From the human T2T-CHM13v2.0 reference genome, Homo sapiens: 64,000 nucleotides of DNA. A program made the translations under genes and the position numbers. Below, one piece after another: positions 1-64,000 of the stretch (position 1 is the first letter of the stretch; each line of letters starts with the position of its first letter). The notes under the pieces are model-generated. The model was not told where the DNA came from. It saw only the letters and a list, made by a program, of their open reading frames with translations, and made no database searches. The stretch lies in assembly GCF_009914755.1 (NCBI RefSeq), contig NC_060926.1, one strand, 5' to 3'.

Positions 1-212
1 AGAGTTCTCTTACGATTCTTAAAGAATCATCAGTGCAAAAATAACCATCTGCTAATGCTGCCCACCTTTCTTAGGAAATCAGAGTTAGTGACTGCACTGC
101 CTTCGAGAATATTTTGATAAAAAGGATTTTGGCATAGACTTCCTCAAAAGAGTTTTATTAACACAAATAAATCACTTTCACAGGCTGTAAACAATATATC
201 AAAAATGAAGCT
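1..212 (-). other. SCN9A: Start of SCN9A 3' UTR (continues beyond the window)
   Basis: Immediately downstream of the TAG stop (213-215, minus strand) of the terminal exon. Confidence 0.9.
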
Positions 213-1439
<1,227 letters not shown>

Positions 1440-1474
1440 TTAAAGATGTATGCTACCTGAAATGATGACTCTAA

Positions 1475-1852
<378 letters not shown>

Positions 1853-2038
1853 TTATTTTATACTGAATGCAATTACTTAAAAAAGGATTAAGAAATTCCA
1901 AAGAGAAATGACTAACATTACCATTGTGACATTTTCTCCTTTTTACTAAGTTCATGGGCCATTTTTTCCCTCCATAATAGTGTTTTACATTTTAAGAATG
2001 ATACCTACTCACATAGAAAATTCAAGCAATACCGTTAA

Positions 2039-2484
<446 letters not shown>

Positions 2485-2709
2485 TGTAACCTATTTTATT
2501 TACTTTATATGTCATGGAGATAGTTTCATAAAAATGACAACGAAATAATTTATTATAGTGGTATAATGTTCTCTCAAAATAACCACAAATTGAAGACTAG
2601 CATTTATACTGTTTCCATTTTTGTTACTGAAATGAATATCTAAATAGCTATGTTCTCCTAATTGCATGAGTACTTTTTAATAATATGTTAATAGAACTTG
2701 GGTCAACAG

Positions 2710-3170
2710 TATATATATGTTTATATATATACACACACTATATATACACACATACTATATATATACACATACTATATATACTATATACAGTATATAGTAT
2801 ACATATACTATACATATACATATACTATACCTATACATATACATATACTAAGTATACGTATATACAGTACATAGTATATGTATACTATATAGTATGTATA
2901 TATAGCATATAGTATGCGTATACTCTATATAGCATATAGTATGCATATACGCTATATAGCATATAGTATGCATATACTATATATAGTATAGAGTATGCGT
3001 ATACTATATATATAGTATAGAGTATGCGTATACTATATATATAGTATAGAGTATGCGTATACTATATATATAGTATAGAGTATGCGTATATATAGTATAC
3101 ATATATACATACTCTATACTATATACATAGTATGTGTGTGTATGTGTATATATATACACACAATATATAG
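2710..3170. repeat. AT-rich (TA/CA/TAG) simple repeat with ~29-bp minisatellite
   Basis: About four tandem copies of ATACTATATATATAGTATAGAGTATGCGT around 2974-3087 within a TA-rich tract. Confidence 0.9.
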
Positions 3171-4620
3171 CTGAACCTATCTCCAGAAAGCCTGTACTAA
3201 TTAACATTTCTAATGGCAGTATATGATAGTGCTCATACTTTACACATTCAACAGTACTGAGTGCTACCATTCTTCTTTATAGTTTTTTACCAAAAAATTT
3301 TCATGACATTTGAAAACATCTACTATTGTAATTTATTTGCATTTTTTGTGAAAATAATCCACAATTTTCCTTGTGTTTTGTTATTTTGTATCCTTATTGG
3401 TTGTTTTTAACTTCTGTTTTTGGCTTAGTTTGGTATTTGCCCATGTGTCTATTGGGATTTTTACTATATTCTTATTAATTTATAAGAACAATTTTCTATT
3501 TAAAGTATTGATCCTTTCTCGGCCTTAACTGTTATGTAAACATTTCACCTATTTTTTGTCTTTCAACCTTTTATTTATGATGATTTTTTCCCCAAAGAAT
3601 ATTTTGTTTTTTTGTGCAGTCATTTCTTCTTCATTTTTTTTTTTGGCTTTACAAATTTGTGTTTTGCATAGAAAGGACTACAAGAGTATATGGTTATATG
3701 TCTATTTCCACATATTTCCTACTAGAATCTTTTTTTTTAACTTTAGATTTTGATTCATGTGATCTTTTCACACAGTAAATTGGTAATTATACATTAAAGT
3801 TTAATTTGGACTCTCTTCAAACCCACTGAGCTTTTATATTTGAACAGTTTTATTTAACATCTATATAAGTCTTAATATTTTGCAGAATAAGCCACCTCTT
3901 GTCACCCTAATTTTCTTCCAGATGAATTTAGAATCATTTAGACTTATATTGTTTTTGTCTATTTATTACCCACACTACATAAAAAGACTCATTGATATTT
4001 TCCTTGAATTTATAGATTAATAAATTTGAAAGTCTTAATTACAATGAGAGAAGCTTATCTAAGTACATGACAATCCTTTCAATTATTTTAGCTTTCTTTT
4101 ATATCCTAAAGTTTTCTTCAGAAGTCTCATATGATAAAGTTATTATTAGATAATTTACTTTATTTTTATTGCAATTGTGAATCAGATTTTCTAATTTTTT
4201 TCATGTATAAGATAATTATTAGTGTTGGCACATGTAATTTAAAATTTGTACCTTTTGAACTCTAATTGAATTTATTTTTAGTTGATTCTCTTTCAATATA
4301 TGAACAAGTTCTTTCATTATATGAAGAAGGTCATTATATTAAGGATCATTTACTCCATTGTTTTTATATATGTACCTCTCTGTTTTCTTATCTAATTGCA
4401 TTGGCCAACAACACTAAAAACAGGGATGATACAGGCACACTCTTTTTTTTTTCCTGACTTAATAGGAATGCTTTCAGAATCATTTTTGTTAGTGTGAAAT
4501 TCTCACCTAAATTTTAATACATTTTCTTATATCAATTTTGGTATGACTTCTGGTGATAATATGCTTTTCCAAAAATATTGATTTTAAATGCTTACTCTGT
4601 TATGTGGCACTCAATTTTAT
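3170..4620 (-). mobile_element. Old, degraded L1M(E)-type fragment
   Basis: T-rich sequence with degenerate antisense L1 ORF2/3'-end motifs; boundaries approximate. Confidence 0.55.
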
Positions 4621-5357
4621 GATTCTAAGTCATGCAACCTTGAACCTTTTCAGATTGATAACCTGTTGATTAAACTTGTAGTAATCTCTATAATCTCTCT
4701 CTCTTAAAAGTTTATAATTCTAAAAAGAAATACAATCCTAAAATACTTTGCAAGATATGTGAAAATAACAACAACAACAAAAACAAGAAGATAGAAAAAC
4801 AACCATGGCAATGAATGTATAGGAAGTATAAAATCATGTGCTGTTATTCACAGACATGAACACCATGGCTGGTTGAGGAATGATTGGCATTTTATACACT
4901 TGTGAAGTATTAAGCTGTAAAAAATAAAACTGGCATTTCTAGAGATCTTAACTTCACTTTAAATTCTGGAAGAATTTTCACAAATTCACAGATATTCTGG
5001 CTATTAATATTATCATTAATCAAATGACAAGTCTCACATGTGCTAAAACCAGAAGTTATTTCAGATTCAACATTGGTTTTCCAAGACACAGCTATATATA
5101 AACATGGTAACTAGTTTTGCAAAGGTAATATTGGAAACTAAATATCAACAAGTATAATTTCCTTCTAACAGATAGAAATATTTGGCTTTGGGGCCTGTAG
5201 TGTAAACCCAGAAACACTGTAGTATGAGAGACAGATATTTGTTTTGCTTTTTAGGATTTTTTCATTCTTTCATTGTACTGACTTACTCAAGAGTAAATTT
5301 GTGTTCAAGAATTCAGCATATACTTCCTTGAGCATAAGTGAAGTTTAGCTTTACTCA

Positions 5358-5702
<345 letters not shown>

Positions 5703-5773
5703 TCAAGTATTATCCAGAAATTAAAGATGTGCATTAAAAATGAATTAGAAATAATTTGAAAATCTATATGCTA

Positions 5774-5953
<180 letters not shown>

Positions 5954-6310
5954 CTATAGATTACTAAAATAGGTTAAAATGTGTTAATATAGAAATAAAA
6001 TGTATTTTATTATGTTCATGATAGCTATACATAAAATATATCTTAAATAATTACATATGTGTAGAAACATGGGTCTCCAAACACAGTTAAATATGCATAT
6101 ATAAATATTTGTATTACATATAATAAGGATTGGCTCAATATTCTTTTGGTGTGCTAATCAGTGTTGTTTTAAACTATGTACTTTTATCTTTTTTATCTGC
6201 TAGCTGTCTTACTGTGACTTTTATTGCTAAGAAAATTTGTAAGAATTAAAAGTAATGAATATCTTCTTTGATGATTTGGCAAATATTTAGAACTTTTATA
6301 AAGAATAGGG

Positions 6311-8100
6311 AGCCAAATCATGAGTGAACTCCCATTCACAATTACTACAAAGAGAATAAAATACCTAGGAATCCAACTTACAAGGGATGTGAAGGACCTC
6401 TTCAAGGAGAACTACAAACCACTGCTCAGCGAAATAAAAGAGGACACAAACAAATGGAAGAATATTCCATGCTCATGGATAGGAAGACTCAATATCATGA
6501 AAATGGCATTACTGCCCAAGGTAATTTATAAATTCAATGCTATCCCCATCAAGCTACCACTGACTTTCTTCACAAAATTGGAAAAAAACTACTTTAAAGT
6601 TCATATGGAACCAAAAAAGAGCCTGCATAGCCAAGATAATCCTAAGCAAAAAGAACAAAGCTGGAGGCGTCACACTACCTGACTTCAAACTATACTACAA
6701 GGCTACAGTAACCAAAACAGCATGGTACTGGTACCAAAACAGATACATACACCAACAGAACAGAACAGAGGCCTCAGAAATAACACTACACATCTACAAC
6801 CATCTGATCCTTGACAAACCTCACAAAAACAAGCAACGGGGAAAGGCTTCCCTATTTAATAAATGATGCTGGGAAAACTGGCTAGCCATATGTAGAAAGT
6901 TGAAACTGGATCCCTTCCTTACACCTTGTACAAAAATTAACTCAAGATGGATTAAAGACTTAAATGTAAGACCTAAAACCATAAAAACCCTAGAAGAAAC
7001 TCTAGGCAATATCATTCAGGACATAGGCATGGGCAAAGACTTCATGACTAAAACACCAAAAGCAATGGCAACAAAAGCCAAAACAGACAAATGGGATCTA
7101 ATTAAACTAAAGAGCTTCTGCACAGCAAAAGAAACTATCATCAGAGTGAACAGGCAACCTACAGAATGGGAGAAAATTTTTGCAATTTATCCATCTGACA
7201 AAAGGGCTAATATCCAGAATCTACAAAGAACTTAAACAAATTTACAAGAAAAAAACAAACAACTCCATCAAAAAGTGGGCAAAGGATATGAACAGGCACT
7301 TCTCAAAAGAAGACATTTATGCAGCCAACAGACATATGAAAAAATGCTCATCATCACTGGTCATCAGAGAAACACAAATCAAAACCACAATGAGATACCA
7401 TCTCATGCCAATTAGAATGGCAATCACTAAAAAGTCAGGAAACAACAGATGTTGGAGAGGATGTGGAGAAATAGCAACGCTTTTACACTGTTGGTGAGAG
7501 TGTAAAATAGTTCAACCATTGTGGAAGACAGTGTGATGATTCCTCAAGAATCTAAAACTAGAAATACCATTTGACCCAGCAATCTCATTACTGGGTATAT
7601 ACTCAAGGGATTGTAAATCATGCTACTATAAAGACACATGCATATGTATATTTATTGCAGCACTATTCACAATAGCAAAGACTTGGAACCAACCCAAATG
7701 TCCATCAATAATAGACTGGATAAAGAAAATGTGGCATATATACACCATGGAATACTATGCAGCCATAAAAAAGGATGAGTTCATGTCCTTTGTAGGGACA
7801 TGCATGAAGCTGGAAACCATCATTCTCAGCAAAATATCACAAGGACGGAAAACCAAACTCTGCATGTTCTCACTCATAAGTGGGAGTTGAACAATGAGAA
7901 CACATGGACACAGGGAGGGGAACATCACACACCAGGGCCTGTTAGGGGGTTGGGAGCTTTGGGAGGGATTACTTAGGAGAAATACCTAATGTAAATGATG
8001 AGTTGATTGGTGCAGCAAACCAACATGGTACATGTATACCTATGTAACAAACCTGCATGTTTTGCACATGTACCCTAGAACTTAAAGTATAATAATAAAA
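6311..8100 (+). mobile_element. 5'-truncated L1PA element (ORF2 C-terminal part, 3' UTR, A tail)
   Basis: ORFs 6320, 6900 and 7180 are frameshifted L1 ORF2p pieces ([19 protein letters not shown]); TSD AAAGAATAGGG at 6300 and 8101. Confidence 0.96.
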
Positions 8101-8859
8101 AAAGAATAGGGGCTACATACAATAACCAAAATTGTATTAATTTTATATTCATTTTAATATACCATTATTCCTTTACATAAAAAATGAATATAAACTAAAA
8201 TGATAATATACATTTCTATATCTCTATTTCAAGAAACTCTTTGACTACCTTTTTAATTCTAAATAAAGGATTTCAACATAAACACTTTATTGGATGTCAA
8301 CATTATCCTTGATAGATTTCTAGGTACTGAGGAAGTTATCAATTATCATACCCAAACTGAAGGACTTTCCAATTGATTACATAAAAGAAAATATAACTTT
8401 TAAAATTCAACAGTAAATAACATAACATCTAAATGAGGTTTTTGACTGGAAAAGCCTAAATCTTACAAAGGGGGGCTAGAAGCTTCAGTTGCTCCCTTTG
8501 TTCTCTGCTAATTTCTTAAGTTAGCTGTAAGTTTTACAGATTTATGTATATTCTACATTAGTCTATAATTTCACCTTTTTAAGTCACAGCATAAATTAGT
8601 ATAATCCATATAATTAAGAATTTATTTTCAAGGATTTATAGTTCTGAGATCATTACTTAACTTGTAGGGTGCTGGAATTAAAGATGACCTGGTTATGGTT
8701 TCCCTTTATTCTCTTGGATTTGGTAATATTCAGCTTCCTCTTATTTACTTATTTTTTTAATTGTTTGCTATTGAATGGGAAGCTTCCCATTATATTGAAT
8801 TTTCTTATTCATCAAACACCTAATGGTAACCAGACTTCCCTTTCTGCCTTAGAGTGTTT

Positions 8860-9181
<322 letters not shown>

Positions 9182-9649
9182 TAGAGTGTTTTAATTCAGC
9201 TTTCCTCTATTTAATATGCAGTCTTTATGTAATTTTCATATTCATCTCACCTACTGGCAAGGCATGAGAGAGACAGACTTCATGTCAATGTCAAGAGAAA
9301 CCCAGATCCTTTACTGTTCATTAATGGGGACTGAAAATTACAGCATGCCAAGAACTTGACAGAAGAAGCTGGAGAAAAACTGAGGAGAAAACTCCAACTT
9401 TGAAGAGAAAATCAAAGTAATAGATTTTGTTTTCCCCTAATGATATCCTGGTTGTCAATATGATGAAGAATGGGATAAAACTAATAGGAGATTATGAATT
9501 AATTCAATAGAGAAACTTGCGTGGGTGTTTTGTTTTCCTATAGCTTATTTAGGCCTTGTGCAAAATGTATCCCTTTAAAACCTAGGTGGAAGGAATTCTG
9601 TAAGTCAGGCTAGTTTTTTTCTGTGTTACAATCTACATTGAGGCTGTAT

Positions 9650-9880
9650 TACATAGTAATAAAGACTTCTTCACTTCTGGTGTCAGATCATCTTTGTTCA
9701 AGTCCTTTCTTTTGTCCTTGGGTAAGTTTCTTAATTCTTTAAGTAAAACCACCTCATCATTATAAGAGTAGTCACTGCATTTGTGTTTGCTGAGAAGATA
9801 AATTGAGGTAATGCATGAAGAATACTTAGCATAATATCTGGCACATGGTAAGTCTTCATTAAATTTTAGTTACTATTACT
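9650..9880 (+). mobile_element. MIR fragment
   Basis: Degenerate MIR core (ccttgggtaagtttcttaa...gaggtaatgcatg...tctggcacatggtaag). Confidence 0.6.
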
Positions 9881-11052
9881 GTTGGTGCTATTAAACTTCC
9901 TGATAAGATGAGAGTTAATGAAATGAGGTTATTGTTAACATTTACTCCATAGTTGCTCAAATTTGTAATTATATATTTGTATAACTATATCATGTAATCT
10001 TCCTTTTTATAACTTGAACTCATTAATGACTTTTGTTCTAATAGTAGTATGTTTTATGATTATTAAAAACTAATTTCACATGAAATCATTAGAGGTGAAA
10101 AAAGTACTTATGAGGATGATGAATAGTTGGAAAAACTAGTAAAATAGGGTTGGTTATTAGAAAGAGGCATGGGTAGTTGATAGAGCCATAAGCTTTGATC
10201 AAATTATTGAAGTTAAAAAGCAGTAAGTGGCAACATTGCATTGTGGAAAAGATATGGGTTTTCAAATCAAACAGGCATTTCAATCATAACTGTGCTGGTA
10301 TCCTGTTACTTGGTTTGAAACAATTTATCCATCCTTTCTAGGGGCTAATTTATTCATTTTCATCAAGATACCACTTTCAAGGGAGGGAGAGGAGTGGAGC
10401 ACATCAAATGTCCTTGCCATTCAGTGTGCTGCACTAGGGTCCAGTTTCACTCTTGCCTCATATGGAGCACTGAAAGAACCAGTATGATTAGAACAATTGA
10501 TACAGCTACAAACATAGGAAAAGGGGACGGTAGATTAGCTGTTTGAGAGACTCTCAGTATCTCTAGCCAGGCTGACTGGCAAAGGTCTTGCCCTGTCAAA
10601 GTCAGTCCATAAATCTTGGTGGCTGTTTTGTGTCCTTTGTGACATTGTGTCGGATGGCTGACAGGTGGCTATTCTTCCAATGCACAGACACCAATGCAAA
10701 GCACAAGGAACACAAAGAATTAGGGAAACAACAAAAAGGGATAAAAGAAATCCGCAGTTACTGACCCTAAAGAAATAGAGATTTATAAATTGCCTAAAAA
10801 AGAATTCAAAATAATTATCCTAATGAAGTTTAGCAAAGTACCAGAGAACAGAGATAGACAACTAAACAAAATCAGGAAGATGATACATGAACACAATGAG
10901 GATATCAATGAAGGGAAAGAAACTATACACACACACACAAAAAGTCAAATATCAGTAAAAACTCTGGAATTGAAGAATACAATAATTGAACTAAAAAACT
11001 CCCTAGAGGATTCAATAGCAGACTTGATCAAACTGGAGAAAGAATCAACAAA

Positions 11053-11945
11053 CCAAGAAAAAAACAAACAACCCCATCAAAAACTGGGTAAAGGATATGA
11101 ACAGACACTTCTCAAAAGAAGACATTTATGCAGCCAAAAAACACATGAAAAAATGCTCATCATCACTGGCCATCAGAGAAATGCAAATCAAAACCACAAT
11201 GAGATACCATCTCACACCAGTTAGAATGGCGATCATTAAAAAGTCAGGAAACAACAGGTGCTGGAGAGGATGTGGAGAAATAGGAACACTTTTACACTGT
11301 TGGTGGGACTGTAAACTAGTTCAACCACTGTGGAAGTCCGTGTGGCGATTCCTCAAGGATCTAGAACTAGAAATACCATTTGACCCAGCCATCCCATGAC
11401 TGGGTATATACCCAAAGGATTATAAATCATGCTGCTATAAAGACGCATGCACACGTATGTTTATTGCGGCACTATTCACAATAGCAAAGACTTGGAACCA
11501 AGCCAAATGTCCAACAATGATAGACTGGATTAAGAAAATATGGCACATATACACCATGGAATACTATGCAGCCATAAAAAAGGATGAGCTCAAGTCCTTT
11601 GCAGGGACATGCATGAAGCTGGAAACCATCATTCTCAGCAAACTATCGCAAGGAAAAAAACCAAACACTGCACTTTCTCACTCATAGGTGGGAATTGAAC
11701 AATGAGAACACATGGACACAGGAAGGGGACCATCACACACCAGGGCCTGTTGTGGGGTGGGGGGAGGAGGGGGATATACCTAACATTAGGAGATATACCT
11801 AATGTTAAATGATGAGTTAATGGGTGTAGCACACCAACATGGCACATGTATACATATGTAACTAACCTGCACGTTGTGCACATGTACCCTAAAACTTAAA
11901 GTATAATAAAAAATAAAAATAAAAAAATAAAAAATAAAATTAAAA
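11053..11945 (+). mobile_element. Nested 5'-truncated L1PA 3' end
   Basis: ORFs 11097 and 11457 are the ORF2p C-terminus ([16 protein letters not shown]); L1PA 3' UTR and (AAAAT)n tail. Confidence 0.95.
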
Positions 11946-12224
11946 AACACTCAAAAGATGGACACCAAAAAAAAAAAAAAAAGGTAGATCATTTAAAATT
12001 ATCCAGTCAGTGGAGCAAGAAGAAATAAAAAAAAAAATGAGTGAAGATTCATGGGACATCATTAAGTGGAACAATATATGCATTATGAAATCACAGAGAA
12101 GACAGAAAGGGGTGTAAAAATATTTTTTAAATGACTAAAATATGTTCAAATTTGGGGAGAGATATGAACATCTAAATTCAGGAAACTCAAAGAATCCCAA
12201 ATAGGACAAATCTAAAGAAGTCTC

Positions 12225-12528
12225 GGCTGGGCATGGTGGCTCACACCTGTAATCCCAGCACTTTGAGGGGCTGAGCGGGAGTGGATCACCTGAGGTCAGG
12301 AGTTCAAGACCAGCCTGGCCAACATGGCAAAACCACATCTCTACCAAAAATTACAAAAATCAGCTGGGTGTGGTGGTGGGTGCCTATAATCCCAGCTACT
12401 CGGGAGGCTGAGGCAGAGAGAATTGCTTGAACCCACGAGGTGGAAGTTGCAGTGAGCCAAGATCATGCTACTGCACTCCAGCCTGGGCAACACGGTGAAA
12501 CTCTATCTCGGAAAAAAAAGAAAAAAAA
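12225..12528 (+). mobile_element. Alu (S-type)
   Basis: Full-length; imperfect TSD AAAGAAGTCTC / AAAAAAGTCTC. Confidence 0.93.
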
Positions 12529-13571
12529 GTCTCCACTAGAGACATAATATCATCAAATTGCCAAAAGTGAAAGGGAAGTTTGAAAGCAGCAAGAAAAAAA
12601 CTGAATTGTCATGTCCAAAAGAGCTCTCTTAAGATGAACAGCAGATTTCTCAGTGGAAACTTTAAAAGAGCAAATAAAGTGAAAGTATATATTCAAAATA
12701 CTTAAAGAAAAAAACTGCTGACCAAGAATAATATACCTGGAAAAACTGTCCTTTAAAATTAAGGAAGGATAAAAACTTTCTCATACAAGCAAATGCTGAG
12801 GGAGTTCATCACCACTAGATTTATCTTATAGGAAATGCTAAAGTGAGTTCTTCAAGTTGAAACGAAAGCATGGTAAAGAGCAACACAAGAGCATATGAAA
12901 GCACAAATCTCACTAGTAAAGGTAAATACATGGACAAATAGAGAATACTGTAATACTCTAATAGTATTATATAAATATTTATAATTCTAATATAAAAGTT
13001 AAATGTCAAAATAATTAAGAATAACTAAAATTACAAAAATGTGTTTGTAGAAACACATTATAAAAAGATGTAAATTGTGACATAACAAAAAGTGTGAGGG
13101 AGGTATTAAAAGTGAAGATTTTTGATATATGATTGAAGTTAAGTTGTTATCAGCTTAAAGTAGACTATTATAAGATATTTGTGATTGCCTCATGATAACC
13201 ACAAGGAAAATCCACGTAAAAATACAGAAATAAAAAAGAGAAATCATAGCATATCACAATAAAATATCATCCAATCACAAAAGAAGACAGTTAAGAGAGA
13301 AAAAGACAGAAAAAAAGAATTACAAAACAGAAAAATTTAACAAAAAGGCAATAGTAAGTCATTACCTACCAATGATTATTTCAAATACAAATGGATTAAA
13401 CTTCCCAATCAAAAGACCTACAATGGCTGCATAGATTTATGAAAACAAGATCCAGTTATATGCTGTCTCCAGATACTCGTTTCAGATTTAAGAAAACATA
13501 GTTTGAAAGTTAATTGATAAAAAAGATACATTTTGTAGAAATGGTAACCAAAAGAGAGCAATGGGGCTATA

Positions 13572-13787
13572 CAGTCGTCCTTCAGTATCTACAGGGTCAT
13601 GGTTTCAGAACCCCAAGGGATACCAAAATTGAGGATGCTTAAGTCCCACAGTCAGTCTTGCAGGACCTGTGGATAAAAAAATTTGACCCTCTGTATCTGT
13701 GGATTTCACATTCCATGAATACAGTGTTTTCAATCAGCATTGGCTGAATCTACAGATGTAAAACCCACAGACACAGAGGACACCCTG
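13572..13787. mobile_element. Tigger-family MITE (MER2-like)
   Basis: CAGTCGTCC... terminus, degenerate inverted other end, TA on both flanks; interrupts the L1 EN region. Confidence 0.7.
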
Positions 13788-14907
13788 TAATTATATCAGC
13801 CAAAATAGATTTTAAATAAAAAACTGTCACAAGAGACAAAGTAGGTCATAAAATAAGATAAAAGAGTTAATTCATCAAGAAGATATAACAATTATAAATA
13901 TATGTGAATCCATCATCAAAGCATGTAAATACGTAAAGCAATCATTGACAGATCTGAAGGGATAAACATGCAGCAACACCATAACAGTAGGATACATCAA
14001 TACCCGACTTGCAATAATGAACAGAACAGCCAGATATGGAATCTATAAACAAACTGTGGATTTGAACAACGCTATAGACCAAATGGATCACAAACACACA
14101 GAATATGCTACCCAACAGCATCTTAATATACCATCTTTTCAAGTGCGCACAGAATATTCTCAGGATAGATCACATATCAGGTCATGAAGTTAGTTTTGAC
14201 AACTGTTAAGAAGTTGAAATCATACCAGATATCTTTTATGACCACAATGGAAGGAAACTGGAAGTCAGTAATAGAAGGAAAACTGAAAAATTCACAAATA
14301 TGTGGAAATTAAACAACACTCTCTTGAAAAAGCAATGGGTCAAAGAAAAAAAATCAATAGGAAAATTTAAAAGTATCTTGAAACAAACAAAAATGAAAGC
14401 ACAATTTCCAAAATTTATGAGATGCAGCAAAAGCAGTAATAAAAGCAAATCTTATTGAGATACATGTCTACATTATAAAAAGAAATATCTCATATAAACA
14501 ATATAGATTTACATGTCTAGGAACTAGAAAAAGAACAAACTAAGCCCAACATCAGCAAAAGGAAGGAAATAATAAGTATTAGAGCTAAGTAAGTGAAATA
14601 GAGAATAAAAAAGCAATAGAAAAAGTCAACAAAACTAAGAATTGGTTTTTTCGAAAGATAAAATAGACAAATCCTTAGCAAGCATAACTAAGAAAAAAGA
14701 TAGAGGACTCAAATATGTAAAACCAGAAATGAAAGAGGAGAATTTACAACTGATTTTATGGGAATAAGAAGGATCAAAGAGACTACCATGAACAATTATA
14801 CACCAACAAATTGGATAACTTAGAAGGAATAGGTAAATTCCAAAAATATACAACCTACCAAGACTGAATCATGAGGAAATAGAATAACTGAATAGACAAA
14901 TTGAACC

Positions 14908-14953
<46 letters not shown>

Positions 14954-15472
14954 GTAACTCCCAAAAAAGAAATGTACAGGACCAGACGGCTTCTCTGGAG
15001 AAGTCCAACCAAACATTTAAAGAAGAAACAACATTAATTCTTCTCAAACTCTCTTAAAACTTTGAAGAGGAAAGAACACTTCGAAAGTCATTTTATGGGG
15101 CCAGAATTATTCTCATATCAAAGCCAGACAAAGACACTGTAAGAAAAGAAAATTACAGCTTTTGAAGGAAGTGACTTCAGCAACATTGTGGAATAGGAGG
15201 TTTATGACTATTTTTTCTCTCATGGACGTACCAAGTAAACATCTACATACACATGGATCAGTTCTCTCCAGAGAAACCCAGAATCCAGTAGAAAAACTCA
15301 TGCACACCAGAGGACAGAAAATACCCATATCAAAATGGGTAGAAAAAGTGGAAAGACACTCATGCACTAACCCCACCCTGAGCACAGTGCCTTACATTTG
15401 GGAAGAAAACCAAATTTGCAGCTACTTCCCAAGGGTTGAGAAACTATAGCACACATATAGAACCCAACTTTT

Positions 15473-15588
15473 TTTTAATTTAAGGAAATGTATTTATTTC
15501 TAGAAAATGCTTTTTCTAGAGTGTAAAGAGAGAAGAGATGAACTATATTATAAAATCATCTTCATAATTGCCTTGGTTTTCCATTTTG
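15473..15588 (-). mobile_element. Short orphan retroposed insert (AATAAA + A tail, 15-bp TSD)
   Basis: TAGAACCCAACTTTT at 15458-15472 and 15589-15603; minus-strand AATAAA at 15493-15498. Confidence 0.75.
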
Positions 15589-15878
15589 TAGAACCCAACT
15601 TTTATAGGCCCTGACACAGAGCTTGGCTTTTAGATCACCATGCTTGAGGAATGGCAGAGATAAGCCATTGGAGTTTTCTCTCAAGTACAAAAAACGATGG
15701 GGGGTTTTGAACTGCCTGAGCACTCTCAGAAGCTTTAATTCCTGGGATCAGACCATCTTCCAACTTCCCCATGGAAACCATTAGGCTACACGTTTTCCAG
15801 CCGCTCCCTGTGGTTCTGGCCTCTTCCAGTACTTGGAAATCTACATAGCAAATGAAGAATAAACCTTCTTCAGCCTAA

Positions 15879-16337
<459 letters not shown>

Positions 16338-19300
16338 TTATGCAGTTTCTTATTAGAGGAAGGCTTGAACTACACTTTAATCCAATAGATCTAACAGATA
16401 TTTATAGAACAGTTCATCCAACAGCAACAAAATACATATTCTTCTCAAATCACATGAAACACTCTCCAGGATAGATCACATGTTAGGCCACCAAACAAGT
16501 TTTAACAAATTTAAGAAGATTAAAATCATATCGAGTATGTTTTCTGTTCATGATGACATGAAACTAGAAGTCAATAAGAATAACCTTGAACAACTCATAA
16601 TTATGTGGAAATTAAACAACATGCTCCTGAACAGGCAATGGGTCAAAGAAGAAATTATACGGAAAAACAGAAAATATTTTGGGATCAATGACAATGGAAA
16701 CACAAGATAACAAATAGTATGGAATGTAGAAAAAGAAGCCCTGAGAGAAAAATTTATAGTAATAAATGCCTACATTAAAGAAAGAAGGAAAATCTCAAAT
16801 AAACAACCTAATATTACATCTTAGAGATTAGAAAAAGAAGAACAGAATATCCCCAAACTTTGCAGAAGGAAGAAAATAACAAAGATAATGATAGAAATAA
16901 ACAAAGCAAATACTAAAAAGTTGTTTTTTTGAAAAGATAAAATCGAAAAACCTTTAACTAGACTAACCAAGGGAAAAAAGACAACTCAAACAATATCTGA
17001 AATGAAAGAAGGGAGACTAACACTGATAACACATAAATACAAGGAATCATAAACTATTAATGTGAACAACCATACACCATCAAATTGAATAACCTAGAAG
17101 GAATGAACTAATCTTTAGAAACATGCAACCTACCAAGACTAAATCAAGAAATATTACATCTGAACAAACCAATACTGGATAAAGAAAATAGATCAGTAAT
17201 AAATTAAGTCTCCTAACCAAAAAAAAAAAAAAAGGAAAAGGTCACTGGTGAATTCTATTTAAAGAAGTAATATGAATTCTTCTCAAATTCTTCCAAAAAA
17301 TTGAAAAGGAGGTCAAATTCATTTTATGAGGCCAGTATTATACTGATATGAAAACCCTAAGAGTATGCTACCAGAAAAGAAAACTGCAGGCCAATATTCT
17401 TGATGAACATAGATCCAAAAATTCACAACAATATATTAGCAAACTGAATTCCCTAGCACATTTAAAACATCATTCACCATGATTACTTGGGATTTATCTG
17501 AGGGATGCAAAAATGGTTAAACATACATAAATCAATAAATGTGATATGCTACATTAACAAAATAAGAACAAAAATCATATGATCATCTTACTAGATGCAG
17601 ACAAAGCATTTGATAAAATTCAGCATATGTTCATAATAAAATCTCAACAAAGCAGATATGGAAGGAATGTACCTTAACAAAATAAAGCCATATATGACAA
17701 GCCCACGGCTAACATTATGCAAAAACTGAAAAGTTGGGAGCTTTTCTTCTAAGATCAGGAACAAGACAAGGATATCGACTGTTACCACTTCTTTTTGACA
17801 TAGTACTAGAAATCCCATCCATAGCAATTAGGCAGGAAAAAGAAATAAAATACATCCATGTAAGAAAGCAAGAAATAAAATTATCTCTGTTTGCTAATGA
17901 CATGATCTTTATATGTAGAAAACCCTGAACACTCTACTGAGAACTGTTAAAACTGATACATAAATTCAGTAAAGTTGCAGTTTGCAAAATCAACATAGAA
18001 AAATCAGTAGCATTTCTATACATTAACAATGAGGTATCCAACAAAGAAATTAAGAAATTAATCCTATTTAAAACAGCATCAAAATAAATAAATAAAATAC
18101 TTTGAAGTAAATTTAACCAGGAAAGTTGAAGATCTGTACACTGAAAACTATAAGTTGATTTAAAAAAACTGAGGAAGACACAAATAAATTGTAATATATT
18201 TCATGTTCATGTGTTGGAAGAATTAATATTGTTAAAATGTCCATACTACCCAAAATAATCTACAGATTCAATGCAATCCCTATCAAAATTCTAATGTCAG
18301 TTTTCACAGAAATAGTAAAAAATCCTAACATTTGAATAAAATAAAAAAGATGCTAAATGGCCAAAGCAATCTGAGCAAAAAGAACAAAGCTAGAGGTGCA
18401 ATACTCTGTCATTTCAAAATATAAAGCTATGCTATTGGCATAAACACAGATATATTGGCTAATGGAAAAGGATAAAAAGCCCAGAAATAAACCCAATTAT
18501 TTATAGTCAATTGATTTTCAGCAAAGGTGCAAAGAATAAACAATGGGGGAAAGGACGATCTCTTCAATAAATGGTGTTGGGAAAACTGAATATTCCTTAT
18601 GCAAAAGAATGAAATTGGGCCCTTTCTCATACCATATGTTTATAAAACCAAACAAGTAAAAGACTTAAATATAAGAAATGAAACTATAAAGCTACTAGAA
18701 GAAAACATAAAAGAAAAGCTGTATGACATTTATCTGGGCAAGGATTTCTTGGCTAGGACTCTAAAAGCACAGGTAACAAAAGACAATAAGAGACAAGTTG
18801 GATTAGATCAAACTAAAAATGTTCTTTACAGCAAACGAAGCAATAACAGAGTGGAGAGAGAGATCATGGATTGAAATAAAATATCTGCAAACCATACATC
18901 TGATAAAGGGCTAATATCCAACATTATACATAAAAAGCTCAAGCAACTCAACACCTAGAAAATCAATAAACCAATTGTAGAATGGGCAAATAATCTGAAC
19001 AGACATTTCTCAAAAGAAGAGATATGAATGGCCAATAGATATATTAAAAAATGCTCAACATCTCTAATCATCAGAAAAATGCAAATTAAAATCCCAATGA
19101 AATATTACCTCACACCTCCTAGAATGGCTGTTATCAAAAAGATGAATGATAACAAGTGTTGATGAGGATGTGGAGAAATAGGAACCCTTATACATTGTTA
19201 GTGAAAATGTAAATTAGTACAGCTGTTTGAGAAAAATAGCATGGAAGTTCCCAAAACAAATACAATTACCATATAATTCAGCAATTCCACTTCTAGGTAT

Positions 19301-19406
19301 ATAGTGGTATATATTTAATTCCTTTAGAGGAATTAAAATCGTTCTGTCAAAGGTATACCTGCACTCCCATGTTCATTTCAGCATTATTTACAAGAACCAA
19401 GACATA

Positions 19407-19500
19407 TTAGGTTGGTGCAAATGTAATTGCAGTTTTTACCATTACTTTTGCTGCAATTAAAAGTAATGGCCAAAACCGCAATTACTTTTGCACTAACCCA
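19407..19500. mobile_element. MADE1 (Hsmar1-derived mariner MITE)
   Basis: TTAGGTTGGTGCAAA...TTTTGCACTAACCCA near-palindrome with TA TSD. Confidence 0.9.
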
Positions 19501-19699
19501 TACATGCAACCTGTACCCATCAAAAGGTGAATGAATAAAGAAAATGTGATAGGTATGCACAGTGCACTACTATACAAAACTTTAAAAGAACAAATTTTGT
19601 CATTCATCCCAACATGAATGAAACTAAAGGACGTTATGCTAAGCAAAATTAGCCAGGTACAGAAAGACAAATACCACATGATCTCACTTACATGTAAAA

Positions 19700-19876
19700 T
19701 GGGGTGGGGGGAGGGGGGAGGGATAGCATTAGGAGATATACCTAATGTAAATGACGAGTTAATGGGTGCCGCACACCAACATGGCACATGTATACATATG
19801 TAACAAACCTGCACGTTGTGCACATGTACCCTAGAACTTAAAGTAAAATAAAAAAATAAATAAATAAAAAATAAAA
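19700..19876 (+). mobile_element. Very short L1PA 3' end
   Basis: G-rich tract, L1PA 3' UTR terminus and A-rich tail. Confidence 0.92.
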
Positions 19877-20010
19877 AAGTGAGAAGTCAACATTACAGAA
19901 ACAGCATATAAAGGTGGTTGCCATAGGACTGGGGGAAGACGATGTGGAGAAAGTATAAATCTTGATCAAAGGATGTACATTTTTCATTTAGAGTAGAGGA
20001 ATAAATCTTA

Positions 20011-21180
20011 AGATGGATTAAAGACTTAAATGTAAAATCTAAAACTATAAAAACCCTGGAAGACAGCCTAGGCAATACCATTCAGGACATAGGCATGGGC
20101 AAAGATTTCATGATGAAGACACCAAAAGCAACTGCAACAAAAACAAAAATTAACAAATGGGATCTAATTAAACTAAAGAGCTTCTGCACAGCAAAAGAAA
20201 CTATCAACAGAGTAAGCAGACAGTCTACAGAATGGGAGAAAATTTTTGCAGACTATGCATCTGACAAAGGTCTAATATCCAGAATCTATAAGGAACTTAA
20301 ATGAGTTTACAAGAAATAAACAACCCCATTAAAAAGTGGGCAAAGGATATGAACAGACACTTCTGAAAAGAAGACACACATGCAACAAACAAGCATATGA
20401 AAAAAAGCTCAATGTCACTGACCATTAGAGAAATGCAAATCAAAACCACAATGAGATACCATCTCACACCAGTCAGAATGGCTATTATGAAAAAGTCAAA
20501 AAATAACAGATGCTGGCGAGGGTGTGGAGAAAAAAAGAATGCCTACACACTGTTGATGGGAGTGTAAATTAATTCAACCATAATGGAAGACTGTGTGGCA
20601 ATTCCTCAAAGACCTAAAGACAGAAATGCCATTCAACCCAGCAATCCCATTACTGGGTATATACCTAAAGGGAAATACATTGTTCTATTATAAAGACACA
20701 TGCACACATATGTTTATTGGAGCACTATTCACAATGGCAAAGACATAGAATCAACTCAAATGACCATCAATGATAGACTGGATAAAGATAATGTGGTAAA
20801 TATATACCATATAATACTATGCAGCCATTCAAAAAAAAACGAGATCATATCCTTTGCAGGGACATGAATGGAGCTGGAGGCCATTTTCATTAGTAAACTA
20901 AGGCAGGAACAGAAAACCAAATACCACATGTTCTCACTTATAAGTGGGAGCTAAATGATGAGAACACATGGACACATAAAGGGTAACAACACACACTGGG
21001 GCCTATGGGAGGGTGAAGGGTGGGAGGAAGGAGAGGGTCAGGAAAAATAACCAATGCATACTGGGATTAATACCTCAGGGATGAAATAATCTGTACAACA
21101 AACCCCTATGACATGTTTACCTATGTAACAAGACTGCACATCCTGTACATGTACCCCTGAACTTAAAATAAAAGTCAAAA
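20011..21180 (+). mobile_element. 5'-truncated older L1PA element
   Basis: ORF 20095 ([16 protein letters not shown]) and older L1PA-type 3' UTR. Confidence 0.92.
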
Positions 21181-21708
21181 AAGTCACACAATAGGAAATG
21201 AAAAAAATAAATGTATATTTCAAAATTGCTAAAAGAATAGCTTTTTAACTTTCTTACCACAAAAAAATGATAAGTGGGTGAAGTGATGGTTATGTTAATT
21301 AGCGTGATTGAAAATTTCTACAATGTTTATGTAGATCAAAACATTGTTTTGTACCCCATAAATAAGCACAATTTTTGTCAATTAAAAATGAACAAATATT
21401 TAAACAGAAAAAAACATACTACAGAACAAGATCCCTGATGAACATAGATGCAAATAACTTCATCAAAATATTAGCAAACTGAATGCAACAGCCCATTAAA
21501 TGATCATGTACTACGACCAAGTGGGAGTTGTCCCTAGGATGCAAGGATGGTTCAACATATGCAGACCAATAATGTGATACACCACATGATCTGAGAAGGA
21601 TAAAAATCACATGATCATCAGAAGAGATTCAGAAGAAGCATTTGACAAATTTCAACAACCTTTCATGGTAAAAACTAAAAAAAGAAAACAAAAGCTAGGT
21701 ATAGAAGT

Positions 21709-22082
21709 TGCTATAACTTGAAGGTTTGTCCCCTCCAAAGCTCATGTTGCAATTTAATTGCAATTGTGACAGAATTGGGAGGTGAGACCTTTAAGAGGTG
21801 TTTAAGTTATGAGAATTTTACCCTTTTAAATGCATTAATGCTGTTATCTCAGGATTGAGTTCATTATAAACAGGCAGGTTCTGCCTCCTTTTCTCACTTA
21901 TTCTCTCTTTGTGCCATGTGATACCTTACAGCATGTTATGACACAACAAATAAGACCTCACCAGACAGCCCCTCAGTCATGAACTTTCCATCCTCCAGTA
22001 CTGTGATCCCATAAGGTTTATGTTCATTATAAATTACCCAGTCTGTGGTATTCTGTTATAGTAGCACAAATGGATGAGAACA
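21709..22082 (+). mobile_element. MaLR solo LTR (MST-type)
   Basis: TG...CA ends; tttgtcccctccaaagctcatgttg start and ataaattacccagtctgtggtattctgttatag end motifs. Confidence 0.85.
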
Positions 22083-22823
22083 GAGGAAATATACTTCATG
22101 ATAACAAAGACTACTTGAAAATCCCACAGCTAACATCGTATTCAATGGTGAAAAACTGAAAAACTTTCCTGTAAGATCAGGAATAAGACAAATATGGCTA
22201 CTCTTGCCACTTGTATTTAACACAGCACTAGAAGTCCTAGCCAGAGAAATTAGGCAAGAAAAACAAGTAAAAGACATCCCAATCTGAAAGAAAAAAGTGT
22301 TTACAGATGACATTATTTTATATGGAGAGTACCCTAAAGACTCCACACATCAGGAAAATCTGTTAGAACTAATAAACAAATTTACTAGATGTTGAAGGAT
22401 ATAAAATCAACATACAAAAATCACCTGCGTTTCTATACACTAACAATAAACAATCTGAAGAGAAAATTAGGAAAGAAATCCCATTTATGATAACATCAAA
22501 AGAAATAAAATACTTAGGATATGCTTAACCAAGGCATTGAAAATGTATGCACTGAAAACTACAAAATGTTCATGAAGGAAATTAAAGAAGACACAAATAA
22601 ATGGAAAGACCCAGTATTCACGAATTAAATGACTTAATATTGTTAAAATGCCCATACTACCCTAAGTGATCTGTGAATTCAATACAGTACATATCAAAAT
22701 CCCAATAGCATTATTTACTAAAATAAAAAAAGATCCTAAAATTCATATGGAACCACAAAAGACTCTGAATAGCCAAAGCAATCTTAAGAAAAAAGAACAA
22801 AATGGAAGAATCACATTTTCTCA

Positions 22824-23174
<351 letters not shown>

Positions 23175-23775
23175 TAGTATGGTCCTGGCATAAAACAAAT
23201 ATATAGGCCAATGAAACAGGATAGAGAGCCCAGAAATAAACCCATGCATAAATAGTTAACTCATATTCAACAGGGGTGCCAAGAATACACAATAGAAAAG
23301 AGGCCACTCAACAAATAATGTTGGGAAAACTGGATATTCACATATAAAAAAATAAAATTGAATTCTTATATTATACCATACACAAAAATAAACTCAAAAT
23401 AGATTAAACATTTAAACCTAAGACCTGAAAACTGTAAAACTTGTAGAAGAAAACATAGCAGGAAAGCTTCATGATACTGTTCTTGACAATGATTTCTTGG
23501 CAATGACTCCAAAATTCAAACAAGAGCAAAAATAGACAATTGAGACCATATCAAACTAAAAAGCTTTGGGAAAAAAAGGAAGCATTCAAGAGGGTGAAAA
23601 AGCAACCTATAGAATGGGAGAAAATATTTCCAACTATATATCTAATAAATGGTTAATATCCAAAATATATAGGGAACTCCTGCAACTTAAGAAGGCATGC
23701 AAATGGCCAACATGTATATTAAAAGATGCTCAGTATCACTAATCATCAGAAAATTCAAATAAAAACTGTAATGAG

Positions 23776-24594
<819 letters not shown>

Positions 24595-27015
24595 TTAAAA
24601 ATATAACTACCATTTGATCTAGCAATGCCACATCTGAGCATATTTTAAAAATTTGAACTCAGGATCTCAGAGTCCTTACTTCCATGTTCACTTCAGCACT
24701 ATTTACTGTATCCAAATATGAAAACAACCTAAATGTCTATTGATGAATGATGGGATAGAAAATGTGGTATTTGTATACCTGCATGTGCGTGTGCACGTAC
24801 ACACACACACACAAACACACACTATTCAGCCTTATAAAGAAGGAAATCCTGCCATATGCAGCAACTTGAATGAACCTGGATAAATTTATGCTGAGTGAAG
24901 TAACAGAAAAAATATTGCATAATTCCACTTCGGTGAAGTAACTAAAATGGTCAAACTCATGGAAACAGAGAGAAGAATGGTGATTGCCAGGGCATGAAAG
25001 GATGGGAGAATGGAGAATTGCTATTCAATGGGAATAAAGTTTCAATTATGCAAGATGAATAAGTTCTAGGGACTTCCTGTAGTACTTCGTAACTATAGTT
25101 AACAATATATATAGTATACTTAAAAATTTTGTTAAGCAGGTAGATCTCATATTAAGTTTCCTTACCACAATAATTAAAATTAGGAAAGGCAAAGAAAAGG
25201 ATACCACTTTCATTTGTTTTTTTTCTTTGGAATAAATGAGTTCATCACAAAGCATCTACTACGTACTTCTACATAGCATGTGTTAACTAATTGAAGTGTT
25301 GGTCATGTTTTTTCAGGGAAGAGTGGAAAGAAATTCTAAATCATTCAGAAAAGGTCAGAAAATAAAAGCTATACTTAGATTGCAAGATGAAATACTGGAA
25401 GAATGATAGGGGATATGAGTTTTTGATGCTTCTAAATCAGTAACTGTTTCCTGACTTTGGTGGTGATAGTATCAACCCATCCTATTTTACTTCCTGCAGT
25501 AGAAATGTTGTAAGAATAACATTAACAAGCAGGAAGATTAAAGTCAATTGGATGTTGGCTGTTTTATTTATGCTCATACTGCTCTTTCTAGACACGCTTA
25601 ATTTATCCTATGCAGGGAAGACTGAGGAATTACTTGTGTGTGCTTATATATTACATGTATGTATATATAATGCTTAAGTTGAGAAAAATAAATTGAAAAT
25701 CAGTGTACACTTTATAAATGTAAAATGGAACATGAAATTTAAAAATCTTTAAAAATAAACATCTGTATTTGTAAATGTCAGGATAAATAATGCAATATTT
25801 ACTAAATTTTTGTCTACTTGCAAATAGTCAATCATGCACACTAATGACATTTTGGTACATGTACATCTGTCTTCTTAGATGCTAAGCCAGTACCCGAAAT
25901 TATTATTCTCTTTTGTAATTCTACCATTTAGTCTCCAAAGATCTCTTTTTGTATAGGTGGTACCACAACCAGAGTATCTCAGTTAGTTGACAAGAAACTC
26001 CAGAATTAGACTCCTTTATCTCTTGCAAATCACAAGCAATACTGTAGATTCTACCCTCTAAAATGTTTTAATGGAACATATTTCCTATTCTCCATTGACA
26101 CACAGGACTAATTTGGAGACTTAGTGTGGTCCAGGTGGCAGGTCAAGCAGGGTCTGAAATAGTCTTTGGTCCTTCCCTAGTCATTTTGTGCATCACTGCT
26201 AGATTAATTTTTTGTAAAGCTCAGTCTCTAGAAAAAGCAATTCTGGAGCTAGATCCATAATGAAACTACTTTTTAGCTGTCAGGCCATGTGCAAATAAGA
26301 TAATTTTTCTGAGAGGTTAAATGAGGATACTATGTCTTTTAGATTTGTTGTAAAATTTGACTACAATTATGTTAGAAGTATTTTACACAGGATCTGACAT
26401 ATCATGGAGTCTTAATAAACATCAATCTCCTGCTTCCATATTCTTCCCTACTCAACATATATGAATGAAACACCAGCTGCTATTAAAAAAGGTCTAATAC
26501 GGCTTTTTATATCTACTCTCAGGCAGGTTAAAACCTCATCTTTTACTATTTCTCCAAATCTTAAATTTCTTCAAAACCGAAAGCATTGCTATCCCCCCTG
26601 AATTGCTGCCTCTTTTATCAACACAATTCATTTGCTCATTCATTTCTGTTTCACTCCATGTGGGTTAGCCATTCTTTTGCCTCTCCGTTGCTACATGTCT
26701 TCTTTCCCACCTTCCAAAGCCTTCTCAATTGTCACGTATTTCATAAACCATTCTATAGCAGCATCTATTTTTACTCTGACTGTCATGTATATTTTTTGTG
26801 CTTGTTAATTTTTCTTATTGTATTTATCATGATTATAGTATTTGGGGATAGAGCATAGTAGAGAGTTTAATAGAGTACAAGATACATCGAATTTACTACT
26901 GACTCTATCTAACCTTCATCACATACTCGATATATGACCTTGGGTAAGTCACTTAACCTCTGTGTGCCTTTCCTCATTTGTGAAAGAGACTCTGTAATAA
27001 TACTTTTGTGATTGA

Positions 27016-27453
27016 TGTTATGGGTTGGATTGTGTGCCCTAAGAAGGTACATATAAGTCCTAACCCTTAGCACTTCAGAATGTGACCTTATTTGAAAATA
27101 ATGTCATTGCAGATGTAATTAAGATGAAGTCATACTGGAGTGGAGTGGGCTCTTAATCCAGTGTGACTGGCATCCTTACTAGTAGAGGAGAAAGACACAC
27201 AGAGGGAAAATGGCATGTCACTATAATGGGAGAGATTGGAGTTCTGTTGCCATAAACCAAGAAACACCTGGGCTACCAGAAGCTGGAAGAGGCAATAAAA
27301 TATATTTTCTTAGAGGCTTTAAAGAGAACATGGACCTGCTGACACTTTGAATTTGGACTTCTAACCTCCAAAAGTGTGAGAGAATATATTTCTCTTGTTT
27401 TAAGCCCTCAGGTTTGTATTATCCTGTTCTCGTAGGTCAAAGAAACTAATACA
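27016..27453 (+). mobile_element. MLT1-type MaLR solo LTR interrupting a MIR
   Basis: TGTTATGGGTTG...AAACTAATACA; near-TSD ATTGA/GTTGA. Confidence 0.85.
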
Positions 27454-27993
27454 GTTGATGTGAAGATTAATTAATTAAAAATTTCAGAAGATTGCTCAAA
27501 TTACAGTATTCAACAAGTCTTAATTTTCATTACCTGTGTTATTTATTCTGCTATGACATAAACTCCTTGAGCTCAGGAACCATATCTTACGTTGGTCTCC
27601 CCAAGCTCCAACCCAATATATATTACACAAAATAAAATAAATAACTACTTATAAAATGTGTTTTGAATAAATAGTGTATTGATTTTTCTTAATTATTCAA
27701 TCCTCTATAGGAAACATTGGAAAAAACAGAATAGTTGATATATTGCTCAAAACCTATGGGTTTAACCTAAATCATAAGTTAGCCAGAACCTATTATTTAG
27801 AAAATTGTTTTCTGTGCAAAAATGAATAAGATTAAGCATATTTGTAATTGTATACTAGTCAATTATTTGAAAAATAAATGAAGTTCTAATAAAACTAATC
27901 ATGAATTGATATCAAATTAAACTTTACATTATCTTTTTTGGAAAATAATTGTTCATCCCTTTCATTACAATGAAAAATATTTGAAATACTTAT

Positions 27994-28131
27994 CTTCTTT
28001 TTCTGTTGGTTGAAATTATCTATGATGACACCAATGAACAAGTTCAAAGTGAAGAATGACCCAAAGATGATAAAGACGACAAAATAAATATACATGTAGA
28101 GGCTATATTCATATTTGGGCTGCTTGTCTAC
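27994..28131 (-). CDS. SCN9A: SCN9A exon 24 (138 bp), DIII S6
   Basis: ttttatag|GTAGAC...; encodes [46 protein letters not shown]; donor AAG|ataagt (AT donor). Confidence 0.96.
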
Positions 28132-28689
28132 CTATAAAATTTACAAAAGTTAGCATTATATGGACAGTAACATTCATTATTTTCTTTTTCACATGGTTTG
28201 ACCAGGTAATTCAAACAGTGCTATCCTAGGTAAACATAGGATTTAAGAAGCCATAGCATTGTTGAGGTTTAACATAATCACTCTTAACAATTTATTCAAC
28301 ATGTATTCATTACATACTTATTATTTAATTTATTACATACTTATGTAATAAATAATATAATCTTCAAATAACTACAAAGGGCTTAATCATATGCATATTT
28401 GTGCTCATATTGGTAGGAAAATTCAATAACTAAGTGACATACTATGTATATGTTATTTCCAAAAGTACTGTAAATGAGACATTATCATATTTATACACAT
28501 TTTGCCATGTATTTTCTTTTGATTCCGAATACATCTTTATTATATTTTGTAAAAATATTACCTAGGGAGTAATCATTAAAGTTTCTTAGCATGGAACTTA
28601 TTTCACATAAACTCATCCAAGGTGTTTTAAACTGTAAAAACAGTAAAAGCTATACATTAAAATTATTTTATTTTTATTTTGATAAGCGC

Positions 28690-28970
28690 ATATTTACTGA
28701 GCATTTAGTAATGCCAGCCTGCACTAAGTGCCCTGCTTCTATTTTCTTGTTGGGTCCTCACAACACTATGGAGTAGGCATTGGATGATTGTAGACATTTA
28801 TTAGACAAATGATAGATTCATTAAATTATAGATTAGACAAATAAACTAAGTCTCAAGAAGGTAAGGTAATTTGCCCGAAGTCAGTTGTAGAGCTTGGATG
28901 ATATGGTACAGCTAGAATTTGAATCAGGCTCTATCTCCAACTGCTGTACTCACAACCACTAGGCTACTAT
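28690..28970 (-). mobile_element. MIR
   Basis: atttactgagcattt...aaactaagtctcaagaaggtaaggtaatttgccc motifs. Confidence 0.65.
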
Positions 28971-29096
28971 CAGGTGGATGTTCTTCATTGTCTATGTGAG
29001 TCCCAAGGGCTTCATGAAGTTATAGTTTGGAAATCACTGAAATAAACTAAGAAGCTTTTAAAAATAAAGTTTAGTGCTAAGATAATCAATACTTAC

Positions 29097-29150
29097 ATTA
29101 ACAGAATCCACTGCTGCATACATAATAATCGTCCATCCCTTAAAAGTTGC
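29097..29150 (-). CDS. SCN9A: SCN9A exon 23 (54 bp), DIII selectivity-filter loop (K of DEKA)
   Basis: cttaaag|GCAACTTTTAAGGGATGGACGATT...GTTAAT|gtaagt; encodes ATFKGWTIIMYAAVDSVN. Too short for the ORF track. Confidence 0.96.
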
Positions 29151-29674
29151 CTTTAAGAATAACATTAATAGAATTTGAATGTTAAGCTCATATTCTAAAA
29201 TAGCCATAAACAGAGTTTTGTCTGTTTAATGTTACCACAATTATTAAGTAATACTAGTAAGTTTTGCTGTATTCAACATGTCCATTTAATGTAAAGATTT
29301 TTTTAAAAAGGACATATTCCCAAGTAACATTCTAAATCTTAGTCCTAGTTAATTATTTCTAAATTGTTACAGTTGCCTGTGAATTTCGCACATAACCTTT
29401 TATTTTTTAAAGGTGAAGGAAAATTTTATGAATAAGACAGGAAACATCTTTTCTCCATTTTTTAAAGGGTTCTCCATGCCTGTGGGAAGTTCCTCTCATC
29501 CCTTCATAGTGTGAAGCAGGAAGTTCAAAAATGTTCATTTTTGAAGCAATATTTGAATGGTGCAAGATGGGAGTCCACATGACACCAAAGAGTCAATTAT
29601 AAATTAATAACTCAAATGCAACAGAACCCATGCTTCTTATTCATGTAGGAACATGTTCTAGGAAAGACCAACAC

Positions 29675-29983
<309 letters not shown>

Positions 29984-30080
29984 AAGACTGGCACTGTTAA
30001 AAACCACACAGTATTTTATCTTCAATTTATAATTAATAGACTATTTAAAGAATAACATATCCTTCGTCCAATATCTATTA

Positions 30081-30395
<315 letters not shown>

Positions 30396-31474
30396 CTAGT
30401 ATTCAAAAGAAAGAAAAGCATGATTAGGATTAGTAAGATGTTAAATAGGCAACATGAAAGAAATGCCATGCAGACATAAATAAATTAGAAAAGCCGCCCT
30501 TAAATATCTAAGACATCAAACCAACCAGCCGACTCATGTTTATTAAATGCCTACTCTACACTCAGCAGTGTGCCAAGCAAGACAAAATAAGACATGAACT
30601 CTGTGATCACCAGGCTTACAAATTACATGATTATCACACAATAAAATTGTTAGCAAAATATAAGACAAAATAACTAAGATAATATAATAGCTTAAATAAA
30701 TGTAAAATAAATAAAAATAATAAACCAAAACCTGTTATTGATAAGGTAAACTTGTAAAATCTGTACACTCTGGAAAAAAAAGAAATGTATAAACATAAAT
30801 GAAAAATATATATTTATATACATTTAAATGTTCATGATCCTATTATTACCAGCATTAAAGATTCCCCCATAGAGAAACTATTGGTGTATATCAGGTAGGT
30901 GGAATTATGACTGGACATCATTTTAATTTAATTTAATTATTTTCTTTTCTTATTCTCTTTTTTTGAGACATTCTCCACAAAAGGATTGAGAATCTTTAAA
31001 TGGTTTAAATCCTTTAGATTTGGCTGGTTCTACGAAATAAGAGCAATCGTTTTAAATTTATTATTATTACTCTAAATACTTTATATGTAAGCCTTTGACT
31101 AAATATATATAGTGCTGGCCTCAGTTAAGACAAAAATTAGGAACAGTTTTTCTTTAATCCTTTCTTTATTTCTGCTTTTCAGCATTTGTACTGCTATTGA
31201 TCACCAGTTTGTCTTTGCCACTCCAGTTTTCATCCAGGGCAATTCCTGTGGCATTTAACACTCTCCAGATTTTCTTATTTACTTAATCTTTCAAAACCTA
31301 CCTGTCATCTTACACTTCAGCTTGAGCACCCATTCAAGTACAAATGTGTTAAAGATTAACCTGTTAGGGAAGGAGCACTGGGATCCTTCTTTTCTGCAAT
31401 GTATTAAGCAGGTTCTCAAGATGCTTTAAAATAGAGAAATACTAAGGATCTCTGACTACTAATCAGATCATCTA

Positions 31475-31650
31475 GGGAGAAGGTTTGCAAACATTTTTAT
31501 AAATATTTTTAGGCTTTGTGGGTTATATCTCCGTTGCAACTATTCAACTCTGCCATGGTAGTCATGGGTCATACATAAACAAACTGGTATGGCTGTGTTC
31601 CAAGAACATTTTTACAAAAACAGGCTGGGGTTTGTTGACCTTTGGTCCAG
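31475..31650. mobile_element. hAT-Charlie MITE (MER58-like)
   Basis: aaatattttaggctttgtggg...gttgcaactattcaactctgcc...ggctgtgttccaa motifs. Confidence 0.7.
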
Positions 31651-32869
31651 AGCAATGATTATTTGGAGTTCATGGACCTGTAGAGGTTTCCTGGGGGCAT
31701 GAAATTATATAACAAACATTATGGTTGTGCTGTCTTTCCGGAAAGACAATTCTAACTTTCATCAGATTCTTACTGTCTATGTGACCTCAAAAAAGATTAG
31801 GAGGAATAGGAATAGAGAATGAAGTTCAAAGTAGCCAGCTCTTAATAGAGCCTACCTTTTCATGCTCATTTCCTGCTGCCCTCCCTACTATGTTTATCAC
31901 GTAGGCACTCTGATACATCTAGTCACTGACCAAGCACACCTTGCACAATCTATTCTGTGCCTCCCTACCATGTGGTATCACTGCCTTGAATGCCTATCTG
32001 CCTATGATTTGGGGCTTACTCTTCAGTCATGAAATGTCTGAAATGTCACCTCCTTGTGATGTCTTCCCAGACTTCCCCGGATAGCCACTCCCTACTGTAT
32101 ATTCCTGTATCATTATGTGCCCTTGTCTGTCTCTCTTGTAACCATTGACCCTACTCACTCTTTGGGGACTGGGGTCTATGTACCACTGTACTCTGTGTTT
32201 TTTATATCACAACACCTGACACATAGTTGGTGTTTAAAATGTTTTTCTAAAAAATGTGAGTAATGATGGAATCATGGGTCTCCGAGAAAGACAGGCACCT
32301 ATTGGTCTGATGAGAAGCCAGTTGGGAAAGCTAAAGAGCCTAAGGACTCAAACAAGCTGACTACAATATGCCTCAAATGCATTATTTCATTATTTCATTT
32401 ATCCTTCAAAATAGCCCTGCGGCATGAATAAATGTCTCTTTTTGCATGGTTAACAAATGTAACTAAATAGACATTTGCCTCTCAAAATATACTAAACTAT
32501 TCTCCTGCATCCAATTCACCTGTAATACAGATAAAGAACAAAGAGCAAACAGAGTTAAATAGTGGGCTGGCTTAATCACTGAAGGAAGTGGTTTTGTAGG
32601 GGAAAGTTGTGATAGATTGTAACATTCTATTAATGCTCAAAAAATTAAGTTAATGTCAATGAATTCTAATACCACCTTTCTGCACAAAATGAAACTTGTA
32701 ATTTTCAACTTGTAGATAGAATATTTTTGAATTGTGCTTATGAACTTTTTTGTATAATCATGATCTTTCTTTTATACTTGGAAACCGTTATACACTGGAT
32801 AATTAAAATAGCAGAGATTGCAGTCATAATTAGGTTTGTAGGGATAACAGTGAAGATTTGGTAGGCTGA

Positions 32870-33290
<421 letters not shown>

Positions 33291-34151
33291 TGGACTAATC
33301 TCCGTGTTAAATTGCTCAGAGAAGGTAAGGTAGGGAGGCAGTTAAGTAAACAAATAAGTAAAATACAATATAATGAGGATTTTAGGTGTCTGAACAGAGA
33401 GAGAATATCCAGTTATGTCTCCTGGTGGACGGACAAGGCAACTTTAAATTGAGCCTTAAAGGACAGATAGGTGTTTGTCTGCTATACAAACGGGTTAGGG
33501 TCGGGACAGGGCAGGGGAAGCATTCCAGAACAGAGGCATAAAATAGCAGGTATAAATCTGGAGAAGAAATTTTAGAGGAGTACCAACACATGAGGATATG
33601 GACTAATTACAGAAAATAGAGTTGTTGTCCTCCATGTGTGTTACAAAGTTGCTGGTTTAATACAATCCTTAAAGCTAGGTTATGGTAGTTGTTATTCATT
33701 ATAACTTGTTTGTCTCTGCTAATTGAGTATCTTTTCAGGCACTCTGCAGCCTAAGTGCAAATTAAGTAAACTCTCTGAGCTTTAGTTTTCTCAAATATAA
33801 TTTAGTTATAATTCCACTTACTTTGCAATGTTATTTTAAAGGTGAAATTAAATGTGATGGCTGATGCTGTCTCACTTACCTATCTTTTCTAATGCTCCTT
33901 ACCCAGGTAGTTTCTTAAACAAATATTATTTGAACACCTGATATAAGTAGGTCCTTGATTACTTATGTATGAGAGATGATGTTAGGAACAATAGTTTCCC
34001 CTTTCACTTGGACTTCCTAGCACAGGGAAGATTTCCATTTAATATGAAAAAAGTCACTCATTTGGATCATTCTATTGTTTGACAATATTAGATAAAGGCA
34101 GGATTACTGTGATTAACTTATTCCCTTGTTAAACAATATGCACTGAAATAC

Positions 34152-34645
34152 TGTGTGTGTATATATATATATATAGAGAGAGAGTATGCATATATATACT
34201 AATATGTACAGTAAATGAAATAATATATATACTATACTATATATGCATATTTTATATATAGTCTTTCATATTATGTATATATTAATATATAATAGTATAT
34301 ACTAATTAGTATTATACTTTTTTAGTAATATACTAGTATATACTAATGAGTATTATACTATTTTTAGTAATATACTATTTAATTAATGCTATAATTAGTA
34401 TTTATATATTAGTATGCATATATACCATTAGTATATATAATATGCATATATACTATTAGTATATGTAATATGCATATATATACTATTAGTGTATATAATA
34501 TGCATATATATACCATATATGCATACTATATATAGTATATATGCATACTGTATATAGTATGTAAATGCATACTATATAGTATACATATGCATATATACAT
34601 ATATGCATATGTATATATGTATATGTATGTACACACACATACATA
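34152..34645. repeat. AT-rich (TA)n / TATGCA low-complexity repeat
   Basis: Repeated atatgcatatatactattagt units ending ~120 bp from the exon 21 donor. Confidence 0.9.
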
Positions 34646-34749
34646 AACAGCCTATGTATTTATGTAAACAGAAACAACTCATAATTTCTACATACCCATT
34701 GTTTTTATATTTTAAACCCCATTAAAAAATAAGAACATTATAAAGTTTA

Positions 34750-34884
<135 letters not shown>

Positions 34885-36189
34885 CTATAAAAATAACATT
34901 TTCATTAATTGTGTCAATAAAATGATGAAGCATAAAAGGAAAAAGTCAATTCTAAAACTCACTAAAAGCAACTCAACAGGAACAATAAGATGGTATATAC
35001 GGAGTTGTGTAGTCAATGCCTAAAAATAGGGTAAGATGGATGTTTCTGTAAGGAAATAGATTTAAAAGAAGGTTAACCAAAATAAGAAGAAATAATGTAA
35101 GCAAAGTAAGTTGTTTATTCTATTTGAATAGAAATCATGCATATGCTTTTCACACTTTTGTAATCAATTGCTTTGTAATTCCTTATTAAATCTAAAAATT
35201 TAATTAGAACAATGGTGAACATTTTAATTATAAAACTCAGGTCAAAATGAAGTGTGTGATTCTGAAGCTAAGCCCTAAAAGTGTGGTATTCACTCAACTA
35301 AATCTATGTCTTAGTATAAATCTTATTAAAAAACATTTTGAAGACTCATGATTTTGAGTTGGGGCAAATTCTCAACAAGATTGCTTCTGCCCTACAATTT
35401 CTAAAGATTAGCACCAAAGATCTACCAAATAGTTTTTCATGGGAGAAAAATCACAATTGTACTGAAGAGAGAATGAGAGTAGCTGATCTCATTGGCTTCA
35501 CAATCAATATAGATATAATAAGAGCTTCATCATGTTAGATAGATCAGCCACAATTACCATAACCAGTATCCAAAAGAAATTTGAGTTCTTATCGTAAATT
35601 ATCTTAAGAAAGAACATGAACAGCAATACAATCAATACACATTTTAGTTACAAAGCAATGAGCTCCTCCATGACCTTAGATCTGGATCTATAAATATGTT
35701 TACTCTCTGAATTAGTTCCATGGAAAATATTCATTTGCCTCACATCCTGTGTAGCAGGAGACGATGTCTAAGAAAAATGTCTGGAATGCAGTTCTTCATT
35801 ACGAATAAGTTAGTGACTGAGAGATTCAATTTTTCGAGGGAAGAATAGGAACAGATGAGAGCCAACTTTATATATTTATCTATTTCAGGCGTAGAAAAAG
35901 TCATTGTTCACAAAAAGTTCATTGCTGTTACCATCAGAGACAGGTAAACTGACTGATGAAGCGGGAAGTGTTTTAAAGTGCTCATCCTCATGTAGTATTT
36001 CCAGATGTCTCACTAAATGTAACATGGCTTTTTTTTTTAAATTCCTAAAGCTACGTATTTAGCAGAATAAATTACTCCTCATGCCACTCTTAAATTTGCC
36101 CAGTCATTCACATCCATTATTTTCCACTTAAGAACACTTGAAAATATGTATGCTCCCTCTTTAATCAGAAAATTTTTTTTTTAATGTTT

Positions 36190-36601
36190 TGCTGTGGTTT
36201 GAATGTTTGTCCCTTTTGAAACTCATGTTGGAACTTAATTCCCAATGTAACAGTATTAAGAGGCAGAGCCTTTAAAAGGTTATGAGGTCATGAAGGTTCT
36301 GCCTTCATGAATGGAATATAGAGTAAGGGCTTAATGGGTTATCATGGGAGTGAGTTAGATATCACAAGAGTGGGTTTATTATAAAACCCAGTTTGGCTCT
36401 CAGTGAACACCCCTCGCCATGTGATGCCATGAGCTGCCTTGGGACTCTCTGGTGTGCCCACCAGCAAGAAAGTTCTCACCAGATGTGGACCCTTCACCTT
36501 AGACTTCCCAGCTTCCAGAACTTTAAGAAATAAATTTCTTTATTGAATACTTTAACCAGTCTCAGGTATTCAGTTACAGCAATAAAAGGTAGACTAAGAC
36601 A
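36190..36601 (+). mobile_element. MaLR solo LTR (MST-type)
   Basis: TGCTGTGGTTTGAATG...GACTAAGACA; AATAAA near the 3' end; near-TSD TGTTT/TGTCT. Confidence 0.87.
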
Positions 36602-36884
36602 TGTCTGTTATAATTGATACAGCCCCTAAAATACTAATAGGTCTGTTCTCCAAGCCACTGTTAAGTGAGTTTTATGACACGGAATATATGCATATTATTA
36701 AGACTATGGTATAGTTTGTAACTGAGAATATATATGCATATATATTCACATCTTTCTATAAACACACACGTATATATACAAATATACGCCTGTACTGAAG
36801 AACACTGTTTAATCAAGTAAGTTTCAAATAACCCAGAAGCCTGCAGAAATCAGACAAGTCCATTCTCTGAGTAGCAAATAATAT

Positions 36885-37075
36885 AAGTAGTTCTGAAATC
36901 TGAATATACAACAGAATCATCTGTAGGGCTTGTTACAATGATTTGCCACATCCAACCCCAGAGTTTCTGATTCAGTAGGTCTTGGGGTTGGGGGCAGAAT
37001 TTGCATCTCTTATGAGTTCTCACCTACATGTGCCAACGTTTTCAGTTTTGAGACCATCCTTCAAGAACAACTGCT
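36885..37075. mobile_element. MER5A-like
   Basis: ccccagagtttctgattcagtaggtct...agaatttgcat motif. Confidence 0.75.
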
Positions 37076-37809
37076 GTAGATAAGTTTCTATACTTTTCAG
37101 AAAAAAAAAAAATCAGCCACTCCCCCAAATCTGTGTCCCAAAATTTGCATCTCTGTCAGCAAGAATATTGTGTGGAGCTTTACTCTCTGTGCTTTGCATT
37201 ATATTTGTTCGTTTCCAAAATATTAAATAATATTTCAAATTGGAGTTGTTTATCTCCCTGATTTCTGCACATTACATACCCCTGAACAGGAGGTTATACT
37301 CACTGAGAATCATCACTTTAAATTTTCAAATAAAACAATTTCCATTATTAAACAGCCATATCTCTTAATTTAAAATAAGTTCAATTTTACTTGTAAACCT
37401 TCATTTCTTACACTGAATGATGAAAATGAGTGTATTTGTGATAATATTTTAAAGATTTTAAAATATCTAAAATATTGTATAATTTTTTAAGAGAGAGACC
37501 CCGTCATATTTACAGTTTAAGAGAAAAGAAAATCTACATTCCTTCTATAATTTCTTCTTATTTGGGGCAGCCTTTCTTCAAAACTACTATATTACAAAAA
37601 TACCCATTTTATCATTTTTCATTTTTTAGGCAGTAACTAGATAACTTGATATATGAATGATTAATTGAAAAATAGCAAGAAATCATTACTATATCCGAAG
37701 TTAGAATTCTCATAGAGGAAACCTAAGATAACACATATAAGGTGTAATATATAGCTATGTTAAAAATTTTTTCACATTACATATTATAGAAAAAAGTTAT
37801 TGTTTTTAA

Positions 37810-38160
<351 letters not shown>

Positions 38161-39425
38161 TGAAGCTTTGAATAACAGTTGAGAAATTGAACTTTTGAGT
38201 AAATATGACTAATTTGGTAACATTTTGCAGTCAGATTTTACTATGTATGATCATGCTTACTTGTGATTTTCTAATCCACATATGATGCTGTATGAATTCA
38301 ACTTTTCTTAAAAGCTCGATAATGCAAACCCTTGGTTAAATTTTAAAGCACTTATTGGCATATACAAATTTGCGTGTTGACCTCTAATTATGTCAGGCAT
38401 CATATGGAAAACAAATCTCTAAAAACTATGACTGATTATAGGATGTTTCTTCCCTAAACACAAAGGTTAGGTTTCTGAAAATCTAGAAGAATTAGTAAAA
38501 GATAAAGAACATATCATTCTGAGAAAAATAAGACTGGGAGATTGAGGTTATAAAATAATGTAAGAAAGCCATTTTAATTAATACAAAATATGTCATATAT
38601 ATTATTAAGTTATATTATTAAAATATAAAATAATTAGAGTACATTCAATGAAATGATAATAATGGGTATTGTACCGTTAGTTTCTATTTGAGAGTCCTTG
38701 ATCTCACCGACTATTTTAAGATTTCTTCTCTATCTCAATCAGAAGCCTGTAAAAATATTTCTACTTCGTTAAAATAATATGTAAACTAAAGAATTATTAT
38801 GTATTTTCCATCATCCAAGTATTCAACAGTTCTTTGAATTTATTATCTAAAATTATTACATTAATAATAATGCCTACTCCTCTGCCCCACTGCCATTCTG
38901 GAGATGAAGGGCAAGTCGCATATTTGAGATAGAGACAATTGTGTCTCATTTTGGTTTTTCCTATAATTGGGTCTGAGATAGATATTTTAAAATTTCATGA
39001 CTTCTCTCTCCCCAAATACAAAGTTAACTTTGTATTTGTATAATGATTTTTAGAAAAATTTTAGCTCACATATCAGCCAACTTGATGTGCCCCTCATCCT
39101 CTCTTATCTTCCAATTTTACATTATGAATAATCATCATTTCCTCTCTTTAATCTGTGTCTCTGCCCTTTTATCATCTCCTACTTCTAAATTTTGTTTTAT
39201 TCTTAACAAGAATGACATTCAAATCATATTTTTTAAAAAATCACATCTCCTTTGCAGAAAACATAAAAAACTCAATTATAAATGTTACAATGTCACAGAA
39301 ATAATTTACATTTGTTGAACGATTTCTGTTCTAATATTCCTCACAGATATATTTCCACTGGCTGTGTTAATATTTCTAAAAGAATAAACCTATAGCCTGA
39401 AAATATATGAAGCTTAACAAAATTA

Positions 39426-39704
<279 letters not shown>

Positions 39705-40386
39705 TCAAGTTTCAATCATGCACAACTTAAGCTTCATGATTCATTTAAAAAAAACAGGAAAAATACAATTCTAATGCTAAGACTGCTGAAACATAATATT
39801 GACATGGGCCAGCTGACATTTTTTCTGGTTTACAGTTATCATATAACAGTTAGTTCTAGCCTTCTCACCAGTGCTGCTGCTGGTCTTCAGAGGTCAAGAG
39901 AAAGTGCAAAAGAATGAAATTACTTATAATCCACAAAAAGACTCATGATCTCTGACACCTGATCATTTCCACCTCCATCTGATTCCTCCTCTTTCTCCAT
40001 TAAAATTGGATAAGTCCTAGTAATTTAAGACATGATCCCATGGCCAGCCACTGTTATAAACTTTTCATATCCTACACTCCCCTTTTTCCCCACCAGTAGG
40101 ATGTGGAGCCTGTCTTTCAGCTCTCAAATGCTTGTGCATCCCAGTGCCTAGCACCATGTTAAGAACAGCAGCAGGAAAGGAAAGATTTGCTAAATGAATG
40201 ACTGCAGTAGCTTAATAGGCCTATAGAACACAGAGGGTGCTTTTTCCTTTGACTATTCATCCATATATTATCCTTCAAAGCTTCAGCTCTAAAAATCACT
40301 GTTCTATTCTCTCCATTAATGCGGTGCTTCCTATGCTTTCCAAGAAATTTTAGTAAGTGACACACAACATTATGTGACAACATTAG

Positions 40387-41492
40387 GTGAGCTCTATCTA
40401 ATGTAGGGCTTACGCTTTACTGTTACTAATTTTGGTTATCACTCATTTACTCCTATTTTGTGTATGCTTTTCTGTCTGAGGAGCCACAACACAGTGAAAG
40501 GACAGGGTGACTTTGACTTTAGACTTCAGCCACATGTCCCTTGACAAAGAATTTGAAAGGACTGAAAAATTGGGCTCATTGTTGCAGTGAGCCAAGATCA
40601 CGCCACTGCACTCCAGCCTGGGCAACAGAGCAAGACTCTGTCTAAAAAAAAAAAAAAAAAAAGGCTCATTGAGACACTGAAAATGATTGCTGATCTCAAC
40701 AGGTCTAAAGTGTTAGAACTTTCTCTTTCAGATCGAAACACTATTAACCCTGTTGGATAAAATGAAAGTCAAAGACCTGTATCCTTCGTGGTTAATATTA
40801 TATTTATTACCTGTCTACAGTCATGAACTTGTGCCATTCAGATTCTTCTTATTCTACGTTCTGCTATCAATACTCTAAAATTATCCTTAGCAGTTTTGGG
40901 AAACTGTTGGTATCAATATTGAAGAAAAGAGACAAGTTGGGGCAGAAAGACTGAATGGACCTACTAAGATGCAAAAAGAAGGTCCCAGCAGTTGGCAGAG
41001 GTTCTGAAATTCAATGGAATTGAAGTGCAGAGGGAGGCTTCTAGCCCTCAGAATTTTCCTCCCCTCCACTCCACCCCCAAATTCTGGAGGAATCAGGCAA
41101 GCCATCTAAACCGAAACTATGGCAATGACTCAGTCCCTGAAATACAAAGACAAGGAAGGGGCTTAGTCACAAGGAAAACGAAGCCTGTTTCTAGAACTGG
41201 TGTACAGGGTCAGAGCAGAGCCGCAGGAAGTCTTGATGATGAGAACCTCTCTCTGACTGGTCCCAGAGCAGGAATTAGAATTCAGCCCACAGGGGTTCTA
41301 GCTTCCAGAACCAATTTTGTGGATGTAGGAGCAAGGAGGCAAGAATGACCTTATGTGAGCTCTATCTGATTTAGGACTTAACGCTTTACTGTTACTAAAT
41401 TCAGTTACCACTCATTTATTTCTGTTTTGTGTATACTCTTCTTTCTGAGGAGCCACAACACAGTGAAAAGATATGGTGACTTTGATTTTAGA
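40387..41492 (+). repeat. Diverged ~137-bp direct repeat (40387-40523 and 41355-41492)
   Basis: Both copies read GTGAGCTCTATCT...ACGCTTTACTGTTACTAA...TCTGAGGAGCCACAACACAGTGAAA...GGTGACTTTGA.TTTAGA. Confidence 0.9.
40582..40662 (+). mobile_element. Severely 5'-truncated Alu
   Basis: Alu 3' end plus poly(A), flanked by GGCTCATTG on both sides. Confidence 0.88.
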
Positions 41493-41684
41493 TGTCAATT
41501 CAGTGATAGCTCTGTCATTTACTAGCTTTGGGACATTAAGCAACTTTTAAAACTGTACCCAGCTTCATCATTGGTAAAATAAGCAAAATATCATAATCTC
41601 ACAGGGTTGTTTGAAAATTAAATGAGAAAATCTAAAAGAAGATTCTGAAACACAATAAGTATAAGCTAAATGAGAGCTATTACT

Positions 41685-41770
41685 TCTTTTTAACTTTTAT
41701 TTTAGGTTTGAGGGTACATGTGAAGGTTTGTTACATAGGTAAACACGTGTCATGGGGGTTTGCTATACTT
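41685..41770 (-). mobile_element. L1PA 3'-end fragment
   Basis: acttttattttaggtt...gggtacatgtg...tttgttacataggtaaac. Confidence 0.8.
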
Positions 41771-41979
41771 TTAAAAAATCTAGTTTAATTGGCAACCTGT
41801 CTAAGTACAAACACCAGCTTCTTGAAATATCTTTCCCTTTTCTTCCTCATATGATTTATTTAAAATACACTTTTGAGAATGCCCTCCCCAAATGTCTTCC
41901 TCTGTTTTAGACATTTTGAACAAGGAATTACTCCAAACTTTAATTTTTTTGTAATCTCCTCTCTGAAATTCTCAGTCAC

Positions 41980-42580
41980 ATATGTGAGTCAGCATGGGAT
42001 AAACCTCCTTAGTTACTAGGAATACATTGCATGGTAGACACTATCATGATTTCTACTTGGATGACTCCAGGTAAGGAAAATAGAGCTTTTCTGATCACAT
42101 TTTCTGTTTCTGAGAGTTGAGACTTGATAGGAAAGGAAAGCCACAGTGGGTCCCTGCAGGTTGTTGGGGAGTGTGCCAAGAATGCCAGGCTCTGCCTGCT
42201 CCTTACCTAGGACATTCCTCAGGGTTGTGTTTGCAGTGAGCAACCTTGAGACATGAGGTAGGGTCTCTGGGACAAAGAGCAGGGTTGCTTATGTTGCTTG
42301 GTATAAAAGGAAGCATTCCCTAAGCTCAGTGTTCCTCAGCTGTGACATCAATCCACTATATGTGTACACACTCATTCAGGCTCATATAATGCCCCCATGA
42401 GACCTGGGTAAAGGGGGAACCAACAGAAACATGTTGAAACTCATGCTACTTTCCACGCATAAGTAACAAAGTCCTTTATCTCTGACCCAAGCACCTCATA
42501 TCTTCTGCCAGCATCCATGAAACAGTATCAGGTCAACCTATTAGCATATAAGTACAGTAAAATCAAAGTCCAAACTCATG
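41980..42580 (+). mobile_element. Probable old solo LTR (ERVL-type)
   Basis: GC-richer island with TATAAAAG (~42303) and an LTR-like taacaaagtcctttatctctgaccca region; boundaries uncertain. Confidence 0.5.
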
Positions 42581-43258
42581 AAGACTGTCTATGAGGCAAG
42601 TTACAAAGTTCTTGAGTATTCTATTTTTAGTATAATGAAACTTCCAGTGGTATATCTAGCTAGATCTGGGCTCCTAATGGCTTCTAATGGCTCATTTCTG
42701 TCAGCGTCAGCAGGAAAAATGACAATTAAGAAAAAGGTTCAGGTAGCTTGTAATTCTACTAGATCTCTTTCAACTCTCATGGAAGCTGCTTGTATGTGTA
42801 CAAGAATGAGAAACTTGTCCTACTTTTATCCTAAAACTACCATCTGTTTTCCCTTTTTATAACACACAAGATGCTTCACAAGCTGACCTTGCTTTCTCAT
42901 AGTATCTCTGGCCACCTGTACTTGTTCTTCTTCCCACCACACTTGCAGTTCAGCAGTTTTTAATTTCCTGAATATCTGATGCTGTTTTATGCCTCCTTAC
43001 GATTGTATACTTGTTCCCCTCAGCCTGCCTTGCCTAACTAGAAAATTCCTATTCGTCTTTCTAGACCCTGAAAAGCACCATTTACGTTTCTGAAATTGCA
43101 AGCAGACAGTTGTTCTCCTTGCTACAGAACTTTGTCACATTTATACTTTGCTTACAAACACATCCAAGCTCTACAGTTACTCATTTGTATTCTTCTCTTC
43201 TCCATTGCTCTGAGCTCCTTAAGAATAAACAGTACCTGGATCTTATTTATCTTTGCAT

Positions 43259-43723
43259 TGTGAAAGTTGATCATACAAATTGGGTAGTTCTTGTCCTACT
43301 CAACTAACAGTCAACTAAGAGTCAAGAAGGCAGGGGGAAAAGCTCTCAGGGTACAAAACATTACTCCAAGAATTATAATTCTCTGCAAGACTGACTGTTG
43401 AAGCTGCTTGTTGTAACTTGAAATTAGTTTTATCTATAGCTTCTGAGGAAACCTGTTACACTCTAGGACTAATTGTGCCAACGACTGTTGCTCGCCAGTT
43501 GGAGCTTACCAGTTCCCCAGATCCTTACTAGGGCCAATGAACTTTCTCAAAGAGCAATATATAACATTTTCCCATTTTAATAAAACCTCTAACCTTCTCT
43601 CTTTGTTCTACAGGGAAAGTGCTTTCAGTTTATGCCACAGACTCTCTCCCTGTTTTGCAAACTGATATTGCCAGTAAAATTCTCTTTTCTATTATAGCCA
43701 TCTGGGTGGTCCTTTGGACAACA
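43259..43723 (+). mobile_element. ERV1-type solo LTR inserted in an L2 3' end
   Basis: TG...CA termini with a perfect 4-bp TSD GCAT (43255-58, 43724-27). Confidence 0.8.
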
Positions 43724-43925
43724 GCATTCAGGGCAGCAAGGATAATGCCTGGCATGTAGGAGTGCTCAGTAACTATTTACTGAGCTCAAGTAAAATTTTG
43801 TCATTGGCACTAATCATAGGGATTAATTCTAGGTAAAACAACTTGCCATGATATTTTTATCTTTTAGCTCATTTTAAAGAATATTGACTTAATCAATATA
43901 TTGACTTAGGTGTCAGATCATTTAC

Positions 43926-44080
43926 CAGGGCACCACTGCTGAGCAGGATCATGAGGACAATGAAGCTTTCAAACCAACTGTGTTCAACAATCTTGTAGCA
44001 GGTTTTCCTGATGTTCCACCAGATTTTTCCTTTCCCTGACTCTATGTTAACTTGGCAGCATGAGAACCTCCGTACACAAC
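43926..44080 (-). CDS. SCN9A: SCN9A exon 19 (155 bp), end of DII-III loop and DIII S1
   Basis: gtcag|GTTGTGTACGG ... GCCCTG|gtaaa; encodes (G)[51 protein letters not shown]. Confidence 0.97.
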
Positions 44081-44699
44081 CTGACAAGAAAGACATGCAT
44101 GTTAAATCTTGATATTCAGAATAAATAAAATTTTTAATACATTATTTAATGCAAACTGCTTTCTGTGATACTCCCTCAACCAAATAATTTCAACACCTAT
44201 ACTTGCAATTTCAGATAGATTTAATTTGGATGCTGCCTTCCTTCATCTTCTAACTTTGCATGATGTTTTCTAAATAGTTGTTAGTTAGTTTTAGCTTACA
44301 ATGTATTCTTGTCTTCTGTAATCCCCAATTTCTCTTCAGTCTCCTCCACAGTCTTTAAACCACTTTCATTTTATGTGTGAATGAATGAATGAACTAAAAT
44401 CTGAAGACGACATGAATTTTAGGGTCTTCTTTTCTGACAGATAAATTTTTCTAGTCTATAATTTTAGATACTTCCACTCCTCTATGGTAAAAACCCTCTG
44501 AAATACACCTTTCTAAACAATATTGAGAAAATTAGTGGAAACTCCTGAAATTAAGTTCAAAAGAAACTCATCTTGATTAGAAGATCCAGATGAAACTGTT
44601 TCAAGTATTCTAAGTTAAAAACAAATGTGACTTTAAATTTTTATGTACAAAATATACTGCTACAAAAAATTGAAAATTGTACTTAAAAATGGTTAGGTT

Positions 44700-45775
44700 T
44701 ATTCATTCATTAACGCTTTCTTTTGTCCATCAAACCCTTGTTACGTATCTTCTATGTATTCACCTCTGTACATGATTTCCTTTCCTCAGTGAATTTATGT
44801 TAGGTTTTGGTTAGGTAGATAAAAACAGAAATAAATGACTATAACTAGATATGGCAACTAAAGTGACAGATAGTCAGGGTTCATTTTGATAGCATGGAAG
44901 AAATCAATCTCACCTGGCTTATTTCTTGAGAAAGAGAGATCAGTAGAGGCTTCCTAGAAGAGATGGAGCCTGGGTTGAATCAAAATATCAGTAAAAAAGA
45001 GTTTGGGTGGAATTCCAGGCAGCAAAAATTGTTATGCATAGAAATTTAAACCAGTTTAGAATTGTGATGCAAGCAGAATGTACACAAGAGGCAAGGGTGA
45101 GAGGTGAGCTTAGAAAAATTGGTCAGATTATGGAAAGCATTGGCCTTTACCTTAAGGAGTTTGGCTTATATCCTATTGAGGTTGAGGAGTAAGTAAAGGG
45201 TTATAAGCAGGGAACGAGATACGCAAATTGCAATGTAAATAGATGTCTCCACGGTACATGGAGGATAAGTTGGAAGGGTGAATAGAGAGGAGTAGGGGTG
45301 AAGAAAGTTTCATACCCAGAAAACCATTTGGATTCTGGTCCAGTATCCTGTCTGGAGGGAAAGATTAGTTAGGAACTAGAGTTGTAACAGATTCAAGACA
45401 TATTTGGCAGATAAAATCAGCAGGATTTGGTGATTGATTGGATATCAAATGTAAGAGAAAGGAAGGATCCCAGGACTACCAGGTGGATGTTAGCAGTGAA
45501 TTGAAAACCACAGGAGGAGGAGCTGACTCGGCAGGTAATGATTTTGAGATGCCTGTGAATTGTTTAAATACAGATATCCTATAGATTTTAAAAATGGGGG
45601 TGGGAACCTGAAACGGGAAAAACCTGTCTAGAAAAGAATTCTTAGTAATAATTAGCATACATGTATCTGCTGAAGTCAGAACAGTTTTTGAGGTCACACA
45701 AAAAGAGTATTTAGGGTGAGCAGAAAAAGGGCCAACTCCGAAACATTCTGAAACAACAATATTAAGGGAGAGAAT
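44700..45775 (+). mobile_element. L2 fragment
   Basis: attcattcatt end motif, aaggagtttggcttatatcct and caggatttggtgattgattggat L2 motifs. Confidence 0.7.
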
Positions 45776-45777
45776 TC

Positions 45778-46410
45778 AATGGTGTGCTGAAAGCAGACCA
45801 TACCAATTCTTGTTGTTAAACTGTCAGAAATTCCTGCTTGTCTGTTGTTAAAAGCAGCCATTATTAAATATTTGACTATATAAACTTAGAATTCTATAAC
45901 TTACCTTAAGGAAAGGTAATAAATACTAAGACATATCACTTCCTAATTATTTTACTGTATTTTATTTGTCTATTCCGTTTGAATAGCAGAAGTATGGCAT
46001 ACTGTCGGGCTATTGTGCATCTCTTCTTTCTGGACGGTGGTCTATTCTCTCTGGATTATTCTCTCTGGACAGTAGTAATATGCTATACTATTGGGCTACT
46101 GTGCAACTCTTCTTTCTGGATGCTGGTCTATTCTATCTGGCCTATTCTATCTGGATGGTGGAAGTATGTCACACTGTTGAGCTACTGTGAATCTCTTCTT
46201 AACTCTGCATTTAGCAATTTCACATCAGTAGTTTGAAATCAGTGATGGTGGGAATCTTTACATTACAAAAATCTCCAAGCACTACAAATGAGAGCTTCTT
46301 GATTTTCTAGAGTAGAATTAAGAAGGTGATGGAGGAAATGCCAATAAAACAGATAAACAGTCAAGGTGTATTGTGTTTGTAGCCATTACTCTGAATAGCA
46401 CAAAAATTAA
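45778..46410. mobile_element. hAT DNA-transposon relic (MER63-like) with internal 86-bp tandem repeat
   Basis: TGGTGTGCTG terminus; repeat units start at 46000, 46086 and 46172. Confidence 0.6.
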
Positions 46411-48944
46411 AAAATATCCTTTCATTATTGAAATTCTGTTTTTTGATTTGCAAATAATTGCTTACATCACTGATGAATGAGTAAAGTTCTGACATATAGC
46501 TTCTTCATTTCTTTTTTATTTCACTGACTAACATAAATATCAAGCAGTCTTCATGCTAAAACTATACTTGTTTATTAGCTGCAAAAATAGGTTGCCTATA
46601 CATGCAAAAGTTTGGCAAAGTTCAAAAAAAGCATTCTTTGAGAAACAATTTGATATACAGAATGTTCAATAAAAAGTTGTAATATTTTATTATTTGTAAA
46701 TTGTGTGTCATATATCCTAATATCAGTAAAATTTATAGTAAATGATATAAGTACACATTTTTTATTTTCCTTGGAGAACCAGTTTATAAAAATATTTACC
46801 TACACATCACTAGGACAGGTAGAGGAGAAAACTTTGAAGTAGATGAAATGAGAGATGAACAAGAAGGACCAAGAGGGTGCAGTAAAAGAGAAACCAAAGA
46901 GTAAAAAGTTTTATAAGAAGTGATAAACAGAGCTATGAACATAAGAGGCCCAGAAAGAGAATGATTGAAACATTGAAAAATTTTAATCAATTTAAAGTTT
47001 ATTAAAGCAACTAGAATTACTCTGAAGAAAAGAGAGACTCTTTAAAAAGTAACTACAGTGAATTCTTCCTCATAAAATTTTAGATGAAAAACCTCATTTT
47101 AGATGAAGGCAGGAGGTGGGAAAGTAAGAATGGGCAGCACTTTTTTGATACCTGTTTCAGAAGTTTGAATTTTAGATATTTCTAAAAGATTGATCTCCTT
47201 TTCTGTAAAACAATATAATTCATTAACAAGTATTGAGTTTTCAAGTAACAACTTCAGATAATCATAAGTTGTATGTTCTAAAACAACAAAACTAGAATCC
47301 TCTTGACAAGATGCACCTGGTAGAAAATGTTTTGTAATGAATCTTTTCATGTTTCTGAAGTCTAATTAGTGCATTGATCCAGTTGATATAAGGTTATTTT
47401 CTAGCACTTTAATTTCCAGCTCTATAGAAATACAGCAGACAAGGTGTTTCCCTCTCCCCCTATGTCTCTGGTGTTTTTGTTATCATGTATATTTTATGTG
47501 TTCCTGTTTTTTCTCTCTGGAAGTTTCTAAGTTCCCAGAAGACTCAAACTGAGTCTGTAATGCTTGCTCTTTGTGCTTATAGTACTCATCATAGTCCTCT
47601 ACTTGGCTTAATAGGTCATTTATAGTTGATTTTTAAAAGACTTGATTCCCCAAAAAGAGTTATATAATCTTCTAAGCAGTTAGTCATAATTTGAAAGGTT
47701 ACATCTCTGTGAATTCTATACTTTACATAAACATTGGATGAAAAAGAAAAAAAAAGGTGAATGGAAAATCTACACATAGCTTCATTTATACAATGTTAAT
47801 TACAGTGAACATGATCTCAGATCTGAAATTATGTATCATCCTATACTTAAATAATTATTATCTACATGCATTTAGTTAAGAGAGAATATTCGATAAAATG
47901 ATATAAAAACAGAGTAAAAGGGTAGGGTCAAAAATTAACTCTAAGTTAATCTTTTTCAGGGAAAATAAAAATACCAGAGAGAGCGAAAAAAATGAGATGA
48001 ATTTTTTAATATTAACTTAGTGCTTTAGAATTTGTCTTAAACTTAAAAACAATGATCACATATAAGAAAGAATTTATCTTTCTCAGGGGCAAATTATTGG
48101 ATAAGAAAATTATCCCTTTGGTTAAGAAGATTTTGCTCTCTGGGATTTACTTTTGTCAATCTTAAAATTGAAGGGAAACATTATTCTTATGATTGAGGAA
48201 ATAAAAACACTAAAAATCCTAATTAGAAAAGTTAGTAAACTTTCAATCTGAAATGAAGTTTCATAAATATTGCCCTCAGGGTTTATTACACCTCAGAGAG
48301 TTTCTTTCTCTTATTTTGAGGCAAGAGTGATGGAGCGCCTGTCTGGTTTTTGTGCAAAGGTATATCCCAAGAGATTTCCAACTAAGCTGGTTAGCAATGT
48401 TATCATACCTTCTCTTTAAAAGGACTATTAATTGAATGTAAACATAACAGAGAATCTCTCAAACATTTTAATGGGTCCCAGTGAGTAAATGCTATTTCTT
48501 TTGGGTGGTTTCACTAATGTGCTCTCATGGTGCATTACATAAAGTCTATGCTGAGTTTCATCATGTTAAACCAAAGCTCTCAAAAAAAAAAAAAAAAAAA
48601 AAAAGGAAAGGAAAGAAAAAAGAAACCATTGACCACTTCAAAAGACAGACTATTCATTAAAAACCATAACAGCATGATCAATATAATTAATTTAAAAATT
48701 GATTATGAAAACAAGCTTTTTTCACCATTTCTTAACATCTAATATAACTAAAACAAATATTTGTTAACATTATCTTTCCAAAAGAAAGAAAAAATAAAAG
48801 TCACAAAGGAGTTGGTTATTGTGTTACTAAAGTTAGAATTAATTATTAGTTATTTTATAGGAAGGGGGTGAATACAAAACATTTTGAAAGGAAGATGATT
48901 TGGCTTCTCCTACCAAGTTAACAGAAAAATACATTACTATTATT

Positions 48945-49178
48945 ACCATTATTATTTTTTGAGACAGAGTCTCACTTTGTTGCCAGGCTGGAGTGCAGTA
49001 GCAGGATCTCAGCTCACTGCAACCTCTGCCTCCTGGGTTCAAGCGATTCTCCTGCCTCAGCCTCTTGAGTAGCTGGGACTACAGGTGCTCACCACCAGGC
49101 TCAGCTAATTTTTGTATTTTTAGTAGAAACGGGATTTCACCATGTTAGCCAGGATGGTCTCGATCTCTTGACCTTGTG
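48945..49178 (-). mobile_element. 5'-truncated Alu (Sc-like)
   Basis: Alu body ends at gaccttgtga. Confidence 0.92.
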
Positions 49179-50086
49179 AAAAAGGTTATTTTTCGCTAAC
49201 TCTAATCCTGATTATGTAATTTACTAATTTGATAATCTAAAAGCAGCACAATATAAAACCACATAGACCCAAAGAGTCATGTCATGTTCATAATTATATA
49301 GGTTGCCAAGTCATGTAGAACTAAGGATAGTAAAGAACAGGGCAAGATATAAGGAAGCAGTCTGAAGTCTTCAAATACAAAGTAATAGACACAGAGCTAA
49401 GGAACAACCTTGCATAAGAGGGAGAGAAAAGGTGAATAAGAGGAACCAGATGCAATCAATGAAATACATTAGTAAAGTGATAATTATGAAGCTGAAATGA
49501 ATCAACAAATGTGAGACTATGAACAACAAAATCGTTTTAACATTTATCTTCAGTAAAAACATGCTACTTGGATTTAATTCTTTTTCATACTTCATTTAAT
49601 TTTTTCTGTTACCTTTCAGGTAACAGAGATCTCTGGAGGTGAAACATTGCTCTGAACTGGCATTGATTCTAGCCCAGCTCTTGTAGACCAATTACCAACT
49701 TGTAAGTAAACATGTTCATGATTCTTCATTCTGACAAGCCCATGCTTCTCAGTCTTCATGTGGAAACTATGCATTTCCAGTTTTTAAGCACCCAATGTTC
49801 AATCCATCAACAAATCCCTTCAGCTCTAACTTCAAAATATACTCAGCATGTCACACCCTCACTATACAAAACGCTACCATACTAGTCTAAGCTCCCATCA
49901 CCTCTCACCTGGATTTATGCAGAAACTCCAAGAAATCTTCCAGCTTCTGCCATTGCTATTCGCCCTTCCACTCTTAAGATTGCACATTGTGAGATTTTAA
50001 AATCACATCCTTATAATGTTCTTCAAATGTCTTATAATCTGGCCTCTACTACATCTCTGATCTACACTTTTTAAAAATAATGTCAT

Positions 50087-50394
50087 TTGTTTTATTTGTT
50101 TGTTTGTTGGAGACAGAGTCTTCCTCTGTCGTCCAGGCTGGAGTGCAGTGGCACAATCTTGGCTCACTGCAACCTCTGCCTCCTGGATTCAAGTAATTCT
50201 CGTGCCTCAGCCTCACAAGTAGCTGGGATTATAGGCATGTATCACCAAGATCAATTAATTTTTTTTTCATTTTCAGTAAAAATGGGGTTTCGCTACGTTG
50301 GCCAGGCTGGTCTTGAACTCCTGGCCTCAAGTGATCGCCCACCTCGGCCTCCCAAAGTACTGGAATTATAGGTGTGAGCCACTTCACCCAGCCT
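50087..50394 (-). mobile_element. Alu (S/J-type) inside an L2 relic spanning ~49760-50860
   Basis: Alu with (TTTG)n tail; flanks carry L2 motifs (ccatcacctctcacctgga, cctggcacacagg). Confidence 0.9.
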
Positions 50395-51789
50395 CTGACC
50401 TTAACTTTTAATCCTCTTCCCATCTTTCATTATTCTCCATCTATTTTGGCCTCTTGGTTTTTCCCAAATGTTATGCATATCCTCACCTTGGGGCATGTGC
50501 CTTCATTACTCTGCCTAAAATACTTTCCCTCCATATATTTGCACGGCCCCCTTCAATTTTCTTTACATCACGGAAGAAACGCCACCTTTATAGGCAGGCT
50601 TTCTCTGACCAATCATTCATTGATAGCATATTTATGTGCTAGTAAGTTCTTCCCCCTCACTCTTGGTATTCCTCTTTTCCATATACCTTCTCCATAGCAC
50701 TTTTCACTTATCTGACCTGCTACATCTTGATATGTTTCTTCAGCAAGGGGTATTGTTTTGTTCACAGGTCCATCTCCCTCCAGTGCCTGGAACTGGACCT
50801 GGCACACAGGTATTTAATAATTATTTGTTTACTGGAATAAAGAATGATTATGTGAATACACGGTTGAAAGGCTAAGCAAATTGGCTGCTTCACTGAATTT
50901 ATTAGGCTACAGATCCAGAGACTGTATGAAGTCTCTGCTGGAGCACATAAAAGGGATGTGACTCAGAGATATATGCTCCCTCAGTAAATTTCAATGGTCC
51001 AAGCCCAGGTTCATTGGAAAATGTGTTTCCATAATATTTCTTCTATACTGGCCTCAGTTTGGAAGCAATGAATAATCTCAGAGTATTCACAAAAGTATTT
51101 TCATTGATGTTTATAGGATTAAAAAAACTTTGTATTATATCTTATTATAACAGCACCTACAGTCTGAAATAGCATAGTATTAATACTTTCTGTAAGAGTT
51201 TAAGTTTTTTGAAGTCATTTTTTGGTTTGAAACTTTAAGTTGATTGATAAGCCCAACTTCTTTCTAGTTATCCTAGAATTTTAAGTCATGATCATTCATA
51301 AAATGAATAGGGAAAATCTTGGTAGCATCAATACAAATTTAAGTCTATATACTGCTAATAAATTTCTTGAGGAGCAGGCCATACATGTTGATGAAATTCT
51401 TAAATCTCTGTAACATGGACACTTTTAAAGGAAACTGTGCATTTGCTTATAGCACTAATTTCAGCAAGCACAAAATTTATATTGACTGGATGTCGTACAC
51501 CTTTGCTTCTTACATAAAATGATATTTGGTGTGTATTTAAAGAAAATCCATGCACTCTTTGTAGTTTGCTGATGTCTTTATTTTCCAATCATTTTGCTTA
51601 ACCCATGAATGTTATAAGAGACCAGTTGAGAAAATCTTGGACACTGAAAGCAAGTCGATGATTTTTCAAAAAATACTAATGCTGAGGGTAAGCCCATGAC
51701 TAGATAAGTCATTAGCATCTGTGCTATCATAACTTCTGTATAAGATTGTTAACAGAATCCTTGAAGAATAAGAAAAGTAGAAGAAGGAA

Positions 51790-52000
51790 GATAGGCACTG
51801 TGCTAGTAAGTTTATAATCATTATCTTATTTGATCCTCTTAGCATCGCTGTGATGTGGATGCTGATATCCCCATTTTACAGATGAGATATCTGAAGAACA
51901 AGATTTTAAATTGTGCACAAGTTCTCACAGGCAGATAAGTCGGCAAATTAGAACATATGTTTATCAGGCTCCAAAGTTTGAACTTTGTATTACTGTATTA
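51790..52000 (-). mobile_element. MIR
   Basis: ccccattttacagatgag core. Confidence 0.75.
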
Positions 52001-53154
52001 CATTGCAGCCCTACTCTGGGCTTGTATTTTTACCTAGATGATACAATACTTGTTCAGACAATACTGCATTATCCCTGACAAATTCCAGAAGTAGTAAGAA
52101 ATTCAGCATATCAGAAAGCATACAGGAGTAGAAGGAGGTACTGTTACAAAACAAGAGACTAAGGCCAAATGTAAAGAACTTTACATGTCAAGTTAAGGAC
52201 TTCAGACTTTACCCTAGAGGCCAAGGATTCTCACATTTTAGTGTGCATGCAAATCCTCTTAAGGGCTTGGGCCCTATCTCCAGAGTTCCTGATGAACTTG
52301 TGACTAGCAAGGAAAACTTTAAGGGTCTCTCAAAGTCTTTAGCTTGAGGGTAAGGTAGATCATGAAGTTACTAATAAAGACTGGAGGAAGCTGTAAACCA
52401 TACTAAAGTTTTGTTTTTGTTTTTGCTTTTCAAAAAAAAAAAAACTTATTAAACTTGGAATGTTTTACAAACAACAGATGGTGATGACCAATGGGGAATT
52501 GTAAGCAGATCTGGGACTCAAGAGTGAGGTTAGAGGTAAAGACATTGATGTTAAGAGTCAATAGCACAGAAATGGCTTTTCAAGCCACAGGCATGCATGA
52601 AACACCTCAGAGCTTCAGAATAAGAAAAGATAACTGAAGATTGAACATGTGGGGAGAAATCATTATTTACAGGATGTGCAGAAAAAATACTCATTAAAGA
52701 AATAGAGAGAGGAACTCAGAACTCTAAGACAAATAAAAGACCAAAGGTAGACTATGGCCTCTGAAACTAAGGAAAGGAAGAATTTTGAGAGAGACTGTAG
52801 TCAACAGTATCAAACAGTTTTCTGAGAGTTAGTGAGTAGATTCCATTTTTGATTAAAAGGACCAGAGTACAGACTCTTTCATTAACTTGTATTCTGGTGG
52901 TTCCATTGATCTGGGAATACGAATTAAGGCTCTAAAATAAGAAGTAGTAGCATGCTTACAGTCTAACATACAGTGATAGGAAATTACTGTTAGTCAAGTG
53001 CCATAGATGTGGAAACTCAAGCTTAGAGAGCTCTAGTGACTTGCCCTTAATCATCATACAGCTATAGCTGAATCAGCATGGAATGGAGTCTTCTGACTTA
53101 CCGACAACCTCTGGTAAGTATTAGGCGTTAAGACAAACCCCAGAACACTAATTA

Positions 53155-53310
<156 letters not shown>

Positions 53311-56300
53311 CTAGAAAGGAATTCACCACCCCACCAGGTAGTTCATTTAGAGTTCATTCAAATATGATATTTAAGCCTTATTTAATAATCAGACTCATGC
53401 AAAGTATTATGAAAAAAGATTAATAGTATGATGGCCATAAAAAATGTATAAACACATATTGAGGTCAAGTAACCTTAAATGTATCTATACTTGATCTTTC
53501 TATCTACACCATCCTGTAAAATAATAAACTTTATTATGTTTATTATACTAACAAGTACGTGGCCAAAATTAGATAAGGTAATATATTGATGTTAACTATC
53601 ACTTTTGGAAAGTATTGACCACATCTTATTTTTTAAATTTTTAATATAAATTTATGGACACTGACAATCATTATTTGAGGACAACCTATACCCTATTTGC
53701 AATATAATACAAGTGTCAAATTACTAATGCCTGATCATTGAAAGCTCAGATCAAATAGTTGGCAAAAAACTTATTGATAGTTAAAATTTTTTAAAAAGAT
53801 AAGTGCAAGATAAAGTCCAAATGTATTTTTTATTATCTCTTGAATTTAAATATATGTAGCAGGATGATATAGATAGAAGTTCTTTGATCAAGACCACAAA
53901 ATCAAATACGGTTTTGAAATCAAAATGCCAATGACCATACCAACACCACCCATTTTGTATATAACATTTTAGTATATAGTAGAAAAGATCAAACAGTATT
54001 ATTTATAATGTCAAGAAAGTGGCTACTAAAGTAAGCACCACATGCAAACTCTGAAACAAAGATCGAAGAAAATTAAACATGGCAGACTTACACATGGAAT
54101 AATGAATTCATTGTCATTATGATCATATAAGTGATCATAACGCAAATAGGTTTTTCTCACCCAGAGCTTTATGAGTAACCATGATGTTTACACATACACA
54201 CACACACACGAAGAAATCTTTACAAAAAATACATACAGCAACTGTAGCAAAACTCTGTCAAATTTCCCAAATATTGTTTTATAAAGGAGTAAAGCAGCAT
54301 ATCAATGGAAGAGTTAATTTTTCATTCTCATTTGCTAAATGACATGTGAATATTGAAAGCTACTAGTTACTACAACACAATTCTCTTATTAAGTTACAAC
54401 TTTATCTTTTTTAGAGTAGTTCAAGCAAGTGCAAGTGCTAAAAATAATAAAATACTTATTTCAGATAAATTGATTCTCAATCTATGAATTTGTATTAATA
54501 TGATAGCCCAATCTAAAGGTTTGACTTTTAGAGATTGACTTGGAAGCTAGAAGTATTCTTGATGGGTACCACATTAAATTCTCAATGCTATTATTATCAC
54601 CTAGTATACAACATCATAAAAATGGCATTGATAAAGTATTGTACATAAGGAATGATGTAAGCAGACAATGTCTTTCTTATAACTGGAGTAAATAATTATG
54701 AACAACCTATTAAGAGAACTCCTCCAATCTATGTTGGCCTAGAGGCATTATTCCCACCAGGTCCAGGAGTTTGATAACAGTTTCAGTTATGAAAGTATCA
54801 GTACAAAATTTCACTCAAAAACATGTTATTTAAACTGATTGAATTCATCTAAATTAGTTTAATTTAAAATAAGATAATAGAAATTAATTATAACTGAATA
54901 TTCTATAAAACTATAGAATAGGCTTTAAAGTATAAACTATAGAATGAGTTTTAAAATATATAAGTTTTAAAATACAGATTAATCCAGGAAACGATGTTGG
55001 ATAAACTTATAATTACTAATATGTATTTTGTGCCAATTGCCACAAAATCCAAAGTACCATATTTAGAAGACTACAGTTTTAATGGCTTCAATTCCTGACC
55101 TCTCGGCTGCACGTGAACTATCACCAGAGAAGTGAAAGACAAGGCCCTATTATTCTGTGAAGTTAAGACCAGGCCCTTCATTTCTGAAAAAAGAATTATT
55201 GGCCTGGGTTTTGAGGTAAAGCAGTGAGAGGAATTGCTGATAGAAAGAATACAAAGCACCCCCCTGCTATTAGACACAATATTAACAATAGGAAATAGTT
55301 ATAATGGTTTTTCTCTGAGCTGGTAACAACTTTTAAATAAAATGATTCTTATTTGCAGAATTCTGACTTTAGCTAAATTCATGAAAGCATCTTCAAACAT
55401 CAATAATTGGTTTTCTCACTGTTTAAGAGAGCATTAACAAAGATTTATGCCAAATTAGATTATGAGCAAGTAAAAATTCACGTGATTTTATATAGTGTAT
55501 CTTGTTGTTGAAACTTTTTTTCATATGCAGGTTTTATGTTTTTTTAATGGTCAATTGAATTCAGCTTGGCACAGAATTTTACATCATAAAGTTATTCAAT
55601 ATTATTGTTCAATGGGACAGAAATTATCAAAATATTTAACATGAACTATTATTAATTAATTTGTATTTACAGACAAATTATTATGGCTAATAGATTCTTA
55701 GACATTCAATGTTTTCTTGGGAATGCATTAAGTATTCAAACAGTAACTATTTCCATACTGTATATAAAATTAAATGTTTATAAGCATGCTTTAGCAATAT
55801 AGACAGTTCTAGTCAATTCAGCCTTTGAAATCTATACTTGCTACAGTATAAGCTTCTTTAGCAGATTTCTAAGAGAATACCTTTATATAGAAAGGCTGAT
55901 ATATATAATAAAGTTTTTTTTTCCTGCGGTGAAATATATTGAATTCTCACAGTAGGCATCACCATATTTAAGTACTTTGAATATATGTTTTTTACTATAC
56001 AAGGAAGATCATATCAATTATTTGTATTATTTTATATGATTAATTTCTATATTATCTTCATTTCTTTAAACTCAATCATCTGTTGTTTAGTTTTCCATGT
56101 AATTTTGGAAATGAAAGAATGACTATATTAGAGAAGTGAAATAAATGCTTTAGTATGAAAGAAATTTCTTTTGCTATTATAAATAGGACCTTCTGTAATT
56201 TTCACATGGATTTGATTTCTAATAAAAGGGAAGTATCAATTTTTTTTATCATTGGCAGTCTAGTTATAAATAAAGTAAATATAAATATAAGCATAGGATC

Positions 56301-56520
56301 AAGAAGGTGGACTCACTAGTATTAGGAATCAGAAGTGTACCATAATTAGCATTCCTGCCTTTTTATTGAATAATATGATATTGACTGTGCCTTCTAAAAG
56401 TGTTTTAAAAATATGAAAGTGATATAGTTGACTCAAACATTTTAAATGTATAATAGTATTTACAGTGCAAAATAAAAGTTCCCTCCACTATCTCCTTGAT
56501 TCAACCCCCTTGAGGTAATC

Positions 56521-56543
56521 GAGAGAGAGAAAAAGAGAGAGAG

Positions 56544-56569
<26 letters not shown>
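56521..56569. repeat. (GA)n microsatellite
   Basis: Interrupted GA dinucleotide run. Confidence 0.9.
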
Positions 56570-56574
<5 letters not shown>

Positions 56575-59500
56575 CTTTCCATATTTTTCAGTGTGCATCC
56601 ATACAACACTATAGCTGTGAAACAATCCTTATCTTGATTGTAAACTTATGTAGCTATTTAAGATGCTCCTTTTCAATTACTGAAAATATGTCCAAATTAA
56701 AAGCTTTATTATTCTTCATGGTTTTCCCTTTGATTGCCTTGAAGCTGTGTTTTCTACTATACTGCTTGAGTAGAAATTGTGTTAAATATATGTATCATAT
56801 TAGAACATGTCCTAAGTTGTTCACTTACAAATTTATCACTGGCATTTCCTAAGATAAACATTAACGATGTAAGCCTATTTCATGCTATCATGGATGATGG
56901 TTAATGCTAGTTAGTTATTTATTGTTCCAAGAGGTGTGAGGTAGGAGTGTCTAATGACTTGATAATCTAACGCTCAAAAGAAGAAACTATCAAACACAGC
57001 AGCACTGTACAAAACACAGAACTCAACAAAAACCTTACTCAAAGAGAATGATTGATGCTGAAAAGAACTGAAAAATGTTACATTTCAAGTACATACTATA
57101 AACTGTTTGCTTCACACAACAAAAAAAAGATATTCTTTAAGGAGCAGAGCCTAGAATGGTTATTTCACCTGAGCCTTAAAATACTCACAAAAGACAGTAA
57201 GAAAGTTGAGAGAAGCAAATCAAAAGGAGGAGATGGGTATAAAAGAGAAGAAAAATTATGGCAGACAGTGGTAAACTAAGCTCCATTATCTGTTAATAAG
57301 CAAGAAAGACATTTTAAAATTAGTTTCAAGTTACTATTATCCATCTTTTAATTTAATTGTGTAGTTTTACGGTCAATATCTATAATTGTGTTCTTGAATC
57401 ATTAAGGAGTAAAATAGTAAATTTCAATTAAAGGATCAAAGGATCCTTTGAGAAGAAATCCACACATAGTTACTATGTGGCATAAGAGTCCAATATTTTC
57501 CAAGTTTCCCATTATGTTACAGGACAACTAGATGTTTAAATACTCTCTTCTGGTGTAGAACCAAAATAACCTTTCTTCTCTCTTGCAATCATTCAGGGCC
57601 TTTATTTTTTTCCTTCTGGAGAAATGTGAACATTATCCTCTTATAGAGTTTTTAAAATTGGAGGTCATTAATATTATTGATATTACTATTAGTGCTTTTC
57701 ATCTTGAGTGTAATCACATTTCTTAACATGATTTAGATTTCTGGGCCCCTTGAGGTCTCTACAATCTTTTTTTTTTGATATGAAATTTCTCAAGATTCTT
57801 TTTAAAAGGTAATGCCTCAAGTTAAAAAATCACTGAAGCTCAGGAATTTCAGGAAAAAAATGGAAATAATTAAAAAATACTCCAGATATTATTGATCAGT
57901 GGAAAACTCAACTGTATTTTCTTCTGTTGTCTAAGTTTTAATGTTACTTCCACTAATTTAGCAGAAAATTGTCAGTTTATTAACTAGTTGCAATAAATTC
58001 TGGGCTCACATTCTAATTATGGGCAACTAAAACTTTAGCTCTTTTTTTAAAAAAAGGGCAAGAAAACCAATTTTTTTTCCTTTCCTATTTTTCTTTGTCT
58101 ATTGCTAGCAGAGAAATATTGTGTAGGCTCTGGGAGGAATAGCTACTTATTCAGCGTGAAACACACAGTTCCATCACAAGGTCAACATGATATATAGTAT
58201 TCTGTTGGTGAAATAATGAGGTCAAATCTCAGCCACCACCAGAGAAATTCAGAGTAAAACCAGTGATTTCACGGAGACCTCTTCTTTTTCTCAGAATCTT
58301 CTACCTACGGCACTTTCTATCCAATAACATGAAAACTTACGTGACTAAATGATAAGATATGAATATAAAGAAATCATATAAAAGCAACAACAGTTGGCCA
58401 TGTAAGAAGGCTAGACTGGCTACAGATTTCTCAGCCAGGTCCTATAGTATCATCTTGAAGCATCTTTCTAATGAAAAGAAGAGAAGCAAAGAGCTAGGAG
58501 TGTAAAGTGGCCATTGATATTCAAGGGCTCTCTCTGTGCTCTGTCACAGAACTGCTACACTGTTTGCAGAGAAAGCAGCTGGAATACAGTGGGTCAAGTC
58601 AGAGTGTCTTAAAGTCTTTAGAAGCAAACATTTAAACAATTTTGCTATTTATGCCAGCTTAAAAAAATGCAACAAGTAGGTAAAGAAGGATTGGAACCTT
58701 AGCAAACATAAAGGTAAAGTGTAGATACGCAGACTCAAGCTTCGTAAATATTATCTATAATTTTGAAACAAACAAGAATGACAAACACAAAGTAAGCTAC
58801 CTAGATATCTGAATCATTTCTGTTAACTACTAATACTACCCACAATGAAGGAGGGCAAGGAAAAGTGAATTTTAATGAATGGAATAATTACTAGCTTTTT
58901 AAACATGTGGATTTCTAATATTGAAAATATAAATAGAAATTTTACATGGATAAAATAACTATATCCTTTATGTAGGCAGCTTTTGCTAAAGTGCCATATT
59001 TCAAGTCATTCTTAACTGAATATTCAGTTTTTTTCTTAAGAGGATGACCATTCATTAACATGTACCTCATCTTTTCTAACAGCTTGGTAAAAAAGTAATA
59101 AGAATTTATGAATTCAAAACATATATATGCATATGTTTATATGTCTATGCATGTATATATATTTCTAGAAATAGCTTTCTCAAAAATTATATGTTTTATC
59201 TATACCTATATAGATAATATTGGGTGTATATGCATCCTTATTTAGGCTCTAGTTGAAGAAAATTCACCATATTCTGGAATAAAATAGTTTTCTATGAGAA
59301 TATTGCCTCTAAATCCCCACCAAATTTGAAATAGAAAAATATATCTTTTACTTAGGCCACCTTTAAAATTATCTTCAAATAAACTGGAACACTAAAATAA
59401 CTAATTTTTCATTTGAAACTGTTAGCAATATTATCTCTAAGGTGTGTCAATTTCAGGATAAAGTTTTGCTTTCATCATTGCACAATAGATAACAATAATA

Positions 59501-60633
59501 CAAACATCTCAACAATGACAGAGAAATTCAAAATATGAACTAGATTATAAAAAGGAGTCAAGATTCTTATTGGCAGAGATTCCTGCCCCCATCCTAGAAC
59601 TATTAAAGTTCAGTCATTCAACAAAGTATGCTAAAATTAAAATATATCTTAGTATGTATTTTAATACATTTTAGAAATATTCAATAAGGCAATACATATT
59701 AATCTGTATCTAATTTCAGTAAAAGTGTTCTATGTGTTATTGATAGATAGGATTTATAATATGCTCTATCTAAACCTCTTAGTTTCTAGAGACTGATCTG
59801 ATTATGTATATAATCAGAAACTTATTCTTATCAATGAGTAATATTACTTCTGGAATAAAATTAAACATTTTGAACACTTATCACTTATTCATTCATAGGC
59901 AAGGCCTATCAACTTTTAACTGATGCATTTTATATAGGAGCAAATAAAATCAAATGTTAATTACTGAGTTGATTTAAAAAAATAAAGTCCCATAACTAAC
60001 AGTGCATAAAACCATTTCAAAATGTATTCAAAGTTTATACTAGAAGCAGGGTACTTTGGCTTTGACCCCAACTTTCTAGATGTGTACTAAGAAAGCATGA
60101 GTCTCAATTTGCTTATCCATAAATACATAACCAGAATTATTAAATACAAAGCTAGAATTACAATGATCTTTTCCTGCTCTGAGATTTTATATTTATGCCA
60201 GAAACACTTCTTCCACAATTTTTTAGAGTTTTGATCTACTTAATTTAAATGTGACAATTTAATGTGATATACATCTCTCCATATTTTTATGTAGATTAAA
60301 TCAGGAAGGGAAGTTGATAGAGGTTTTCAAATTAAATGTAGCTTCAATGGCTACTGTTACATTCTGCATTTTACTTTTATAATCAATTCAATAAAAATCT
60401 ACAGATCATGCACTTGAAATCACTTAAGCACATGAAGGTTACATCAAGAAGTCATCAAGAGAATCACAAAAAAATAATCAAATTGCCCTGGTGACATGCT
60501 GTGATGTCACTTTATCTATTGAACAACTGTATATGTTTCTACTTTCTTGCAGTGGGTCAGGCAGAAAGGTTTTGTAGCTGAACAGCATGCAAGACATTGA
60601 AAAAATATCGTATGTATGATTTTTTTAGGTAAC

Positions 60634-60715
60634 CTGTGTAAAAGTGGTGACATATGTCTCTGCCTGGTTAAAAGCACAGAGCTGCATCCTTGATTGATCC
60701 AGTTTGATATTACCC
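60634..60715 (-). other. Candidate poison (stop-containing) cassette exon upstream of exon 18
   Basis: cctaac-cttcttctcacag|GGG TAA: branch point, polypyrimidine tract, AG and an immediate in-frame stop. Donor uncertain (CAG|gttacc). Confidence 0.55.
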
Positions 60716-62669
60716 CTGTGAGAAGAAGGTTAGGTACTGAATTTTAGAAATGCAGCATGATGAAAGAGTTTAGTCAACTGTGTTTTAAAATGTTTAAAGT
60801 CATATACCTGTAAGTAGAAATTAGTTACATATTTGAAAGTACATGCTATATACTCAACGTTAAGCAATATATTTGAATCACAGTACTAAGATTAAATGTC
60901 ATTCAACAGAGACTTAAAAACAATCAATTAAACAGTTACATAATTCTACTCTACTATTTAAAAATTGAATTTAAATACTATAATGTGCTAATGCAATGTT
61001 TTGCATTCTATTTTTCCTTAAATGCAAGCAACATTTAAATATAAGTGATTCTCAGTATAGGGGGTGAGGTGGCAGTAAGAGTATGCAGCTTTAAAAAGCA
61101 TATTCTAAAATTAGCATTTCTTGATTGACTTATTTTTATTTAATTAATTTTGACATTTTAAACAGCATTGCAAAAAAGTGAAGTTTCCAAATTTATCAAA
61201 ATATAAAGAATAAGACACATTGATTTGAATATGTCAGACAAATATTTCATTGTTTTTAGGCACGTAAACAAATCCAATGAAGATGGAAAGATTTTTCAAA
61301 TTCTTTGGAAACAACCTGAAAAAAACAAATGGTCTAAGTGCAATTCTACAGAAGAGTGCTTTTAAAAAAATCTATGCATAAAATATAGAATCAAATGCCA
61401 ATTTTACGAAACAGCATAACTGTAACTAATCCCTAAATCTTTCAAAGTCAAATGCATTTTTAAAAGATTATTATATTTTCTAAAGTGTAGTAATAAGCAG
61501 AAGGTAAATCTAAAACTTTGATTAAAAATCTAAAGAGAGAAAGTCTTGATAACAGTGTAATTAAAACCACCGCATAGTAAAAGGACATTAAATATTTAAT
61601 TTGGGAACTGCAAGTATTGAAACAACTTTTTATCAGGTCAACAAAATGACTACATTTCATAATAATAAGCATATTTAAGTATCTCCAAAGATAATGACTT
61701 TGTAAACTGAACACTGAATAGATGAATGGGTGGATAGATGAATGAATGAGTGAATCAGGTGAACAATATGAATGCTTGTTCCTCTGCCTGAGATTTCCTT
61801 CTGTACCACATCTGCCCAGTGAAATTTTCTCCATACTGTAAGGTCTGGTCTAAGTGCCACCTCCTTTCATGTGAAGTCAGCCAGATACAGCCCCTTACTC
61901 AATGCATCCTCAATGGACTAGTTTAGTGTCCTGTTACGGATTGTGCTTTGCTTTGTTCTGTGTTATAATTTTTTGTATATTTACCTAAGGTGCAAGCTAT
62001 TAGAGTGTATACTTTTTGTTGTCAATGATCAATCACCCTTTACCTTTGAAGTACATGAAGTTTTTAGTGTGGTTTTTGGGGGACTCAATATTTATAGGGG
62101 GCCAAAAATATTTCATGAGTGTAATTTAGGAGAGAAAAACTCTATGCCTATTATAATTCTGGGCAGAGAGTCATAGAAAATTTTAATGTGTTCTCTACTA
62201 TGCACAAATAAAAGAAATGAATAAAATATCTGTGTTCAGTAACATAATATTTATGTAATTAAGAAATAAGATTATACAGGTAGAATAAAGTTTATATTTT
62301 ACTTATGCCTTTGTATTATGTTGAGCCACATGAAATTTCTAGTTTTTGCAGATTAAAAATGGTTGGATATTTAGTTTTTTATTATTTAACTTAAAATATT
62401 CTTATTTTCATATATATTTTCTAATTCAATAAGTAAAAATTAACTTTTGTTTTTTGGTAATTTTATACAATATGTTTCAAAGTATAACATTACAATTGAT
62501 GCATATTATTCCAAATTATGCCTAGTAACTGCATCTCTTAAAATAGAAAATTACCATCCTTCAATTCTTTTGACATTTTCATAAAGGAATAATAATAATT
62601 AGTAGCAGTAGTAATATTGGAGAAGCATGCCTGACCTTGTTAATACCTTCCAAGGTATCTTACCAAGAG

Positions 62670-63110
62670 AATCCAGATTTTATTCAGAGTAGCAATATGC
62701 CCAGATAAATGTCCTGCCTCAGCCAGGCTACCTTGTTGTTAGGGGTGGCCATGTCACACTGTTCTTGCCAATAAGACATAAGCCAAAGTTGGATAAGGAT
62801 CTCTGGGAAAGTTTTGCCCTTCCTCAGGCAAGTGGGATAGTCATTACTTCTGCTTCGTTCTATTTCTTTCTCTACCTGGGTATTGGATATAAAGCTGTAG
62901 GTGGAACAGTCACCTCTAATCATAGGCATTAATATAGAAGAAAAAACACATGTGAAGACTGGCAGAAGGGAGAAGAGATGGAGCCTAGGACATGGAGGCC
63001 ACGTGGACTGCTGATCTGTGGATGTTTTAAAATATGAAAACAGAATGTTCTATCCAGTTATGCCAATGTAGTTAAGTCTCTGTTGCATGCAGTTAAACAG
63101 AGTCCTGACT
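62670..63110 (+). mobile_element. Old MLT1-type LTR
   Basis: gttaggggtggccatgtcacactgttcttgccaataaga motif. Confidence 0.65.
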
Positions 63111-63299
63111 CAGAAATAGCCAAAAATAACAAAACACACACACAAAAAAATAGGGATTACCCATGTACCCTTAAGTAAAATAGGTTTATTCAAATAGTTA
63201 AGATCTTAACATGTGTACCTTGGTGTGGCAGTAAGTGTACTCCCTAGCCCCTAATATAGCCTTAATGTGAAAGATAATATAATAATAAATCAATTCTAC

Positions 63300-63680
63300 T
63301 TAATACATTGTCCTGAGAGAACACAAAGGTTCAAAGAGAGCAAAGTGATGTGTAGAAAAAATTATGCCAAATTGATTTAATACTTTTCTGTAATAACATA
63401 ATAAGTCATGACAAAGGAGATGCTTTAAAGGCAATGATCTGGACTTTAGTGATATTTCTGAGTCACTTGCCAATTTCATCAACAAGCCAGGGAGAGCTGG
63501 ATAAGTCTTAGTAGCACTAAGAACCTCATAGTTACCTCAGCAAGGTTTTCACCTAGAGAAGAATGAATGTATCAGGCAGAAGCTACAAGAACTTGAATTT
63601 GGTCTAGATGAGTTTGTCATATTTATCAATAATTTGCATGAAAAAATAGACACATTAATATATGCAAAAATAAATATACA
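63300..63680 (+). mobile_element. CR1/L3 LINE relic
   Basis: tttgtcatatttatcaataatttg resembles the CR1 RT 'LFNIFINDL' motif; heavily degraded. Confidence 0.45.
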
Positions 63681-64000
63681 GATACACATGAAATACCATA
63701 ATGTATAAAATATGCATTTAATACTGAATAAATGGAAAGGAAAGGGTTATGTAGTCTTGAGAAAGAAATATATTCTAGAAGTAAAATCAGTTTTACTTTT
63801 CAATAAAGAAGGGAATAAGATAGTTTTGAAGAAACAAATTTAAACACCTAAAATATAAAAATCACACATTATTACCAAGGTAGACTATAACCTAATCAGT
63901 CAGCATTAAGGTGGATTAGAAGCACAATATCAGAATCCCAATGAATCAGCAAATGTACAATACCATTACAACAGAAAATTTCACCCTGAATTACACCATT

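What the first reader, a model, noticed from the sequence alone, without database searches (positions are those of the whole stretch)
60400..60760. Candidate poison exon with RBFOX motifs deep in the intron upstream of exon 18
Seen (minus strand): tcagtacCTAACcttcttctcacAG|GGG TAA. Exon 18 begins in phase 0, so inclusion stops translation after one codon. Possible donors are CAG|gttacc (82 nt) or CAG|gcagag (52 nt). TGCATG occurs at 60586-60591 and 60407-60412, in non-repeat sequence. Known: a stop-containing exon '16A' in the DII-III loop has been described for rodent Nav1.7, paralogous to Nav1.2/1.3 exon 17A. Inference: this is the human counterpart, an NMD rheostat for Nav1.7 dosage and a possible splice-switching analgesic target or site of deep-intronic variants.
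Basis: partly seen in the sequence, partly recalled or inferred. Interest (0 to 1): 0.8.

Follow-up and report, generated by a model that had tools for sequence, protein, structure and literature searches.

The report
Conserved poison exon in human SCN9A

Summary
On the minus strand, window 60715-60634 is an 82-nt cassette. It has a 3' splice site (CTTCTCACAG|G), a TAA at exon bases 4-6 and a weak GT donor (CAG|GTTACC). It lies in SCN9A intron 17 (53311-73821). Exon 17 ends and exon 18 begins in phase 0, so inclusion reads Gly-stop.

Splice-like signals alone mean little: 107 equally good decoys sit on the sense strand of the window. The decisive evidence is paralogy. This is the only collinear non-repeat block that SCN9A intron 17 shares with the same intron of SCN2A and SCN3A (E 1e-23 and 9e-29). 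It aligns end to end with their 84-nt block at 80.5% identity, higher than the flanking coding exons. That SCN2A block has exactly the coordinates of the published human SCN2A "17A" poison exon.

Mouse Scn9a "E17a" lies in the orthologous intron, carries a TAA stop, and is NOVA-dependent and NMD-sensitive (Eom 2013).

Both TGCATG sites are exactly conserved in all three paralogs, along with a third GCATG. RBFOX control is therefore plausible but untested. The 52-nt GC-donor version is not conserved. I found no evidence of human transcripts and had no mouse sequence. The feature is already known and of moderate interest.

The parts
60634..60715 (-). 82-nt poison (NMD) cassette exon of SCN9A. 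It is the human counterpart of mouse E17a / rodent '16A' and the paralog of SCN2A/SCN3A 17A. In T2T coordinates it is chr2:166716634-166716715.
   Evidence: Sequence. Aligned end to end with the 84-nt SCN2A/SCN3A exon at 66/82 identity. The 2-nt length difference and stops in frame exclude a shared coding frame.
60710..60712 (-). In-frame TAA stop, the second codon of the exon. It is conserved in SCN2A and SCN3A (GAG TAA).
   Evidence: Exon 17 ends in phase 0 in all three genes.
60716..60740 (-). 3' splice site region: pyrimidine tract plus CACAG. The run CTTCTCACAG|G (60725-60715) is invariant in the three paralogs. The CTAAC at 60733-60729 is specific to SCN9A.
   Evidence: The 25 nt upstream are 16/21 identical to SCN2A and SCN3A.
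60628..60636 (-). Weak 5' splice site CAG|GTTACC, 6 of 9 consensus positions by a recalled consensus. CAGGTTA is invariant in the three paralogs.
60586..60591 (-). TGCATG no. 1, starting at intron base +43. The hexamer is conserved exactly in SCN2A and SCN3A.
   Evidence: The longest non-repeat exact SCN2A/SCN3A match outside the exon is 18 nt and ends in this TGCATG.
60495..60499 (-). It is homologous to GCATG at +149 in SCN2A and +150 in SCN3A.
   Evidence: SCN9A and SCN3A share ACATCACAGCAT.
60407..60412 (-). TGCATG no. 3 (GCATG at +223). It is an isolated six-base island of full conservation in the three paralogs.
60375..60736 (-). Whole paralog-conserved block: the exon, about 20 nt upstream and about 260 nt of downstream intron.
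   Evidence: blastn; nhmmer.
53190..53310 (-). SCN9A exon 18, the downstream constitutive exon, starting in phase 0. It lies 7,323 nt downstream of the poison exon.
   Evidence: Hub annotation.

Best explanation
Window 60715-60634 (minus strand) is the human SCN9A copy of an old, conserved poison cassette exon. The same exon is called 17A in SCN2A and SCN3A, and 16A or E17a in rodent Scn9a.

When it is spliced in between exons 17 and 18, the reading frame runs ...EYSKV-Gly-TAA, inside the domain II-III loop. The stop lies 76 nt before the exon's own donor and ahead of ten further junctions. The mRNA is therefore a predicted target of nonsense-mediated decay, and any protein that escapes decay would be a two-domain stump.

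The exon has a weak donor that has been kept weak in all three paralogs, so inclusion should depend on bound activators. In mouse brain the shown activator is NOVA. The three paralog-conserved GCAUG elements at +44, +135 and +223 of the downstream intron predict, by the position rule for RBFOX (recalled), that RBFOX proteins also promote inclusion.

The net effect is a splicing-coupled dosage control that holds Nav1.7 output down where the activators are present.

Shown here: the sequence anatomy, the phase, paralog conservation with exact boundaries, and identity of the SCN2A partner with the published human 17A exon. Shown by others, in mouse: inclusion, NOVA dependence and NMD sensitivity. 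Inferred: use of the exon in human cells, the RBFOX role, and orthology at base level.
For: (1) Anatomy and phase.

(2) In about 20.5 kb of intron 17, the only collinear non-repeat match to the same intron of the paralogs is this block. Against SCN2A it is 68.7% over 265 nt (E 1.2e-23); against SCN3A it is 65.6% over 393 nt (E 9.5e-29).

(3) Identity peaks on the exon: 66/82 = 80.5% to each paralog. The first 100 nt downstream show 55-64%, the 100 nt upstream 51-57%, and coding exons 17 and 18 show 64-69%.

(4) The AG, the TAA and CAG|GTTA are invariant. The GC donor is not.

(5) The lengths are 82 against 84 nt, with no shared open frame, so the conservation is non-coding.

(6) The SCN2A block lies at intron +3103 to +3186 and is 84 nt. 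This equals the human SCN2A poison exon in Felker et al., supplementary file 2, named 17A in their text.

(7) Eom et al. 2013, passages and the Figure 4 legend: mouse Scn9a E17a has a TAA stop. The longer isoform is lost in the Nova double knock-out. It rises with emetine (about 75%) and with Upf1 siRNA. Scn9a mRNA rises 2.9-fold in the knock-out.

(8) Their forward primer hits human exon 17 with 1 mismatch. The reverse primer aligns 16/20 to human exon 18. The mouse exon is therefore in the same intron.

(9) Three GCATG lie within 223-255 nt downstream in each paralog, where 0.15-0.36 are expected (Poisson P 5e-4 to 6e-3; the three genes are not independent). Of the 9 fully conserved runs of 6 nt or more in the alignment, 2 are exactly TGCATG.

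(10) There is no Rfam match (0 at E<=1) and no other copy in the genome.
Against: - No human transcript, junction read or CLIP datum was available. The RefSeq Select transcript listed by the hub lacks the exon, and I could not see the other 8 RefSeq models.
- No mouse or other vertebrate sequence could be fetched. Orthology rests on the shared intron, the TAA and paralogy.
- Kerr et al. 2008 could not be read. Only its title was seen, in a reference list. Its abstract as I recall it gives about 60% identity between rodent 16A and 17A, lower than the 80.5% found here in human.
- The donor is weak, and the CTAAC branch point, 15 nt from the exon, is not conserved.
- TGCATG is not enriched in the window as a whole.
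- YCAY density next to the exon is unremarkable: 3 in the 100 nt upstream, against a 95th percentile of 4.
- A long-read study of human dorsal root ganglia did not detect SCN9A at usable depth.
- Eom's text is [12 protein letters not shown] about whether NOVA suppresses or promotes E17a. The RT-PCR described says it promotes inclusion.
Confidence: 0.85

Rival explanations
1. The exon's main product is a stable truncated two-domain (DI-DII) Nav1.7 protein with a function of its own, as the title of Kerr et al. 2008 predicts. On this view it is not primarily an NMD switch.
For: The title of Kerr et al. [quoted passage not shown] The stop at codon 2 of the exon would end the protein cleanly after exon 17.
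Against: In mouse neurons the E17a isoform rises on emetine and on Upf1 knock-down, and loss of inclusion raises Scn9a mRNA and protein. The stop satisfies the 50-55 nt rule for NMD. The conserved part is a non-coding exon body plus downstream intron, which fits regulation of splicing rather than a protein product.
Confidence: 0.08
2. The block is a conserved intronic element of another kind, such as an enhancer, a splicing silencer for the neighbouring exons, or part of the antisense lncRNA SCN1A-AS1. On this view it is no longer spliced as an exon in human SCN9A.
For: No human expression evidence was available. SCN1A-AS1 spans this region on the plus strand (hub table). Conservation extends about 260 nt beyond the exon.
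Against: Conservation peaks exactly between an invariant AG and an invariant GT and includes the stop codon. The SCN2A copy is a catalogued human/mouse poison exon. None of the SCN1A-AS1 exons listed by the hub lies here. There is no Rfam family match. All splice signals are intact in the human SCN9A copy.
Confidence: 0.05
3. It is a chance pseudo-exon: splice-like motifs and two TGCATG that happen to lie together in a long AT-rich intron.
For: 107 sense and 73 antisense decoys with equal or better crude signals exist in the window. The TGCATG count in the window is within the shuffle range.
Against: The paralog matches have E 1e-23 and 9e-29, with boundaries, stop codon and hexamers aligned. 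nhmmer scores for the profile are 115-134 bits on the exon part.
Confidence: 0.01
4. The exon used is the 52-nt version ending at the GC donor CAG|GCAGAG (60664).
For: The motif is present. GC donors do occur.
Against: SCN2A and SCN3A read CAGCCAGAG at that place, with no GC or GT donor. The catalogued SCN2A exon is the 84-nt form that ends at the aligned GT donor.
Confidence: 0.03

Closest known systems
Mouse/rat Scn9a exon 16A (Kerr, Holmes and Wynick 2008), also called E17a (Eom et al. 2013, eLife, PMC3552424)
   Same: Same gene. Same intron, by primer mapping. TAA premature stop. Described as conserved. An NMD-coupled dosage control.
   Different: This is the human copy. No base-level alignment to the mouse exon could be made here, and human inclusion and regulators are untested. 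Eom reports NOVA, not RBFOX, as the regulator.
Human SCN2A poison exon 17A (hg38 chr2:165357774-165357857; Felker et al. 2023, PMC9882217) and the identical SCN3A 17A block
   Same: Homologous sequence: 80.5% identity over the exon. Same flanking exons and phase. Same AG, TAA and CAG|GTTA. The same three downstream GCATG.
   Different: 82 nt against 84 nt. The upstream intron is 13.1 kb, against 3.1 kb (SCN2A) and 4.7 kb (SCN3A). The SCN9A branch-point region has diverged. SCN2A and SCN3A have GCATG|GTCAGG at the middle site, a possible extra donor that SCN9A lacks.
SCN1A poison exon 20N and SCN8A exon 18N
   Same: Same principle: a conserved stop-containing alternative exon that sets sodium-channel output. 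20N is the target of splice-modulating oligonucleotides (reviews seen).
   Different: They lie in a different intron (domain III) and are not homologous. No 20N-like non-repeat block was found in SCN9A intron 21. No 17A-like block was found in intron 17 of SCN1A or the equivalent intron of SCN8A.

Membership tests
Poison (NMD-inducing) cassette exon | Bounded by a 3' and a 5' splice site on the gene's sense strand | tested here: met
   AG at 60717-60716 with a pyrimidine tract, and GT at 60633-60632. Both are invariant in three paralogs. The donor is weak: 6/9 by a recalled consensus.
Poison (NMD-inducing) cassette exon | Inclusion brings a stop codon into the reading frame | tested here: met
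   Exon 17 ends and exon 18 starts in phase 0. TAA is codon 2 of the exon.
Poison (NMD-inducing) cassette exon | The stop lies more than 50-55 nt upstream of a downstream exon junction | tested here: met
   76 nt to the exon's own donor, with ten annotated exons downstream (hub table). The rule itself is established knowledge, recalled.
Poison (NMD-inducing) cassette exon | The exon is actually included in transcripts, and the isoform rises when NMD is blocked | not testable with these tools
   Shown for mouse E17a with emetine and Upf1 siRNA. I found no human data.
Orthologue of rodent Scn9a 16A/E17a | Lies in the intron between the exons orthologous to human exons 17 and 18 | tested here: met
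   Eom's primers: the forward primer hits human exon 17 with 1 mismatch. The reverse primer aligns 16/20 to human exon 18.
Orthologue of rodent Scn9a 16A/E17a | Base-level similarity to the mouse exon (AM905322) | not testable with these tools
   No mouse sequence is held in any collection, and the figure carrying the sequence is not held.
Paralog of SCN2A/SCN3A exon 17A | Significant sequence homology with matching exon boundaries in the equivalent intron | tested here: met
   Coordinates equal the published human SCN2A exon.
RBFOX-activated exon | (U)GCAUG within about 300 nt downstream of the exon, and conserved | tested here: met
   GCATG at +44, +135 and +223, with counterparts in SCN2A (+64, +149, +255) and SCN3A (+58, +150, +240).
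RBFOX-activated exon | RBFOX binding, and a splicing change when RBFOX is perturbed | not testable with these tools
   No CLIP or knock-down data were at hand. Eom et al. do not link Rbfox to this exon.
NOVA-regulated exon | A YCAY cluster near the exon | tested here: inconclusive
   3 YCAY in the 100 nt upstream (95th percentile is 4) and 2 in the exon. The densest cluster of the intron, 10 per 100 nt, lies 1.05 kb upstream at about 61774-61715. Eom reports a CLIP cluster upstream of the mouse exon.

The most novel reading that the evidence does not exclude
The exon together with its three GCAUG sites is one ancient regulatory module, inherited from the common ancestor of SCN2A, SCN3A and SCN9A and lost from SCN1A. 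Through it, RBFOX acting with NOVA would tune the dose of three sodium channels in concert. In human sensory neurons the module would be idle but intact. An oligonucleotide that raises inclusion would then lower Nav1.7 selectively, and rare variants in 60375-60740 would shift pain sensitivity.
Probability: 0.25. Interest if true: 0.6.

Novelty: already known. Interest (0 to 1): 0.4.

Why it matters
Nav1.7 is a genetically validated pain target for which selective blockers have been hard to make. A natural poison exon offers a gene-specific way to turn its output down by splice switching, mirroring what is done in the opposite direction for SCN1A 20N.

Fixing the human coordinates has practical uses. 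The exon is window 60634-60715, T2T chr2:166716634-166716715, with its three conserved GCAUG sites. These coordinates let deep-intronic variants be read, as was done for a variant 170 bp from SCN2A 17A. They also allow primers, minigenes and oligonucleotides to be designed.

The exon appears neglected for this gene. A 2026 review table of sodium-channel splicing lists no NMD exon and no regulator for Nav1.7. The poison-exon catalogue I could read omits SCN9A (0 hits in 5 supplementary files).

Tried and rejected
- The own-genome DNA search with 231 nt found only the region itself. It was too insensitive for 65-80% paralogs, so I located the paralog exons by protein search and compared the introns directly.
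- nhmmer --max, with a whole-block profile and an exon profile, found nothing at E<=10 in the equivalent introns of SCN1A, SCN8A, SCN5A, SCN10A, SCN4A and SCN7A. There were only 4 weak hits (E 2.6-6.8), elsewhere in SCN2A and SCN9A. SCN11A was not fetched.
- Rows that I set aside as repeats or as non-collinear:
  - the multi-copy Alu-like matches at SCN9A segment 2223-2473;
  - SCN9A 1120-1248 against SCN1A 12545-12675;
  - SCN9A 8928-9045 against SCN1A 1578-1693;
  - SCN9A 18320-18379 against SCN3A 8596-8658 (E 1e-4). None of these three single-copy rows was followed up, and no repeat annotation was checked for them.
- Rfam search: 0 matches.
- The test for a homologue of SCN1A 20N in SCN9A gave only exon and repeat matches.
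- Papers:
  - Kerr 2008 is not held, by DOI or by PMC id.
  - 'exon 16A' with 'Nav1.7' gave 0 papers.
  - One search gave one unrelated paper.
  - The preprint on SCN exon 5 (abstract and outline only) concerns another exon.
  - Passages in PMC12921266, PMC13542418, PMC9543825, PMC5448149 and PMC8383430 gave no human data on this exon.
- No structure prediction or complex prediction was relevant.
Full report
**1. Observation**

Read on the minus strand, the window shows TCAGTACCTAACCTTCTTCTCACAG|GGGTAA.
- The AG is at 60717-60716, the first exon base at 60715 and the TAA at 60712-60710.
- A GT donor, CAG|GTTACC, follows after 82 nt (last exon base 60634).
- A GC donor, CAG|GCAGAG, follows after 52 nt (last exon base 60664).
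- TGCATG lies at 60591-60586 and 60412-60407.

Exon 18 (53190-53310) translates from its first base as [28 protein letters not shown].... I found exon 17 outside the window by fetching the next 20 kb of the assembly. It ends ...SDSDSEYSKV|GTAAGA in phase 0, with its last base at window coordinate 73822. Intron 17 is therefore 53311-73821, or 20,511 nt. The candidate lies 13.1 kb into it, and inclusion would read Gly-stop.

**2. Is it more than chance?**

On the motifs alone it is not. The window holds 47 TGCATG against 38.9 expected, and 11 of 100 shuffles reach 47. I used a crude score of my own: the pyrimidine count at positions -20 to -4, plus matches to a recalled 9-position donor consensus. 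By that score, 107 sense-strand and 73 antisense-strand AG...GT pairs in the window are at least as good. The real exons of the window score no better than the candidate.

**3. Paralog comparison**

No vertebrate genome other than the window's own assembly was available, so I used paralogs. Protein searches with SCN9A exons 17, 18 and 19 located the same exons in SCN2A, SCN3A, SCN1A and the other sodium-channel genes. I fetched the exon 17 to exon 18 segments and compared them with blastn at word size 7.

Apart from the coding exons and multi-copy Alu-like repeats, SCN9A intron 17 shares exactly one collinear block with its paralogs: window 60736-60375.
- Against SCN2A: 68.7% over 265 nt, E 1.2e-23.
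- Against SCN3A: 65.6% over 393 nt, E 9.5e-29.
- The same block links SCN2A and SCN3A: 79% over 371 nt, E 1.3e-80.

Three further single-copy rows (two to SCN1A, one to SCN3A at E 1e-4) are non-collinear or weak. I did not follow them up.

**4. Anatomy from the alignment**

The 82-nt SCN9A exon aligns end to end with an 84-nt block that is identical in SCN2A and SCN3A.
- Identity of SCN9A to each paralog is 66/82 = 80.5%.
- It falls to 55-64% in the first 100 nt downstream and to 51-57% in the 100 nt upstream.
- The neighbouring coding exons 17 and 18 show only 64-69%.

Invariant in all three genes are CTTCTCACAG|G, the TAA, and CAG|GTTA. The GC donor is not conserved (CAGCCAGAG in SCN2A and SCN3A), and neither is the CTAAC. 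The 2-nt length difference and the stops leave no shared open frame, so this is non-coding conservation. Exon 17 ends in phase 0 in SCN2A and SCN3A too, so the TAA is in frame in all three genes.

**5. Link to print**

Felker et al. (PMC9882217) name a '17A' poison exon of human SCN2A in their text. Their supplementary file 2 lists it at hg38 chr2:165357774-165357857. It is 84 nt, of class NMD_in, in an intron that starts at 165354672, which gives offsets +3103 to +3186. My SCN2A block starts 3,103 nt and ends 3,186 nt after exon 17. The partner of the SCN9A candidate is thus the catalogued human SCN2A poison exon, with the same boundaries.

Eom et al. 2013 (PMC3552424; I read passages and the Figure 4 legend) describe mouse Scn9a 'E17a'.
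- It is based on accession AM905322 and called 'previously uncharacterized but conserved'.
- It carries a TAA premature stop.
- It is present in wild-type brain and lost in Nova1/2 double knock-out brain.
- It rises with emetine (about 75%) and with Upf1 siRNA.
- Scn9a mRNA is up 2.9-fold in the knock-out.

Their two primers come from supplementary file 2. The forward primer hits human exon 17 with one mismatch. The reverse primer aligns 16/20 to human exon 18. The mouse exon therefore lies in the orthologous intron.

Of Kerr et al. 2008 I saw only the title, in a reference list. The paper is not held. What I say of its abstract is recalled: the exon 16A naming, human and chicken conservation, and about 60% identity to 17A.

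**6. Regulatory elements**

GCATG occurs at +44, +135 and +223 of the downstream intron in SCN9A. In SCN2A it occurs at +64, +149 and +255, and in SCN3A at +58, +150 and +240. The middle site sits in a homologous context.

The fetched segments hold 14, 7 and 19 GCATG in 21.3, 11.2 and 12.8 kb. Three GCATG in about 230-260 nt is therefore unexpected in each gene (Poisson P 5e-4, 6e-4 and 6e-3), though the genes are homologous and so not independent.

Of the nine fully conserved runs of at least 6 nt in the three-way alignment, two are exactly TGCATG. Between SCN2A and SCN3A, the longest exact non-repeat match outside the exon is 18 nt and ends in the first TGCATG.

By the position rule for RBFOX (recalled), downstream GCAUG promotes inclusion. 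This remains an inference. Eom et al. do not connect Rbfox to this exon, and the papers I searched gave nothing on it (24 papers held the terms, 15 were listed, and I read passages of six of those listed).

NOVA-type YCAY motifs are not enriched right at the exon: 3 in the 100 nt upstream, against a 95th percentile of 4. The densest cluster of the whole intron, 10 per 100 nt, lies 1.05 kb upstream at about 61774-61715.

**7. Distribution**

Profile searches with nhmmer --max found no counterpart at E<=10 in the equivalent introns of SCN1A, SCN8A, SCN5A, SCN10A, SCN4A or SCN7A. SCN11A was not fetched. The element is thus confined to SCN2A, SCN3A and SCN9A, the same three genes named in Kerr's title. 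Because the flanking intron has decayed beyond recognition while the exon keeps 80% identity, it has been under selection in each gene since their duplication. The timing is an inference; I built no tree.

**8. Alternatives**

- An Rfam scan of 59800-61400 gave 0 matches at E<=1.
- The region is single copy in the assembly.
- Tandem repeats are found only at 60120-60160 and 60242-60267.
- None of the SCN1A-AS1 exons listed by the hub lies here.
- A stable truncated two-domain protein is possible, but the mouse NMD data argue against it as the main output.

**9. What is missing**

- I had no human transcript or CLIP evidence.
- I had no mouse sequence.
- I could not see the other 8 RefSeq models or GENCODE.
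- A long-read study of human dorsal root ganglia did not reach SCN9A.
- My searches for SCN9A with 'poison exon', 'splice-switching', and NOVA/cryptic/NMD found only Eom 2013 and reviews citing it. None concerned the human exon.

**10. Verdict**

The feature is real and correctly read, and it is already known as a kind and as a rodent exon.
- exact human boundaries, favouring the 82-nt GT form;
- proof of homology to the catalogued SCN2A 17A exon;
- the three paralog-conserved GCAUG sites;
- its absence from the equivalent intron of SCN1A and five other paralogs (SCN11A not checked).

Interest is moderate. It is useful for Nav1.7 biology and for reading variants, but not surprising.

Noticed in passing
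L004 3634-3745 (SCN2A) and the matching stretch of L006/L007 (SCN3A): SCN2A and SCN3A share a 112-nt perfect match over the 17A poison exon: 24 nt upstream, the 84-nt exon and 4 nt downstream. This is far longer than any exact match in their coding exons 17 and 18 or elsewhere in the 11-13 kb compared; the next longest are 25 nt (Alu) and 18 nt. It reflects either extreme constraint or a short gene conversion.
   Followed up: partly
window 61715-61774 (minus strand): The densest YCAY cluster of SCN9A intron 17, 10 per 100 nt, in a TCAT/CCAC-rich stretch 1.05 kb upstream of the poison exon. It may be a NOVA binding site matching the upstream CLIP cluster reported in mouse, or it may be repeat-derived.
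   Followed up: partly
window 5900-27993 (minus strand): The SCN9A intron between exons 24 and 25 has AT-AC ends: donor AAG|ATAAGT and acceptor ...TTTAC|. AT-AC introns are a known feature of sodium-channel genes (recalled).
   Followed up: no
window 30396-34761 (SCN9A intron 21): No non-repeat block homologous to the SCN1A intron that holds poison exon 20N was found. blastn at word size 7 against 20 kb of SCN1A gave only exon and repeat matches. SCN9A seems to lack a 20N counterpart at this sensitivity.
   Followed up: yes
window 53311-60633; L004/L005; L006/L007: The intron from the poison exon to exon 18 is nearly the same length in the three paralogs: 7,323 nt in SCN9A, 7,286 in SCN2A and 7,240 in SCN3A. 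The upstream part varies from 3.1 to 13.1 kb. (My arithmetic from the coordinates.)
   Followed up: no
L004 about 3890-3900 (SCN2A) and the SCN3A equivalent; window 60490-60499: In SCN2A and SCN3A the middle GCATG reads GCATG|GTCAGG, a possible extra donor that might relate to the SCN3A exon '17B' named in Kerr's abstract (recalled). SCN9A reads GCATGTCACC and has no GT there.
   Followed up: no
PMC3552424, section on Scn9a: Eom et al. describe loss of the E17a isoform in Nova knock-out brain, which means NOVA promotes inclusion. Yet one sentence says the upstream CLIP cluster predicts that NOVA suppresses E17a, and one says SCN9a protein is reduced in the knock-out while the legend says it is reduced in wild type.
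   Followed up: no
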